From an uncultured Planctomycetia bacterium (GTDB lineage: Bacteria; Omnitrophota; Gorgyraeia; Tantalellales; Tantalellaceae): DNA of 64,000 nucleotides. The notes under the pieces were generated by a model. That model ran no database searches, was not told the DNA's origin, and saw only the letters and a list, made by a program, of their open reading frames with translations. Both the position numbers and the translations under genes were made by a program. The stretch spans positions 202,075-266,074 of the forward strand of contig CAYPCX010000001.1 of the NCBI GenBank assembly GCA_964409365.1, given 5' to 3'. This document shows positions 1-64,000 of the stretch, piece by piece. How positions within the stretch are numbered: the stretch's first letter is position 1; each line of letters begins with the position of its first letter.

Positions 1-765
1 TACATCAACCTCCGCCCCGTGAAACTTTACCCGGGCGTATGGACCCCGGTTAAGGACAAGGAGCCGGAACATATCGACTTTGTCGTGGTGCGCGAGAACA
101 CCGAAGGCTTGTATTCCGGTGCGGGCGGTATACTCAAAGAAGGAACGCCCGATGAAGTTGCGCTCCAGACATCGATCAATACCCGCAAAGGCGTGGAAAG
201 GTGTCTTAAGTATGCTTTTGAATACACGAAGAAGCGCAATAAGGAGAATAAGCTGACCCTGGTCGGGAAGACGAACGTTCTTACATACGGTTTTGGTCTC
301 TGGGAAAGGGCTTTCAACGAGATGGCGAAAGATTATCCTTCGATAACGACCGATTATGCGCACGTTGACGCCACCTGCATGTGGATGATCAAGAACCCGG
401 AATGGTTCGACGTCATCGTCACGGATAATATGTTCGGTGATATTATAACGGACCTCGGCGCGATGGTCCAGGGCGGTATGGGTATCGCCGCCGGAGGGAA
501 CATCAATCCTGAAGGCGTGTCCATGTTCGAACCCATAGGCGGTTCGGCGCCGAAGTATACCGGCAAGAACGTTATCAATCCGCTTGCCGCGATATGCGCG
601 GGCGGCGTAATGATGCTGGAAGAGATCGGCGAGAGTAAGGCGGCCGCGATGGTGGAAAAGGCCGTTATGGATGTGACCGCCAACAAGCTGAAAAGCCTTT
701 CGGCGGGAAAGATGGGATACTCAACGACAGAGGTGGGAGACCTAGTAGTTAAAGCATTACGATAA
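1..765 (+). CDS. Isocitrate/isopropylmalate dehydrogenase family protein, 5'-truncated at window edge
   Basis: The reading frame is open from base 1 (YINLRPVKLYPG...). Motifs NMFGDIITDLGAMVQGGMGIAAGGNI and FEPIGGSAPKYTGKNVINP are typical of beta-decarboxylating dehydrogenases (LeuB/Icd/tartrate DH family). Confidence 0.7.
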   Translation, partial: YINLRPVKLYPGVWTPVKDKEPEHIDFVVVRENTEGLYSGAGGILKEGTPDEVALQTSINTRKGVERCLKYAFEYTKKRNKENKLTLVGKTNVLTYGFGLWERAFNEMAKDYPSITTDYAHVDATCMWMIKNPEWFDVIVTDNMFGDIITDLGAMVQGGMGIAAGGNINPEGVSMFEPIGGSAPKYTGKNVINPLAAICAGGVMMLEEIGESKAAAMVEKAVMDVTANKLKSLSAGKMGYSTTEVGDLVVKALR

Positions 766-773
766 GAGTGGGG

Positions 774-838
774 ACTGAGGTTCTGGGGACACATCTGTAT
801 AAGCGCATGTAGACGAGCAGACGTGTCCCCAGAATATA
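774..838 (+). terminator. REP-like stem-loop terminator, family copy 1
   Basis: Stem TTCTGGGGACACaTCTG ... CAGACGTGTCCCCAGAA is followed by a T-rich run. The same about 65-nt element recurs at four other sites. Confidence 0.6.
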
Positions 839-859
839 TTTTTTATTTGAGGAAATATC

Positions 860-1909
860 ATGATGAAGAAGAAGGAATGTTACAATGTGGCGGTGATGGG
901 CGCGACCGGAGCGGTCGGTGCGCAGTTCCTGTCGATACTGGAAGAAAGGGACTTTCCTATAGATGAGATCCGTCTTCTTGCCAGCGAGAGATCTCTTGGC
1001 AAGAAACTGGTCTTCAGAGGAAAGGAGCATGAGGTGCAGGTGCTCGGGGAAGACTCTTTCGGCGGGATCGATATAGTTCTCGCTTCAGCCGGGGCCTCGA
1101 GGAGCAAAGAGTTCCTGCCGTCCGCTGTTGAAGCCGGCGCGGTCTGCGTGGATAATTCAAGCGCGTTCCGCATGGATGAGGATGTGCCCCTTGTAGTACC
1201 GGAAGTTAACCCGCATGCCATCGAAAAGCATAAAGGTATCATAGCCAACCCCAACTGTTCCACTATACAGATGGTTCTCCCCTTATGCGCTATACACAAT
1301 GCCGCGCGCATGAAAAGGGTCGTCGTTACCACTTACCAGTCCGTCTCAGGGGCCGGACAAAAGAACATACGCGAGATGGAGAGCCAGGTAATGGCCCTGA
1401 GCAAAAAAAAGACCCATTTCGGTGTAGGAGAACATAATATCTCCGCCGAGATGGTAAAAGAATTTCCGCATCAGATAGCATACAACCTGATACCGCACAT
1501 AGACGTTTTCCTGGAGAACTTTTACACCAAAGAAGAGATGAAGATGGTCAACGAGACCCGCAAGATCATGGAGCTTGAGGGTCTTCCGGTCACCGCGACC
1601 TGTGTGCGTGTGCCTGTCTACTACGCCCATTCTGAAAGCGTGAACGTCGAGACCGAGAAAAAGCTTACCCGTGAAGAAGTGATAGACCTCCTGAAGGGTT
1701 TTCCGGGGGTCATTGTTGTCGACGATCCTTCCGGAGCGAAGTATCCTATGCCGATAGACGCCGAAGGCAGGGACGAGGTCTTCGTGGGACGCATCAGGGA
1801 GGACGACTCCGTCGCCAACGGCATCAATCTGTGGGTCGTCGCCGACAACCTGAGAAAAGGCGCCGCTCTCAACGCGATCCAGATCGCGGAACACCTTATT
1901 ACCCGCTGA
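860..1909 (+). CDS. asd: Aspartate-semialdehyde dehydrogenase
   Basis: N-terminal NAD-binding VAVMGATGAVG and the active-site motif NPNCSTIQMV. Full length is 349 aa. Confidence 0.9.
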   Translation: MMKKKECYNVAVMGATGAVGAQFLSILEERDFPIDEIRLLASERSLGKKLVFRGKEHEVQVLGEDSFGGIDIVLASAGASRSKEFLPSAVEAGAVCVDNSSAFRMDEDVPLVVPEVNPHAIEKHKGIIANPNCSTIQMVLPLCAIHNAARMKRVVVTTYQSVSGAGQKNIREMESQVMALSKKKTHFGVGEHNISAEMVKEFPHQIAYNLIPHIDVFLENFYTKEEMKMVNETRKIMELEGLPVTATCVRVPVYYAHSESVNVETEKKLTREEVIDLLKGFPGVIVVDDPSGAKYPMPIDAEGRDEVFVGRIREDDSVANGINLWVVADNLRKGAALNAIQIAEHLITR

Positions 1910-1910
1910 C

Positions 1911-2010
1911 GATGACAAGTTACAGAAGTCAGATGACAGAAGTCAGATTATCTGTTCTCTGTTTTCTGACCCCTGACTTCTGTTATCTGACATCTGTCTT
2001 CTGTCCTCTG
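1911..2010. repeat. Purine-rich/pyrimidine-rich mirrored hairpin element (GACAGAAG / CTTCTGTC family)
   Basis: The left half consists of cagaagtcagatgacagaagtcagat repeats. The right half consists of ctgttctctgttttctga...atctgtcttctgtcctctg. The element lies between the asd stop and the truA start. Confidence 0.6.
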
Positions 2011-2015
2011 AGAAC

Positions 2016-2750
2016 ATGCGTAATATCAAGTTGACGATAAGTTACGACGGTACGGGCTACAAAGGCTGGCAGGTCCAGGCCAACGGCACGACCGTCCAGG
2101 AAGTCCTCGAGAAAGCCATAGAGAAGGTCTCGGGCAGGCACTACCGTGTTCATGGCGCCAGCCGTACGGATGCCGGTGTTCACGCCAACGCGCAGGTCGC
2201 TCATTTCAAGACGCGATCCGCGATACCCGTCGGGAAAATACCCGTTGCGCTGAATGCCGTTCTTCCCGGGGACGTGGCCGTGGTCCGGGCCGAGGAAGTG
2301 CCGGAAGATTTTCACTCACGTTTCGACGCAAGATCGAAAATATACAGGTACTACGTGATGAATTCGGACAACAGGGACCCTTTCAGGGAAAAATATTCAT
2401 GGAGACTGCCGTACAATCTCAACGTGTCGCTGATGAAAAGGGAAGCTGCCAGGCTTCTCGGACGGCACGATTTCAGGTCCTTCCAGGCGAAAGATAAGAG
2501 GGAAAGGTCCTCGGTACGGAAAGTCTGTCGTATCGGTATCAAAAAGAAGAAAGATATTATAACAATCGAAATAGAAGCCGACGGTTTCGTGTACAATATG
2601 GCGCGGAATATCGTAGGAACGCTCATCGATATCGGAAGAGGGTACATGCCCCAAGGCAGCATGAAAAAGATACTGGGTACCAGGGACCGTACGACAGCGG
2701 GCCCGACGGCCCCGGCCAAAGGCCTCTTTCTCGTAGAAGTCAAATACTAA
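2016..2750 (+). CDS. truA: tRNA pseudouridine(38-40) synthase
   Basis: ISYDGTGYKGWQVQ and the RTDAGVHA catalytic Asp motif. Length is about 244 aa. Confidence 0.9.
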   Translation: MRNIKLTISYDGTGYKGWQVQANGTTVQEVLEKAIEKVSGRHYRVHGASRTDAGVHANAQVAHFKTRSAIPVGKIPVALNAVLPGDVAVVRAEEVPEDFHSRFDARSKIYRYYVMNSDNRDPFREKYSWRLPYNLNVSLMKREAARLLGRHDFRSFQAKDKRERSSVRKVCRIGIKKKKDIITIEIEADGFVYNMARNIVGTLIDIGRGYMPQGSMKKILGTRDRTTAGPTAPAKGLFLVEVKY

Positions 2751-2810
2751 CCCCACCCAAATAGCTAACTTTTTACATATTAACAATATTGTGTAACCCT
2801 TTTTCTTTTC

Positions 2811-2839
2811 TTGACAAGTATTTTATCTTGTTATATACT
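2811..2839 (+). promoter_or_regulatory. Sigma70-like promoter (TTGACA - 17 nt - TATACT)
   Basis: A consensus -35 and a near-consensus -10 sit 36 nt upstream of the small ORF at 2875. Confidence 0.45.
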
Positions 2840-2874
2840 TTCCCTATACTTGTTACATAAAAAGAGATCGCGCC

Positions 2875-3054
2875 ATGATAAGAAAACTCAGGTTCAAGTT
2901 CTACGCTACGGTTTCGGACAGGGGACAGATCTTTATCCCGAAAGTCCTTCAGGATTATTTCGGGATAAGGAATAGGGATAAAGTGGTTTTTAAAGTGCAG
3001 GATGACGGAAGTGTCGTATTTGAAAAGAAGAAGGGAGAAAAGGATGGGCAATAG
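2875..3054 (+). CDS. AbrB/MazE (SpoVT-AbrB swapped-hairpin) family small DNA-binding protein, 59 aa
   Basis: The pattern RGQIFIPKVLQDYFGIRNRDKVVFKVQDDGSVVFEKK matches the AbrB/MazE consensus (GRvvIP..lr..LgI..gD.l.i..dd.kiil.k). It is absent from the ORF track because it is shorter than 60 aa. Confidence 0.5.
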   Translation: MIRKLRFKFYATVSDRGQIFIPKVLQDYFGIRNRDKVVFKVQDDGSVVFEKKKGEKDGQ

Positions 3055-3223
3055 TAAACTGCACTCGCATAGGGTCACTCTGGGTGAAAGGCGAAGATCG
3101 AACAAGAAGAGAAGTGACATGCTCCGGAAGGGGGTGGATAAAGGGGAGCTCCAGCAAGTGTTCAACACTTATTACAAGGACCAGGTCAAGGCCTTGTACA
3201 GAGCCATTTTTAGAAATAAATAA
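3044..3223 (+). CDS. Small basic hypothetical protein (59 aa), overlapping the upstream AbrB-like gene by 11 nt
   Basis: ATG at 3044 is preceded by GGGAG. The product is rich in Arg/Lys. No family was recognised. Confidence 0.35.
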   Translation: MGNSKLHSHRVTLGERRRSNKKRSDMLRKGVDKGELQQVFNTYYKDQVKALYRAIFRNK

Positions 3224-3295
3224 TACTACGTATTTCGAGATATTCCTTAACCGGCGTTTGGTCAGCTGAGCGTTTGAGGGGCTTTTAAAGCCATT

Positions 3296-3391
3296 ACGGG
3301 AGAGCACAGAGTATCCCGTGCTCAAACAGTTTTTGCCCAGCGGCAGGAGCGACAGCAAAAAAACTGCGCCGGGACACTCTGTGCTATCCCG
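3296..3391. repeat. Long imperfect inverted repeat (about 21-bp arms, about 50-nt loop)
   Basis: GGGAGAGCACAGAGTATCCCG ... CGGGACACTCTGTGCTATCCCG, with two mismatches. It lies between the small cassette and the rplM promoter. Confidence 0.4.
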
Positions 3392-3468
3392 GATCAGCTA
3401 AAGAGCCCCGCTCAATACAGCTTAAACACCGGCAAGCAATATCCTGTAAAATCCCGCTATATTATTTA

Positions 3469-3497
3469 TTGACAAAACCCCCCAAATATGTTATTTT
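3469..3497 (+). promoter_or_regulatory. Sigma70-like promoter for the rplM-rpsI operon (TTGACA - 17 nt - TATTTT)
   Basis: Consensus -35 with a 17-nt spacer. It lies 55 nt upstream of the rplM start. A GGAGAG ribosome-binding site sits 6 nt before the ATG. Confidence 0.5.
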
Positions 3498-3552
3498 GAC
3501 AACTCTGAATTCCTTGTAATTAAAGGAGTATTAGCGTTTTTGGAGAGAATAG

Positions 3553-3981
3553 ATGAAGACCAAGCTGTTAAAACATAATGAAGCGGGGCACGAGTGGTAT
3601 ATCGTGGATGTGTCCGACAAAGTGCTCGGCAGGGCCGCGACTCAGATAGCCACGCTGTTAAGCGGTAAGTACCGCCCTGATTTCACGCCTCACGTGGACG
3701 GCGGGGCGGGGGTCATAGTCATCAATTGCGAGAAGGTAAGGGTGACCGGCAAAAAACCGGTCCAGAAGGTCTACAAAAGGTACTCGGGATATCCGGGCGG
3801 CCTTAAAGAGACCCCTTACAGCGAGATGTTCGAAAAGGACCCTAAATACGTTGTAAGGCACGCGGTCAAAGGCATGCTCCCGAAGAACAAGCTCGGGTCG
3901 AGGATGCTGAAGCGTCTTAAGTTGTATACCGGCGCGGAACATTCTCACGCGGCACAGAAACCTAAGGAAAAAAAGATATAG
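3553..3981 (+). CDS. rplM: 50S ribosomal protein L13
   Basis: Start HEWYIVDV... and the GRAATQIA...GVIVINCEKV signature. Length is 142 aa. Confidence 0.95.
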   Translation: MKTKLLKHNEAGHEWYIVDVSDKVLGRAATQIATLLSGKYRPDFTPHVDGGAGVIVINCEKVRVTGKKPVQKVYKRYSGYPGGLKETPYSEMFEKDPKYVVRHAVKGMLPKNKLGSRMLKRLKLYTGAEHSHAAQKPKEKKI

Positions 3982-3996
3982 GACAAAGAGGCACTG

Positions 3997-4392
3997 ATGG
4001 GAGAACTGGTAGAATTTGTGGCTGTAGGCAGACGTAAAGAATCGGTGGCAAGGGTCAGGATACGGCCTGGAAAAGGCCAGATCAAGGTCAACCGCAGGGG
4101 ATTCGATGATTATTTCCCCAGGGAGACGGACAGAATAATCGTCATGCAGCCGTTCAACACGACGGGTACCGCCGAAAAGTTCGACGTTCTGGCAAACGTC
4201 TCAGGCGGAGGGATCAGCGGTCAGGCGGGAGCGCTTCGCCACGGGATCGCGAGAGCCCTCTTGAAGAGCGATGACAACCTCAGGATCACCCTGAAGAAAG
4301 CGGGTTTTCTTACCAGGGATCCGAGGGCGAAAGAACGCAAGAAGTACGGCAAAAAACGCGCCCGTAAAAGTTTCCAGTTCTCAAAACGTTAG
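3997..4392 (+). CDS. rpsI: 30S ribosomal protein S9
   Basis: [12 protein letters not shown] and the C-terminal [17 protein letters not shown]. Length is 131 aa. Confidence 0.95.
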
Positions 4393-4418
4393 TCAGATTT
4401 ATCCGGAGAGGTTGCAAA

Positions 4419-4450
4419 GCAGGTCGCGTTTCCCGCGACCTGCTTTTTTT
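4419..4450 (+). terminator. Rho-independent terminator
   Basis: GCAGGTCGCG-tttcc-CGCGACCTGC followed by TTTTTTT. Confidence 0.7.
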
Positions 4451-4602
4451 ATATATGAGCCCATTGCGGGGAATAGGGGATATAAGTATTGACACGGTAA
4501 ATCTTTTATTTTATACTTTCCCTTTCAGCGGGATTTATTAATAACTATTACACATAAGCAAAGTTATATAAAAGGGCGGCACAGCCCTGAAAGGAAGATA
4601 CC

Positions 4603-5616
4603 ATGATAAAGGTCGGAGTTGTAGGGGCGACAGGGTATACCGGCGAAGAACTGGTGGACGTGCTTTTGCGCAACCCGGAAGTGGATATTACCGCGCTTGC
4701 CGCGCTAGTGGAAGAGGAAGCCCCTTTTTCAGAGATATATCCGCGATTCGAAAAGAAACTGTCGCTTGTCTGCAAGAACCTGGACGTGGAAGAAGTGGCC
4801 GCTGCCTGTGAACTCGTGTTCTTGGCTCTTCCGCATACCGTGTCCATGGAGATCGCGCCGATGTTCCTTAAAAAAGGGAAGAGAGTGATAGATCTCAGCG
4901 CGGATTACCGTCTTCCCCGGGAACTGTACGAGAAATGGTATTCGACCAGGCACGATGACAAAGATAACCTCCATAAAGCGGTATACGGTCTTCCGGAGCT
5001 TAACAGGGAGGAGATAAAAGGGGCCTCGCTCGTGGCGAACCCGGGGTGTTACCCGACCGGTGTCATTCTGGCTCTTCTTCCTCTGGCAAAAGAGCTCGCA
5101 GAGGCGGGGCAGGACATAATAGTTGATTCGAAGAGCGGTGTGACCGGTGCCGGCAGAAAGGCTTCGATATCACTTTCTTTCGGCGAGTTGGACGAGAACT
5201 TCAAGTGTTACAGGGCGAACGAGCACCAGCATATCCCTGAGATGGAGCACGTGCTTTCACAGGCGGCTTCTTCCGAAGTGCGGGTGAATTTCACGCCGCA
5301 TCTCCTTCCGTTGAGGAGAGGGATATTATCAACGATATATATCCGGCACGAAGGGTTGCCGCCGGAAGATAAGATCCGGAAGATGTACGCAAACCGGTAT
5401 GCCGGCGAACCTTTCGTCCGCTTTATGTCCTCGGTGGATATGCCCCAGCTTTTGGGCGTCGCCGGTTCGAACTATTGCGACATAGGGTTAAAAGTGGCGC
5501 GCGGCATGCTGATAATAGTATCGGCCATAGACAATTTGCTCAAGGGTGCGAGCGGGCAGGCTGTCCAGAACATGAACATAATGTACGGCCTCGACGAGAA
5601 GACGGGGCTCTTATAA
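4603..5616 (+). CDS. argC: N-acetyl-gamma-glutamyl-phosphate reductase
   Basis: IKVGVVGATGYTGEEL and the active-site motif NPGCYPT. Length is 337 aa. Confidence 0.95.
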   Translation: MIKVGVVGATGYTGEELVDVLLRNPEVDITALAALVEEEAPFSEIYPRFEKKLSLVCKNLDVEEVAAACELVFLALPHTVSMEIAPMFLKKGKRVIDLSADYRLPRELYEKWYSTRHDDKDNLHKAVYGLPELNREEIKGASLVANPGCYPTGVILALLPLAKELAEAGQDIIVDSKSGVTGAGRKASISLSFGELDENFKCYRANEHQHIPEMEHVLSQAASSEVRVNFTPHLLPLRRGILSTIYIRHEGLPPEDKIRKMYANRYAGEPFVRFMSSVDMPQLLGVAGSNYCDIGLKVARGMLIIVSAIDNLLKGASGQAVQNMNIMYGLDEKTGLL

Positions 5617-5634
5617 TGTCGGAGCGGTGAGAAG

Positions 5635-6819
5635 ATGAACAAGTTGCCAAAGGGATTTTTTGCTAACGGCATCCATTGCGGCCTGAAAAAGAAGAGAAAA
5701 GACCTTGCGCTTTTCTATTCGGAGAAAGACTGCAAGGTGTCGGCGCTTTTTACCACTAACGTGGTAAAGGCCGCCCCGGTGATCCTGGGAATAGAGGCCG
5801 TTCGTAAGAAGAAGCCCGTAAAAGCGGTTTTGATAAACAGCGGGAACGCCAATTGTATGACCGGTTCGCGTGGTCTCGAGGACGCCAGGGATATGGCGGC
5901 CATGGCCGCGAAAGAGCTCGGTGTTCCTAAAACAGCGGTACTTGTCTCATCGACAGGGGTAATAGGCCAAGCGATGCCGATGGAGCCCTTTGAAAAAGGG
6001 ATCCACCGGCTTGTGAGGGGGCTTTCACGATCGGGACTTCATGACGCGGCCGAAGGGATAATAACGACCGACCGGTTCCCGAAGAAGATGACACGCACGT
6101 TCACCGCGGGCGGTAAGACGGTGACGATGACCGGTGTGGCGAAAGGCGCGGGGATGATACACCCGAACATGGCCACGATGCTCTGTTATGTCATGACGGA
6201 CGCGAACATAACGAAAAAAGCAATGGACAAGGCGCTTTTTTCGAGTGCGGAGGTATCTTTCAATGCCATTACCGTCGACGGGGACATGAGCACGAACGAT
6301 ACGGTCATGCTTCTCGCGAACGGAGAGGCCGGGAACAGGGTGATAGGAAATAGCGGCCGTGATCTTGCCGTGTTCCAGGAGAATCTCGACCAGGTCATGA
6401 AAGAGCTGGCGAAGATGATCGTCCGGGACGGTGAAGGCGCGAGCAAATTCATTGAAGTGCACGTAAAAGGCGCCAGGACGAAGACGGGAGCGAAAAAAGC
6501 GGCCGAAGCAATAGCAAGTTCCATGCTCGTCAAGTGCGCCGTTCAGGGAGGCGACCCCAACTGGGGGCGTATAGCTTCCTCGGTAGGTTCCAGCGGTATC
6601 CGGTTCGATCCGGACAAAATGGAGATAAAGATGGACGGCGTGACTTTTTTCAAAAAGGGGAGTGTGGTCTCTTCGAGAGAAGAGGAAACGGGGCACGTTT
6701 TCAAGGGGAAAGACGTTTCGATAGAAGTGAACCTTCATCGCGGGAAGAGCGAAGCTACGTTCTGCAGCTGCGATATCTCGAAAAGATATATCACGCTTAA
6801 CTCGTATTATACGACATGA
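5635..6819 (+). CDS. argJ: Bifunctional glutamate N-acetyltransferase / amino-acid acetyltransferase
   Basis: The self-cleavage-site region ATMLCYVMTDANI. Length is 394 aa. Confidence 0.95.
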   Translation: MNKLPKGFFANGIHCGLKKKRKDLALFYSEKDCKVSALFTTNVVKAAPVILGIEAVRKKKPVKAVLINSGNANCMTGSRGLEDARDMAAMAAKELGVPKTAVLVSSTGVIGQAMPMEPFEKGIHRLVRGLSRSGLHDAAEGIITTDRFPKKMTRTFTAGGKTVTMTGVAKGAGMIHPNMATMLCYVMTDANITKKAMDKALFSSAEVSFNAITVDGDMSTNDTVMLLANGEAGNRVIGNSGRDLAVFQENLDQVMKELAKMIVRDGEGASKFIEVHVKGARTKTGAKKAAEAIASSMLVKCAVQGGDPNWGRIASSVGSSGIRFDPDKMEIKMDGVTFFKKGSVVSSREEETGHVFKGKDVSIEVNLHRGKSEATFCSCDISKRYITLNSYYTT

Positions 6820-6820
6820 T

Positions 6821-6868
6821 TCAGAAGACAGAAAACAGATTATCTGACATCTGTCTTCTGTTATCTGG
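6821..6868. repeat. R/Y mirrored hairpin (CAGAAGACAGA ... TCTGTCTTCTG), same family as 1911-2010
   Basis: An 11-bp perfect stem immediately after the argJ stop. Confidence 0.6.
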
Positions 6869-6891
6869 AACAAGGCAGTAACGAGGTTGGA

Positions 6892-7746
6892 ATGGAAGAA
6901 GCGATCAAGAAAAGCGAAGTCCTGATAGAAGCGCTGCCTTATATCAAGCAGTTCTTCAACAAGGTAGTGGTGATAAAGTACGGCGGCAGCGCCCTGCATA
7001 ACATGCAGGTCCGCGATATGGTGCTGCAGGATATCGTCTTCATGCGGTATGCCGGCATGAAGCCCGTGCTTGTCCACGGAGGAGGCCCCAATATCACGGA
7101 GCGCCTTAAGGAAGCGGACATCGAGACGAAGTTCGTCGACGGGTTGAGGGTGACCTGTGAAAGGTCCATGGGAGTCGTTGATTCCGTTCTTATGGAGGTG
7201 AACAAGGCTCTCGTCCGGGAGATAAACGAGCTTGGAGGAGAGGCGTTCGGCCTCAGCGGGAAAGAGAACAGCATGATACAGGCGGCGAAACGTGCGGGCC
7301 CGGACCTGGGATATGTCGGGAGCGTCGAAGCGATCGATACTACCATACTGAACCGGCTTATCAATACCAATATTATCCCCGTGGTATGCCCCGTAGGGAA
7401 AGGCAAGGACGATAAGCTTTATAACGTAAACGCGGACGAGGCGGCCAGCAGCCTGGCGATAGCTCTGGACGCGGAAAAGTTCGTCGTGTTGACGAACGTG
7501 CGCGGGGTCATGAAGGACATGGAAGACCCGGGTACCCTTTTCCATTCGCTGACGATGGAGACGGCCGACCATCTTATTGAGACAGGCGTGATAGAAGGGG
7601 GTATGGTGCCTAAGACAAAGGCATGTCTCCACGCGATGAAGGGAGGCGTGAGAAAGTCGCATATAGTCGATGCGAACCTTTCCCATGCGCTGCTTCTCGA
7701 GATATTCACTGACGAGGGAATAGGTACGGAGATCATACATGGATAA
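6892..7746 (+). CDS. argB: Acetylglutamate kinase
   Basis: VIKYGGSAL, LVHGGGP and NVNADEAA motifs. Length is 284 aa. Confidence 0.95.
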   Translation: MEEAIKKSEVLIEALPYIKQFFNKVVVIKYGGSALHNMQVRDMVLQDIVFMRYAGMKPVLVHGGGPNITERLKEADIETKFVDGLRVTCERSMGVVDSVLMEVNKALVREINELGGEAFGLSGKENSMIQAAKRAGPDLGYVGSVEAIDTTILNRLINTNIIPVVCPVGKGKDDKLYNVNADEAASSLAIALDAEKFVVLTNVRGVMKDMEDPGTLFHSLTMETADHLIETGVIEGGMVPKTKACLHAMKGGVRKSHIVDANLSHALLLEIFTDEGIGTEIIHG

Positions 7747-7747
7747 T

Positions 7748-7862
7748 ACTGAGGTTCTGGGGACACGTCTGTGTAGACAACATGTAAACGACAAAACTGA
7801 GGTTCTGGGGACACGTCTGTGTAGACAACATGTAAACGACCAGACGTGTCCCCAGAATATAT
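7748..7862 (+). terminator. REP-like terminator, tandem (left-arm half copy plus complete copy)
   Basis: actgaggttctggggacacgtctgtgtagacaacatgtaaacgac occurs twice. Only the second copy is completed by cagacgtgtccccagaatatatttc. Confidence 0.6.
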
Positions 7863-7883
7863 TTCTAGATCGACGAGGATAAC

Positions 7884-9065
7884 ATGGATATGAACGGGGT
7901 CAAGAAGTTATATGATGAGTATGTGCTGTCTACATATACCCGGCAGGATATATGCCTGGTGAAAGCTGACGGCATCTGGGTAGAGGATATCGAGGGAAAG
8001 AGATACCTGGATTTTTTCCCGGGCTGGGCCGTGAGCGGCATAGGGCATCGTCATCCCCGGGTGGTCCGCAGGCTGAGAGAACAGATGGACAGGATACTGC
8101 ACGTGTCCAATAATTTCTACAACGATGTCCAGCCGGTGATCGCCGAAAAGATAATAAAGCATTCTTTTCCGGGCAAGGTGTTCTTCTGCAACAGCGGCGC
8201 CGAGGCGAACGAGGGCGCGATAAAGCTCGCGCGCCGTTACGGGAAAGGCTCAAGATACGAGATCATCACGATGGAGCAGTCTTTTCACGGACGGACGCTG
8301 GCCACGTTAACGGCTACGGGGCAGGAAAAGGTCAAGAAGGGTTTTTCACCGCTTCCGGCAGGGTTCAAGCATGTCCCCTTTAACGACATAGACGCTTTTC
8401 TGGCGGCCGTGACCGAAAAAACGGTCGCCGTTATAGTGGAACCCATACAGGGGGAAGGCGGGATAAACGTCGCCGATGATAAATATATGCGGTCATTAAG
8501 CGATATCTGCCGGGATAAGGACATGCTGCTGATGGTCGACGAAGTACAGACCGGCATGGGCCGTACGGGGAAGATGTTCGCCTACCAGCATTACGGGGTA
8601 GAGCCGGACGTCATGACCCTGGCCAAGTCGCTCGGAGGGGGTCTGCCGATCGGGGCGCTGGTCGTGGGTTCGAAGCACGCTGACGTCCTGCCGCCCGGTT
8701 CTCATGCTTCGACCTTCGGCGGGAGCCCGATAGTCTCCGCCGCCGCGCTCGGGGTATTCGAAGCTATAGAGGAAGAAGGCCTTCTCGAGAACGCGATCGA
8801 AATGGGAAAGTATCTGGTCGGGAAACTGAACGGGTTGAAGGAAAGATACCCGTCGATAGAGACCGTCAAGGGCAAGGCGCTGATGGTGGGCGTGAAACTG
8901 GCCGTGGAGGACGCTTCCTTCCTGGCCGAGGAATGCGCGAAAGAAGGACTTTTGATAAACTGCACGCAGAAGAACGTACTGCGTATCATGCCCTCGTTGA
9001 CAGTAACTGAAAAGGATGTCGATGAGGCCGTGAACAGGCTTTCAAAAGCATTGGAGAAGATATGA
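7884..9065 (+). CDS. argD: Acetylornithine aminotransferase
   Basis: Class-III aminotransferase motifs FFCNSGAEANE and LLMVDEVQTGMGRTG. Length is 393 aa. Confidence 0.9.
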   Translation: MDMNGVKKLYDEYVLSTYTRQDICLVKADGIWVEDIEGKRYLDFFPGWAVSGIGHRHPRVVRRLREQMDRILHVSNNFYNDVQPVIAEKIIKHSFPGKVFFCNSGAEANEGAIKLARRYGKGSRYEIITMEQSFHGRTLATLTATGQEKVKKGFSPLPAGFKHVPFNDIDAFLAAVTEKTVAVIVEPIQGEGGINVADDKYMRSLSDICRDKDMLLMVDEVQTGMGRTGKMFAYQHYGVEPDVMTLAKSLGGGLPIGALVVGSKHADVLPPGSHASTFGGSPIVSAAALGVFEAIEEEGLLENAIEMGKYLVGKLNGLKERYPSIETVKGKALMVGVKLAVEDASFLAEECAKEGLLINCTQKNVLRIMPSLTVTEKDVDEAVNRLSKALEKI

Positions 9066-9976
9066 AAAAAAAGGACCTTATATCGCTTGGCGATCTGAGC
9101 TCGAAAGAGATATTAAGCATAGTCAAGCTTGCCTGGAAACTGAAAAGAGCGCCCCTTTCCAGAAAAGGCATATTTAAGGACAAGACACTGGCTATGATAT
9201 TCCAGAAGCCGTCTAACAGGACCAGGATATCGTTCGAGGTGGCGATGGTCCAGCTGGGAGGGTACGCGCTGTATCTCAGTCCGAATGAAATAAAGATGGG
9301 TACGCGTGAAAGCGTCAAGGACGTGGCCAGCGTGATATCCCGTTACGTGGACGGCATAGTGGGACGGGTGTATTCGCACCAGGATATCATTGACATGGCG
9401 AGATATTCTGATGTTCCGGTCATAAACGGTCTGTCCGATACCGCCCATCCATGCCAGGCGTTAAGCGATATATTCACGATAATGGAAAAAGCGCGGAACC
9501 TAAGGAAGACCACCCTGGCGTATGTCGGCGACGGCAACAACGTGCTTAACTCGCTTCTCATGGTCTCGGCAAAGATGGGTGTGAGCATGAGGGTCGCTAC
9601 GCCCGAAGGATACGGCCCGCTTCAGGCGATCGTGAACGAGGCCGCGGAAGAGGCCGCGCGTAACCGCGCGAGTATACAGATATTCACCGATCCCCATGAA
9701 GCTGTCCGGGACAGTGACATAGTTTACACCGATGTATGGGTGAGCATGGGCCGCGAGGAAGAAAGAGAGAAGCGCCTGAAGGACTTTGAGAAGTTCCAGG
9801 TCAATGAACGGTTGATGAAGTCGGCGAAAAAAGACGCGCTCATAATGCACTGTCTTCCGGCGCACCGCGGGGAAGAGATAACGGACGTTATAGACGGGAA
9901 GAATTCGATCGTCTACGACCAGGCGGAGAACCGCATGCACGTGGAGAAAGCGATACTTCTTAAATACTTACAGTAG
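9062..9976 (+). CDS. argF: Ornithine carbamoyltransferase
   Basis: STRTR carbamoyl-phosphate motif and HCLPAHRGEE. The start overlaps the argD stop. Confidence 0.9.
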   Translation: MKKKDLISLGDLSSKEILSIVKLAWKLKRAPLSRKGIFKDKTLAMIFQKPSNRTRISFEVAMVQLGGYALYLSPNEIKMGTRESVKDVASVISRYVDGIVGRVYSHQDIIDMARYSDVPVINGLSDTAHPCQALSDIFTIMEKARNLRKTTLAYVGDGNNVLNSLLMVSAKMGVSMRVATPEGYGPLQAIVNEAAEEAARNRASIQIFTDPHEAVRDSDIVYTDVWVSMGREEEREKRLKDFEKFQVNERLMKSAKKDALIMHCLPAHRGEEITDVIDGKNSIVYDQAENRMHVEKAILLKYLQ

Positions 9977-9990
9977 GGATGAATAATGGA

Positions 9991-10094
9991 AGTGTCAAAG
10001 TGTCATCGTGCGCTTACTAGTGTCAGAGTGTCAAAGACAGCACTATGACACTTTGACACTAGCGAACACAGTGAGCGATGATACTCTGACACTG
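9991..10094. repeat. About 103-bp complex palindromic element (GTGTCA/TGACAC family), copy 1
   Basis: AGTGTCAAAGTGTCA ... TGACACTTTGACACT 15-bp inverted arms plus nested AGTGTCAGAGT/ACTCTGACACT. It lies between argF and argG. Confidence 0.65.
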
Positions 10095-10109
10095 TAAAGG
10101 AGATAGATC

Positions 10110-11285
10110 ATGGCTAAAAAGAAAGTGGTGCTTGCATATTCCGGGGGGCTTGACACTTCCGTAGCCATAAAGTGGCTCATGGACCGGGGGTTCGACGTGA
10201 TCTGCTACATGGCCGATGTCGGCCAGGGACAGGATGCGCAAAGCGGCCGCAAGCGCGCGATGAAGATCGGCGCCAAGAAATGCATAGTGGGCGACCTCAG
10301 AAAAAAGTTCCTTACCGATTACGCTTTCCGCTCGCTGAAGGCGGGGGCGCTGTACCAGGGGAAATACAACCTTGCCACGGCCCTTTCCCGGCCCCTGATC
10401 GCCGAGGCCATGGTGGACGTGGCGAAAAAAGAGAAAGCGTATGCGGTATCCCACGGGTGTACGGGCAAGGGCAACGACCAGGTACGTTTCGAGGTCACGT
10501 TTCACGTAAAGGCCCCGAAGCTGAAGGTCATAGCTCCCGTAAGGGAGTGGGAGCTTACCACGCGCGAATCCGAGATAGATTACGCGAAAAAACACAAGAT
10601 ACCGATAGAACAAACAAAGAAGAAACTTTACAGTATAGACCGCAATCTTTGGGGCGTGAGTGTGGAAGGCGGCAAACTCGAAGATCCCTGGGTGGAGCCT
10701 CCGAAGGATACATATGTCAGCATAGCCCGGCCTGAAAAAGCGCCTGCAAAACCGGGCTTCGTAAAGGTATCTTTCCGGAAGGGCATACCGGTCGCCGTTA
10801 ACGGCAGAAAGTACGACCCTGTGCGCCTGGTGCAGAAGCTTAACGACCTGGGCGGAAAGCACGGTGTAGGGAGGGTCGACATGATAGAGGACCGCCTTGT
10901 GGGCATAAAGTCCCGCGAGATATATGAAGCGCCCGGGTCCGCGATACTTTTCGCGGCGCATTCGGCGCTCGAGGAACTTGTTCTCGACCGGGAGGTGCGC
11001 AAGTATAAACAGGTCCTGGCGGGGCGTTACGCCGAGATGGTCTATTACGGCCTTTGGTTCACTCCCCTGAAGGGGGAGTTGGACGCTTTCGTGGACAAGA
11101 CGCAGGAAAAAGTGACGGGTGAAGTGAAACTCAAGTTGTACAAGGGAAGCGTCACGGTTTGCGGCAGAAGAAGCGCGCATTCACTTTACAAGTTCGAATT
11201 GGCGACGTATGGCAAAGACGACATGTTCGACCAGTCGCTCGCCAAGGGCTTCATAGATCTCTGGGCAATGCCGTATAAAAAGTAA
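10110..11285 (+). CDS. argG: Argininosuccinate synthase
   Basis: VLAYSGGLDTSV PP-loop motif. Length is 391 aa. Confidence 0.95.
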   Translation: MAKKKVVLAYSGGLDTSVAIKWLMDRGFDVICYMADVGQGQDAQSGRKRAMKIGAKKCIVGDLRKKFLTDYAFRSLKAGALYQGKYNLATALSRPLIAEAMVDVAKKEKAYAVSHGCTGKGNDQVRFEVTFHVKAPKLKVIAPVREWELTTRESEIDYAKKHKIPIEQTKKKLYSIDRNLWGVSVEGGKLEDPWVEPPKDTYVSIARPEKAPAKPGFVKVSFRKGIPVAVNGRKYDPVRLVQKLNDLGGKHGVGRVDMIEDRLVGIKSREIYEAPGSAILFAAHSALEELVLDREVRKYKQVLAGRYAEMVYYGLWFTPLKGELDAFVDKTQEKVTGEVKLKLYKGSVTVCGRRSAHSLYKFELATYGKDDMFDQSLAKGFIDLWAMPYKK

Positions 11286-11308
11286 CAAGGATAAAGGAAA
11301 AAGTAACA

Positions 11309-11411
11309 AGTGTCAAAGTGTCATCGTGCGCTTACTAGTGTCAGAGTGTCAAAGACAGCACTATGACACTTTGACACTAGCGAACGCAGTGAGCGATGAT
11401 GCTCTGACACT
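11309..11411. repeat. About 103-bp complex palindromic element, copy 2 (about 97% identical to copy 1)
   Basis: The same sequence as 9991-10094 with three substitutions. It lies between argG and argH. Confidence 0.65.
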
Positions 11412-11426
11412 TAACAAGGAGTTACC

Positions 11427-12803
11427 ATGGGTAAGTTATGGGGTGGACGGTTTTCGGGCAAAGAGATGCACCCGGATGTGCTTGGTTTCACGTCGAGTCT
11501 TGATATCGACAAGATACTCGCTAAGTATGACTGTCTGAGCAGCAGGGTGCACGTGGAAGTACTGGCGAAAAGCGGATATATCTCACCCGAGGAAAAGAAA
11601 AAGCTGCTTAAGGCCCTGGATGAACTTTCCATCGGGATAGATAACGGGACCTGGTCGCCGTCGGGGCACGAAGATATCCACTCCGCGGTACAGGACTACG
11701 TGGAGGGCAAGGTCCCCGAAGCCGCGAAGAAGATGCACACGGGCCGGTCGCGTAACGAACAGGTAGTAAACGACGTACGCTTGTATTGCAAGGATAGTAT
11801 TATCCGGATAAAAGGCTTGATCTTCGATCTTCAGTGCGAGTTGGTAGACCTCGCCGACAGACGGGCGGACGTGATAATACCGGGGTACACCCATCTTAAT
11901 CGCGCGCAGCCGGTGCTTTTTGCGCACCTGCTTCTGGCATACGTGGAGATGCTCGAACGGGATATCGGACGCCTTAACGGTGCGCTCAAGCGCTGCGACG
12001 TGTCCGTTATGGGCTCAGGCGCGATAGCGGGCTCGGCCCTGGAACTCGATCGTAAGCTCGTATCCGAAAAGCTTGGCTTCAGCATCGTGTCCACCAACAG
12101 CATGGACGCGGTCAGCGACAGGGATTTTATGACGGAAGTGGTGGCAGCGCTGTGTTTTATAGCGGTCCACCTTTCACGGATGAGCGAAGACCTTATCCTG
12201 TACAGTACTTCGGAATTCGGTTTCCTGGAGGTGGGAATGGAATACTGTACAGGAAGTTCGCTGATGCCGCAGAAAAAGAACCCGGATGTACTGGAACTTA
12301 TACGCGGGAGGACCGCCGGTGTTATAAGCGCGTTGAATTCTTTGTTCGTCCTGCAGAAGGGCCTGCCGCACGCTTACAACAGGGACCTCCAGGAGGACAA
12401 GAAGCCGCTCTTCGAATGCGTGGAGACGGTGGCGGGGGAGCTCGCCATGATGGGCGCGCTTGTAAAGACGATAAAGCTCAAGGAAGAAGCGGCCGGGAAG
12501 GCCGTCGAGGACGAATTTCTTTATGCCACGGACCTGGCAGAATATCTCGTGCGCAAGGGTGTGGCTTTCAGGGACGCGCATGACGCTGTGGGAAAGATAG
12601 TAAAGTATTGCGTCGATAAGAAGATAAATATCTCGGACCTTTCCATATCGGAGCTAAAGGATTTTTCCGATGAGCTTGAAGAGGACGTGTACGGCCTTCT
12701 CAACCCCGAGACTTCGGTGAACAACAAGAGAACCGTCGGGAGCACGAAGCCCGATATGGTGAAAAAAGAGATAGCGGGCTGGAAAAAGAAACTCAGGAGA
12801 TAA
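11427..12803 (+). CDS. argH: Argininosuccinate lyase
   Basis: MGKLWGGRF start and the fumarate-lyase signature GSSLMPQKKNPD. Length is 458 aa. Confidence 0.95.
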   Translation: MGKLWGGRFSGKEMHPDVLGFTSSLDIDKILAKYDCLSSRVHVEVLAKSGYISPEEKKKLLKALDELSIGIDNGTWSPSGHEDIHSAVQDYVEGKVPEAAKKMHTGRSRNEQVVNDVRLYCKDSIIRIKGLIFDLQCELVDLADRRADVIIPGYTHLNRAQPVLFAHLLLAYVEMLERDIGRLNGALKRCDVSVMGSGAIAGSALELDRKLVSEKLGFSIVSTNSMDAVSDRDFMTEVVAALCFIAVHLSRMSEDLILYSTSEFGFLEVGMEYCTGSSLMPQKKNPDVLELIRGRTAGVISALNSLFVLQKGLPHAYNRDLQEDKKPLFECVETVAGELAMMGALVKTIKLKEEAAGKAVEDEFLYATDLAEYLVRKGVAFRDAHDAVGKIVKYCVDKKINISDLSISELKDFSDELEEDVYGLLNPETSVNNKRTVGSTKPDMVKKEIAGWKKKLRR

Positions 12804-12804
12804 G

Positions 12805-14055
12805 ATGCACGAATTCCATTACAGGAACAGGGTGCTGTATTGCGAGGATGTGTCGTTGCAGGATATCATCAGCGAACATCCCACGCCGTTCTACCTGTAC
12901 AGCCATAAAACGGTCATGGACCATTTCAGGAAGGTACAGAGGGCGTTCAAAGAAGTGGAGCCGCTTATTTGTTTTTCCATGAAGTCCAACTCCAATCTGA
13001 ACATATGCAGGGCGCTCGTCAACGCCGGCGCGGGCCTTGATATCGTATCGGGGGGAGAGCTTTACAAGGCGCTCAAGATAGGTTGTCCTCCCAAGCGGAT
13101 AGTTTACGCCAGTGTCGGTAAGACGGAAGACGAGATAGCCGAGGCGATCAGGAAGGGGATATTGTGCTTTAACGTGGAGTCCGTCCCGGAACTCATAATG
13201 CTTGATTCGGTGGCCAAGCGGCTGAAGAAGAAGGCCAGCGTGGCTATACGCCTGAACCCGGACGTGAAATCGGGCACGCATGATTACATAACTACCGGGA
13301 CAAAAGAAAAGAAGTTCGGTGTGGATTTCAAGGTCGCCGAGGATATTTTCGACAACGCGAACAAGTATCCGCACGTGAAATTGAGGGGCGTACACGTGCA
13401 TATAGGGTCGCAGATAACCGAGACCGAACCTTTTGTAAAGGCCTTGAAGAAAGTGCTTGGTTTTCTCGATGCCGGCAGCATAAATATCGAGTGGCTTAAC
13501 CTTGGAGGCGGTTTCGGTATCGTGTACGGCCGGGAGAAAACGACGACGGCCAGGGAGTTCGCCTCCAAGATCATGCCCCTTATAAGGAACAAGCCGTTCA
13601 AGCTTATCCTTGAACCGGGACGTTTTATCGTCGGCAATAGCGGCGTGCTGGTCTGCAAGGTGTTGTATGTGAAGACGGGCTCGACGAAAAAGAAATTCGC
13701 CATAGTCGATGCGGGGATGAACGACCTCCTGAGGCCGAGTCTGTATGAAGCCTATCACGAGATCCGTCCCGTCGTGAAACGCAGGTCTGAAACGTATAAG
13801 TACGACGTAGTGGGGCCGATATGCGAGAGCGGCGATTACCTGGCGCTGGACAGGAACCTGCCGGAGATCATAGCGGGAGAATACCTTGCCGTGATGGGGG
13901 CCGGGGCGTACGGTTTTACGATGTCGTCGAACTACAACTCGAGGCCGCGCTTGGCGGAACTCATGGTCATTAACGGTGAGGCCAGGGTGGCGCGCGCGGC
14001 GGAGACGTACAGTGATCTTGTCCGTGGAGAAAAATTGCTCAAGGAACTGAAATGA
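12805..14055 (+). CDS. lysA: Diaminopimelate decarboxylase
   Basis: Orn/DAP/Arg decarboxylase fold: PTPFYLY, the PLP-Lys region CFSMKSN and EPGRFIVGNSG. Length is 416 aa. Confidence 0.9.
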   Translation: MHEFHYRNRVLYCEDVSLQDIISEHPTPFYLYSHKTVMDHFRKVQRAFKEVEPLICFSMKSNSNLNICRALVNAGAGLDIVSGGELYKALKIGCPPKRIVYASVGKTEDEIAEAIRKGILCFNVESVPELIMLDSVAKRLKKKASVAIRLNPDVKSGTHDYITTGTKEKKFGVDFKVAEDIFDNANKYPHVKLRGVHVHIGSQITETEPFVKALKKVLGFLDAGSINIEWLNLGGGFGIVYGREKTTTAREFASKIMPLIRNKPFKLILEPGRFIVGNSGVLVCKVLYVKTGSTKKKFAIVDAGMNDLLRPSLYEAYHEIRPVVKRRSETYKYDVVGPICESGDYLALDRNLPEIIAGEYLAVMGAGAYGFTMSSNYNSRPRLAELMVINGEARVARAAETYSDLVRGEKLLKELK

Positions 14056-14864
14056 AATATGACGTCAGTTTCACCAAAGCCGTGGCAAGCGGTAACGACT
14101 TTATCGTTATAGACAACAAAAGCGGCGAGCTCGATCCAAAGCAGTTTGATTACGGCGAGATGGCGAAGGACCTTTGCCGAAGGCGGCTTTCGGTGGGCGC
14201 GGACGGTATCCTGGTCCTGGAAAGTTCGGACCGGGCGGACTTCAGGATGCGTGTGATCAATCCCGACGGTTCCGAAGTAGAGATGTGCGGCAACGGGCTC
14301 CGCTCGGCCGCGTTCTATGCGGCGAACTGCGGATGGGGGAAGGAACTCTCCGTTGAGACCCTGGCCGGTATCCTGAAGGCCTCGGTCACGGGCGGCAGCG
14401 TAAAGGTCAGGATGACCGACCCTAAGGATGTGAGGCTCGATATCAACCTGGGTGTAGGACAGAACCTGATGAAGGTCCATTTCGTCAACACGGGTGTCCC
14501 GCATGTTGTGCACCTGGTCGACGATGTCGATAGATATCCGGTCAGGGAAGAAGGCCGGAAGATCCGCGAGCATGCCATGTTCGCCCCAGAGGGGGCCAAC
14601 GCCAATTTTGTCGGGGATATCACGAAAAGCGGCGCTTCCCTCAGGACGTACGAACGCGGGGTCGAAGATGAAACACTGGCATGCGGTACGGGTACCGTGG
14701 CTTCCGCCGTGGTGCTGGGCCTTCTGGGTATGGCTGTTTCGCCGGTAAAGATGCTTACCCGGAGCGGGGAAACGCTGACGGTCCATTACGGTCTTTCGGG
14801 GCACAAAGTGACCGATGTCTACCTCGAGGGCGCGGCAGACGTCGTGTATGAAGGAAGGGTCTAG
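14052..14864 (+). CDS. dapF: Diaminopimelate epimerase
   Basis: FTKAVASGNDFIVID and the catalytic motifs CGNG and CGTG. The start overlaps the lysA stop. Confidence 0.9.
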   Translation: MKYDVSFTKAVASGNDFIVIDNKSGELDPKQFDYGEMAKDLCRRRLSVGADGILVLESSDRADFRMRVINPDGSEVEMCGNGLRSAAFYAANCGWGKELSVETLAGILKASVTGGSVKVRMTDPKDVRLDINLGVGQNLMKVHFVNTGVPHVVHLVDDVDRYPVREEGRKIREHAMFAPEGANANFVGDITKSGASLRTYERGVEDETLACGTGTVASAVVLGLLGMAVSPVKMLTRSGETLTVHYGLSGHKVTDVYLEGAADVVYEGRV

Positions 14865-14890
14865 GGTCAACCTCATTAAAGGAGGAAAAG

Positions 14891-15757
14891 ATGATAAAGG
14901 GTTCGTATGTAGCTATCGTTACGCCATTCAAGAACGGTAAGGTGGACGAGAAGGCGTTCCGCAAGCTTATAGAGTTCCATATAGACAAGGGAAGCGACGG
15001 TCTTGTGCCGTGCGGTTGCACCGGGGAAGCCGCCACGCTGAGCATGGCCGAGCAGAAACGGCTTATCAAGATAACCGTGGAGACGTCAGCGAGACGCATC
15101 CCGGTGATCGCCGGGACCGGCTCTAACAACACGGAAGAAGCGCTGGAGTTGACCACTTTCACCCGGAAGGCAGGATGTGACGGGGCGCTCATGATAACGC
15201 CTTATTACAACAAACCGACGCCGGAAGGGCAGTACCGGCATTACGCGAGAGTCGCCAGCAAGGTCGACATCCCCATAATGCTGTACAACGTTCCTTCACG
15301 GACGGGGATATCCATGTCCCCGGCCACGGTAGCGCGCCTCGCGAAGATAGATAATATTGTCGCGATAAAGGAGGCGGCCGGCAGCGTACAGCAAGTGATG
15401 GATATATTGAACCTCTGTGATATCACGGTGATGAGCGGCGATGACGCCATGACCCTTCCGTTCATGTCCGTGGGCGCGGCAGGCGTGGTAAGCGTGGTGG
15501 CCAATATCATCCCCGGCCGGGTGCACGATCTTGTCCAGACCTTTCTGGACGGCAGGACAGAGACCAGCCGCAATATCCATTATGGGATATTGGAATTGTG
15601 CAAGGCCATGTTCATCGAGACCAATCCCATACCCGTGAAAACAGCCCTCAGCATAATGGGCATGGTGAACGAGGAGTGGCGGCTTCCGCTTTGTGAGATG
15701 CGCAAAGAGAACAAGGAAGCGCTGAAAACGGTGCTGAAAAAGTTCAAATTAATTTAG
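14891..15757 (+). CDS. dapA: 4-hydroxy-tetrahydrodipicolinate synthase
   Basis: VAIVTPF, GTTGE-like CGCTGEAATL and the Schiff-base lysine region. Length is 288 aa. Confidence 0.9.
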   Translation: MIKGSYVAIVTPFKNGKVDEKAFRKLIEFHIDKGSDGLVPCGCTGEAATLSMAEQKRLIKITVETSARRIPVIAGTGSNNTEEALELTTFTRKAGCDGALMITPYYNKPTPEGQYRHYARVASKVDIPIMLYNVPSRTGISMSPATVARLAKIDNIVAIKEAAGSVQQVMDILNLCDITVMSGDDAMTLPFMSVGAAGVVSVVANIIPGRVHDLVQTFLDGRTETSRNIHYGILELCKAMFIETNPIPVKTALSIMGMVNEEWRLPLCEMRKENKEALKTVLKKFKLI

Positions 15758-15760
15758 GTT

Positions 15761-15836
15761 GCAGGTATCAGGTAGCAGGTGTCAGGCGGAGGGAGAAGAC
15801 CTGTTTTTTCCAAAGACCTGAAACCTGAGACCTGAC
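15761..15836. repeat. CAGGT-heptamer / ACCTG-heptamer mirrored hairpin element
   Basis: gcaggtatcaggtagcaggtgtcagg ... cctgaaacctgagacctgaca. Between dapA and dapB. Confidence 0.55.
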
Positions 15837-15849
15837 AAGGAGAGCATAC

Positions 15850-16593
15850 ATGGTGCGAATAGGTATAGCCGGGGCGTGCGGCAAGATGGGCAGGAGGATA
15901 GCGGTCCTGGCCGCGGCGGACCCTGAGATAAAGATCATCTCGGCGCTGGAGAAGGAAGACTCGCCCGAAAAAGGTAAGGACCTTGGGGATGTCATAGGTG
16001 CGGGCAAAATGGACGTACCGGTCATGACCGGTACGGACGAGGCCTTACGGGACACGGAGTGTCTGGTAGATTTTACCCTGCCGGGATCGACGCTGGAACA
16101 TGTAGCGGTATGCCGGGAAAAGAAAGTGCCCATGGTGATAGGCACTACCGGTCTGGGGGAGGAGGCAGAGGACGTTATCGGGGAAGCTTCAAAAGAAATA
16201 CCGATAGTGTTCTCCCCCAACATGGCGATAGGAGTTAACGTTCTGTTCAATATCGTGAGCGAAGCGGCGCGGGTCCTCGGCCGCGATTTCAGCATAAAGG
16301 TGGATGAGACCCATCATGTCCACAAGAAGGATTCCCCGAGCGGGACGGCTAAGATGATAGCGAAGATCATCAGGGAAGCCTCCGGCGTGGACGCTCCGGT
16401 AAAGGCGTTCAGAGAGGGAGAGGTCATAGGCAACCACGGTATCGTGTTCGACGGTGAGTATGAGAATCTGGAGATCCGGCACGATGCGAAAAGCAGGGAT
16501 GTGTTCGCGGCAGGCGCGATAAAAGCGGCAAAATTCGTTGTGGGAAAAAAGCCGGGTTTGTACAACATGACGGATGTGCTGGGGCTGAGGTAG
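15850..16593 (+). CDS. dapB: 4-hydroxy-tetrahydrodipicolinate reductase
   Basis: MVRIGIAGACGKMGRRI NAD(P)-binding start and the DapB C-terminal domain. Length is 247 aa. Confidence 0.9.
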   Translation: MVRIGIAGACGKMGRRIAVLAAADPEIKIISALEKEDSPEKGKDLGDVIGAGKMDVPVMTGTDEALRDTECLVDFTLPGSTLEHVAVCREKKVPMVIGTTGLGEEAEDVIGEASKEIPIVFSPNMAIGVNVLFNIVSEAARVLGRDFSIKVDETHHVHKKDSPSGTAKMIAKIIREASGVDAPVKAFREGEVIGNHGIVFDGEYENLEIRHDAKSRDVFAAGAIKAAKFVVGKKPGLYNMTDVLGLR

Positions 16594-16600
16594 ACGACAG

Positions 16601-16672
16601 GGACTGAGGTTCTGGGGACACGTTTCTTGTAACGGCAGGGGAACGACGAAACATGTCCCCAGAATATATTTC
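16601..16672 (+). terminator. REP-like terminator, copy with a compensatory inner stem (GTTTC/GAAAC)
   Basis: ttctggggacacgtttc ... gaaacatgtccccagaatatatttc. The outer stem is conserved and the inner stem co-varies. Confidence 0.6.
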
Positions 16673-16695
16673 TAATATAAGCGAAAAGGAAAAAG

Positions 16696-17865
16696 ATGGA
16701 AATCGAGTTTACGAACAGGTTGAAGAAGCTTCCTCCTTACTTATTCGAGGAGATAGACAGAGCTAAACAGAAAGCCGAGGACGAAGGAAGGCCTATTATC
16801 GATCTGGGAGTGGGGGACCCTGACCGGCCGACGCCGGATTTCATCGTAAAAAAACTCTACGAAGCCAGCAAAGATCCCTCTACCCACAATTATGCCCTGA
16901 ACAGGGGGCTTAAGGACCTTCGTGAGGAGATGGCGCACTGGTACCAGACGCGTTTCGGCGTTGAACTAGACCCGGATACCGAAGTCCTGCCTCTTCTCGG
17001 TTCCAAGGAAGGGATAGCCCATATCCCGCTTGCTTTCGTCAACCCGGGGGATGCCGTGCTGTTGCCCGATCCCGGGTACCCTCCTTATAATTCCGGGACC
17101 ATATTCGCCGGAGGGGAGGCGATAAAGATGCCGCTTTTGCGGGAGAACGGTTTCCTGCCGGACCTGGACTCTATAGACGGGAGCGTCGCGCGTAAAGCCA
17201 GGCTGATGCATCTGAACTATCCGAACAATCCCACGGGCGCGGTGTGCGACAAGGCGTTTTACGAGAAAGCGGTAGCGTTCTCCCGGAAGTATGACGTGAT
17301 CATATGTTCCGACGCGGCGTATACCGAACTCAGTTACGACGGGTATGTTCCTCCGAGTTTTCTCGAGGCAGATGGAGCGAAGGAAGCGGGAATAGAATTT
17401 CATTCACTTTCCAAGACCTTTAATATGACCGGCTGGAGGGTAGGGATGGCGGTAGGCAACGCGAAGGTCCTTAACGGCCTGGCTAAGGTCAAGTCGAACA
17501 TAGATTCCGGAATATTCACGGCTATACAGATCGCTTCCATAGAAGCATTGAAGAACGCCGATAAAGTAAAAAAAGAGTTCACTAAGATCTATGCGGAACG
17601 GCGCAACGTGTTCATAGACGGTCTCAGGGCCGCCGGCTGGGATGTGCTTAAACCATTGGCGACTTTTTACGTGTGGGCGCCTGTCTTCGGCGGTTTCGAT
17701 TCGATGTCCCTGGCCAAAGCGATGCTCGAAAAAGCCGATATCGTCGCGACCCCCGGCGTGGGTTTCGGCGAAAGCGGGGAAGGGTATGTAAGGATGACCC
17801 TTACCCGGGATGCCGCTCAGCTCAAGGAAGCGGTCGACAGGATAAAGAAGACGTTTTTCAGCTGA
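16696..17865 (+). CDS. Class-I aminotransferase, probable LL-diaminopimelate aminotransferase (DapL-type), judged from context
   Basis: SKTFNMTGWRVG PLP-Lys motif and a fold-type I aminotransferase. It sits directly after dapB, and no dapD/dapC/dapE genes were seen. Confidence 0.6.
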   Translation: MEIEFTNRLKKLPPYLFEEIDRAKQKAEDEGRPIIDLGVGDPDRPTPDFIVKKLYEASKDPSTHNYALNRGLKDLREEMAHWYQTRFGVELDPDTEVLPLLGSKEGIAHIPLAFVNPGDAVLLPDPGYPPYNSGTIFAGGEAIKMPLLRENGFLPDLDSIDGSVARKARLMHLNYPNNPTGAVCDKAFYEKAVAFSRKYDVIICSDAAYTELSYDGYVPPSFLEADGAKEAGIEFHSLSKTFNMTGWRVGMAVGNAKVLNGLAKVKSNIDSGIFTAIQIASIEALKNADKVKKEFTKIYAERRNVFIDGLRAAGWDVLKPLATFYVWAPVFGGFDSMSLAKAMLEKADIVATPGVGFGESGEGYVRMTLTRDAAQLKEAVDRIKKTFFS

Positions 17866-17875
17866 CGGTCCACTC

Positions 17876-18376
17876 ATGGCGACGGCTTACCTTTGTATCG
17901 GATCGAACGTAGGGGATAAACGGTCGAACTGTGAAGAAGCCGTCAGGCGGTTACAGGCGGCCGGGGACATCAAGGTCCGGGCCCGGTCCGGTCTTTACAG
18001 GACGGAACCCGTAGGGGGCCCGCCCCAGGAAGAATACCTCAACGGTGCGCTCGGCATCGAGACAACGCTGTCTCCCGGGGATCTGCTCCGCGTCCTCAAG
18101 GATATCGAAAAGGACATGGGACGCAGAGAGACGAAAAAGAACCACCCCCGCATCATCGATATCGATATCCTTTTCTATGATGATCTGGTGATGAACTCCG
18201 AAGGGTTGACGATACCGCATCCCCGCGTACATGAAAGGTATTTTGCGCTGAAAGGGCTCGCGGAAATAGCTCCTTTTGCGTCGCATCCGGTCGTCGGCAA
18301 GACCGTGAGTGAGTTATACGAAGAGGTCGGGGAACAGAAGACAGAGGACAGAAAACAGAAAACAGAAACGAAATGA
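17876..18376 (+). CDS. folK: 2-amino-4-hydroxy-6-hydroxymethyldihydropteridine pyrophosphokinase
   Basis: AYLCIGSNVGD, RTEPVGGP and RIIDIDILFY motifs. The C-terminal tail EQKTEDRKQKTETK is encoded by a GACAGAA-type repeat. Confidence 0.85.
   Translation: MATAYLCIGSNVGDKRSNCEEAVRRLQAAGDIKVRARSGLYRTEPVGGPPQEEYLNGALGIETTLSPGDLLRVLKDIEKDMGRRETKKNHPRIIDIDILFYDDLVMNSEGLTIPHPRVHERYFALKGLAEIAPFASHPVVGKTVSELYEEVGEQKTEDRKQKTETK
18333..18370. repeat. Purine-rich half of the GACAGAA-type element, lying inside the folK 3' end
   Basis: cagaagacagaggacagaaaacagaaaacagaaacg. No pyrimidine-rich partner follows. Confidence 0.5.
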
Positions 18377-19224
18377 AACTGATCACGGCGGTAAAAGAGA
18401 TGAGGGAATATTCCCGCGGCGTGAAACGCGAGGGAAAACAAGTGGGTTTTGTCCCTACCATGGGATATCTGCACGAAGGCCATCTCAGCCTGATAAGGAC
18501 CGCTCGCGAAGAGTGCGATGCGGTCGTTGTGAGCATCTTCGTGAACCCGACGCAGTTCGGGACCGGTGAAGATATTGAAAGATATCCCCGCGACCTGGAA
18601 AGGGATAAAGAGCTTGCCGAAAAAGCCGGGGTTGATCGTTTATTCACGCCTTCCGCCGAGGAGATATACCCGCGAGGGTATATCACAAGTGTAAAAGTAA
18701 AGGGAAGCCTCACGGACACGATGTGCGCAAGGTCGCGTCCCGGTCATTTCGAAGGAGTAGCCACTGTCGTTGCCAAGCTTTTCAACATAGTCGAACCCGA
18801 CAGGAGTTACTTCGGCCAGAAAGACGCCCAGCAGGCGGTCGTTGTAAAGCGTATGGTGAAAGACCTGGACCTTCCCGTGGAGATACGCGTCATGCCTATA
18901 GTCCGAGAAGAGGACGGGCTGGCGATGAGCTCGCGCAACACGTATCTGAACCCGGACGAGAGGGAACAGGCGCTGGGACTTTTTCGTTCTTTGAACACGG
19001 CCGAAAAAATGGTCTCAGACGGCGAACTTTCGGCAGGCAGAATAAAAGAAGAAATGACAAAGGTTTTGAAAAAAGGCGGATATGTAAAAATAGATTATAT
19101 TGAGATAAGGGACGCGGATTCGCTTGAGCCGTTGGAGAGAGTAAGGGATAACACGTTGATAGCGGTAGCCGCGTTCGTGGGGGAAACAAGGTTGATAGAT
19201 AATATTATCATCAACAAGAACTGA
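18373..19224 (+). CDS. panC: Pantoate--beta-alanine ligase
   Basis: VPTMGYLHEGHLSLI HIGH-like motif. Length is 283 aa. The start overlaps the folK stop. Confidence 0.9.
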   Translation: MKLITAVKEMREYSRGVKREGKQVGFVPTMGYLHEGHLSLIRTAREECDAVVVSIFVNPTQFGTGEDIERYPRDLERDKELAEKAGVDRLFTPSAEEIYPRGYITSVKVKGSLTDTMCARSRPGHFEGVATVVAKLFNIVEPDRSYFGQKDAQQAVVVKRMVKDLDLPVEIRVMPIVREEDGLAMSSRNTYLNPDEREQALGLFRSLNTAEKMVSDGELSAGRIKEEMTKVLKKGGYVKIDYIEIRDADSLEPLERVRDNTLIAVAAFVGETRLIDNIIINKN

Positions 19225-19290
19225 GATTCTGGGGACACGTCTGTGTAGACGACATGTAAACTACCAGACATGTCCCCAGAATATATTTCC
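19221..19290 (+). terminator. REP-like terminator copy (overlaps the panC stop codon)
   Basis: ctgagattctggggacacgtctgtgtagacgacatgtaaactaccagacatgtccccagaatatatttcc. Confidence 0.6.
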
Positions 19291-19300
19291 ATAAAGGAGT

Positions 19301-20284
19301 GTGATGAAAAGACCGGAGTTTGACGCGAAATACAAGGAACACCTGACCAGGAAGATACTGGACCTGAAGAAAGAAAAAGGGGCGCTTATCGTCGCCCATA
19401 ATTACCAGCGCGACGAGATACAGGATATTGCCGACATAACGGGCGATTCGTACGCCCTTGCCTGCAAGGTAGCTAAGGCGAAAGAGGAACTGGTGGTCTT
19501 CTGCGGCGTGAAGTTCATGGCGGAGAGCGCTTATATGCTTAGCCCGGGAAAGACGGTGCTGCTCCCGGTCGAGGAAGCGGGATGCCCGCTCGCTGATATG
19601 ATCACCGTGGAGAAGCTCAAACAGAAGAGGCAGGAGTATCCGGAAGCCGCGGTAGTATGCTACGTGAACTCTTCGGCGGCGGTCAAGGCGGAAAGCGATA
19701 TATGCTGCACCTCGTCCAACGCCATACAGATCGTCAGATCCCTGAAGGAAGAGAAGGTGATCTTCGTGCCCGATAGGAACCTCGGAAGGTACGTGAGAGA
19801 GCGCGTTCCGGAAAAAGACGTGATACTATGGGACGGCTACTGCATCGTGCACAAGCGCCTGACCAAAGAAGAAGTGCTGGGGACTAAGAAACTGCACCCC
19901 GAAGCCGAGTTCATAGTGCATCCCGAGTGTCAAAAGGAGGTGCTTGACCTTGCCGACTATATAGGAAGCACGGCGGGTATGATAAAGTACGTAAAGGAAT
20001 GTCCGCGCAAGGAATTCATCATCGGCACTGAAATGGGTATCATATATCGTCTTAAGCACGACAATCCGGAAAAACAGTTTTATGTTCCGGCCGACCATTT
20101 TATATGCGCCAATATGAAGCTGACGACCCTGGGATGGCTGGCAAGGTCCCTGGAGAAGGAGATCTACAAAATAGAGGTCCCCGAGGGTGTGGCGGCAAAG
20201 GCCCGCAAGGCGCTCCAGAGGATGGTAGACGTTACCGAGAACCAGATGACAGATGACAGACGTCAGAAGACAGAAGACAGATGA
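19301..20284 (+). CDS. nadA: Quinolinate synthase A
   Basis: LIVAHNYQ, FCGVKFMAE and the three Cys ligands. The C-terminal tail ENQMTDDRRQKTEDR is encoded by a repeat. Confidence 0.9.
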   Translation: MMKRPEFDAKYKEHLTRKILDLKKEKGALIVAHNYQRDEIQDIADITGDSYALACKVAKAKEELVVFCGVKFMAESAYMLSPGKTVLLPVEEAGCPLADMITVEKLKQKRQEYPEAAVVCYVNSSAAVKAESDICCTSSNAIQIVRSLKEEKVIFVPDRNLGRYVRERVPEKDVILWDGYCIVHKRLTKEEVLGTKKLHPEAEFIVHPECQKEVLDLADYIGSTAGMIKYVKECPRKEFIIGTEMGIIYRLKHDNPEKQFYVPADHFICANMKLTTLGWLARSLEKEIYKIEVPEGVAAKARKALQRMVDVTENQMTDDRRQKTEDR

Positions 20285-20323
20285 CAGGATTACTCTTTTC
20301 TGTTCTCTGTCCTCTGTTTTCTG
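20244..20323. repeat. R/Y mirrored element (CAGAAGA heptamers / TCTGTYC heptamers), spanning the nadA stop
   Basis: cagatgacagatgacagacgtcagaagacagaagacagatgacagg ... cttttctgttctctgtcctctgttttctg. Confidence 0.55.
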
Positions 20324-20339
20324 AAACCGGGAGTTGTGA

Positions 20340-21152
20340 ATGGATAAAAAGACCATAGGAATTATAGGATGCGGTAACATCGGCGCAGCTCTCGCCATAT
20401 ATGCCGAAAAGGAACTAAAGGTCAGTATAAGCGGGATAGTTTTGTATGACATCGATCCGGAGAAGGTAAAGGACGTTTCAGAGAAGGTCGGGAATGCGCA
20501 AGTGGCAGCGAGTGCCGAAGAGGTGATCGATAAGGCGGATGTAGTCGTGGAAGCCGCTTCCCCGAAGGCGGTGCCAGGCGTTCTCGGCACGGCTATCGAA
20601 AAGGGAAAAGATATCATATTGATGAGCATAGGGGGTGTACTGGCTAACAAAGGCCTCTTGGATAAGGCGAGAGAAAAAGGCATCCGTGTTATTCTTCCCT
20701 CGGGCGCTATCTCGGGTATAGATGCTTTGAAATCAGCGCGGCTTTCCGGGATTGAAAGTGTCACGATCACGACACGGAAGGCCCCGCGTTCGATAAAGGG
20801 AGCTCCCTATCTTTCGGAAAAGGGTATAGACGTGGACCGAATAGAAGGGGAAGAGACGATATTTGAAGGGAACGCTTTAGAGGCGATAAAAGGTTTTCCG
20901 AAGAACGTCAACGTCTCGGCCCTTCTTTCCCTGGCCGGCATCGGAGCGGAAAAGACCAGGGTCAGGATAGTGGTATCCCCTTCCTACACGAAAAATATAC
21001 ATGAAATAGAAGTAGTAAGCGGGGCGGGGAAGATAATAACGCGCACCGAGAACGTGCCTTCGCCCGAAAATCCAAAGACGAGTTATCTCGCGGTGCTTAG
21101 CGCGATCACCGCACTGAGAAATCATCTGGATACCATCCGCATAGGGAACTGA
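20340..21152 (+). CDS. nadX: L-aspartate dehydrogenase
   Basis: N-terminal GIIGCGNIG Rossmann fold and the C-terminal ENVPSPENPKTS motif typical of NadX. It is adjacent to nadA. Confidence 0.85.
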   Translation: MDKKTIGIIGCGNIGAALAIYAEKELKVSISGIVLYDIDPEKVKDVSEKVGNAQVAASAEEVIDKADVVVEAASPKAVPGVLGTAIEKGKDIILMSIGGVLANKGLLDKAREKGIRVILPSGAISGIDALKSARLSGIESVTITTRKAPRSIKGAPYLSEKGIDVDRIEGEETIFEGNALEAIKGFPKNVNVSALLSLAGIGAEKTRVRIVVSPSYTKNIHEIEVVSGAGKIITRTENVPSPENPKTSYLAVLSAITALRNHLDTIRIGN

Positions 21153-21202
21153 AACATCCTTGACACTTTTTTAACTTCATGTTAACGTATCCGTGATTTA
21201 AA

Positions 21203-22900
21203 ATGAGCGGCCAACTTATCCTCATGCTTATAGGCGGCCTCGGACTGTTCTTCTTCGGCATGCAGACAATGTCCGACGGCTTGAAGAAAATAGCCGGGGA
21301 GCGTCTTAAATCTATCCTTCACATGTTCACGAAGGTACCCCTCATCGGTGTTCTTGTCGGCGCGGCGGTCACCTGTCTTATCCAGTCTTCCAGCGCCACA
21401 ACCGTGATGGTTGTCGGTTTTGTCAATGCGGGTCTTTTGGCGCTGAAACAAGCCATAGGCGTCGTGATGGGCGCGAACATAGGTACTACGTTCACCGCGT
21501 GGCTGGTATCATCTATGGCTATTTTTAAGATAACGCATTATGCCCTTCCGGCGGTAGGCATAGGTTTTGCCCTCAACACTTTCGGCAAAACGAAGAAGAC
21601 GAGGTTCTGGGGACAGGTCCTTATGGGGTTCGGCCTTCTTTTTCTCGGTCTGGGCTTCATGAAAGATGCTTTTGAGCCGCTGCGGCAGAGCCCGCACGTG
21701 AGGGATATCTTCGCCAAGTTCAGCGCTAATCCCATGCTCGGCGTGCTTGTCGGCATGCTCATAACGATGCTCATCCAGAGTTCCAGCGCGACCATAGCTA
21801 TAGTGCAGGTCATGGCTTTTAACGGCATCATAAGTTTCCCGGCCGCCATCCCTTTGATGCTCGGGGACGACATCGGCACAACGATAACCGCGCAACTCGC
21901 CGCCGTCGGGACCACTGTAGACGCAAGGCGCGCCGCAATGTCGCACACGCTCTTTAATGTTATCGGTGTCGGGTATTTCCTCATATTTGTTTACAACGGG
22001 TGGTTCGTCAAGGCCGTGGATTTCATTATACCCGGCCAGATCACCGCGAAGAACATAATGATCCATATCGCCGTCGCCAACAGCGCTTTCAAAATAATAA
22101 ATGCCCTTGTTTTCCTGCCTTTCATAGGATTGCTGGAGAAAGCGAGCATCTGGCTTGTCCCGAAGAAAAAAGGCGCTATTGAAATGGGGCCGAAGTTCCT
22201 CGAAAAACATCTTCTCGAGACGCCGCCCATAGCAATAGAACAGGCCCGCAGGGAAACAGTGAGGATGATGGGCCTTGCCAGCAAGTCCGTTTCCAGCGCG
22301 GTCAAGAGTTTCTTTGAAAACGATCTTTCCGCCCTGAAACCCGTGGCCAAATTGGAACAGGCAGTTGATAATCTCCAGTCGGCGATAACGCAGTACCTGG
22401 TCGAACTTTCGCAGAGGGTTCTGAGCCCGGAAGAGTCGCAGGAGCTCCCGGTGCTGATACACAACGTGAACGATATAGAAAGAATAGGGGATCATTCCGA
22501 GAATATTGTGGAGCTTACGGAGCGAAAGATAGACAAAAAACTGCCTTTTTCGGAAGAGGCTATTAGCGAACTCAGGCTCATGTGGAACGAGCTCAACGGC
22601 ATGATGATAGAAGCGGAAGAGGCTCTGAGGAAGAACGATTCACAAATGGCGGAAAACGTCCTGAGAAGGGAACAGCGCGTGAACAAGTTCCAGTCTGACC
22701 TGAAAAAATCACACGTGAACAGGCTCAATAGCGGTGCCTGCGACATACAGTCAGGCGTCGTTTTTATCGATTTTGTCGACAACTTGGAAAAGATAGGCGA
22801 TCACCTGACGAACGTGGCCCAGGGGGTCATCGGCGAGATGAGATGGAGAGGGTACCAGGGTGAAGACATCACCGCCGAAGAAGCTTCTTCTGCTACCTAA
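21203..22900 (+). CDS. Na+/phosphate cotransporter family protein (NptA-like) with a C-terminal PhoU-like domain
   Basis: Duplicated Na/Pi-cotransporter membrane repeats (QSSSATT... twice) and C-terminal PhoU-like helical repeats. Length is 565 aa. Confidence 0.8.
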   Translation: MSGQLILMLIGGLGLFFFGMQTMSDGLKKIAGERLKSILHMFTKVPLIGVLVGAAVTCLIQSSSATTVMVVGFVNAGLLALKQAIGVVMGANIGTTFTAWLVSSMAIFKITHYALPAVGIGFALNTFGKTKKTRFWGQVLMGFGLLFLGLGFMKDAFEPLRQSPHVRDIFAKFSANPMLGVLVGMLITMLIQSSSATIAIVQVMAFNGIISFPAAIPLMLGDDIGTTITAQLAAVGTTVDARRAAMSHTLFNVIGVGYFLIFVYNGWFVKAVDFIIPGQITAKNIMIHIAVANSAFKIINALVFLPFIGLLEKASIWLVPKKKGAIEMGPKFLEKHLLETPPIAIEQARRETVRMMGLASKSVSSAVKSFFENDLSALKPVAKLEQAVDNLQSAITQYLVELSQRVLSPEESQELPVLIHNVNDIERIGDHSENIVELTERKIDKKLPFSEEAISELRLMWNELNGMMIEAEEALRKNDSQMAENVLRREQRVNKFQSDLKKSHVNRLNSGACDIQSGVVFIDFVDNLEKIGDHLTNVAQGVIGEMRWRGYQGEDITAEEASSAT

Positions 22901-22949
22901 AGTTCCCGGAAATCCTGTCACTTACGTAAGTTGTTTCCCCCGCATCCTA

Positions 22950-23117
22950 CTTGCCCCTCGGCGTGGATACGACGTGCAGGATAAGTTCGACCACATAACT
23001 TATGTTCACTTCGTTCCATAAGTTATGGTCTCACTTGCCCCTTGGCGTGGATACGACGTGCAGGATAAGTTCGACCACATAACTTATGTTCACTTCGTTC
23101 CATAAGTTATGGTCTCA
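22950..23117. repeat. Exact tandem duplication of an 84-bp unit (2 copies, 1 mismatch), each with an internal 11-bp hairpin
   Basis: cttgcccctYggcgtggatacgacgtgcaggataagttcgaccacataacttatgttcacttcgttccataagttatggtctca occurs twice. Each unit begins with a -35-like TTGCCC. Confidence 0.8.
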
Positions 23118-23118
23118 C

Positions 23119-23146
23119 TTGACTTTTTTCACTTCTTTTGTATAAT
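23119..23146 (+). promoter_or_regulatory. Sigma70 consensus promoter (TTGACT - 16 nt - TATAAT)
   Basis: Located immediately after the tandem repeat and 60 nt upstream of the IMPDH-like gene. Confidence 0.5.
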
Positions 23147-23205
23147 ACTCCTAACCTATTTATTTACGGGTCAATATATATCATTTATAAATACAGGAGG
23201 CTGTT

Positions 23206-24366
23206 ATGGGAATGTGGGTCGGCATAGGACGTAAGGCCAGGCGCAGTTACGGTTTTGACGAAGTCGCTCTGGTCCCCGGTGAACTTACCATCAATCCGGA
23301 AGATGTCGACACCTCGTGTGAGATCGGGGGCATCAAGTTCCAGGTGCCCATAATGGCGTCGTCCATGGACGGTGTGGTCGACGTGGACTATGCCATAGCT
23401 ATGGGCAAGCTCGGGGGTATGGCCGTACTTCACCTCGAAGGCGTTTCTACCAGGTACGATGATCCGGCGGAAGCCGTCAAAAAGATAGTAAAAAGTAACG
23501 CCAAGGAATCCACGAAAGTAATACAGGACGTCTATTCCAAGCCCATCAAGAAGAAACTCATCACCAAAAGGATAAAAGAGATCAAAAGGGCGAAAGTGCC
23601 CGCGGTGGTAAGTTGTAACCCGCAGGTAGCCGGAGAGTTCGGACCTATCGCGCGTGATGCGGGTTGCGATATTTTCTGTATACAGTCCACGGTGGTGAGC
23701 CAGAGGCACGAGTCGAGTACGTATAAACCGTTGAATCTTACCAAGTTCGTCAAAGACATGAAGATCCCCGTGCTTCTCGGTAACTGCGTGAGCTATAAGG
23801 TGGCCGTGGCTCTTATGGAGACGGGGTGCCAGGGCATCTTCGTGGGTATAGGCCCCGGGACGGCGTGCACTTCACGCGGTGTTCTCGGCATAGGCGTGCC
23901 GCAGATAACAGCTACCTGCGATTGCGCGGCCGCGAGAGATTTTTATTATAAGAAATCGGGAAGATATGTCCCGATCATCACCGACGGAGGAATGGCTACC
24001 GGTGGTGACATTTGCAAGGCCTTTGCTGCGGGTGCCGACGCGGTCATGCTCGGCAACGCGTTCGCCAGGGCCAAGGAAGCTCCCGGAAAAGGATATCACT
24101 GGGGGATGGCCATGCCCCATCCATCACTGCCCAGGGGGACGCGTATAAAAGTAGGTACGGCGGGGACGCTGGAAGAGATCCTCTTCGGTCCCGCGCGGCT
24201 TGACGACGGGACACAGAACCTCATGGGGGCACTCGCTACCAGTATGGGCAACCTCGGCGCGCATAACATCAAAGAGATGCAGCTTGTTGACATGATCATC
24301 GCACCCTCTATCCAGACGGAAGGGAAGGTCTATCAGACCGCCCAGCGCGTCGGGATGAGGAAATAA
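23206..24366 (+). CDS. IMP dehydrogenase / GMP reductase family protein lacking the CBS subdomain
   Basis: TIM-barrel IMPDH-like motifs (VPIMASSMDGV, GIGPGTACTSR). Its 386 aa leave no room for the CBS pair. Confidence 0.75.
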   Translation: MGMWVGIGRKARRSYGFDEVALVPGELTINPEDVDTSCEIGGIKFQVPIMASSMDGVVDVDYAIAMGKLGGMAVLHLEGVSTRYDDPAEAVKKIVKSNAKESTKVIQDVYSKPIKKKLITKRIKEIKRAKVPAVVSCNPQVAGEFGPIARDAGCDIFCIQSTVVSQRHESSTYKPLNLTKFVKDMKIPVLLGNCVSYKVAVALMETGCQGIFVGIGPGTACTSRGVLGIGVPQITATCDCAAARDFYYKKSGRYVPIITDGGMATGGDICKAFAAGADAVMLGNAFARAKEAPGKGYHWGMAMPHPSLPRGTRIKVGTAGTLEEILFGPARLDDGTQNLMGALATSMGNLGAHNIKEMQLVDMIIAPSIQTEGKVYQTAQRVGMRK

Positions 24367-24394
24367 CCACTTCTCAAATTTACTTTGATCTATC

Positions 24395-27300
24395 ATGGCC
24401 GGACCACGATCTGATTTTGTACACCTGCATGTTCACACGCAGTACAGCCTGCTCGACGGCGCCTGCCAGCTCGACGAGCTCCTGGACCGCGCCTCAAAAT
24501 ATAACATGCCGGCGTGCGCCATAACGGATCACGGCAACATGTTCGGCGCCATAAATTTTTACCAGAAGGCCAAAGCCCGGGGGATCAAACCCATAATAGG
24601 CTGCGAGATATATGTCGCGCCGGAAAGCCGGTTTGACAAGACAAGCCACGGCATAAAAGGGGCTTCCTACCATCTGCTTCTTCTGGCCAAGAACCTGACA
24701 GGATACAGGAACCTTCTCGAGATAGTTTCGATCGGCTACCTGGAAGGGTTCTATTACAAACCGAGGGTGGACAAGGAGGTCCTGGGCCGGTGCAGTAAAG
24801 GCCTTGTCGCCATGTCGGCCTGCCTCAAGGGGGAAGTGTCGCATTTTCTGCTTTCCGATCAGTGGGACCAGGCGAAAAGGGCCGCCGCGGAATATGCCGA
24901 TATATTCGGCAAAGAAAACTTTTACCTGGAAATACAGGAGAACAACCTGGAGGAGCAGCGCCGCCTGAACGCGGGTTTAGTTAAACTGGCCCGGGAACTC
25001 GATATACCGGTGGTCGCGACCAACGACGTGCATTATCTCGATAAGGACGACGTGAAGGCGCACGACGCGCTTCTTTGCATACAAACCGGCACGACCATCG
25101 ACGAGACCAATCGCATGAAGTTCCACACCGACCAATTGTATTTCAAAACGGCCGATGAGATGAAGGAGTCGTTCGCGGAGCTTCCGGAAGCCATATCGAA
25201 TACCACGAAGATCGCGGATATGTGCCAACTGGAGCTCGATTTCGACGAACTTCACCTCCCGCGGTTCACCGCACCGGACGGGGAGGACAACGACGCTTTT
25301 TTCAGGCGCCTTGTCGAAGAGGGGCTTAAAAAGCGTTACAGCGAGATCACAGTGCAGATAACCGAGCGCGTCGGGAACGAGATTAGGATAATCCAGGACC
25401 TGGGGTATGTCAGTTATTTCCTGATAGTGTGGGATTTCATAAACCGCGCCAAACAGATGGGCATACCTGTCGGTCCGGGGAGGGGCTCAGCGGCCGGGAG
25501 CATAGTAAGTTACGCCCTCGGTATTACCGATATAGACCCGCTTAAATACGGGCTCATCTTCGAACGTTTTCTCAATCCCGAGAGGGTCACCATGCCCGAC
25601 ATAGACATAGATTTCTGTTTCGAGAGAAGGAACGAGGTAATAGATTACGTCATAGACAAGTACTCGAAGGCTAACGTCGCACAGATAATAACGTTCGGCA
25701 CAATGATGGCCAAAGGCGTCCTCAGGGACGTGGGAAGGGTCATGGCCATACCGTACGCGGAAGTGGACAAAATAGCGAAGCTGGTCCCCAACGACCCGGG
25801 GATCACGCTGGACCAGGCGCTTGAGATAGAACCCGAGCTTGCGCACATATACGAGGACGATCCGACGATAAGACAGCTTATTGACACCTCAAGGAGGCTG
25901 GAGGGCCTTAACAGGCACGTTTCCATTCACGCGGCAGGCGTGGTCATCTCTGACAAACCTTTGCTGAAACGTATACCGCTTTTCAAGACGGGTGACGACC
26001 AGATCATTACCGGGTTCGACATGAAGTCACTTGAGAAAATAGGCATGCTCAAGATGGACTTCCTGGGTCTCAAGACGCTCACGGTCATCCAGCAGACGAC
26101 GCAGATCGTCAAACGCACCCGGGAAAAGGATGTCCGCATGGAGGATATCCCCCTCGACGATAAACGCACTTTTGACCTCCTGGCCAGGGCCGAGACCGCG
26201 GGTGTGTTCCAGCTTGAATCCGGCGGGATGAGAGACCTCTTGAGGAAGCTCAAACCGGAAAAGTTCGAGGAGCTCATAGCGATCCTCGCGCTTTACCGGC
26301 CCGGTCCCATGGGCAGCGGCATGCTTGACGAGTTCATAAAAAGGAAACAGGGCCATATTGACGTCAAGTATGATCACCCGGCGTTGGAACCTATACTGAA
26401 GGAGACTTACGGCATCATCGTCTTCCAGGAACAGGTCATGAACATAGTGTCCGCGCTGGCCGGTTTCAGCATGGCAGAAGCGGATAACGTCCGCAAGGTC
26501 ATGTCCAAAAAGAATCCCGAAGCCATGGCCGAACTGAAGGAAAAGTTCCTGCGCGGCACGGGTAGGAACGGAGTGGGCAGGATAACGGCCGAGAAGATAT
26601 ACGATCTCATAGCGTACTTTGCCGGTTACGGGTTCAACAAATCCCACAGCGCCGCTTACGCGATGATCAGCTACAGGACGGCGTACCTCAAGGCGAACTA
26701 CCCCGTGGAATTCATGACGGCCCTTCTCACGAGCGAGAAGAACAACACCGATAAGATATCCGACTATATCAACGAGTCGATAAGAATGGGTATCGATATA
26801 CTGCCTCCCGACGTGAACGAGAGTTTCAAGGATTTCACGGTGGTCGGGGAGGACATCCGTTTCGGCCTTTCGGCCGTGAAGAACGTGGGCTCCGGCGCGG
26901 CGGATTCGATAATAACCACCAGGCAGGAGAGCGGCAAGTTCGAATCGCTTTACGACTTCGCGGAAAAAATAGATCCCAGGATGGTCAACAGGAAGGTCAC
27001 GGAAAGCCTCATCAAGTGCGGGGCCTTCGATTCCACCGGCATCTACAGGTCACAGGCGATAGCCGTACTTGACAAGGTACTGGACATGGCGGGCAAGACG
27101 CACAAGGACAGGCGCAACGGGCAGTTGTCCTTCTTCGATGACGCGCACGCGGATGAAAGTTTCAAGGAGACCTTCCGGGAAGTACCCGACATTCCCGAAT
27201 GGCCGGAGCATGAACTCCTTTCCAGCGAAAAAGAGATGCTCGGTTTTTACATCACAAAACATCCGCTGGCCAGGTTCGAACGGCTCCTTAACGCGTATTC

Positions 27301-27847
27301 GACCTGCGGTATATCAGAACTTTCCGGCTTATCTGACGGGCAGGAGGTCCTCGTAGGGGGGATAATCAACAAGGCCAAGATCACGGTCACTCGCAAGAAG
27401 GCCGAAAAAATGGCCATCGTGACCCTGGAAGACCTGGAAAGCTTCGTAGAGGTGCTGGTCTTTCCAAAGACCTACAGGAAAGATCCGGAGCTCGTCAAGG
27501 AAGACAACATGGTCTACGTACATGGGCGCCTGAACCTTCGTGAGGAAGAACCCAAAATAGTGGCCGAGGATATCATACCGCTCGAAAAGGTCAAAGAACG
27601 TTTCACCAGGTCCGTACTGATACGGCTCTCTACCACCGGCCTTGAGGAGAACATGCTCAAGGGTATAAGGAGGGTCATCAGGAAATACAAGGGTAAGATC
27701 CCCGTGTACATAGACCTCTTGTCGCCCGAAGGGCGGAAGATACGGCTTTCTACGGATAAAGATATGTCGGTATTCCCGACTGACGATCTTATAGGCGAGA
27801 TGGAGCAAATAGCCGGGACGGGCAATGTGAAGCTCCTGACGAAGTAA
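24395..27847 (+). CDS. dnaE: DNA polymerase III subunit alpha
   Basis: N-terminal PHP domain FVHLHVHTQYSLLDGA, the palm motif GLLKMDFLGLKTL and OB-fold. Length is 1150 aa. Confidence 0.95.
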   Translation: MAGPRSDFVHLHVHTQYSLLDGACQLDELLDRASKYNMPACAITDHGNMFGAINFYQKAKARGIKPIIGCEIYVAPESRFDKTSHGIKGASYHLLLLAKNLTGYRNLLEIVSIGYLEGFYYKPRVDKEVLGRCSKGLVAMSACLKGEVSHFLLSDQWDQAKRAAAEYADIFGKENFYLEIQENNLEEQRRLNAGLVKLARELDIPVVATNDVHYLDKDDVKAHDALLCIQTGTTIDETNRMKFHTDQLYFKTADEMKESFAELPEAISNTTKIADMCQLELDFDELHLPRFTAPDGEDNDAFFRRLVEEGLKKRYSEITVQITERVGNEIRIIQDLGYVSYFLIVWDFINRAKQMGIPVGPGRGSAAGSIVSYALGITDIDPLKYGLIFERFLNPERVTMPDIDIDFCFERRNEVIDYVIDKYSKANVAQIITFGTMMAKGVLRDVGRVMAIPYAEVDKIAKLVPNDPGITLDQALEIEPELAHIYEDDPTIRQLIDTSRRLEGLNRHVSIHAAGVVISDKPLLKRIPLFKTGDDQIITGFDMKSLEKIGMLKMDFLGLKTLTVIQQTTQIVKRTREKDVRMEDIPLDDKRTFDLLARAETAGVFQLESGGMRDLLRKLKPEKFEELIAILALYRPGPMGSGMLDEFIKRKQGHIDVKYDHPALEPILKETYGIIVFQEQVMNIVSALAGFSMAEADNVRKVMSKKNPEAMAELKEKFLRGTGRNGVGRITAEKIYDLIAYFAGYGFNKSHSAAYAMISYRTAYLKANYPVEFMTALLTSEKNNTDKISDYINESIRMGIDILPPDVNESFKDFTVVGEDIRFGLSAVKNVGSGAADSIITTRQESGKFESLYDFAEKIDPRMVNRKVTESLIKCGAFDSTGIYRSQAIAVLDKVLDMAGKTHKDRRNGQLSFFDDAHADESFKETFREVPDIPEWPEHELLSSEKEMLGFYITKHPLARFERLLNAYSTCGISELSGLSDGQEVLVGGIINKAKITVTRKKAEKMAIVTLEDLESFVEVLVFPKTYRKDPELVKEDNMVYVHGRLNLREEEPKIVAEDIIPLEKVKERFTRSVLIRLSTTGLEENMLKGIRRVIRKYKGKIPVYIDLLSPEGRKIRLSTDKDMSVFPTDDLIGEMEQIAGTGNVKLLTK

Positions 27848-27926
27848 AAGGGTATATTAGCGTTGACACGGAACATAACCCGTGTTAATATAAGCACTTA
27901 AATAAAGTTAACGAAGGGAGGAATAA

Positions 27927-28205
27927 ATGACTAAAAAAGACATCATTCTTAAGATCTCCGAGGACACCGGCCTGAAGCAGGTCGAGGTCAAAGAGGTCGT
28001 CCAGCGCACCTTTGATATGATCGTCGACAGCCTGGGCAAGGGCAAAAAGGTCGAGCTCAGGAACTTCGGCATCTTCAAGGTAAAGACCCGCAAGGGCAGG
28101 ATGGGGCGCAATCCCAGGACAGGCGCCAGTGTCTCGATACCCGACAAGAAGGTAGTGGCCTTCAAGCCGGGCATGAAGATGAAGATCGACGTTGAAGCCA
28201 TATAA
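27927..28205 (+). CDS. HU/IHF family DNA-binding protein
   Basis: GFGIFKVKTRKGRMGRNPRTG arm motif. Length is 92 aa. Confidence 0.85.
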   Translation: MTKKDIILKISEDTGLKQVEVKEVVQRTFDMIVDSLGKGKKVELRNFGIFKVKTRKGRMGRNPRTGASVSIPDKKVVAFKPGMKMKIDVEAI

Positions 28206-28223
28206 CCGGCTAAAAGGGTTGAT

Positions 28224-29486
28224 GTGACTGGCAAGCTCAAGTACAGATCATTGAGAGGCATGCCGGATGTCCTTCCCGAGAACGCGGCCCTTATGAGCTG
28301 GGCCGAGGGAAAGGCCCGGGAGGTCTTCCGGGTGTTCGGTTACGAGGAGATACGAACGCCTCTTCTGGAAGAGACGGAAGTCTTCACCCGCAGCATAGGC
28401 GAAGATACCGATATCGTGGAAAAGGAGATGTATTCCTTTTCCGACAGGGGAGGGAAGAGTGTCTCCCTGCGGCCCGAGGGAACGGCTTCCGTGATCCGGG
28501 CATATATTGAACACGGGTGGCATAAGGAGGCTGACCTTGTGAAGCTTTTTTATGCCGGTCCCATGTTCCGGGGGGAACGTCCTCAGAAGGGCCGGCTCAG
28601 GCAGTTCCATCAAATAGGCGCCGAGATCATCGGCGGTTCTGACCCGTACATCGATGCCGAGCTCATTTTCAACCTTGACGTGCTTCTCAGGACACTCGAG
28701 GTGGATGATTTCACTATACTTTTGAATTCACTGGGCTGTGTCAAGGACCGTGAGCGTTACAAGAAGGCCCTTTCGGCATATCTGGAAAAAAAGATGTCAC
28801 GGCTTTGCGATGACTGCAAGCGCAGGGCCGGGACCAACGTCCTGCGCGTCCTGGACTGTAAAAGGGAAGGGTGCCGGGACGTCGTGAAGAACGCGCCGGG
28901 AGTGCTGGATCACCTGTGCGGTGAATGCCTCAAGGACTACGAGACCCTTAAAAAGGTCCTTTCGGACGCGGGCGTCAGCTTTCGGGAAAAAAAGGACATG
29001 GTAAGAGGGCTCGATTACTATACCCGGACCATTTTCGAGGTCGTCCATCCCGCTCTGGGTTCGCAGGATGCCATAGCGGCCGGGGGCAGATATGATAACC
29101 TGACCGAACAGATGGGCGGACCCGACGTAGGGGCGACAGGGTACGCGATAGGCCTCGAAAGGCTGTTTCTGATCATCGGGAAGAAGGGTGTCCCGCCCGC
29201 GCGAGCGGGAGTACTTGTGATACCGGTAGAGGAAAAGGCGCGCATGGAAGCTTTCCGTATCACGAGACATCTACGCATTTCAGGTGTACCTTCCGAGATG
29301 GACCATTCCGGAAGGTCGCTGAAAGGGCAGATGCGCAAGGCCCATAAAGAGGGGAGAAGGTTCGTTATACTGCTCGGAGAGGATGAGATCAGAGAAGCGA
29401 GAGTGCTCGTCAAGGACATGGAAGCCGGCGAGCAGAAAGAACTGTCCCTGGACGAAGCGACCGTTTATCTGAAGGAAAAACTGTGA
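28224..29486 (+). CDS. hisS: Histidine--tRNA ligase
   Basis: GTG start. Class-II motifs (LRPEGTA, FHQIGAE, GGGRYD) and a C-terminal anticodon-binding domain. Length is 420 aa. Confidence 0.9.
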   Translation: MTGKLKYRSLRGMPDVLPENAALMSWAEGKAREVFRVFGYEEIRTPLLEETEVFTRSIGEDTDIVEKEMYSFSDRGGKSVSLRPEGTASVIRAYIEHGWHKEADLVKLFYAGPMFRGERPQKGRLRQFHQIGAEIIGGSDPYIDAELIFNLDVLLRTLEVDDFTILLNSLGCVKDRERYKKALSAYLEKKMSRLCDDCKRRAGTNVLRVLDCKREGCRDVVKNAPGVLDHLCGECLKDYETLKKVLSDAGVSFREKKDMVRGLDYYTRTIFEVVHPALGSQDAIAAGGRYDNLTEQMGGPDVGATGYAIGLERLFLIIGKKGVPPARAGVLVIPVEEKARMEAFRITRHLRISGVPSEMDHSGRSLKGQMRKAHKEGRRFVILLGEDEIREARVLVKDMEAGEQKELSLDEATVYLKEKL

Positions 29487-29565
29487 TTTGGTCCGCGGTT
29501 TATGGTCTACAACCTGTGGGCTGGCAACTGTGAACAGTGGACAATAAGTTGTTATAAAAGGGAAC

Positions 29566-31358
29566 GGATGATACGCACACACACTTGCGGTGAATTAACG
29601 GCAAAGGACATCAAAAGGGATGTCGTGCTTTGCGGGTGGATAGTCGCCAGAAGGGATCACGGCGAGATAATCTTCATGGACCTCTGGGACAAGCACGGCA
29701 TGACGCAGATCGTCTTTGACCCCGAAGAGAACAAGACAGCTCATGAAAAAGCCCATCAGCTGCGCAATGAGTACTGCGTGAAGATCTATGGCAAGGTCGC
29801 TAAAAGGCCCGAAGGCACGATCAACCCGAAAATAACGACAGGCGAGATCGAAATAGACGTGGACAAAATAGAAGTTCTTTCCGAATCCGACACGACCCCG
29901 TTCGAGATAAGGGAAGACTGGGGAAAGAAGAATATCTCGGAAGAGGTCCGTCTCAAGTACAGGTATCTGGACCTCAGACGTCCCTCGATGCTGGAGAGGC
30001 TCCGCATAAGGCATAAGGTCTGCAAGTCTTTCTCCGATTTCCTTGACGGGGAGGGTTTTATATCGGTGGAAACGCCCATGCTCACCAAGTCCACCCCGGA
30101 AGGAGCAAGGGATTATCTGGTGCCCTGCAGGATACAGCAGGGCAGTTTCTACGCGCTTCCGCAGTCGCCGCAGATATTCAAACAGCTTCTCATGGTAGGG
30201 GGGGTCGAAAAATATTTCCAGATAGTCAGATGTTTCCGCGATGAGGATCTCCGCGCCGACAGACAACCGGAGTTCACGCAGCTCGACATGGAGATGTCGT
30301 TCGTCGAACAGGACGACATTTTCGACGTTTGCGAACGCATGTTCAAAAAGCTTTTCAAGGACGTAGCGGGAGTGGATATAAAGATCCCTTTCCGGAGGAT
30401 GGATTATGACGAAGCGATGGACCGTTACGGCAGCGATAAACCGGACACGCGTTTCGATCTTTTCCTGCATGACCTGGCCGGGGAGGTGAAAGATTGCGAT
30501 TTCAAGATATTCAGGGACGTCCTCGCCGCGGGAGGCAGGGTGATGGGGCTCGCCGCGCCGGGTTACGGCGGGATAAGCAGGAAAGAGATAGATGACCTTA
30601 CTTCTTTTGCCGCCGATCACGAAGCCCGGGGGCTGGCGTATTTCAAGGTGGAAGAAAACGGACTCGTTTCCCCGGTCGCGAAGTTCTTCTCTAAAGGAAC
30701 GCTTGAGGCCCTGCGCGAGAGGACCGGCGCGAAGACGGGCGACATGATATTCATGGTCGCCGACGCCGACAAAGATATCGCGCGCGGAGCGCTCGGCGCT
30801 CTAAGGCTCAAGATCGGCAGGGACAAGGGTTTAATAGACCAGGACAGGTTCGACCTTCTCTGGGTGGTTAACTTCCCGCTTTTCAAGTGGAACAGGGATG
30901 AGAAGAGATGGGTATCGGAACACCACCCGTTCACGTTGTTCAGGGAAGAGGACATGGAGTTCCTGGACAAGGGCGAGCTCGATAAGGTCAGGTCGCTGTC
31001 CTATGACTGCGTCCTGAACGGGAGCGAGATAGCTTCGGGCAGCATAAGGATACACAGGAGGGACATACAAAAGAAGATATTCGACACGCTCGGCCTGACA
31101 AAGGAGGAGTGCGAAGTAAAGTTCGGCTTCCTGCTGGAAGCCTTCAAGTATGGCCCTCCTCCGCACGGGGGGCTGGCTTTCGGTATAGACAGGCTGATAA
31201 CCATGTTCACGAAGGACCAGTCTATCCGTGAGGTCATCCCGTTCCCCAAGACGCAGAAAGGCGTTTGCCCTCTTACCGGGGCGCCGACACCGGTGGATAA
31301 CAAACAGCTCGGGGAATTGGGACTGAAGTTAGTAAAAGCGAGAAACAATGACAAATGA
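29566..31358 (+). CDS. aspS: Aspartate--tRNA ligase
   Basis: N-terminal OB fold (RTHTCGEL...GWI), the FRDEDLRADRQPEFTQLD motif 2 and the GGLAFGIDRL motif 3. The ATG at 29566 is preferred over the upstream ORF-track start. Confidence 0.9.
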
Positions 31359-31404
31359 CAAAATCCAAATGACAAAAGTTTTGTCATTTGTGCTTTGATA
31401 TCTG
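31346..31404. repeat. AATGACA heptamer repeats plus an AAATGACAAAAG/TTTTGTCATTT hairpin, overlapping the aspS stop
   Basis: aatgacaaatgacaaaatccaaatgacaaaagttttgtcatttgtg. Confidence 0.5.
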
Positions 31405-31425
31405 TCATTAACAAAGGGGGACGGT

Positions 31426-31797
31426 ATGCGTAAGATATTCCTTCTGTTAATAGTTGCAGGCGTTGTGACGGCGGTTTTTTCGGGTGTTAAAGCCGATGCT
31501 ATAGACATTTATACCTTCAAGAAAGACCGGGTGGACCAGACCATGGGCGGCAACAGGGGATACATAAGCGGTAAACCCGCCGACATGAAACCCGAAACGC
31601 TGCACAGGAAAAGGACGCTGATAGGCGTGGACATAGAGCTTCCCTCGGGCAGGTCTTCCGCTTCCGACGAAGAGAGCGAACCGGCCACTGAAAAAGAACC
31701 GGTGCAGAAGAAAGCCGCGCCCGCGCCGAAAAAGGAACAGGTCAAAAAGACAGTTGTCGTCGACCAGGAATTCGAGGAAGAAGAATATATAAAATGA
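31426..31797 (+). CDS. Hypothetical secreted protein
   Basis: N-terminal signal peptide MRKIFLLLIVAGVVTAVFSGVKA. The C-terminus is acidic and low-complexity. Confidence 0.5.
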   Translation: MRKIFLLLIVAGVVTAVFSGVKADAIDIYTFKKDRVDQTMGGNRGYISGKPADMKPETLHRKRTLIGVDIELPSGRSSASDEESEPATEKEPVQKKAAPAPKKEQVKKTVVVDQEFEEEEYIK

Positions 31798-31870
31798 CAA
31801 GGTCGGGACAGGTTCTCCGCAGCAGCATAAATTGCGGGAGGAAACCAGTCCCGTTATTTTCAGTTCTATA

Positions 31871-32830
31871 ATGGCGGAAGCAACGATACAGATCAATAAC
31901 GATTCCGAGGCTAAGGCCCTTTTCGGGAAACACGACGAGAACCTGAAAAAGATAGAAAAGGCTTTCGGCGTGACCACGTCCTTTCGCGACGGGACGCTTA
32001 AGCTCTCGTCCGAAGACAGGGATTCCCTGAAGAAGGCCGAAAATATACTGAATGAATTCCTGGCCGTAGTGAGGGAAGGCGTGCACCTTTCCCCGCGGGA
32101 CGTAAAATACGCCATCAAGAACAAGAACATTTCCATGAAGCTGCATGACATCTACCTGGACAGGATAGAGGTCTTTTCCAAACGGGCGTACGTGACGCCC
32201 AGGAGCGAAGGACAGAAACGTTACATAGACGCGATAAGGAAACACGACATAGTCTTTGGCATCGGTCCCGCGGGTACGGGCAAGACGTATCTGGCCATGG
32301 CCATGGCCGTCAACGCTCTCAGGAAGAACATCGTTTCGCGTATAATCCTGACCCGCCCCGCGGTCGAAGCCGGCGAGAGCCTGGGATTTCTGCCCGGGGA
32401 CATCTACGAGAAGGTCAATCCCTATCTCAGGCCGCTTTATGACGCGCTTTACGACATGGTGGAACCCCATATGATAAAGGATTATCTCGACAGGGGTATA
32501 ATAGAGGTGGCCCCGCTCGCGTTCATGAGGGGGAGGACTCTCAACGATTCGTTCATCATCCTGGATGAGGCTCAGAACTCGACACCCGAACAGATGAAGA
32601 TGTTCCTCACCCGCATAGGTTTCGATTCAAAGACGGTCATAACGGGAGATGTCACGCAGAGCGACCTTCCCAAAGGAAGGAAGTCGGGTCTTTTACACGT
32701 GAAATCGCTCCTGGAGCGTATAGATGGCATAGAGTTCGTCATGCTGAAAGGTCTGGACGTGGTGAGGCATGAACTGGTCCAGAAGATAATAAAGGCGTAC
32801 ACGGAGGAAGCGGGATCCGGAGATGAATAA
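31871..32830 (+). CDS. phoH: PhoH-like ATPase
   Basis: Walker A GIGPAGTGKTYLAMAMAV and the PhoH C-terminal domain. The ATG at 31871 is preferred (the TTG at 31832 is possible). Confidence 0.85.
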   Translation: MAEATIQINNDSEAKALFGKHDENLKKIEKAFGVTTSFRDGTLKLSSEDRDSLKKAENILNEFLAVVREGVHLSPRDVKYAIKNKNISMKLHDIYLDRIEVFSKRAYVTPRSEGQKRYIDAIRKHDIVFGIGPAGTGKTYLAMAMAVNALRKNIVSRIILTRPAVEAGESLGFLPGDIYEKVNPYLRPLYDALYDMVEPHMIKDYLDRGIIEVAPLAFMRGRTLNDSFIILDEAQNSTPEQMKMFLTRIGFDSKTVITGDVTQSDLPKGRKSGLLHVKSLLERIDGIEFVMLKGLDVVRHELVQKIIKAYTEEAGSGDE

Positions 32831-35084
32831 AGAACTGAAAAAGCAGGGAGTAGAAGGCATAGTGGGCATTCTGAAAAGGAATGAAACGTTCTCGATACTT
32901 TTGATATTTTTGTTCCTGGTGGCGGCCCTTTCCAGCATATTCATCAGTCCGCGTTTTTACCATGGTATCGTGAACGAGGGCGATGTCGCTCTCAAAGAAG
33001 TATTCGCGCCGTATGATTTCACTTATTTTTGGGGAGTGGACGAGGAGGGAACACAAAAAGCCAGAAAAGAAGCAGTAGAAGCGGTACCATATTTTCTGTA
33101 TCGCGATATCGACTCCGAGGAAAAAACAAGATCGCGGCTGGGCAGGTTCTTCGACGCCCTGAAACAGCAGAAGCAGGAGGAGGCCGCTCTGGACGTGAAA
33201 ATAGCGGCCGTTAAAAAAGAGGGTGGAACAGACTTGTCCGACAGGGACATCCGGTCGCTCATGGATCACCCGGATGCGGACGCCCTGAGGAGCACGACCC
33301 TTGAGATCCTCGACAAGATCTACCTGCTTGGTTTTATCGGCAAAAACAATATCGAGATGCTTAAGAAAGAGCAGGCGGAGAAGGTCATTATATTTGATAG
33401 GGCTACGGGTGTGTATGTAGAACGCGACGCGCAGGACCTTCTCGACGAGGACAGGATGAAGGAGACCGTGCGCGAGATGGTCACGGAAGACCTTGACGCG
33501 AACAGGAAGACCAAACAGGCGGACGAGGCTCTGCTGACCGGGTACATATCGCCGAACCTCGAGCCGGACGAGAAGACCACTTTGGACGAGAGGGAAGAGG
33601 CTCTTAATAAGACAGAGCCGATATACAAGAGCTGGACCGTGAAGAAGAACGAGCTCATCATCGGTAAAGGCATGAGGGTAAGCGCCCGGCATGTCGCGCA
33701 GATAACGCAGATAAGGAGCATTTTTAGGCCCGGCAAGTCCCCGGTGTTCTTTTTCGGCGTACTCCTTCTTTTTGCCCTCATGGGCCTTGCCGCGGGCATT
33801 TTTACGGCCTTTAACCGGAAAATGAATTTCCTGAGGAACACCAAGGAGATCGCGATCGTCCTTATCAATATGCTGCTGGTTATCGTGATCTCGGATTTCA
33901 TAGTGCAGTCCCCGCAGCCCAGTTATTTCATCCCGATGGCGAGCGTAGGAATGCTTATCACGCTTCTTGTGGGTTTCAATATAGGTTTCTTGAGCGTGGT
34001 CATCATGAGCATACTGATCTCTGTCCTTGTCGGCGGGAAGGTGGAACTGGCATTCGTACTGTTCATAGGGAGCGTAGTAGGTATGTTCGCCGTCAGGGAG
34101 GCGCGGCGCCGCGCGAATATATTGTGGGCCGGCCTTTTTGTGGGCCTGGCGAAGTTCCTCGCGATAGTCAGTATTGGCCTCATAAACAACATGGATATCG
34201 ATTTTTTCCTGGACGACGGCGTTTGGGGCATAGCCAGCGGCATGTTGTCGGGTTTCATTGTCATGGGTCTTCTCCCCGTGTTCGAACATTTCTTTAAGGT
34301 GCCCACTAATATCAGCCTGCTGGAGTTATCCGACCTTAATCATCCGCTTCTCAGGAAACTGGCGGTCGAGGCCCCGGGCACATACCATCACAGTATAATG
34401 GTAGGGAACCTCGCCGAGGCGGCCTGTGACGCGATAGGGGCGAACAGCCTGCTGGCGCGCGTGGGCGCATATTATCATGATATCGGCAAGATGACCAAGG
34501 CGGAATATTTCAGCGAGAACGAGATGGGCGCCGGCAGCAAGCATTCCAAGCTCACGCCGCAGATGAGCGCGCTTATCATAGGTAAGCACGTGAAGGAAGG
34601 CGTCGAGATGGCCAATAAGTATAAGCTCAACAAGACGATAATCGACTTCATCAACCAGCACCACGGCACCAGTCTGATACAGTATTTTTACCAAAAGGCC
34701 ATCGAAAAATCCCCGCAGGGTGAAGAGCTTAACGAAGCGGTTTACCGTTATCCCGGGCCCAGGCCGCAGACGAAGGAAAGCGCCATAGTGCTTCTCGCGG
34801 ACTCGGTAGAGGCATCGAGCAGGTCTCTTGAGGAACCGACCCCTTCGAGCATAAGGAATCTCGTAAGGAAGATAGTGAACAACAAGTTCATAGACGGCCA
34901 GCTTGATGAGTGCGACCTCACGCTCAAGGACATGCACAAGATAGCGGAGAGCTTCGTGAGGGTGCTCATGGGTTTTTTCCACACGCGGCTAAGCTATCCC
35001 GAAGACGTGAAAAAGGACAATAGCGGACAACCAGATGAGAATAACGGTAAACTGCGAAAACAGAAACCGCCGAAGAAAAGTTGA
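32823..35084 (+). CDS. 7TM-receptor / HD-domain phosphohydrolase (PgpH/YqfF-like cyclic-di-AMP phosphodiesterase family)
   Basis: An extracellular N-domain, 7 TM helices and a C-terminal HD domain (HHSIMVGNLAE...YYHDIGKM). Length is 753 aa. Confidence 0.85.
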   Translation: MNKELKKQGVEGIVGILKRNETFSILLIFLFLVAALSSIFISPRFYHGIVNEGDVALKEVFAPYDFTYFWGVDEEGTQKARKEAVEAVPYFLYRDIDSEEKTRSRLGRFFDALKQQKQEEAALDVKIAAVKKEGGTDLSDRDIRSLMDHPDADALRSTTLEILDKIYLLGFIGKNNIEMLKKEQAEKVIIFDRATGVYVERDAQDLLDEDRMKETVREMVTEDLDANRKTKQADEALLTGYISPNLEPDEKTTLDEREEALNKTEPIYKSWTVKKNELIIGKGMRVSARHVAQITQIRSIFRPGKSPVFFFGVLLLFALMGLAAGIFTAFNRKMNFLRNTKEIAIVLINMLLVIVISDFIVQSPQPSYFIPMASVGMLITLLVGFNIGFLSVVIMSILISVLVGGKVELAFVLFIGSVVGMFAVREARRRANILWAGLFVGLAKFLAIVSIGLINNMDIDFFLDDGVWGIASGMLSGFIVMGLLPVFEHFFKVPTNISLLELSDLNHPLLRKLAVEAPGTYHHSIMVGNLAEAACDAIGANSLLARVGAYYHDIGKMTKAEYFSENEMGAGSKHSKLTPQMSALIIGKHVKEGVEMANKYKLNKTIIDFINQHHGTSLIQYFYQKAIEKSPQGEELNEAVYRYPGPRPQTKESAIVLLADSVEASSRSLEEPTPSSIRNLVRKIVNNKFIDGQLDECDLTLKDMHKIAESFVRVLMGFFHTRLSYPEDVKKDNSGQPDENNGKLRKQKPPKKS

Positions 35085-35496
35085 TCTTTCAAAAGCGAAG
35101 AAAGTAGCCGAGACCGTATTGAAGACCTTCGGCAAAAAAGACGCCGTGGTGAACATTGTCTTTATCAGCAACCAGAAGATAAGGGCGCTCAACCGCATGT
35201 ATCTCGGCAAGGACTCTTCGACGGATGTCCTTGCCTTCCCGAGCGGGGATACTGCGGGTCTCAGGTCTCAGGTCTCAGGTCTCAGGAAAGGTTTTCTGGG
35301 GGACGTGGCGATATCGTCGGACAAAGCGGCCGGGAACGCCGGGGAATACGGCACTGCTTTCAAAGAGGAAATAGCCCTTTACGTGATACACGGGGTCCTG
35401 CACCTCCTGGGGTACGATGACAGGACGAAAAAAAGCAGAAAAGTTTTACAGCGAAAAGAACATGAGCTCCTACAAAAAGCAAAAGCAGTCATATAG
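35035..35496 (+). CDS. ybeY: Endoribonuclease YbeY (rRNA maturation factor)
   Basis: HGVLHLLGYDD zinc-binding motif. It contains an in-frame (GGTCTCA)x4 heptamer insertion (GLRSQVSGLRKG). Confidence 0.85.
   Translation: MRITVNCENRNRRRKVDLSKAKKVAETVLKTFGKKDAVVNIVFISNQKIRALNRMYLGKDSSTDVLAFPSGDTAGLRSQVSGLRKGFLGDVAISSDKAAGNAGEYGTAFKEEIALYVIHGVLHLLGYDDRTKKSRKVLQRKEHELLQKAKAVI
35257..35286. repeat. (GGTCTCA)4 heptanucleotide tandem repeat inside the ybeY CDS
   Basis: gggtctcaggtctcaggtctcaggtctcagg. The same motif occurs in intergenic CAGGT-family elements. Confidence 0.7.
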
Positions 35497-36190
35497 AGGC
35501 GACACTTTTTTCCACAGCGTCTCCGCGGCCCTGGAGGGGATAGTGCACGTGCTCAAGCAGGAGCGCAGTATGCGCCTGCATTTTCTCATAGGTTTTCTTG
35601 TCGTCATAATGGGCATCTACCTGGGGCTGAGCTCGGTAGAGTTCATGATCCTCTGTCTCGCCGTGAGCTTTGTCCTGGTGTCAGAGATGGTCAACACCGC
35701 CATCGAGCATTTTGTGGACATTATGAGGGAAGAGTTCCATCCCGTGGCCAAGATCGTAAAGGATATAGCCGCGGCCGCGGTGTTCGTCAGCGCCGTGAAC
35801 GCGACCATAGTAGGATATTTTCTGATAATAAAACAGCTGGATTTCGGACTGAAGGATTCCTTTCTGAGGATCAAGCAGTCGCCGTGGCATATAACGCTGA
35901 TAGCTCTTCTGATAGTCGTGGGACTGGTGCTTTTTGTTAAAATATTGCGCGGCGAAAGATCGCTCTTGAGGGGCGGAATGCCCAGCGGGCATACCGCCGT
36001 GGCGTTCGCGATATGGACGGCGGTCTCACTGGTGACCGGGAATATCCTGGTGAGCGTGCTGGTGCTTTTGCTTGCCCTTATTATCGCGAGAAGCCGGCTG
36101 ATAAACGGATTGCACACGCTGTGGGAGATCATAGCCGGGGCATTTCTGGGCACTTTGGTGACGCTCTTGGTGTTTCAGTTACTTTCGTAA
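35417..36190 (+). CDS. dgkA: Diacylglycerol/undecaprenol kinase (DgkA) fused to a C-terminal PAP2-family phosphatase domain
   Basis: The N-terminal half matches prokaryotic DgkA (three TM helices; SEMVNTAIE). The C-terminal half carries PAP2 motifs PSGH and SRLINGLHTLWE. The start could be the ATG at 35462. Confidence 0.7.
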   Translation: MTGRKKAEKFYSEKNMSSYKKQKQSYRGDTFFHSVSAALEGIVHVLKQERSMRLHFLIGFLVVIMGIYLGLSSVEFMILCLAVSFVLVSEMVNTAIEHFVDIMREEFHPVAKIVKDIAAAAVFVSAVNATIVGYFLIIKQLDFGLKDSFLRIKQSPWHITLIALLIVVGLVLFVKILRGERSLLRGGMPSGHTAVAFAIWTAVSLVTGNILVSVLVLLLALIIARSRLINGLHTLWEIIAGAFLGTLVTLLVFQLLS

Positions 36191-36220
36191 AGTATCGAGT
36201 ATCAAGTATCAAGTATCAAG
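36191..36220. repeat. (AGTATCR)4 heptanucleotide tandem repeat
   Basis: agtatcgagtatcaagtatcaagtatcaagg, directly after the dgkA stop. Confidence 0.7.
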
Positions 36221-36239
36221 GGTTGAGGAGGAGATAGAG

Positions 36240-36881
36240 ATGAAGAGGATATGGAACAATTTTTTCGTGAGCTTCCTGAACGGGATAGTCATTCTTCTTC
36301 CGGTCGCTATAACGGTACTTATTATCAGGTACCTGGTGATCAAGCTCAACCAGGCGATACTGAACCCGCTTTTGAAAATAATAGCTTTGGATATGCAGGG
36401 AGCGGAAGTATTTTTGGCCAAGGGCGCCATCCTGGTCTTTGTAATAGCCGTTATCGCCCTCATAGGATGGGGCGCCAAGATATTCATAATAAACCGTGTG
36501 TTCGCTTTCGGCGAGGGCATACTGCTCAGGGTACCTATAATGGGAAGGATATACAGAGCCGTGAAACAGATATCCTCCGCGTTTTTGGGGCAGGGCAAGA
36601 CCATATTCAAACAGGTCGTGCTCGTGGAATACCCTCGCAAGGGGCTGTATTCGCTGGGGTTCACGACGGGTATTTCCAGGGGGGAGCTAAGGGATTCTGT
36701 CGGGCAGAGCTGTATCAATGTGTTCGTCCCGACTACGCCGAACCCGACCAGCGGGATATTCATCGTAGTGCCGAAGGATAACATACAGTTCCTCAAGATG
36801 AGCGTGGAAGAGGGCATGAAGATGGTCGTCTCCGGAGGTTCGGTGTCCCCGCCGTACGAAGCGGACAAGGAAGACGAATAG
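36240..36881 (+). CDS. DUF502-family membrane protein
   Basis: Two N-terminal TM helices and a conserved C-terminal region of DUF502 type (inferred from pattern memory). Length is 213 aa. Confidence 0.55.
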   Translation: MKRIWNNFFVSFLNGIVILLPVAITVLIIRYLVIKLNQAILNPLLKIIALDMQGAEVFLAKGAILVFVIAVIALIGWGAKIFIINRVFAFGEGILLRVPIMGRIYRAVKQISSAFLGQGKTIFKQVVLVEYPRKGLYSLGFTTGISRGELRDSVGQSCINVFVPTTPNPTSGIFIVVPKDNIQFLKMSVEEGMKMVVSGGSVSPPYEADKEDE

Positions 36882-36884
36882 AAG

Positions 36885-37652
36885 ATGGCGACGGCCCAGA
36901 GCGCGGAAGGGATCATACTCAGGAAGTATTACCTGAGGGAGACAAGCTACATACTTGTCGTGTTCACGAAGGAATTCGGCAAGATAAAAGGGGTTCTCAA
37001 GGGGATCAGGAACCCATACCCGCAGTTCGCGGGGAACTTCGAGATATTCACGCTTTGCCAGCTGCTCTTTTACAGAAAGAAGAAGAAAGGCATGGACCTT
37101 ATCACCCAGTGCGAGGCGATGGATCTCTTTTACCCCGTGAGAAAAGACATAGAAAGGTTGACATACGCCAGTTATTTTATAGAATTGGTAGAAACGATCA
37201 CCAGCGATCATGATGTCAACGAGGGCCTTTATGAAGTTCTCCTCGAGAGCCTGAAGCTCCTGGCCACCGACTCCAGCCCCAGGCGTGTCGGGAGGATATT
37301 CGAACTTAAACTGCTCGACTCGCTGGGCCTCAGGCCCATGCTTGAGGGATGCGCCGTCTGCGGAAGGGCCGCGGAGGACAAGGTCCGGTTCAGCGCGGCG
37401 AACGGCGGTTTGCTCTGCGGCGGATGCGCGGGATCCGACGAGACGGCTTTTCCCGTATCCAGGGGCGCTGTGAATTTCATGCGCAAGATACTGGTCAGCC
37501 CTATCTATAGGACTGCGCAGATAAAGGTAAGCAGGGAAGTCGGGAAAGAGATCGAAAGGATATTGAAAAGGTTTGTCGGGTATCACGTGGCAAGGCCCGT
37601 AAGGTCGATGAGGTTCCTCGAGCAGCTGCAAAAACAGAGATTGATAAATTAG
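36885..37652 (+). CDS. recO: DNA repair protein RecO
   Basis: N-terminal OB fold and a C-terminal zinc finger (CAVCG...CGGC). Length is 255 aa. Confidence 0.85.
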   Translation: MATAQSAEGIILRKYYLRETSYILVVFTKEFGKIKGVLKGIRNPYPQFAGNFEIFTLCQLLFYRKKKKGMDLITQCEAMDLFYPVRKDIERLTYASYFIELVETITSDHDVNEGLYEVLLESLKLLATDSSPRRVGRIFELKLLDSLGLRPMLEGCAVCGRAAEDKVRFSAANGGLLCGGCAGSDETAFPVSRGAVNFMRKILVSPIYRTAQIKVSREVGKEIERILKRFVGYHVARPVRSMRFLEQLQKQRLIN

Positions 37653-37671
37653 CCGTAGAAGGGCGAAAAAA

Positions 37672-38976
37672 ATGACAGAAGTCACATTAAAGGATATAGC
37701 CAACCTGTGTAAAAGGCGCGGTTACATATTCCAGGACAGCGAGATATACGGCGGTATAGGGAGCGTGTGGGACTACGGGCCACTTGGCGTGGAACTCAAA
37801 AAAAGCGTCAAGGACCAATGGTGGAAATCCATGGTGTACGAACGCGACGACGTCGAGGGACTTGACGCCGCTATACTGATGAACCCCGAGACCTGGAAAG
37901 CTTCCGGACACGTCGCTTCGTTCGCGGATATGCTCTCTGACTGCAGGGACTGCAAGAAGAGGTTCCGGATAGACAAGATCAAAGGCGATAAGTGCCCCGA
38001 ATGCGGCGGGGAGCTCACCGAACCCAAGAGCTTTAACCTGATGTTCAAGACGCAGGTAGGGTCGGTCGAAGGCGAGGCCCAGGACGTGTATATGAGGCCT
38101 GAGACGGCGCAGGGCATCTTCGTCAATTTCGAGAACATACTCGTGGCATCCAGGAGAAAACTCCCGTTCGGCGTGGCACAGATTGGCAAGGCTTTCCGCA
38201 ACGAGATAACCACGGGAAATTTCACGTTCAGGAGCCGGGAGTTCGAGCAAATGGAGCTGGAATATTTCGTTAAACCCGGCGAGGACGAAAAGTGGTACGA
38301 ATACTGGCTGGACGCGCGGATGAGCTGGTACCTCTCGCTGGGGATAAGGAAGGAGAACCTGAAGCTCCGTGAGCACGAGAAAGAAGAGCTGGCACATTAC
38401 GCCAAAAGGTGCCACGATATAGAATACCTTTTCCCGATGGGCTGGTCGGAGCTCGAGGGAGTGGCCAACAGGACGGATTTTGACCTCAAGCAGCATTCCC
38501 GGATCAGCGGGAAAGAGTTGACCTATTTTGACGACGCGACCGAAGAACGTTTTACGCCTTACGTAATAGAGCCTTCAGGGGGAGTGGACAGGGCGGTCCT
38601 GGCGTTCCTGGTAGATTCGTATCGCAGCGAGGTCGTGAAGGACAGGAAACGGGTGTACCTTTCACTGGACAGGCGCCTGGCGCCGATCAAGATCGCGGTG
38701 CTGCCGCTTCTTAAGAACAGGCCGGAGATAGTGGAGATGGCACGCAGGATACGCGACGATATCGGCGGGAACTACCGGGTCGTCTACGATGATACCGCCG
38801 CTATCGGGCGGCTTTACCGCCGGCAGGACGAGATAGGCACGCCTTTCTGCGTGACGGTCGACGTGGATTCGCTGACGGACGGCAAGGTCACGGTCAGGGA
38901 AAGGGATTCGATGGGCCAGGACAGGATCGAGGCCTCGAAGCTCAAGGAGTATATGACGGAAAAATTCGGATTCTGA
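37672..38976 (+). CDS. glyQS: Glycine--tRNA ligase (single-chain alpha2 type)
   Basis: N-terminal RRGYIFQDSEIYGG, class-II motifs and a C-terminal anticodon-binding domain. Length is 434 aa. Confidence 0.9.
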   Translation: MTEVTLKDIANLCKRRGYIFQDSEIYGGIGSVWDYGPLGVELKKSVKDQWWKSMVYERDDVEGLDAAILMNPETWKASGHVASFADMLSDCRDCKKRFRIDKIKGDKCPECGGELTEPKSFNLMFKTQVGSVEGEAQDVYMRPETAQGIFVNFENILVASRRKLPFGVAQIGKAFRNEITTGNFTFRSREFEQMELEYFVKPGEDEKWYEYWLDARMSWYLSLGIRKENLKLREHEKEELAHYAKRCHDIEYLFPMGWSELEGVANRTDFDLKQHSRISGKELTYFDDATEERFTPYVIEPSGGVDRAVLAFLVDSYRSEVVKDRKRVYLSLDRRLAPIKIAVLPLLKNRPEIVEMARRIRDDIGGNYRVVYDDTAAIGRLYRRQDEIGTPFCVTVDVDSLTDGKVTVRERDSMGQDRIEASKLKEYMTEKFGF

Positions 38977-39032
38977 CCAAGAACATACATCGGGTGTATA
39001 ATAATACACCCGATGTATAAACAAAAGGAGGA

Positions 39033-41816
39033 GTGAAGAAGATGGCAAAGAAGGTGAAAAAGGCAACTGCGACGAAAAAGAACAGATCTAAGAAAAATGT
39101 ATATTTTTTCGGGGACGGCAAGGCCGACGGCAAGGCCGAGATGAAGAACCTTCTTGGTGGTAAGGGGGCCAACCTCGCCGAGATGGCGGGTCACCCGAGC
39201 CTGAGGATACCTGTGCCGCCCGGATTCACGATAACTACAGATGTGTGCACATATTACTACAAGAATAAAGGCAAATATCCCACAGGCCTTAAGGAAGAGG
39301 TCCAGACCGCCTTGAAGAAGGTGGAAAAGGCGATGGGCAAGAAGTTCGGCGACCCGAAAGATCCGCTTCTTGTTTCAGTGCGTTCCGGCGCCCGCCAGTC
39401 GATGCCCGGGATGATGGAGACCGTTCTTAACGTGGGGCTGACGTCCAAGACCATAGACGGCCTGATACAGCGGTCGGGTAGCGAGCGCTTCGCCTACGAC
39501 GCTTACAGACGTCTTATCACCATGTACTCGGACGTTGTTATGGAAAAAGCCGCTGGCCTGGAACCCGAAGAGGGTAAGGGCATACGCCAGCAGCTGGAGA
39601 AGCTGCTTGCGCAAAAGAAAAAACAAAAAGGCGTTACGCTGGATACCGACCTCGATGCTGGAGATCTCAAGGACCTTTGCGGGAAGTACAAGAAAAAGGT
39701 CAAGGAAGTTCTCGGTAGGGCATTCCCGGATGACGCCATGGAACAGCTCTGGGGAGGGGTGGGCGCGGTGTTCACCTCATGGAACGGGAAGCGTGCCATT
39801 TCATACCGCCGCATTGAGAACATCCCCGACGAGTGGGGCACGGCCGTGAACGTCCAGACGATGGTGTTCGGGAACATGGGCGATAATTCCGCTACGGGAG
39901 TCGCGTTCACGCGTAACCCGGGTAACGGTGACAACAAGTTCTACGGCGAATACCTGGTCAATGCACAGGGCGAGGACGTCGTAGCAGGAACAAGGACGCC
40001 CGCGCCGATAAACAAAAACTCCCAGAGCGACCACAACAAGGACCTCGTGATGCTGAGCGCTCTCATGCCCAGGATATACAAACAGCTTGACAGCATCCAG
40101 AAGAGACTGGAAAAACATTACCACGACATGCAGGACATCGAGTTCACCATAGAGGATGGACGGCTTTTTCTTCTACAGACACGTGTGGGCAAACGCAACG
40201 GCCCCGCCGCGGTGAAGATGGCCGTCGATATGGTGAAGGAAGGGCTGATAAACAAGAAGACGGCTGTCATGAGGGTCAAACCTGCACAGCTTGACGAACT
40301 TTTGCACCCGATCATCGACCCGATGGCCGAGAAGACGAATAAATTCATAGCCAAGGGACTCCCGGCGGGTCCCGGCGGAGCAAACGGCCAGATCGTCTTT
40401 GATTCCGACACGTCGGTCGAATGGGCCAACGAAGGGAAGAAGGTCATACTTGTTCGCGAAGAGACCAATCCCGAGGACGTCGAAGGTATGAGGGCCGCCC
40501 AGGCGATACTTACTGCTCGCGGAGGCATGACATCCCATGCGGCTCTCGTGGCTCGCGGCTGGGGAAAATGCTGTATCGTCGGTTGCGGTGATATGGAAGT
40601 GGATTATTACACGAAGACGCTGGAAGTGCATGGCAAGGTTTTCAAAGAGGGCGATAAGATCACACTGAACGGCACCAAGGGCCTTGTATATGAAGGCGTG
40701 CTCCCCATGATAGACGCCACCAAAGAGAATAAAGTGCTCAACGACTTTCTCAAGATGTGTGACAGCGTGCGGAAAATGGGCATAAGGACCAATGCGGACA
40801 CCCCGGAGGATGCCAGAAAAGCGCGCCTCTTCGGAGCGGAAGGCATAGGTCTTTTCAGGACCGAGCACATGTTCTATGGCGAGGGTTCCGAAGCGGCTCT
40901 TTTTAAGCTCCGCAAGATGATACTTTCGGATACGACCGAGGAAAGAACAGAAGCGCTTAAGGAACTTTTCCCGTACGTGAAAGCCGACATCAAGGGTACG
41001 CTTGAGGCCATGGCGGGCCTGCCGGTGACCATACGGCTCCTGGACCCGCCGCTTCATGAGTTCGTTCCGCACCAGAGGGAACAGCTCGAGGAGCTGGCTA
41101 GAAGTCTGAACATAGGCATGGAGCGTCTTGAGAAGCGCGTAGCCCTCCTCAGGGAGAGCAACCCCATGATGGGGCATCGCGGCGTGCGTCTGGGCGTCAC
41201 TTATCCCGAGATCACCGAGATGCAGGCTCGTGCGATCATGGAGGCCGCGGCCGAGCTTATCAAGGCCGGCAAGAAGGTGTATCCCGAGATAATGATACCC
41301 GTCGTCGGCGCTGAAGAGGAAATAGTGAACCAGAAAGAGATAATCAGTCGTGTTTACGACGAGGTGAAAAAGAAATACAAGCTCAAGAGCTTGCCGGTGC
41401 TCGTGGGTACCATGATAGAGATACCGCGCGCCGCACTTACCGCTGACAAGATAGCGGAGGCGGCCGAGTTCTTCTCGTTCGGGACAAACGACCTGACGCA
41501 GATGAGTTACGGTTTCTCGCGTGACGATATGGGCAGCTTCCTTGCTCCGTACCTGGAAAAGCACATACTTCCCAAGGATCCGTTCCAGTCGCTTGATACC
41601 GAGGGCGTCGGGCAGCTGGTAAAGGTGGGCATCGAGCGGGGAAGGAAGACCAGGCCGAAACTCAAGGTAGGTATCTGCGGCGAACATGGAGGCGACCCGG
41701 ACTCCATTAATTTCTGTTACAAGGCAGGCATGAACTACGTCAGTTGTTCTCCGTTCCGCGTGCCGATAGCGAGACTTGCCGCCGCGCAGGCAGCGATAAG
41801 AGATTGTAAGGTATAA
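39033..41816 (+). CDS. ppdK: Pyruvate, phosphate dikinase
   Basis: VYFFGDGKADG...LLGGKGANLAEM, catalytic His (GGMTSHAALVARGWG) and a C-terminal PEP-utilising TIM barrel. It has an unusual Lys-rich N-terminal extension of about 20 aa. Confidence 0.95.
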   Translation: MKKMAKKVKKATATKKNRSKKNVYFFGDGKADGKAEMKNLLGGKGANLAEMAGHPSLRIPVPPGFTITTDVCTYYYKNKGKYPTGLKEEVQTALKKVEKAMGKKFGDPKDPLLVSVRSGARQSMPGMMETVLNVGLTSKTIDGLIQRSGSERFAYDAYRRLITMYSDVVMEKAAGLEPEEGKGIRQQLEKLLAQKKKQKGVTLDTDLDAGDLKDLCGKYKKKVKEVLGRAFPDDAMEQLWGGVGAVFTSWNGKRAISYRRIENIPDEWGTAVNVQTMVFGNMGDNSATGVAFTRNPGNGDNKFYGEYLVNAQGEDVVAGTRTPAPINKNSQSDHNKDLVMLSALMPRIYKQLDSIQKRLEKHYHDMQDIEFTIEDGRLFLLQTRVGKRNGPAAVKMAVDMVKEGLINKKTAVMRVKPAQLDELLHPIIDPMAEKTNKFIAKGLPAGPGGANGQIVFDSDTSVEWANEGKKVILVREETNPEDVEGMRAAQAILTARGGMTSHAALVARGWGKCCIVGCGDMEVDYYTKTLEVHGKVFKEGDKITLNGTKGLVYEGVLPMIDATKENKVLNDFLKMCDSVRKMGIRTNADTPEDARKARLFGAEGIGLFRTEHMFYGEGSEAALFKLRKMILSDTTEERTEALKELFPYVKADIKGTLEAMAGLPVTIRLLDPPLHEFVPHQREQLEELARSLNIGMERLEKRVALLRESNPMMGHRGVRLGVTYPEITEMQARAIMEAAAELIKAGKKVYPEIMIPVVGAEEEIVNQKEIISRVYDEVKKKYKLKSLPVLVGTMIEIPRAALTADKIAEAAEFFSFGTNDLTQMSYGFSRDDMGSFLAPYLEKHILPKDPFQSLDTEGVGQLVKVGIERGRKTRPKLKVGICGEHGGDPDSINFCYKAGMNYVSCSPFRVPIARLAAAQAAIRDCKV

Positions 41817-41830
41817 AGAAAGGATAGGTC

Positions 41831-41920
41831 GCAGGTATCAGGTCTCAGGTGTTAGGGTAAAGAAGAAGACGTGTCTTTATCCAACGGCCTGAAACCTGGA
41901 ACCTGAAACCTGAAACCTGA
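41831..41920. repeat. CAGGT-heptamer / CCTGAAA-heptamer mirrored hairpin element (same family as 15761-15836)
   Basis: gcaggtatcaggtctcaggtgttagg ... cctgaaacctggaacctgaaacctgaaacctga. It ends 2 nt before the sigma-factor ATG. Confidence 0.55.
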
Positions 41921-41922
41921 AT

Positions 41923-42792
41923 ATGGACGCAATAAAACTTTATCTCAAAGACATACGCGACCTGCCGCTCCTTAAGCCGGACGAGGAAAAAGCGCTGGCG
42001 AACAAGGTCAAGAAGGGCAACAAAAAAGCCAGGCAGCAGATGATCAAGAGCAACCTGCGCCTTGTCATCAACATCGCCAAGAAGTACAGCTATCTCGGCG
42101 TGCCGATGCTGGACCTTATAGAGGAGGGTAACCTGGGCCTCATGAAGGCCGTCAGCAAGTACGACCCTGACAAAGGTTACCGTTTCTCGACATACGCCGC
42201 GTGGTGGATAAAACAGTATATCACCAGGGCCGTCGCCAACCAGGGCAAGACCGTGCGCATCCCCGTGTATGTCATGGAGCTCTTGATGAGGTTCCAGAAG
42301 GTCAAGAAGCACCTGCAGCAGAAGATGAAGAAGGCGCCGCAGATAAACGATATCGCCAAGAAGATGAAGCTTCCGGTGGGCCGCGTCCGGCAGCTCAACC
42401 ATATGGCGTCGAACATATCGAGCCTCAATGCCCCGATCGGCGAATCGGGCGATTCGGAGTTCATGGACCTGATAGAGGATGAAAGCATCGTGACTTCCGT
42501 GGATGAACTCTCGAAATTCCTGCTTCACGAGAGGATCGAAGGCCTGCTCGATAAGATGACCGAACGCGAGAGAAAGATCCTCACCCTGAGGTTCGGCCTC
42601 GGAGAGGACGGAGTGACCCATACTCTCAGGGAGACGGCCAAGCATTTCGGCATCACCAGGGAAAGGGTCCGCCAGATAGAAGCCGCGTGCATGGTCAAAC
42701 TGCGCAAGATGATGGAAGAGCAGGAAAAAGAAGGCGAGAAGCTCCTCAAGAAAAAGTACGGCAGGAAACATAAAAGAACACGTAGGCGGTAG
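41923..42792 (+). CDS. RNA polymerase sigma factor, sigma-70 family (RpoD/SigA-like, regions 1.2-4.2)
   Basis: Region 2 motif TYAAWWIKQYITRAV and region 4.2 HTH. There is a basic C-terminal tail KKKYGRKHKRTRRR. Confidence 0.85.
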   Translation: MDAIKLYLKDIRDLPLLKPDEEKALANKVKKGNKKARQQMIKSNLRLVINIAKKYSYLGVPMLDLIEEGNLGLMKAVSKYDPDKGYRFSTYAAWWIKQYITRAVANQGKTVRIPVYVMELLMRFQKVKKHLQQKMKKAPQINDIAKKMKLPVGRVRQLNHMASNISSLNAPIGESGDSEFMDLIEDESIVTSVDELSKFLLHERIEGLLDKMTERERKILTLRFGLGEDGVTHTLRETAKHFGITRERVRQIEAACMVKLRKMMEEQEKEGEKLLKKKYGRKHKRTRRR

Positions 42793-42836
42793 GGTGGTTT
42801 TTTAGTTGTTAGTTATGTAAAGCGAGTTTAACAGGG

Positions 42837-43100
42837 GTCCCCGTAGCTAAATGAGACTACAAGTTACGGGAGCGAAGCAGCCGTAACTTGTAAAGTCGAA
42901 TTTATGCAAAGCGTTTAAACTAGCGTCCCCGTAGCTAAATGAGGCCACAACTTAAGGAGCGAAGCGAACAGAAGTTGTAAGGCCGAATTTATGCGAAGCA
43001 GGTTCAACTGGTGTCCCCGTAGCTAAATGAGGCCACAACTTAAGGAGCGAAGCGAACAGAAGTTGTAAGGCCGAATTTATGCGAAGCAGGTTCAACTGGT
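42837..43100 (+). repeat. Three tandem 88-bp structured repeat units, each beginning with the first 12 nt of the downstream tRNA-Arg
   Basis: The GTCCCCGTAGCT anchors lie at 42837, 42925, 43013 and 43101, an exact 88-nt period. Units 2 and 3 are identical. Unit 1 differs, and its changes keep both the inner and outer hairpin stems base-paired. Confidence 0.85.
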
Positions 43101-43177
<77 letters not shown>

Positions 43178-43185
43178 TAAATTAA

Positions 43186-43217
43186 AAAGGCTCATTAACC
43201 TATGAGCCTTTTTTTTG
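43186..43217 (+). terminator. Rho-independent terminator after tRNA-Arg
   Basis: GGCTCAT-taacct-ATGAGCC followed by TTTTTTTT. Confidence 0.65.
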
Positions 43218-43239
43218 TTGTCCTTCCCGCAGAAGCGGG

Positions 43240-43640
43240 AATCTAAAAACCCGGTGCCTTTTTAATTTATTCCATAGGGGGGAAACCCAGGTTTCCCCCT
43301 TCATGGCGCTCGTTATTGTGCCAGTTAAAACAGCAAGTCACTTGCTGTTACCCCCTTCCTGGCGGATTTATATAAAAGCAATTCCTGTTATCCAAAGAAG
43401 AAGAGGGAGGTATATCCCCCTTCTTCTTTGGAATAATAACCCCCTCAAGTTGTGTTTTGGGATAGGGGAACCAATGGTTCCCCCTTAATGTCCCCCCCTC
43501 CTTTATAGGAAATAGAAACAAAAATAAGGGGACTGGTTTATACCCAAGTTTATGCTACTACAGTAAACCTGTCCCCACTAAATTGGAAAAGGGGAGAGTA
43601 TTTCCCCCCTTTCCTGTGGAACGATACCCCCCACCCCCTA
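43240..43640. repeat. Array of 4-5 different G-arm/C-arm hairpins (GGGGGAAA...TTTCCCCC type)
   Basis: Examples: GGGGGGAAACCcagGTTTCCCCC; CCAAAGAAGAAG...CTTCTTCTTTGG; GGGGAACCAaTGGTTCCCC; GGAAAAGGGGAGA...TCCCCCCTTTCC. The only ORF here (61 aa) looks non-coding. Confidence 0.4.
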
Positions 43641-43644
43641 AATA

Positions 43645-43735
43645 TGACACTCTGACACTAGTGAGCGTAGCGAGCGACGACACTCTGACACTTTTCTCTG
43701 TCCGCTGACATCTGTTTTTTGACACCCGACACCTG
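43645..43735. repeat. Partial third copy of the GTGTCA/TGACAC palindromic element family
   Basis: gacactctgacactagtgagcgtagcgagcgacgacactctgacact resembles the right half of the argG-flanking elements. Confidence 0.5.
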
Positions 43736-43838
43736 ATTCCCCAATTAACGCTTGTAATATCCGGTGATATGGGAGTAGAATAACTCGTGATTCTGGTGGC
43801 TTTGGTCCCATGATTTGATAATAACAAAGGAGGCCGGG

Positions 43839-44183
43839 ATGAAAAGGTTAGGCGTTGCTTTAATGGTGTTCTTTCTTGCCGTAAGCGTAACGATGGCAGG
43901 GTGCACCCAGAAGGCCGCTTCGAGCAGAGAGGCGATCGATACGGCCAAGATGATGAAGACCACGCAGGAACAGACGAAGTACCTCATAGCGCAGGGCAAG
44001 GCTTTTATCAATTCGGACGATTTTCAGGGCGCCATAGACGTGCTCCAGTATGTGCTCACATATCTTGATAAGGATTCACCTGAAGCCAAAGCCCTGCTCC
44101 AGAAAGCCAAGGACGACCTGGCCGCCCAGCTGAAACAGAAAGCGGAGGATGTCAAAAAATCCTTCGGGGATTTCGGCAAATAA
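43839..44183 (+). CDS. Hypothetical lipoprotein (helical)
   Basis: Signal peptide with lipobox MAGC. A strong AGGAGG-like RBS precedes the ATG at 43839. Confidence 0.5.
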   Translation: MKRLGVALMVFFLAVSVTMAGCTQKAASSREAIDTAKMMKTTQEQTKYLIAQGKAFINSDDFQGAIDVLQYVLTYLDKDSPEAKALLQKAKDDLAAQLKQKAEDVKKSFGDFGK

Positions 44184-44193
44184 AGGAGGAGAA

Positions 44194-45054
44194 ATGAGAA
44201 ATATACTGGGTATCCTGGTAGTGGCCCTGGTGGTCGTATTTGTCCTGTCTTTTACCAAGGACGTGATCATTAAGGTTTCCGCGGAAAAGAGCGTGGAGAT
44301 GGTCACAGGGCTCGGGTTGAGGATAAAGAGCCTGCAAGTAGGGCTGATCAAGACGCTTATAGGGATAAAGGACCTCCGTCTTTATAACCCTAAAGGTTAC
44401 AAGGACAGGGTGATGCTGGATATGCCGGAGGTATACGTGGATTATGACCTTGCCGCCGCTTTTAAGGGGAAGGTCCACCTGACCGATGTGAGGATAGACC
44501 TGAAGGAATTCGTGGTCGTCAAGAATGAAAGAGGCGAGCTCAACCTGGATTCGCTGAAAGTGGTCCAGGCCCAGAAGGAAGGCGCGGGGCCCGGACCCGC
44601 GAAAAAGGGAGTAACCCCGGAGATCTGGATCGATAACCTGGAACTGAAGGTGGGAAGGGTCATTTATAAGGATTATTCAAAAGGCGGGGAGCCTTCGGTC
44701 CAGGAGTTCAACGTGGACCTTAATGAAAAATACAGTGACGTAAAGGATATGAACAAGCTGGTCGCCGTGATAATGGTGCAGGCGCTCAAGAACACCACCA
44801 TCGCGCGTCTTACCGGTTTTGACCTGAAGGGCATGGAGAGCACCGTCTCCGATACGCTTTCGACGGCCCAGGAGGTAACGGCGGGTGCTATAGATACGGC
44901 CGGAAAAACAATAAAGGGAGTAGTGCCTGAAGGGACGCATGGGGTTGTTGAGGGTGCCACCGATTCCGTTAAAGAGACCACAAAAAAGGTAGGCGAAGTG
45001 TTAAAGTTCCCTTTCGGCGGCTCCGGGGCAAGAGAAGAAAAAGTGCAGAAGTAA
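44194..45054 (+). CDS. Hypothetical membrane-anchored protein
   Basis: The ATG at 44194 follows a GGAGGAG RBS. N-terminal TM helix ILGILVVALVVVFVL. No family was recognised. Confidence 0.45.
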   Translation: MRNILGILVVALVVVFVLSFTKDVIIKVSAEKSVEMVTGLGLRIKSLQVGLIKTLIGIKDLRLYNPKGYKDRVMLDMPEVYVDYDLAAAFKGKVHLTDVRIDLKEFVVVKNERGELNLDSLKVVQAQKEGAGPGPAKKGVTPEIWIDNLELKVGRVIYKDYSKGGEPSVQEFNVDLNEKYSDVKDMNKLVAVIMVQALKNTTIARLTGFDLKGMESTVSDTLSTAQEVTAGAIDTAGKTIKGVVPEGTHGVVEGATDSVKETTKKVGEVLKFPFGGSGAREEKVQK

Positions 45055-45084
45055 TTTTCAAAAAGCGGGAAGCGGAATGATCAA

Positions 45085-46620
45085 ATGACGTCTGACGAAA
45101 CGTACAGGCGGGAATACGGGGAATCCGTCGGTTTGCTGAAAAATCTTATAGCTGGCCCCGAGTCCGGATCCATAGGATATTTCGCTTCGTCCGTAGACAA
45201 GGATAATTACAAGCGTCTTTTCACCAGGGACGCTTTCTGGATAGGCGTGGCGGCCCTGTTGACGGGTGATGACGGCCTGATCGAAGGGTTTAAGGCGAGC
45301 CTCGCAGCTCTTGCCGGACACCAGCGCGAAGATGGGGCCATCCCGAGCAACATCTCTTCCGATGGGAAGGTCAGTTACGGTATTATTAATCCCCGTGTCG
45401 ATCCCACCACTCTTTATGTTTTAGGCTGCGTGCTGTTCCACGAGGAACGGTGCGATAGTGGATTCCTCAGGCAGTATTCCGGTTCAGTCGACCTGGCTAT
45501 GGATTATCTTGAAAAGACATGGGAGAACCCGGAGCTGGAACTGCTCTATATCCCCAGGGCCGGCAATTGGGCTGATGAATATTTGCAGCAGGGATATGTG
45601 CTTTATGATGAAGTGTTATGGTATCTGGCCTTGAAGGGGTACGCAGGTCTTATAGCAAAAAAGGACAGTGACAGGGCGCTTTATTATCGCGGCAAAGCGG
45701 AACGCGTAAAAAGGCTGATCAGGGAAAGGTTCTGGATAAGGAAGATACGGGTCGAAGACGACGATATTTACGGACAGATACGTAACAGGTTCGATTTCAA
45801 CAGGACAGGGTATTTTCTGCATTTTTTTCACGTGACGGACAGGTCTGATCCTTTTCTGGGACATTCACACGGCATATTTGACGCGTTCGGGAACGCCCTT
45901 GCGCTTCTCGCGGGGATCCCGACCGAGGAACAGGCCCTCAAGATAGCGGGGTTTGTCGACGAGATATCGGTTAACAAATATCCGCTGGTCCCGGCACATT
46001 ACCCTTTCTTTTCGGAGGATATTTTCAGGTCGCGGAAACTCCATCAATACCGTTTCAAGGAATACGTCGGGCATTTTCATAACGGTGGGCTCTGGCCGTG
46101 GTATACGGGACTTTATGCGGCCTATTTCGCCAGAGAGGGTGATACCGGGCGTGCCCTGAAGTTCCTGGAAGGCATAATGAAAGCGAACCGCGACAAGAAG
46201 AACGGAATGAGGTTTTATGAATATCATTCGGGCAAAAAAGCGGAGATAGACTTGAAAGTGGGATACGCGCGCGGGGTGGATTTTTATTTATCGATGCTTA
46301 TGTCCGGGCTAGTCAAAAGGAGCAAGTCGACGGTACGCATCAAATATGGCGGCAAGAAGGTCGAAACGGGAGACGATATCGCCGTGCGAGGACTTGATGT
46401 GAAGAAAGGCGACAGGATCAGGGTCATAGCCGTGGGCCCCGATTCGGGGGAGGTCCTTTCGGAAATGATGATGCTCAAGCACGGGAACGTTAAGTTCTTC
46501 GAGGGTGGTAAACTCGTGGTCAAAGGCAGCTACCCCGGAGGAGCGCCTTTTTTGGGCGTTAGTGCCGCCGCTTTCATCATAGCTTACAAGGCCGTTTTTG
46601 ACGAGAAATGCATACTGTAA
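45085..46620 (+). CDS. Glycoside hydrolase, probably GH100 (alkaline/neutral invertase-like) (alpha/alpha)6-barrel family
   Basis: NYKRLFTRDAFWIGVAAL resembles the GH100 N-terminal motif NYDQVFVRDFVPSALAF. FHNGGLWPWYTGLYA is typical of six-hairpin glycosidases. There is an extra C-terminal region of about 80 aa. Confidence 0.45.
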   Translation: MTSDETYRREYGESVGLLKNLIAGPESGSIGYFASSVDKDNYKRLFTRDAFWIGVAALLTGDDGLIEGFKASLAALAGHQREDGAIPSNISSDGKVSYGIINPRVDPTTLYVLGCVLFHEERCDSGFLRQYSGSVDLAMDYLEKTWENPELELLYIPRAGNWADEYLQQGYVLYDEVLWYLALKGYAGLIAKKDSDRALYYRGKAERVKRLIRERFWIRKIRVEDDDIYGQIRNRFDFNRTGYFLHFFHVTDRSDPFLGHSHGIFDAFGNALALLAGIPTEEQALKIAGFVDEISVNKYPLVPAHYPFFSEDIFRSRKLHQYRFKEYVGHFHNGGLWPWYTGLYAAYFAREGDTGRALKFLEGIMKANRDKKNGMRFYEYHSGKKAEIDLKVGYARGVDFYLSMLMSGLVKRSKSTVRIKYGGKKVETGDDIAVRGLDVKKGDRIRVIAVGPDSGEVLSEMMMLKHGNVKFFEGGKLVVKGSYPGGAPFLGVSAAAFIIAYKAVFDEKCIL

Positions 46621-46731
46621 AGGAAGCTAAATACTTGTCATATTGGCGGGTTTAGAGTTAAAATAATAAAGTACGCGCGTATCTGCCTTAAAGAAAGGGA
46701 ACGATCCTGATTTCAAGGATCCTGGAAGACC

Positions 46732-47766
46732 ATGAAAATATATGATTTCGGTCTGAATTGGGACAAGGATGAGTGTCTTTTCACCGACCTCGTTGAGGCC
46801 GGCTGCAGGAAAAAAGGCCTTTCTTTCGTGCAGGTCACGAGGAACAGGGTAAGGGAAGCCGTAAAGGGCCTTGAATCCAACCAGCTTCGCATAAAAGTGC
46901 TTCTTGACACGGAGGCCACCTACGACGTGCCCGGTGATCTTTTTGCCCGCGTCTGTTATGCCGTGAAGGATTCAGGCGGGGTGGTCATCAACGATCCCGA
47001 CCGGACCAGGATGGCCGTTGACAAGGCGGTAATGTATTATGAACTGCTGGACTCGGGTATCAACACCCCTTACACGGTAATAGTGCGTAACTGGGAACCC
47101 ACTTCTTTCCGCCTTACGGCGGAGGAACGGGCCAGACTGGGCATACCGTTCGTCATAAAACCGGGATGCGGTTGGGGACACCAGGGCGTTGTGTATAATG
47201 CCTCCGGCACCATAAGGGAGATAGCCGAGGCGCGCAATTATGACCGCGGGGACAATTTTCTCTTGCAGGAAAAGGTGAACCCCCTGGAATGGAACAGGAA
47301 AAGGGCCTGGTTCAGGGTGTTTCACGTGTTCGATAAGATAATACCATGCTGGTGGGACGACAGGAACGGTACTTATGAGCATGTGACGGGGGATGAGTTC
47401 AAAGCCTTACGCCTCGCTACGCTCGCCAAATACGCTACCAGGATAGGCGGTATGACAAGAATGACCTGGTTCTCAACCGAGATCGCTATGGATAAAAAGA
47501 ACGACCAGCAGCGTTTCCTGTCGATCGATTACGTCAATGACCAGTGTGACATGACGGCAAGGTCCGAAAGCCCCGACGGGGTCCCTGACAACATAGTGAG
47601 AGTTACCGCAAATTCCATTGTCGACGAGGCCTACCGGCTTATATTCGGAAAAGACAGAGCCAAAGGGAAGAAATACACTATACTGCTGAAGAAAACGGGC
47701 TTTTTCGGGATACGCGGCCTCGGGTATCCGCCTGATCTATTGGTGCATATACCATTCAAGGTGTAG
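46732..47766 (+). CDS. ATP-grasp-like domain protein (hypothetical)
   Basis: FVIKPGCGWGHQGV resembles the ATP-grasp central-domain motif (RimK-like VVIKPLDGSGGRGV). Length is 344 aa. Confidence 0.4.
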   Translation: MKIYDFGLNWDKDECLFTDLVEAGCRKKGLSFVQVTRNRVREAVKGLESNQLRIKVLLDTEATYDVPGDLFARVCYAVKDSGGVVINDPDRTRMAVDKAVMYYELLDSGINTPYTVIVRNWEPTSFRLTAEERARLGIPFVIKPGCGWGHQGVVYNASGTIREIAEARNYDRGDNFLLQEKVNPLEWNRKRAWFRVFHVFDKIIPCWWDDRNGTYEHVTGDEFKALRLATLAKYATRIGGMTRMTWFSTEIAMDKKNDQQRFLSIDYVNDQCDMTARSESPDGVPDNIVRVTANSIVDEAYRLIFGKDRAKGKKYTILLKKTGFFGIRGLGYPPDLLVHIPFKV

Positions 47767-47867
47767 CTGTTGAATACAAAGCCCGGTATGGTATTTTGAC
47801 AATTTGCTTGACAAAGAGCCCCGTTGATGTTAAAATTATAAAAATTTAGCAAACTGGAGGCTGCAAG

Positions 47868-48026
47868 ATGACCAAGGTCAAAAAGAACACGGCTGCGGAA
47901 AAAGAGTCGTCCCGTGACGAACAGAACAAAAGCAGTGTAAAAGAATGCGCGGATCTGGTAAGCTTTTACCTGAAGCGGTATCTGGACGAACGGGAGAAGG
48001 AAAGAAGCGTCAAAGAACCGTCATAA
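47868..48026 (+). CDS. Small hypothetical protein (52 aa)
   Basis: ATG at 47868 preceded by GGAGG. Charged, low-complexity product. Weak. Confidence 0.2.
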   Translation: MTKVKKNTAAEKESSRDEQNKSSVKECADLVSFYLKRYLDEREKERSVKEPS

Positions 48027-48168
48027 AAGATCGCACTTTAGGTCTTAGCAGAGATCACATCCCTTAATTTCTTTTCACCGGAAGTATGGGACCATCCCAA
48101 ATATCGCAAAATATCCTTTATATGAATTCCCGTTTAAGTTACAATTATATTTGTGCAGGAGGTGCATC

Positions 48169-48549
48169 TTGAAAAAGATCGTGACGCTTGCCTTGATCGT
48201 GGCATTTGTCCTGGGCAGTATGACCGTTTTCGCTGACAGGGATTCTTCCGATATTCTCAGGCAGGGCCTTCTGGGCGCGGGGGCCGGAGCCGTAGGCGGG
48301 GCCGCTTCCGGGGCCAAGGGGGGAGATATATGGAAAGGCGCGCTGGCCGGGGCCGGGGTGAACATTCTCGGAGGGGCGCTTCTGGACTCGATAAGCGGGG
48401 AAAAGGTTTCATCTACCCAGCAGGTAGACAACTCCCATCCGAGGGACGCGTATTCCCAGGGATACCAGGACGGCTACAACAACGGGTACAAAGCCGGGTA
48501 TACCTCGGGCTATAAAGAGGGCCTGCAGGAAAGTTATAAAGGGCGCTGA
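48169..48549 (+). CDS. Secreted glycine-zipper domain protein with a Tyr/Gly-rich C-terminal repeat
   Basis: TTG start 7 nt after AGGAGG. Signal peptide, then GAGAGAVGGAASGAKGG...GALAGAGVNILGGALL glycine zipper, then (GY..GY)n. Confidence 0.5.
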   Translation: MKKIVTLALIVAFVLGSMTVFADRDSSDILRQGLLGAGAGAVGGAASGAKGGDIWKGALAGAGVNILGGALLDSISGEKVSSTQQVDNSHPRDAYSQGYQDGYNNGYKAGYTSGYKEGLQESYKGR

Positions 48550-48555
48550 TCGGAC

Positions 48556-49008
48556 ATGAGACTTTATCTTGTGCAGCACGGCCTTGCGTTATCCAAGGAA
48601 GAGGATCCCGAAAGGCCCTTGAGCGAAAAGGGGAAGGCCGAGACCCGGAAAGTGGCCGCGTTCCTGGGATCCAAAGGCATAAAAGTGAGCCGCCTCTGGC
48701 ACAGCAAAAAGCTTCGCGCGGTCCAGACCGCCCGGATCATCGCAGGGGCCGTAAAATGTGAAGACGTAACGGAACGTGAAGATCTTAGTCCCAACGATCC
48801 TGTCGAGAAATTCGGGCAAGAGATCATAGTTGCGGGGTCGGATGTCATGATCGTGGGACACCTGCCGTTCCTCCAAAAACTGGCTTCCCTGCTTTTGACG
48901 GGATCTTCCGATAAAGAAGTGGTTTCCTTCAGGTTCAGCGGAGTGGTCTGCCTGGAATATGAGCAAATATGGAAACTGGCCTGGTTCGTTCTTCCCGATC
49001 TTTGCTGA
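48556..49008 (+). CDS. sixA: Phosphohistidine phosphatase SixA-like (histidine phosphatase superfamily)
   Basis: MRLYLVQHGLA catalytic RHG-type start. Length is 150 aa. Confidence 0.7.
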   Translation: MRLYLVQHGLALSKEEDPERPLSEKGKAETRKVAAFLGSKGIKVSRLWHSKKLRAVQTARIIAGAVKCEDVTEREDLSPNDPVEKFGQEIIVAGSDVMIVGHLPFLQKLASLLLTGSSDKEVVSFRFSGVVCLEYEQIWKLAWFVLPDLC

Positions 49009-49081
49009 GGAGCAGATTTTCCTTTCCATAAACGCGTATAACGCATATAATACTGATATTATTATCTAAAGGGGGTGAAGA

Positions 49082-49321
49082 ATGAAAAGGTTATTGGTAT
49101 TGGCAGTATTAGCAGTATTTACTTTGAGCGCAATAACAGCGTTTGCCGCACAAGCGACACAGGGTAAACCCATGAGCAAGGAACCCGGTAAAGGCGCGTT
49201 CCAGGCAGCCAGCGATCACATAGCTGAATGGGGAAAATCCTCTGCTATCGTTAGAGAGCAATCTCTTCGCGGCGCGACGAAACCGGCCGAGAGAGAAGGA
49301 ACGGAAGCGCAAACAAAATAA
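49082..49321 (+). CDS. Small secreted hypothetical protein
   Basis: Signal peptide MKRLLVLAVLAVFTLSAITAFA. Length is 79 aa. Confidence 0.45.
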   Translation: MKRLLVLAVLAVFTLSAITAFAAQATQGKPMSKEPGKGAFQAASDHIAEWGKSSAIVREQSLRGATKPAEREGTEAQTK

Positions 49322-49351
49322 TCCATTTACCGGTTATATGACGGATTATAA

Positions 49352-49388
49352 ACAGAGGTTCTACCCATGGTAGGACCTCTGTTTTTCT
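49352..49388 (+). terminator. Rho-independent terminator
   Basis: ACAGAGGTtCTACC-cat-GGTAGgACCTCTGT followed by TTTTT. Confidence 0.6.
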
Positions 49389-49406
49389 GGAGCCAGGAGT
49401 GAGCGT

Positions 49407-50036
49407 ATGAAAAAGTTTTTTTCGAGCATGATACTGGCGGCTCTTTTATGTGTTCTTGTTGCCGGGCGAGGTCATTCCCAGAGCATGGAAGACGTAAAGT
49501 CGCAGATCCGGGAGCAGGTAAAGAGAGAGATGGGTGTGAGCGATGCGTCTCAACAGCCGCAGCAGCCCGTGCCGCAAAGAAGAGAGACAGCCGCTGTGAA
49601 GAAGAAAGTGGCGGTCAAGCAATGGAACGTTCCGTTACTGGATGAACTTGACGATGAGACGCTCGTCAAGCTTCTTTTGGTCCTTATGGTCATAGCCCTG
49701 TTGCCGGCGGCCATAGCCAAGGCGAAAGGCCGCAGTTTTATAGCCTGGTGGGTGCTGGGGGTCCTGTTCTTTATCATAGTGTTCCCGGTTTCCGTGTTCA
49801 TGAAAAGTGCCAAGCGGTCCAAGGCCGGTCCATCCCGGGAAAAAAGGAAGAAGGCGGTTGAGACGGAAGGGGAGAACCCCGCCGAGAAGGACGCACCGCG
49901 GGAGCCGGAAGCGGAAAGGAACGACGCCGTAGGCATCTATGACAAGATAGAAAGACTGGCCGCGCTGAAGGAAAAAGGCGTTATATCCGAAGAAGAGTTC
50001 CAGTCCAAAAAGAACGAACTTCTGGACAGGATATAA
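49407..50036 (+). CDS. Membrane protein with a C-terminal SHOCT domain
   Basis: Signal peptide or N-terminal TM, a central TM pair, and a C-terminal IERLAALKEKGVISEEEFQSKKNELL (SHOCT motif). Confidence 0.6.
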   Translation: MKKFFSSMILAALLCVLVAGRGHSQSMEDVKSQIREQVKREMGVSDASQQPQQPVPQRRETAAVKKKVAVKQWNVPLLDELDDETLVKLLLVLMVIALLPAAIAKAKGRSFIAWWVLGVLFFIIVFPVSVFMKSAKRSKAGPSREKRKKAVETEGENPAEKDAPREPEAERNDAVGIYDKIERLAALKEKGVISEEEFQSKKNELLDRI

Positions 50037-50046
50037 AGGGATCAGT

Positions 50047-50613
50047 ATGAACGGCGCCGAACGGCAGATCAAGGACATAAAGGAAGTCTCGATAGCGATA
50101 GACACGTGGGATGACATCTTTTCCGACTTCGATCCCAGGCCTTTGGGTGAAAGGGTGCTGTCGGAGGACTTTCTGGCCGAACTCAAGAAGAGGTACAGGG
50201 AAACACGGACGGGAAGATTCCTGATATCGATATGTGCCCCTGTGTCGCTCGAGGACGCGCAGGCGGAGAAGGTCGTCATACAAAGGCTTAAAAGGGACTT
50301 CAAGCATAAAGTGTTGCAAAGGCAGAAGGAGATCATGCGGATAAGGCTCCGCGGCGCCGTTTTTGTCATGTTCGGCGTATGCAATCTGGGGATCCTGACG
50401 CTGATCACCTATTTCAAGGTCTTTAACCAGTTGAATACGGAACTTCTGGCTATCATATTGATGCCCCTGGGCTGGTTCGGCATCTGGGAGGGGTTCTCGA
50501 AGATCATAGATACCTCTCCCATGATTATCCAGGAAGAGAAACTATTCAACAAACTCGCGAACGCTGATTACAAGTTCAAATATATCCAGGAAGAAAGGGG
50601 GAGAACGGAGTAG
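50047..50613 (+). CDS. Hypothetical membrane protein
   Basis: Soluble N-domain and two C-terminal TM helices. Its stop overlaps the start of the next gene (tagATG). Confidence 0.45.
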   Translation: MNGAERQIKDIKEVSIAIDTWDDIFSDFDPRPLGERVLSEDFLAELKKRYRETRTGRFLISICAPVSLEDAQAEKVVIQRLKRDFKHKVLQRQKEIMRIRLRGAVFVMFGVCNLGILTLITYFKVFNQLNTELLAIILMPLGWFGIWEGFSKIIDTSPMIIQEEKLFNKLANADYKFKYIQEERGRTE

Positions 50614-51351
50614 ATGAGCGTGAGAAGGATGCTGGCCATTTTCGGGGTAGTTCTGTGCGCGGCGTTTCTGACGGCGGTCCTGATGGGGTTTTCGTCCCGG
50701 CCGCAAGAAACGGGGACTGTGGGCTGGAAAGAGGACTTCGATACCGCCGACACCGAAAGCAGTCATTCCGTGCCGGAGGGATGGACGTTCAGAGGCAAAC
50801 CCGGCACTCCGAAAACGGTCTTTTCCGTTGTAAAGGGCAAAGGCGACGGGCAGTCTTACCTGCATATGGAAGCGGACAAGGCTACCGGTTCGGTGATCTG
50901 CCAGATAACAGGCGTCGATCTGGAACGGACGCCCATACTTCGTTGGCGCTGGAGGGTGACCGAACTGCCGGAAGGGGCCGACGGCAGGGTAAAGGCAAAA
51001 GATGACCAGGCGATAGGCATCTATTTGGGTACCGGAGGTATGCTGAGCAATAAGTCCGTGTCTTACAGGTGGGACACCGATACGCCCGATGGAGCGAAAG
51101 GCGACTGCGTGTATGGAGGGGGAACGGTAAAGGTTAAATGGTATACCCTGAGAAATAAAGAAGACGCGAAGCACGGCAAATGGTATGTTGAGGAACGAGA
51201 TTGCGCCCGTGACTTTAAAGAGGCATGGGGTTTTTGTCCGGGGAAAATATTTTTGAGCGTGTGTTGCAACAGCCAGTACACCGGTACCGAGGCCGAAGCC
51301 GACCTGGATTGGATCGAGTTCGTGTCCGGACGGTCTGATGAGCGTAATTAG
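50614..51351 (+). CDS. Secreted DUF3047-like protein
   Basis: N-terminal TM or signal peptide. The RWRWRV...LPEGADGRV...DDQAIGIYLG pattern is shared with the paralog at 61701. Confidence 0.45.
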   Translation: MSVRRMLAIFGVVLCAAFLTAVLMGFSSRPQETGTVGWKEDFDTADTESSHSVPEGWTFRGKPGTPKTVFSVVKGKGDGQSYLHMEADKATGSVICQITGVDLERTPILRWRWRVTELPEGADGRVKAKDDQAIGIYLGTGGMLSNKSVSYRWDTDTPDGAKGDCVYGGGTVKVKWYTLRNKEDAKHGKWYVEERDCARDFKEAWGFCPGKIFLSVCCNSQYTGTEAEADLDWIEFVSGRSDERN

Positions 51352-51374
51352 GTAGGGGAAAAAGGAGCTTATGT

Positions 51375-52193
51375 ATGGTTACCAGGAACAGCTTACCGAG
51401 GCATATTGTGGATCCTCCCATTCTGGCGGAAAAGGGCCATTTTCTGGTCAAACTTGCCGACAATCATGAAGAGATCGAAAAGGCACAACGCCTGAGGTTT
51501 GAGATCTTTAATCTCGAGCAGGGAAGGGGCTTACGTGGTTTGCAGAGGTATGGTATCGATTTCGATGAATTCGACGAGCATTGCCTGCACATCCTGGTAA
51601 TAGAGAAGGATTCCGGCAGGGTTATCGGGACATATCGCGCTCATTTGGGGGCGATCGCCAATACGGCAAAAGGATTCTATTCATCAAGGCAGTATGACAT
51701 AAGAGGTATCTACGGGATAGCTGACAAGTGCCTGGAGCTCGGCCGTTCGTGCGTTTCCCCCGAATTCAGGTCCGGCACCGTTGTCGCGCTTCTATGGCGC
51801 GCGATATCCGAGATACTGGTCAGGGCGAAACTGATATATATGCTGGGATGCGTAAGCCTGGACGAGACCGACCCGAGGATAGGATGGGCTTTGTACGAGT
51901 ATTTCCGGAAAAACGGTATAATATGCAATAACATAAGCGCCAGGCCGCGTCCGGGTTTCCGCCTTGAACGCCCCCCCGAAAGGGATATCGAAAGAGAACT
52001 GTCTAACGAAACCGCTTTAAAGAGACATATACCCCCGATCCTCAAGGGGTATCTGCGGCTGGGAGCCCTGATCTGCGGGGAACCCGCGTTGGACGAGGAG
52101 TTCGGGACTATAGATTTTTTCATATTTGTCGACGCTGCCAGTGCGCCGGAGCGGTATAGAAAGCATTTTCACTATACGAAAGACACGGACTGA
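51375..52193 (+). CDS. olsB: GNAT-family N-acyltransferase, OlsB-like (ornithine lipid N-acyltransferase)
   Basis: Acetyltransf_5 / putative-hemolysin type. An acyltransferase gene follows immediately. Confidence 0.65.
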   Translation: MVTRNSLPRHIVDPPILAEKGHFLVKLADNHEEIEKAQRLRFEIFNLEQGRGLRGLQRYGIDFDEFDEHCLHILVIEKDSGRVIGTYRAHLGAIANTAKGFYSSRQYDIRGIYGIADKCLELGRSCVSPEFRSGTVVALLWRAISEILVRAKLIYMLGCVSLDETDPRIGWALYEYFRKNGIICNNISARPRPGFRLERPPERDIERELSNETALKRHIPPILKGYLRLGALICGEPALDEEFGTIDFFIFVDAASAPERYRKHFHYTKDTD

Positions 52194-52197
52194 TATC

Positions 52198-52983
52198 ATG
52201 TCCATCCTGCGACGCCTGTATAGAGTAACGGCCATATTTTTCTGGACATTGTTCATGATACTCAGGGCTCTGCCGCATCAGTTCGGCGGATGGGAAGGAA
52301 GAAGAAAAATAGCCGATCTTCTCCGGACCTGGTCCAGGGGTGTCGCCGGGATACTGAACCTGCGAGTTGAGGTGCGCGGAAAAATACCCGACGACTTTTC
52401 CGGCCTTGTGGTATCCAACCATCTCGGATATATCGATATAATCACGCACGGGACCGTTTTCCCCCTCCGTTTTACGTCCACTACCGTTGTAGCCCGGTGG
52501 CCCATATTCGGGAGCATGATAGCGGTTACCCAGCCGGTGTTGGTCAACAGGGAATCCAGGCCCGCGTCCAGGAAAGCGCTCAGGGATTTCGCCAAGACCA
52601 TGAGAAAGGGTATGTGCCTCATAGTCTATCCGGAAGGTACGAGTACCGACGGGAAGGGCGGCATACTTCCTTTTAAATCCACATCTTTCGAGGCGGCTAC
52701 GTTCGGGGATATGCCGATCCTTCCGGTCCTGACGCGTTATATCGAAGAACCGGGAAAACCCACAGTGTGCTGGTACGGCGATATGACCCTGCTGCCGCAC
52801 ATGTGGCAGGTACTGGGACTTTCCTCCGTGGAAGCGGAACTTCATATCCTTCCTCCGGTCTACCCGGAAGGCATGTCAAGAAAAGAGGTATCTTCTCGCG
52901 TGCATGGTCTGATGGAGAAGGAGTACAGCCGTGTTACAGGTCGCGATGCACAAGAGTTAACCCCCGCGGATTTGCCTTTTTAA
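52198..52983 (+). CDS. olsA: Lysophospholipid acyltransferase, OlsA/PlsC-like
   Basis: HX4D motif NHLGYID and the PEGT box YPEGTST. The ATG at 52198 follows the olsB stop. Confidence 0.65.
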   Translation: MSILRRLYRVTAIFFWTLFMILRALPHQFGGWEGRRKIADLLRTWSRGVAGILNLRVEVRGKIPDDFSGLVVSNHLGYIDIITHGTVFPLRFTSTTVVARWPIFGSMIAVTQPVLVNRESRPASRKALRDFAKTMRKGMCLIVYPEGTSTDGKGGILPFKSTSFEAATFGDMPILPVLTRYIEEPGKPTVCWYGDMTLLPHMWQVLGLSSVEAELHILPPVYPEGMSRKEVSSRVHGLMEKEYSRVTGRDAQELTPADLPF

Positions 52984-53049
52984 ATTACGTTAGGTATATT
53001 AAACTTAGCGTTTTTGTAATGTTAACAGGCAATTAATTTTGCTATACAA

Positions 53050-53397
53050 ATGAAAAGCATGAATATAGGGAGTCGCGGGTTTACGCTTATCGAGATCATG
53101 ATAGTGCTCTTGATACTGGGGCTTTTGGCCGCGGTCGCGACCCCGGCTTTTCTTAACGCCTCGGCCAGGGCGAAGACGAACGTTTGCATTTCACATCTCA
53201 AACATATAGATGACGCCAAATCCATGTGGGCTGTCTGGGAAGGGGCGATCTCGGGAGATATCCCCGAATGGGACGATCTTGTTCCCGACTATCTTACCGA
53301 GGTACCCGCCTGTCCGAGCAACGGTACTTATGACATCAAGCCGATCGATGTAAAACCTACCTGCAGTATAGAGGGGCATGTTCTGCAAGGCAGCTAG
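53050..53397 (+). CDS. Prepilin-type N-terminal cleavage/methylation domain protein (pseudopilin/type IV pilin-like)
   Basis: G|FTLIEIMIVLLILGLLAAVA class-III signal with Glu+5. The globular part carries conserved Cys residues. Confidence 0.75.
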   Translation: MKSMNIGSRGFTLIEIMIVLLILGLLAAVATPAFLNASARAKTNVCISHLKHIDDAKSMWAVWEGAISGDIPEWDDLVPDYLTEVPACPSNGTYDIKPIDVKPTCSIEGHVLQGS

Positions 53398-53412
53398 ACC
53401 TCCGTCATAGTA

Positions 53413-53745
53413 ATGAATATCAAAGGGGATAGAGGGTCCATTCGTCTTGAGTCGATAATCGCCATGATAATAGTGGCATTGCTCGCGGCTATAGCCTTCC
53501 AGAATTATACCGAAGCCTGGCGCAGGATCAGGGTGGAAAGCTGTATAGCTAACCTGAAGAGCATAGATATGGCGAAGACGTTATGGGCTTTCCGGAAAGG
53601 GCGAGACATCTCAGATGTCCCGTCCTGGCGGGAACTTATACCTGAGTATCTTAAAGAGACCCCCGTTTGCCCGTCAGGGGGAACTTATTTCCTCACGGGG
53701 ATCAAGGGAAAACCCATCTGTACCATAGCCGACCACAACCTGTAA
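53413..53745 (+). CDS. Pilin-like paralog with a degenerate prepilin signal (G|SIRLESIIAMIIV)
   Basis: It shares the body pattern C(I)xNLKxIDxAKxxWA...P(S/E)W(D/R)(D/E)L(V/I)P(D/E)YL.E.P.CPS.GTY with the 53050 protein. Confidence 0.55.
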   Translation: MNIKGDRGSIRLESIIAMIIVALLAAIAFQNYTEAWRRIRVESCIANLKSIDMAKTLWAFRKGRDISDVPSWRELIPEYLKETPVCPSGGTYFLTGIKGKPICTIADHNL

Positions 53746-53813
53746 CCCATTTCAACCCCCGGGGTTGAAATGGTCTTGTCAGATGTTCTGTAAAAGGTTA
53801 AAATACAAATACT

Positions 53814-54932
53814 ATGAAAAAGACCTTGATACTGGTGCTGGTGCTTGTTTTCTCCTGCCCGGGTCTTTTTGCCGCCGTGATGGAAAAAGAAGTTGTCGCC
53901 GAGGGGGTAGCCGCCGGCGATTCGCTCCAGGCAAGGGACTCGGCGCTTGCCAGGGCCCAGCGTAATGCGATAGAGCAGGCGGTGGGCGTTCTGGTGGACT
54001 CCGAGACGATGGTAGAGAACTATGAACTTCTGGATGACAAGATCTATACTAAATCCAAAGGTTATATCAAAGGCTACGAAGTGATCTATGACAATAAAGG
54101 AGAGGGCGGCCTTTACAAAATAAAGATAAAGGCGGATGTGGCTCTGGGGGCCCTGACAAAGGAAGTCAAGGCCATGGGGATATTGCGGGAAAGGATGAAA
54201 TACCCCAGGATAGTGGTCCTTATTGACGAGTATATCGACGGCGTCGAACAGCCCCGTAATATTGTAGGGATCGAGATGGAAAAGGCTTTTATGAAGAAAG
54301 ACTTCCCCGTGGTAAGCAGGGACCAGACCGAGAAGATAAAGATGAGGGACGCCGCGCTTTCCTATGACGATCCGCAGAAAGCTGCCGCTTTAGGCAGAAG
54401 ATACGGGGCGGAAGTGGTCATCATGGGGAGGGCGACCAGTGATCTGGCCGGCAGCAGCCAGCCGTACGGGGTGACCGTTTATGCATATGAGGCCCGAGCC
54501 GAAGCCAGGGCGGTAAAAGCCGATAACGCGCAGGTGCTGGCGTTGGATACGGAGGCTGTAACGGCCCGGGGTAACGGAAGGGTCCCTACCGCGAACAAGG
54601 CGCTCTCCGGCACGGCCGAGAAGCTGGCTGAAGGACTCATGAAAAGGATAGCCGAAAGCTGGAGAAGCGAGGTGTATAATGAGAGAAGCATCCAGCTTGT
54701 GTGTGAGAACGCCGATACAATGAAAGCCTACGGCCTGAAACAGGTTCTTAAATCAATGAGGGACACCAGAGGAGTAAGCGAACGTTCGCTCGTTTCGGGA
54801 GTCCTGGAACTTGACGTGAGGTTTTTTGGGACTACCGAACAGCTTTCCACGATATTGTCCGAGATCAAGGATCCCGCCGTCGAGATCACAGCCAGGACGC
54901 CCAACAGGATAGATATAAGGTTCAAAAGATAA
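53814..54932 (+). CDS. Lipoprotein with an LPP20/FlgP-like N-domain plus a CsgG/TolB-N-like middle domain
   Basis: Lipobox VFSC. Domain 1 (ARAQRNAIEQAVGVLVDSET...) is LPP20-like. Domain 2 (PRIVVLIDEY...GAEVVIMGRATSD) is flavodoxin-like and CsgG-like. Confidence 0.55.
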   Translation: MKKTLILVLVLVFSCPGLFAAVMEKEVVAEGVAAGDSLQARDSALARAQRNAIEQAVGVLVDSETMVENYELLDDKIYTKSKGYIKGYEVIYDNKGEGGLYKIKIKADVALGALTKEVKAMGILRERMKYPRIVVLIDEYIDGVEQPRNIVGIEMEKAFMKKDFPVVSRDQTEKIKMRDAALSYDDPQKAAALGRRYGAEVVIMGRATSDLAGSSQPYGVTVYAYEARAEARAVKADNAQVLALDTEAVTARGNGRVPTANKALSGTAEKLAEGLMKRIAESWRSEVYNERSIQLVCENADTMKAYGLKQVLKSMRDTRGVSERSLVSGVLELDVRFFGTTEQLSTILSEIKDPAVEITARTPNRIDIRFKR

Positions 54933-54948
54933 CTTAAGGAGCGGCAAC

Positions 54949-55953
54949 ATGAAAAGAAGCGGTATATTGCTGGTGTGTGTGGTGGCAGTGATTTCCATGG
55001 CTTTTGCTGTGAACGGCTTTGCCGAAAGCAGTTACGAAAAGGCCAGAAAAAGGGCAAAGAGCGGCAGGAAGAGCGCAAGTCCGAAGATCGAGGAGCTGTC
55101 TTCCCTTAAGGGTCCGAAAAAGACCATAGCGGTCATGGATTTCGATAACAAAGCGGGCGGCTGGTCGGAATGGAATATAGGCAACGGCATGTCCGAAATG
55201 CTTACTACCGCGCTTTTCAACAGCGGCAGGTTCGTGGTGGTGGAAAGACAGGCGATCACTGACGTTTTGGCGGAACAGGATCTCGGCGCAAGCGGAAGGA
55301 CAACGGAAGCCGGCGCTGCTAAAATAGGCAAGGTATTGAACTCACAGGTACTTGTTAGAGGGGCCGTGACCGAGTTCAGTAACCGCTCGCAGGACGCGAG
55401 CAATCTCGTCAGCTTTGCCGGTGTGAACGTGGGCCTGGCAAGCTCAAGTGCCCACGTGGCCGTGAACATAAGGCTGTATGACGCCACTACCGGCGAAGTG
55501 ATCGAGAGCATAAGGTGCGAAGGAAAGGCCAGTTCCGGGGGGATATCCGGGGGATATAGCGGCTCCGGTCTCGGCGGCCTGAACTTCGGTTCTAAAGCTT
55601 TCCTGAAGACGCCTCTTGGCAAGGCGACCCAGAAGGTAATAGACAACGCGGTCTACCAGATCTCTCAAAAGATGGAAGAAGTGCCCTGGCAGGGAAAGGT
55701 CGTTACCGTCAAAGGCGATACGGTCTATCTGAACGCCGGAGCCAATTCAAACGTGCAGATAGGCGACATCTTTACCGTCTATAAAAAGGGAGAGAGCCTG
55801 ATAGACCCTGATACAGGTATATCGCTTGGCAGCGAGGATACGAGGGCAGGCCAGGTGGAGGTCTTCGCCGTCGAGGAAAAATTCTCAAAGGCGCACGCGA
55901 CGGCCGGGTCGGCAGGTTCGTTCGATCGCGGTGATGTCGTAAAAGTGCTATAG
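54949..55953 (+). CDS. CsgG-family outer-membrane lipoprotein with an extra C-terminal beta domain
   Basis: KKTIAVMDFDNKAG...GNGMSEMLTTALFNSGRFVVVERQAITDVLAEQDLGASG...AAKIGKVLNSQVLVRGAVTEF matches the CsgG core. Confidence 0.75.
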   Translation: MKRSGILLVCVVAVISMAFAVNGFAESSYEKARKRAKSGRKSASPKIEELSSLKGPKKTIAVMDFDNKAGGWSEWNIGNGMSEMLTTALFNSGRFVVVERQAITDVLAEQDLGASGRTTEAGAAKIGKVLNSQVLVRGAVTEFSNRSQDASNLVSFAGVNVGLASSSAHVAVNIRLYDATTGEVIESIRCEGKASSGGISGGYSGSGLGGLNFGSKAFLKTPLGKATQKVIDNAVYQISQKMEEVPWQGKVVTVKGDTVYLNAGANSNVQIGDIFTVYKKGESLIDPDTGISLGSEDTRAGQVEVFAVEEKFSKAHATAGSAGSFDRGDVVKVL

Positions 55954-55963
55954 GCGGGGATCT

Positions 55964-56992
55964 TTAGATAAGGTATTCTTCGAATTCATCCGCGTTCACC
56001 ATGACCGGTCCCGTCAGGCAGTCATCCCCGAAGATATCTCCCGTGACCGGCGACAATTCCGCCAAGAGCCGCGAACCTTTGGTTTCCACCGTCATCTGAA
56101 CGGAACCGTCAGAGCGGTATACCACGCTTTTTTCTTTCGCCCCCCTGACCACGCCGTGCACCTTCTTTTTAACGACTTCTTCCTTTTCGGCGTAATTTTC
56201 GAGCGTAGTCCCGGAATCTATGACAACGCCGTAGATCTTAGCGGCGAGGTTCCTGTAAGCGTCAGCACGGGCGGCGCGTTTCGCGGAAACAAGAATCTCG
56301 GCGCCGAACATCTCAAGATATTCTTTTTCGCTGATAACATGCGGAGCGGGCAGTATTTCTTTATTCGGGGCGAAACCTGTACCTTCCGCGCTCAGGACGG
56401 TCTTTTTCCAGGGAGAGATCTCTCTTTCCTCGTTCTTTTTTACCACGGCTGATTTATCCGGGTCGCTGACGCTGCTCAGCACTACGGAGTTCTGCGCGAC
56501 AGCTACGCGTGTCAGGGACTTTTGCTTCCGTGAGGTGACCTTGTATCTGGTGCCTCTGGCGCCGCAGGTGGCGTTGGGAGTGCGTATCTCAAACTCTGAT
56601 CCGCGGGGAAGGTCTGCCAGCGATGAAAGGACCGTCCCGTCGATCAGTTCTATTTTCTCGCCGTCTTTCAGTTTCAGGACCACAAAGGTATCGGGCTGGA
56701 CCTTCACCACGTTGCTTTTTTTATCGTTGAAAGCTAATTCCGCCGAAGACAGCTCATTCGTTCTGATACTATCGCCGGTCCGCAGGGTCATACCTTCACG
56801 GGCGTCTTTCCAGACGGTATGGCCGCTTGGGAGCACCTTCACGGTGCCTGAGATGTTGAACACCAGGACAGAAGAGGAGCTTTCAGCAGGTTCGGCGAAA
56901 CACGGGAAGGTGAAAGAAAGACAGAAGACCAGGAGTGACGCCAAAGTTCTCAGGCAGATATTTTTAATTTTCATAAGCATATACATAGACAC
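55964..56992 (-). CDS. FecR-domain protein with a C-terminal LPP20-like domain
   Basis: Signal peptide. FecR-like core (GTVKVLPSG...EFEIRTPNATCGARGTRYKV). The C-terminus (ARADAYRNLAAKIYGVV...) resembles the N-domain of the 53814 lipoprotein. Confidence 0.6.
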   Translation of the reverse strand: MSMYMLMKIKNICLRTLASLLVFCLSFTFPCFAEPAESSSSVLVFNISGTVKVLPSGHTVWKDAREGMTLRTGDSIRTNELSSAELAFNDKKSNVVKVQPDTFVVLKLKDGEKIELIDGTVLSSLADLPRGSEFEIRTPNATCGARGTRYKVTSRKQKSLTRVAVAQNSVVLSSVSDPDKSAVVKKNEEREISPWKKTVLSAEGTGFAPNKEILPAPHVISEKEYLEMFGAEILVSAKRAARADAYRNLAAKIYGVVIDSGTTLENYAEKEEVVKKKVHGVVRGAKEKSVVYRSDGSVQMTVETKGSRLLAELSPVTGDIFGDDCLTGPVMVNADEFEEYLI

Positions 56993-57938
56993 CGTCCACC
57001 AACTGGTAGTCCGAAAGGTGATGATCGGCCCAGCCGCATATCTGGTCGGGGGTCAGGGTATGCCAGGACCCGTAAAAACCGCGGTAGTAAGGGAAGTCAT
57101 AGTAGTTTCTGTACATCACATAGTACTTGTACTTTTCCCGTTCTTTGTCATTTGCCTTTGTCGCGGCCAGATATTCCATCTTTGACGATATTTCCTTGTC
57201 AGCTGAAGCGCGCATCGTCTTCTGGGCCTCGACGCTTATCTTTCCGGGGCCCGCCACGCTTTCGCCGTAAGGTTCCCATCCCGGCGGGGGAGGGGTGTGC
57301 CCTTTTCTGATGTATCCGAAGTTCTTGGCCATCAGGGAATATTCCCCGTACAGTTCCATATTGCCGGTCTTTCTGGCCAGTTCCGCGAACGCGGCGGCGG
57401 CGGCGCCGGATCCCGAAGAGAGCACGGTCTTTTTTGCCGCGGCCAGGTATTTTTCAAGCATTTCCTTTTTTTCGATCTTGTGAAGAGCTTCAGTGGCCTC
57501 CAGAAGGCCCCTCCAGTCCTTTTTATCACGGGCGATCTTGAAAGCGGCCTTAAGGGCTGAGACCGCCTTGTTCTTTACCGCAAGGCTTTCGGGAAGGCTT
57601 GCGTAGGAGTACGAGGCCGCGACAAGCCCCCGCCAGTCCCGCCGTGACAAGGCTATCCTGCGGGCTTTATCTAAGGGGGAGACGGATCTTCTGGGTTTCC
57701 CCAGGGCGGAGAAGGCATTACCCGTGTCGACAAGTCCCTTCCAGTTCTTTGCTTTAGCGGCGTAAGCGGCGCTTTTGGAAAAATGGTCCAGGGCACTGCG
57801 GGTATCGTTCCGTCCGGCGGCGAGATATCCTCTTGCCAGAGCGTCTTCCATTTTCTGGAGGTCCGCATCAGCGGCAAGGACGGACGTACCGAAGACAAGA
57901 AGCAAGAAACATGTAAAAAAGAGTTTGTTCATTTTCAA
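56964..57938 (-). CDS. Secreted helical-repeat protein (W-[KR]-G-L repeats)
   Basis: Signal peptide. Repeated NWKGLVDTGNAFSALG / DWRGLVAASYSYASL / DWRGLLEATEALHKI units. It overlaps the FecR gene start by 29 nt. Confidence 0.5.
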   Translation of the reverse strand: MKMNKLFFTCFLLLVFGTSVLAADADLQKMEDALARGYLAAGRNDTRSALDHFSKSAAYAAKAKNWKGLVDTGNAFSALGKPRRSVSPLDKARRIALSRRDWRGLVAASYSYASLPESLAVKNKAVSALKAAFKIARDKKDWRGLLEATEALHKIEKKEMLEKYLAAAKKTVLSSGSGAAAAAFAELARKTGNMELYGEYSLMAKNFGYIRKGHTPPPPGWEPYGESVAGPGKISVEAQKTMRASADKEISSKMEYLAATKANDKEREKYKYYVMYRNYYDFPYYRGFYGSWHTLTPDQICGWADHHLSDYQLVDGVYVYAYEN

Positions 57939-57957
57939 ATTTATTATAAAATTTAAT

Positions 57958-58638
57958 ATGAAAATAGTAAATCAAAAAGTTACAACAGCTAAAACTATGG
58001 GATTAGAAGGCGCGATCAAAAAAAAGTTCGATGCTTGGACTTTGGGGCTAAACCGGGAAGAAAGCCTTATCAGGATATTCGAAAAAGTAAGGGATATACC
58101 GTTCGCCGTGGACAATGAACTTTTCGATCTTGAAAAAGGCCCTGTCAGGATGCTTGAGCGCAATAAAGGTTTTTGCGTCCCGAAGCATTATCTCCTGGGG
58201 ATGATGTTCCATGAGCTGGGCGTTCCGGTGAAGTACTGCACCTATGCTTTCAACTGGGGCGAACAGAGGATCGATTATCCCGAGCGGCTGAAGGAGCTGG
58301 CCCGGAGAATACCGGCCACATACCATCTGGCATGCAGGGCTTTTCTCGGCGGCAAATGGGTGTTCATAGACGCTACATGGGACCCGCCCCTCAAGAAAGC
58401 CGCTTTTGATGTGAACGAGAACTGGGACGGCAGGAGCGATATGGCGAATGCCGTAAAGCCTTTAGATGAGTTTGTCCATGAGGATGCTTCGGAAAGAGAA
58501 AAGGCGTTCGGCGAAAAACTAAAGAATTACACCCTGTCCGAAAAACTTGAACTTTCCAGGTTTTCCATAGAGCTTAACAGATGGCTTGAGGAAGTCAGGT
58601 CTCAGGCCCCAGGTCGCAGGCCTGGGGGACAAGCGTGA
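57958..58638 (+). CDS. Transglutaminase-like (papain-fold Cys-His-Asp) domain protein
   Basis: GFCVPKHYLL catalytic Cys context, with the downstream H and D (FIDATWD). The ATG at 57958 is chosen so as not to overlap the convergent gene. Confidence 0.55.
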   Translation: MKIVNQKVTTAKTMGLEGAIKKKFDAWTLGLNREESLIRIFEKVRDIPFAVDNELFDLEKGPVRMLERNKGFCVPKHYLLGMMFHELGVPVKYCTYAFNWGEQRIDYPERLKELARRIPATYHLACRAFLGGKWVFIDATWDPPLKKAAFDVNENWDGRSDMANAVKPLDEFVHEDASEREKAFGEKLKNYTLSEKLELSRFSIELNRWLEEVRSQAPGRRPGGQA

Positions 58639-58676
58639 AGCCATATTGTATTTTTAGTCCATTCATGATAGACTTT

Positions 58677-58707
58677 CACCTGAAACCTGAGACTTGAAAC
58701 TTGAAAC
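58677..58707. repeat. Pyrimidine-strand half of the CCTGAAA heptamer element
   Basis: cacctgaaacctgagacttgaaacttgaaac. No CAGGT partner lies upstream. Confidence 0.4.
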
Positions 58708-58724
58708 TTTTCCCGGAGGTGTTC

Positions 58725-59372
58725 GTGATAGATCTGCATACACACACGCTTTTGAGTGACGGAGACCTTCTTCCGAGCGAGCTTGTGAGGCGCGCGTATG
58801 TCGCGGGCTGCAAAGCGATAGCCCTTACTGACCACGTGGACCGGTCGAATATAGACACCGTACTGCACGGACTGGCGGAAGCGTCGAGGACACTGAACAA
58901 ATACTGGGATATCCTGGTTCTACCCGGCGTGGAGATCACCCATGTGCCTGTCGAGACCTTTGCCGAACTTGCCAGGCATGCAAGGAAAAAAGGCGCTAAG
59001 ATAGTCGTGGGGCACGGGGAGTCCCCGGTCGAGCCTGTGATACCGGGCACCAACAGGGCCGCGATAGAGGCCGGGGTGGATATACTGGCGCACCCCGGGT
59101 TCATCAGCGAAGAAGATGCCCGCCTGGCCGCGGAGAAGGGGGTATGCCTTGAGATAACCTCCCGCGAAGGCCATTCGGAGACCAACAGGCACGTATTCGA
59201 CATGGCCATGAGGACGGGCGCTAAACTGGTCATTAATACCGATTCCCATTCGCCGGATGACATCCTTACTCCTGAACGAAGAGAGGATATACTTTCTTCC
59301 CTGACGGATTCGGTCAGCATCAAGTCCGACATAATACGCAACTCTGAGGAGCTTGTGGAGCGGGTCAGGTAG
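58725..59372 (+). CDS. PHP-domain metal-dependent phosphoesterase
   Basis: GTG start after GGAGG. IDLHTHT...DHVD...HP...D..H PHP motifs. Length is about 215 aa. Confidence 0.65.
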   Translation: MIDLHTHTLLSDGDLLPSELVRRAYVAGCKAIALTDHVDRSNIDTVLHGLAEASRTLNKYWDILVLPGVEITHVPVETFAELARHARKKGAKIVVGHGESPVEPVIPGTNRAAIEAGVDILAHPGFISEEDARLAAEKGVCLEITSREGHSETNRHVFDMAMRTGAKLVINTDSHSPDDILTPERREDILSSLTDSVSIKSDIIRNSEELVERVR

Positions 59373-59433
59373 AATTGTTAACTTTTAATTGATGTTCAGT
59401 TCTCTTAACACACGATTTTTGAATGTTTCAGCC

Positions 59434-59461
59434 TTGACACAGTAGGATAACATGCTATACT
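59434..59461 (+). promoter_or_regulatory. Sigma70 consensus promoter (TTGACA - 16 nt - TATACT) with an about 250-nt leader
   Basis: It lies about 255 nt upstream of the outer-membrane protein gene. The leader contains a GAACAGGCttgcCTGTTC hairpin. Confidence 0.4.
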
Positions 59462-59715
59462 TTCATCCAAATGTTATGTCCGTAGATGTATCTATATAAT
59501 AGATATGTTTACGGAAAGTTCTTTTTTATAATTGTCTTCAAGGTACCGCCGAGGCAGTTTCAATCCTGGCAAAGAAAGGGGGGAGGAAACTAAGGTCCGA
59601 GTGGACCAGCCGGAAGCTGTCAACCATTCAAGGCGATACTTATATAAAAAACAAAAAGAACAGGCTTGCCTGTTCGTTAAAATATGATAGTTCTATTACC
59701 TTTTAAGGAGGTAAG

Positions 59716-61209
59716 ATGAGATTATTGAAGGTACTATGCGTAATGGCTCTTGTTATCGCTGTGTCAGCGATAGCCTACGCCGAAACGCAGAGTGTGAAGG
59801 TAAGCGGCGACATAACGCTGCGTACTTTTGCGAGAGACAATTATGACCTGGACAACAACGATCCCAACGACGTTATGACCGGTGAAGAATCGACCGACTG
59901 GGCGACATACCTGACGAGCACCGCGGAGATCCAGATCGATGCCGATCTTACTGACAACGTTTCCGGCGTTATCAGGATCATCAACCAGAGAGTATGGGGC
60001 AACCTGAACTATGAGAGCGCCAACAACCAGAACCGTGAAGAGCTTGGTTCGACGGCCTCCGGTTACACGCCGTTCAGGGACACCGTCGTCAACAGAGCGA
60101 TGGCCCCCGGCACCGATGCGTTCGACATCGAGATCGATCTGGCTTACATCGAGCTGAAAGAGTTCCTGTACTCGCCCCTCACGCTGAGGATAGGCCGTCA
60201 GGACCTCTGGTTCGGCCGCGGCTTCATCATCGGGGCCAACCTGCAGGACAACCAGCTCGCACTGTACGCGACCGAGTACACGGCCGTTCAGTCCTTCGAC
60301 GCCATAAGGGCGACACTGGACTATGATCCGTGGACGATCGACGCCGTTTTCGCGAAGATCGGTGAGAATCACAGAAGAGCCGATGATGACAGGAACCTCT
60401 GGGGCGTGAACGTCGGTTACGTCTTCGACAGCTACAACGCCGAAGCCGAAGCCTACTGGTGGTATTCGCAGGAAAGATACTGCGGTACGGCCGACAACGC
60501 CACCACAGAGATCAGCGTCATCAACAGCCACGACTCCAACGACATACACTGTGTCGGTGGCCGCGGCAGCTTCGACCCGATAGAGGACTGGACGATCGCC
60601 CTCGAAGGCGCTTACCAGTTCGGCGAATATCTGGGCGCGATCAACCAGCAGGAACTGAGAAGAAGAAGCGCATGGGCGCTCGATGCGATGATCGAATGCC
60701 GTTACTGGCAGGATGATTTCGCGTGGAGACCCGTCATCGGCGCCGAATACATATTCTACTCAGGCGAGCCGAACATCGGCAACGTGAACCCGGCGGATTC
60801 CGGCACCTACAAGGGCTGGGACCCGATGTTCAGGGGCAAGTTCGACACCGCGATCCGCGAGTTCCAGAACGTGTTCTACGCGACGCGTATGCAGAGCTGC
60901 CCGTCCTACACCAACCAGCACCAGATACTGGTGAGGGGCCAGGTGGAACCGACGGACAGCCTTACGTTCAAGGCCCTGTATGGCCACTTTTGGCTCGTAG
61001 AGGCATGGACGACGCAGAGCCAGAGAGCACCTGAGAACAGGCAGAAGAACGTGGGCGACGAAGTCGACCTTCAGCTGATATGGGATTATACCGAGGACGT
61101 GCAGTTCAGCTTGCTGACCGCATGGTTCTTCCCCGGTGACCATTTCTCCAGTGAAGAAGGTCATGACACTGCCACCGACATCGTCGGTTCAGTGAAGCTC
61201 AGCTTCTAA
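59716..61209 (+). CDS. Outer-membrane beta-barrel protein (porin/export-channel-like)
   Basis: Signal peptide, alternating amphipathic beta strands and a C-terminal ...VKLSF with terminal Phe. Confidence 0.6.
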   Translation: MRLLKVLCVMALVIAVSAIAYAETQSVKVSGDITLRTFARDNYDLDNNDPNDVMTGEESTDWATYLTSTAEIQIDADLTDNVSGVIRIINQRVWGNLNYESANNQNREELGSTASGYTPFRDTVVNRAMAPGTDAFDIEIDLAYIELKEFLYSPLTLRIGRQDLWFGRGFIIGANLQDNQLALYATEYTAVQSFDAIRATLDYDPWTIDAVFAKIGENHRRADDDRNLWGVNVGYVFDSYNAEAEAYWWYSQERYCGTADNATTEISVINSHDSNDIHCVGGRGSFDPIEDWTIALEGAYQFGEYLGAINQQELRRRSAWALDAMIECRYWQDDFAWRPVIGAEYIFYSGEPNIGNVNPADSGTYKGWDPMFRGKFDTAIREFQNVFYATRMQSCPSYTNQHQILVRGQVEPTDSLTFKALYGHFWLVEAWTTQSQRAPENRQKNVGDEVDLQLIWDYTEDVQFSLLTAWFFPGDHFSSEEGHDTATDIVGSVKLSF

Positions 61210-61233
61210 GTGTATAATACAGCATAGCAATGA

Positions 61234-61271
61234 AGCCCCGGTCCGGTTAATCCGGACCGGGGCTTTTTTTT
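61234..61271 (+). terminator. Rho-independent terminator
   Basis: AGCCCCGGTCCGG-ttaat-CCGGACCGGGGCT followed by TTTTTTT. Confidence 0.7.
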
Positions 61272-61385
61272 ACCCCGCCGAATAACATTGACTTTTAGCA
61301 CATAATCTTTAGAATATATTTATTAATATAACTACTTTATAAAATTTAAGGGTATCTGTTTCGCCGTAAAGAAAGGAATGGCCCG

Positions 61386-61685
61386 ATGACCAGAGGCAAA
61401 ATGTATTCCATGATCTCTTACGTTTGGCTCCTCTGTCTGATACCGCTCCTTGCCGAGAAAAAGGACGAGGACGTGAGATTTCATGCCAGGCAGGGGCTGA
61501 CGCTTTTTATCGTCGAGGTCGGCGTGAGCGTACTGGGCATAATACCTTTTCTTGGCGGTATGATATTCAAGTTCGGCACGTTTGTCTGCGGGTTGCTCTC
61601 CATCGCCGGTATAATCCAGGTGTTAAGGGGCAAGAAGTGGAAGATGCCCGTTATCGGGGACTGGGCCGAACAGTTGACAATATAG
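61386..61685 (+). CDS. DUF4870-like small membrane protein
   Basis: Two TM helices flanking the conserved FHARQGL motif. Length is 99 aa. Confidence 0.5.
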   Translation: MTRGKMYSMISYVWLLCLIPLLAEKKDEDVRFHARQGLTLFIVEVGVSVLGIIPFLGGMIFKFGTFVCGLLSIAGIIQVLRGKKWKMPVIGDWAEQLTI

Positions 61686-61700
61686 ACATAAGGAAATTTT

Positions 61701-62534
61701 GTGAATCGGCTGGGAAGGGTTTTAATAATATCCCTGATCATAGCTGTAATAGTCGTTGCGTTCGGGACATCCTTTTTTTTCTGGATAAAAAGACCTGTTA
61801 CGGGAAAAGGCCACGAAGTGGTAAGGAATTTCCCGTTCGCGTCGCTTAAAAGCCTTGATGAGTGGGATGAAAGGGCGCTGGTCCGGAAGGAAACAAAGTA
61901 CGTCTTGACCAACAACGACGGGCGGAAATGCGTCAAGGCGTTCAGCGAGGATTCGGCATCCGCGCTTTACGTCAAACAGCGCCTTTCACACGAAAGGCCG
62001 ATCTTTGTCAGCTGGGACTGGAAAGCCGAAAAGTTCCCCCTGAGAAGAGACGAAGAGACCCTGGAAGAGAAAGACGAGTTCGATTTCGTGGCCCAGGTCT
62101 ACGTGATATTCGACGCGAGATATTTTCTCAATTCCAAGGCCATACAATATGTGTGGACAGAGAAGCTCCCGGCCGGCACGGTCGCGACCAGTCCTTACAC
62201 GAAGAACGTGAAGATGCTCGTGCTGGAATCGGGTTCCGCGAACGAGTGGAAGCACGCGGAACGTGATATCCAGAAAGATTACAGGGACCTCTTCGGAGAG
62301 GACCTTGGAAAAGACGTGGTGGCGGTGTCTTTTATGACCGATTCCGACAGCACGGATTCAAGTGCAGCCGCTTATTACGGGAACATTTCCATCGGGTACC
62401 TGGAAACGCCTGAAGGCGGAATGGAAAAAGACAAAAAAACCGGGGAAAACGAATTGTTTTCATTCATATACAAGGTTCCTTTTTTGAAGAAGTTCTTGAA
62501 TGCCAGGGAAAGGGGGCAGCCATCAGATACTTGA
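61701..62534 (+). CDS. DUF3047-like protein (paralog of the 50614 gene)
   Basis: N-terminal TM. W.W+....P......E...D....Y pattern: SWDWKAEKFPLRRDEE...DEFDFVAQVYVIFD. Confidence 0.45.
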   Translation: MNRLGRVLIISLIIAVIVVAFGTSFFFWIKRPVTGKGHEVVRNFPFASLKSLDEWDERALVRKETKYVLTNNDGRKCVKAFSEDSASALYVKQRLSHERPIFVSWDWKAEKFPLRRDEETLEEKDEFDFVAQVYVIFDARYFLNSKAIQYVWTEKLPAGTVATSPYTKNVKMLVLESGSANEWKHAERDIQKDYRDLFGEDLGKDVVAVSFMTDSDSTDSSAAAYYGNISIGYLETPEGGMEKDKKTGENELFSFIYKVPFLKKFLNARERGQPSDT

Positions 62535-62935
62535 ACAGGTCGTTACAGTCAAAATACCTTTTTATAATCATCCTCTCGATGGTGATACCTACGGTCTTTG
62601 TGGGCGGTTGCCTTTATTACTTTATTTTTACCATACTGGCCGAACAGATGGTGCTCCCGGACGTTATAGCCAGGGACCTCCTGCCTGTAGTCAATCATAT
62701 AAACTTCTTTCTCGCGGTAGGTGTGCCGGTGGTTTTCATCGTCCTGATGACCTGGGCCGTGATACTGTCCTATAGATTCGTGGCGCCGCTGGAAAGGCTG
62801 GAAGAAGATATCAAAAGGATCGACGAGGGCGACTATACGGTCCGCCTTCAGATAAACAAGGATCACGATCTGAGCCCCATAGCGGACGTGATAAATGACC
62901 TTGTGGACCAGCTCGAAAAACATACAGGGAAATAG
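62531..62935 (+). CDS. Membrane protein with a HAMP-like domain and no output domain
   Basis: TTG start. Two TM helices, then RFVAPLERLEEDIKRIDEGDYTVRLQ (HAMP-like). Confidence 0.45.
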   Translation: MNRSLQSKYLFIIILSMVIPTVFVGGCLYYFIFTILAEQMVLPDVIARDLLPVVNHINFFLAVGVPVVFIVLMTWAVILSYRFVAPLERLEEDIKRIDEGDYTVRLQINKDHDLSPIADVINDLVDQLEKHTGK

Positions 62936-62936
62936 G

Positions 62937-63731
62937 ATGGGGATACACAAAACCGCGATCGTGTCAAGTTCCGCCGAGATAGACCCGTCGGCCGAGATCG
63001 GGCCGGGCGTCATAGTGGAAGAAGGGGTCGTCATAGGCAAGGACGTCACCCTCATGGCCAACGTTTATATTTTCAAAGGGACGGAGATAGGCGAAGGGAC
63101 GGAAGTGCATATGGGCGCCGTCATAGGGAACGTCCCGCAGGATTACGCCTACAAGGGCGGCAGGACGTACGTGCGGATCGGAAAGAACAATATCATCAGG
63201 GAGTATGTCACCATACACCGGGGCACCGCGGAAGGCTCCGCGACGGTCGTCGGCGATAATAATTACCTGATGGTCCAGTCCCACCTGGGACACAACTGTG
63301 TCATAGAGGATAATGTGGTGATCGCCAACGGGGCCCTGCTCGCGGGGCACGTGTCTGTCGAGAAGGGCGCGTTCATATCGGGCAATGTCGTCTTTCACCA
63401 GTTCTGCCGTGTAGGCCGGTATGCCATGATAGGGGGGTTCAGCGGGGTGAACAAGGATGTCCCGCCGTACATGCTGGTGAGGGGGCCTTCCGCCATAAGG
63501 GGGATCAACCTCGTGGGTCTCAGGCGCGCGCATTTCGGCAGGGAAGCGATAAAAGAGGTGAAAGAGGCGTACAATATATTGTTCCATTCCGATCTTGAGG
63601 TCAGCGAGGCGCTCGAGCGTATCAGGGAAGAATTGAGCTCTGAAGAGATAGGGCATCTGGTGTCTTTTGTGGAAAAATCCAAGCGCGGGATATGCGTGTA
63701 CAGGTACAGCAAGGAACAATATTTCGAGTAA
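62937..63731 (+). CDS. lpxA: Acyl-ACP--UDP-N-acetylglucosamine O-acyltransferase
   Basis: Left-handed beta-helix hexapeptide repeats and the LpxA C-terminal helical domain. The ATG at 62937 is preferred over the ORF-track start. Confidence 0.85.
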   Translation: MGIHKTAIVSSSAEIDPSAEIGPGVIVEEGVVIGKDVTLMANVYIFKGTEIGEGTEVHMGAVIGNVPQDYAYKGGRTYVRIGKNNIIREYVTIHRGTAEGSATVVGDNNYLMVQSHLGHNCVIEDNVVIANGALLAGHVSVEKGAFISGNVVFHQFCRVGRYAMIGGFSGVNKDVPPYMLVRGPSAIRGINLVGLRRAHFGREAIKEVKEAYNILFHSDLEVSEALERIREELSSEEIGHLVSFVEKSKRGICVYRYSKEQYFE

Positions 63732-63782
63732 ACACGAAAAGTGTTTTTGGTCTTTGAACAGTAATAAAGAAAGGAGAAAAGG

Positions 63783-64000
63783 ATGGCCAAGAAGAAAGAT
63801 ATGAGCAACGTCATGGATAAGTACGGGCCTATGCTGAAGAAGTTCGGGGATGAAGTAGGCGAGGTCGCCAAGAAAGGAGAGGAAGGCGTCATAAAGATGT
63901 CTAAGTTCGTCAAGATCCAGCTCGACATGCTGGGTATGTCGCTGCAGAGGGAAAAGCTTTACTATGAGATCGGGAAAGAGGTCTCGGCGAAGCTCCTGAA
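63783..64000 (+). CDS. Hypothetical protein, 3'-truncated at window edge
   Basis: ATG after AAAGGAGAAAAGG. Coiled-coil-like. No family was recognised. Confidence 0.35.
   Translation, partial: MAKKKDMSNVMDKYGPMLKKFGDEVGEVAKKGEEGVIKMSKFVKIQLDMLGMSLQREKLYYEIGKEVSAKLL

Follow-up and report, generated by a model that had tools for sequence, protein, structure and literature searches.

A perfect heptanucleotide repeat within an Omnitrophota ybeY gene and a frameshifting one-unit difference between assemblies

The window, by which we mean the whole 64-kb stretch of DNA that was analysed, contains a series of genes that all lie on the + strand in the order phoH, 7TM-HD (pgpH-like), ybeY, a dgkA-PAP2 fusion, DUF502 and recO. 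The ybeY open reading frame (35035..35496, + strand) encodes a predicted rRNA-maturation endoribonuclease of 153 aa that belongs to Pfam family PF02130 (UPF0054). It matches the PF02130 profile with an E-value of 1.2e-32 and a score of 113 bits (cut-off, 25) over profile positions 10-128 of 129, and it is matched by phmmer to the Aquifex YbeY 1oz9 with an E-value of 2e-20. Similarly, an AlphaFold2 model built from 40 sequences (pLDDT 90.1, pTM 0.85) has the YbeY fold, and the best Foldseek matches of this model are 1oz9, 7y7o and 1xm5, with TM scores of 0.75-0.82. A total of 90 homologs were found, of which those with a named source came nearly all from Candidatus Omnitrophota; the closest distinct ortholog is 62% identical. 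When genome contigs were searched with YbeY, the best match was 56% identical and the species' own representative was not among the matches. The original prediction described this RNase as essential, a term that is too strong given that YbeY of B. subtilis is essential yet suppressible (PMC6144821) and that a ybeY deletion in E. coli is viable, with defects (PMC9159920).

The first 50 nt of ybeY (35035-35084) are shared with the 3′ end of the 7TM-HD gene. Its 3′ neighbour (35462..36190, + strand) joins a diacylglycerol kinase (DAGK_prokar) to a PAP2 phosphatase domain, and the start of this fusion gene overlaps the 3′ end of ybeY by 35 nt (35462-35496). To judge from the latter overlap, an early stop in ybeY may uncouple the translation of dgkA-PAP2 as well.

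The metal-site motif HGVLHLLGYDD is found at residues 119-129 (35389..35421, + strand). In S. aureus YbeY the ligands are His120, His124 and His130 (PMC9895993). Two of the corresponding histidines, H119 and H123, are present here, and the position that aligns to S. aureus His130 is occupied by D129 (35419-35421). This aspartate is conserved at a level of at least 90% among 39 aligned Omnitrophota orthologs, and an Asp is likewise found in the ortholog from a Verrucomicrobia locus (L021). The alignment thus gives HxxxHxxxxxD as the predicted metal motif of the Omnitrophota YbeY group, as compared to the canonical H-x3-H-x5-H. Aspartate is able to bind zinc.

Between the conserved N-terminal half of the protein and this motif, the coding sequence contains a perfect heptanucleotide microsatellite, (GGTCTCA)x4 + GG, at 35257..35286 on the + strand. 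The presence of a perfect 30-nt heptamer repeat inside the YbeY coding sequence, as originally predicted, was confirmed both by reading the sequence, in which every unit is identical, and by Tandem Repeats Finder, which reported a period of 7, 4.3 copies, 100% matches and a score of 60. In fact, this is the sole perfect array among the approximately 20 period-7 arrays that the same program reported in the window, the rest of which are 73-92% matched. The array includes 23 consecutive identities between positions i and i+7, for which about 9e-10 occurrences are expected per 64 kb. Moreover, the 14-mer GGTCTCAGGTCTCA, when up to two mismatches are allowed, occurs 11 times in the window as compared to 0.34 occurrences expected from shuffles. 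The array corresponds to nucleotides 223-252 of the 462 in ybeY, and is therefore located mid-gene, with the next start codon 176 nt away. It is translated as GLRSQVSGLR (codons 75-84), and the translation across it, residues 75-86, reads GLRSQVSGLRKG; its placement ahead of HGVLHLLGYDD (residues 119-129) also agrees with the initial description.

The position of the repeat coincides with the sole low-confidence segment of the otherwise confident AlphaFold2 model. This segment, the only one with pLDDT <50, covers residues 74-82 (35254..35280, + strand) and is located in a loop (residues 70-86) that connects the strands formed by residues 65-69 and 87-94. HMMER, in aligning the protein to Aquifex YbeY 1oz9, places gaps at LRSQVS and at KG. 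The stretch from the invariant V65 to G89 comprises 23 residues here and 10-37 residues, with a median of 20, in the 39 Omnitrophota orthologs; with a single heptamer unit the loop would be 16 aa long, as it is in P0003 and P0004, two close homologs. A comparable ybeY repeat was found in none of 83 loci and 90 proteins, including none of the 39 aligned orthologs, and the orthologous ybeY linkers gave no sign of repetitiveness at the DNA level. Because the repeat falls in a loop that the model leaves disordered, because the orthologs span 10-37 residues in this region, and because their linkers are non-repetitive, the insertion lies where the fold is most tolerant of length changes. An examination of insertion tolerance in a YbeY model had been suggested along with the original prediction, and its outcome favors tolerance. 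In the suggested comparison to relatives, the ortholog linkers were non-repetitive and varied in size. In the course of this comparison an AAAGCGG-like signal with 79% matches was noted in the ybeY loop of the Verrucomicrobia locus, and was dismissed as merely a Lys/Arg-rich loop.

The sequence GGTCTCA is CAGGTCT read in another phase, and heptamers of this kind are found elsewhere in the window. At least six gene junctions contain heptamer elements (1922-2011, 15756-15835, 20243-20323, 31347-31410, 41826-41921 and 58596-58709), each of which consists of a 5′ heptamer arm, a loop and a complementary 3′ heptamer arm; one position in every 7 nt is degenerate or mismatched. Only a few bases separate the end of each element from the ribosome-binding site or the start codon of the gene that follows. 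The five elements that were folded (all but 31347-31410) form long imperfect hairpins with RNA fold z-scores of -3.1 to -7.5. A search of Rfam over the window identified a tRNA only and no family match for these junction hairpins. For example, the intergenic hairpin at 41826..41921 (+ strand) has the arrangement (CAGGTNT)n - loop - (ACCTGNA)n, includes an exact GGTCTCA at 41841, and folds with an MFE of -47.4 and a z-score of -7.5. A second hairpin of the CAGGTNT family, at 15756..15835 (+ strand; z -4.1), includes the reverse complement of GGTCTCA at 15826, and a third, at 58596..58709 (+ strand; z -3.1), includes an exact GGTCTCA at 58598. In addition, a solitary heptamer array is located at 36190-36220.

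The ybeY array has both its heptamer family and its strand orientation in common with the 5′ arms of these intergenic CAGGTNT hairpins. It is, however, neither at a gene junction nor accompanied by an inverted partner: no complementary arm was found near it, the minus-strand matches to the 14-mer being located only at 15819, 38093, 41904 and 58681, and its local RNA fold (z +0.94) is no better than that of shuffles. Furthermore, its units are identical, while those of the intergenic arrays differ at the N position. A family relation between the ybeY array and the intergenic CAGGTNT arrays is likely on sequence grounds, because the exact unit recurs at 41841 and 58598 and as a reverse complement at 15826; by rough estimate, fewer than 1% of random heptamer arrays would match the CAGGTNT family in any phase or on either strand. 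Since the ybeY array is solitary, perfect and unstructured, the simplest reading is that it represents a recent expansion, in place, of a family unit rather than a finished element that was transposed. With no inverted partner, no RNA structure and units that are perfect rather than degenerate, the array is not a duplicate of one of the intergenic hairpins. The original prediction had offered, as an alternative to a switch, a fixed insertion derived from CAGGTCT-type elements; the shared exact unit makes a relation to this family likely, but the insertion does not appear to be fixed, given the three-unit contig described below.

Two copy-number alleles of the array were identified among assembled sequences. 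ENA assembly ERZ27256770 includes a protein of 110 aa (P0018) that has the same N-terminus through ...AGLRSQVSG and then runs out of frame. The 270-kb contig from this assembly (L001) was compared to window positions 25035-45462 (20.4 kb), over which there are 0 mismatches and two indels. One indel is the loss of a single heptamer unit from the ybeY array, leaving three units; the other is the loss of one 88-bp unit at 42826-43112, a unit that is also missing from a contig with four heptamer copies (L002). P0018 is identical to the translation predicted for three units, and is without the metal site located 3′ of the repeat. Its shifted frame is ended by a TAG at 35372..35374 (+ strand), which would be used with 0, 6 or 9 units as well. 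Indeed, full-length YbeY is predicted only for one, four or seven units, giving 146, 153 and 160 aa, respectively. The claim that slippage by one unit would frameshift YbeY is therefore supported by a one-unit difference between assemblies of the same strain, the three-unit form of which encodes the 110-aa product.

Three units are present in L001, L085 and L089, and the three-unit allele is a single assembly-level record (one MEGAHIT contig). An identical DgkA was found on eight contigs, seven of them with four units and one with three units, and an identical PgpH was found on seven long contigs from ENA and JGI, on which ybeY is ON in six cases and OFF in one. A Logan contig with the four-unit allele was seen in 4 samples. 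All re-fetched pieces were exact substrings of the window after the missing unit was restored, and the degenerate arrays within the 20.4-kb overlap (31347, 36190, 41832 and 41888) are unchanged in L001. By exact look-up, the products predicted for 0, 1, 2, 5, 6, 7 and 8 units were absent from a collection of 15 billion proteins. Scans of JGI metagenome DNA for the exact flanks with one to five units between them, and for the right flank alone, returned 0 matches each. Similarly, no additional contigs ending at the ybeY array, which would hint at a bubble within a sample, were encountered; the look-ups of PgpH and DgkA gave the same seven to eight contigs.

The region of the other indel, 42826-43112, is an 88-bp tandem repeat with 3.3 copies and 88% matches, which abuts and slightly overlaps a tRNA-Arg(CCT) gene at 43101-43177. 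Relative to the window, one unit is missing from both contigs that were compared over this repeat (L001 and L002, each with a k141_ name), a difference that may reflect either assembly collapse or real copy-number variation.

The explanation that we favor, and to which we assign about an even chance, is that the array is a genuinely unstable but incidental heptanucleotide microsatellite that generates ON/OFF frameshifts in ybeY. A unit of the CAGGTNT family would recently have expanded in place within a disordered, length-tolerant loop of YbeY, and replication slippage would now move the array in steps that alter the reading frame, because the unit is 7 nt long. Four units, as in the reference, would correspond to the ON state, and three units would correspond to an OFF state in which the 110-aa product ends before the H-x3-H-x5-D metal site; the array would thereby act as a stochastic frameshift hot spot. 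Most likely it originated as a by-product of the tendency of this lineage to grow heptamer arrays, and it would be tolerated because three extra units lengthen a floppy loop by seven residues. In turn, the OFF state would be tolerated at least transiently, without selection having shaped a switch. We infer slippage as the cause, the recency of the expansion (from the perfect identity of the units) and the lack of adaptive tuning. It may also be that the OFF allele is leaky, in that a -1 slip at A_GGA_AAG, right after the array, would restore the frame. Several points weigh against an incidental origin. A real OFF allele would be the consensus of its sample, which is hard to explain for a deleterious null and pushes towards either selection or tolerance, or towards an artefact. 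To expand from one unit to four, the array would have had to gain 21 nt at once or to pass through frameshifted intermediates that were viable, and, with the nearest ortholog only 62% identical, the ancestral state of the repeat is not reconstructable.

It is conceivable, if rather unlikely, that the population always carries four units, a neutral extension of the loop by seven residues that became fixed in frame, and that the three-unit record arose as an assembly or sequencing artefact. Four units are found in seven of the eight contigs, across ENA, JGI, NCBI and Logan, and the missing 88-bp unit, which is absent as well from a contig with a k141_ name from another sample (L002), resembles repeat collapse. 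MEGAHIT starts at k = 21, and a 30-nt array of period 7 has repeated 21-mers, such that one pass through the resulting de Bruijn cycle would yield 23 nt, or three units; since 25035-45462 includes no other perfect period-7 array of at least 28 nt, there is no internal control for such a collapse. Unitig-based assemblers, however, normally do not traverse cycles of this kind, and the four-unit path is linear at k of at least 29. A three-unit path at k=141 should therefore require supporting reads, and the length of the contig, 270 kb, would imply good coverage. A contig of another sample (ERZ27256778), whose k141_ name suggests the same pipeline, has four units. Finally, a change of a single unit is the typical product of genuine slippage.

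If the three-unit allele is instead genuine, selection might be keeping the array perfect as a contingency locus, with slippage toggling YbeY in subpopulations as a form of bet-hedging on ribosome maturation, growth rate or RNA quality control, much like neuO. The consensus of one entire sample is OFF, with 0 substitutions over 20.4 kb, a situation that is easier to understand if OFF is sometimes favored; the array alone is perfect among many degenerate heptamer arrays; and the OFF product is wholly without the catalytic motif. There is also a precedent in the heptanucleotide switching of neuO from within its open reading frame (PMC13001214), and several bacteria either survive without YbeY or can suppress its loss (PMC6144821, PMC9159920). 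We nevertheless consider an evolved switch unlikely. The array has a unit that is not a multiple of three within an open reading frame, as a contingency locus should, but it has neither the tract length nor the placement of one. With four units (4.3 copies), it is below the PhasomeIt cut-off of at least five for units of 4 nt or more, and the authors of that program caution that mutability may be <1e-5 even for tracts that satisfy the cut-offs (PMC6321876). It is located mid-gene, whereas tuned phase-variable simple sequence repeats (SSRs) cluster close to N-termini, and mid-protein SSRs as a whole tend to be suppressed (PMC3315296), and its target is a housekeeping RNase rather than a surface or restriction-modification gene. 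The length polymorphism comprises one three-unit contig, a single assembly-level record that could be a de Bruijn-graph artefact, against seven four-unit contigs, no forms with two, five, six or seven units having been found in 15 billion proteins, and the device is not conserved, a comparable repeat being present in 0 of 83 loci and 90 proteins. Of the phase-variable switch that was originally predicted, the frameshifting change of unit number is thus retained (three-unit versus four-unit contigs), and the evolved switch is disfavored by copy number, gene position, the housekeeping target and the restriction to two alleles. The stronger proposal that ybeY is truly phase-variable in this Omnitrophota lineage, generating subpopulations with altered ribosome biogenesis that are, for example, slow-growing or stress-tolerant, we likewise regard as unlikely. 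Least probable by far is that the array functions as a cis element in the coding sequence, either as a binding site on RNA or DNA or as one half of a long-range hairpin. Its unit and strand orientation are those of the 5′ arms of the intergenic hairpins, and heptamer arrays just 5′ of start codons have been proposed to be binding sites for post-transcriptional regulators (PMC4679880). The ybeY array, by contrast, differs from the junction elements in lying 223 nt inside the open reading frame and at a distance of 176 nt from the start codon that follows, has no complementary arm nearby, folds no better than shuffles, and is missing from every ortholog.

Viewed as an incidental but unstable microsatellite, the ybeY array belongs with the known neuO-type SSR frameshift sites. 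The closest worked-out analogue is neuO itself, the O-acetyltransferase gene of the CUS-3 prophage in E. coli K1, in which a tandem 7-nt unit (AAGACTC) is located within the open reading frame, slippage alters the number of copies, full-length protein is made in only one modulo-3 class, translation of the repeat gives a heptad peptide, and some genomes have the ON genotype while others are OFF (PMC13001214). The two differ in that neuO carries 3-53 units, most commonly 20 in the surveyed genomes and 21 in strain MS7163, as compared to four in ybeY (PMC13001214). The neuO repeat is near the 5′ end of a phage-borne gene for surface modification, whereas the ybeY array is in the middle of a chromosomal gene for a housekeeping RNase; neuO is ON when the number of units is divisible by 3, and ybeY when it leaves a remainder of 1; and switching of neuO has been measured experimentally, while ybeY is represented by one OFF record from an assembly. 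Classical SSR contingency loci, such as the tetranucleotide repeats of Haemophilus and the homopolymers of Neisseria and Campylobacter, are similar in having a unit length not divisible by three within an open reading frame, an indel mechanism and an ON/OFF outcome. They differ in having many more units or long homopolymers, in being N-terminal in surface or restriction-modification genes, and in occurring in host-adapted pathogens for which high switching rates have been measured (PMC6321876, PMC3315296).

A second point of comparison is offered by the heptameric SSRs that are over-represented in many bacteria, which prefer about four units, are heterogeneous in their units, are located near the borders of open reading frames, often as inverted pairs, and have been proposed to be caused by polymerase slippage (PMC4692102). 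The arrays of Xanthomonas and Nostoc (GGGANTN / GGGGAYT) and the TAACTGA arrays of Beggiatoaceae have one or two degenerate positions and about four units, and are positioned near the open reading frame borders of co-directional genes, where inverted pairs can form stem-loops (PMC4692102, PMC4679880); the Beggiatoaceae arrays occasionally intrude into the ends of open reading frames (PMC4679880). The window arrays at 1922-2011, 15756-15835, 20243-20323, 41826-41921 and 58596-58709 fit this description, the unit found in ybeY is among theirs, and the hairpins at the junctions are similar to the heptameric SSRs that occur as pairs in Xanthomonas (PMC4692102). The units found here are neither G-quadruplex forming nor TAACTGA, and Omnitrophota were outside the scope of both studies (PMC4692102, PMC4679880). 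The ybeY array, unlike those of Xanthomonas, Nostoc and Beggiatoaceae, is perfect, solitary and deep within a conserved domain, a setting in which heptamer arrays of this kind are under-represented.

Should the three-unit allele be real, a near-universal and often essential RNase would have been knocked out by microsatellite slippage, and this knockout would have risen to the consensus state of a natural population that is otherwise clonal across the compared 20.4 kb. It would follow either that YbeY is dispensable or only conditionally costly in Omnitrophota, or that core genes of the translation machinery can be switched by frameshifting outside of pathogens. Were phase variation to be true, the logic of contingency loci would extend to a core housekeeping function of an uncultured environmental bacterium. 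If the allele is an artefact, the array would represent a neutral loop insertion and a warning about calling short-tandem-repeat variants in metagenome assemblies. The locus is in addition a concrete case of a little-studied bacterial heptamer repeat invading a conserved enzyme, where a surface loop tolerates it.

Heptamer arrays were also observed in other coding sequences of the window and near ybeY in other organisms. Two arrays, at 18334-18368 and 20243-20284, enter the 3′ ends of genes and are translated as C-terminal tails. The first encodes the tail EQKTEDRKQKTETK of HPPK/FolK (17876-18376), and the second encodes that of NadA (19301-20284). Since 8 contigs encode an identical HPPK protein, this degenerate array is stable. 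Paired heptamer arrays adjoin ybeY loci in several unrelated phyla, as read in the sequence for L020 (Omnitrophota; 5932-6050) and L017 (Heliobacteriaceae; 497-663), and as taken from the Tandem Repeats Finder listing for L079 (2579-2657) and L016 (812-940) from Blastocatellia, L026 from Bacillota (426-534 and 4877-4933), L037 from Anaerolineales (5327-5405) and L062 from Clostridia (8090-8180 and 9526-9604). L020 has the same ACAGAAG/CTTCTGT unit family as the window arrays at 1922-2011 and 20243-20323, yet its YbeY is only 39% identical. Other repeats in the window include an 84-bp unit present in 2.1 copies at 22949-23121 (98% matches) and a 48-bp unit present in 1.9 copies at 7748-7840 (100% matches). 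Lastly, identical clusters of short 8-mer repeats are located 1.3 kb apart, at 9990-10061 and 11308-11379, suggesting a duplicated segment.
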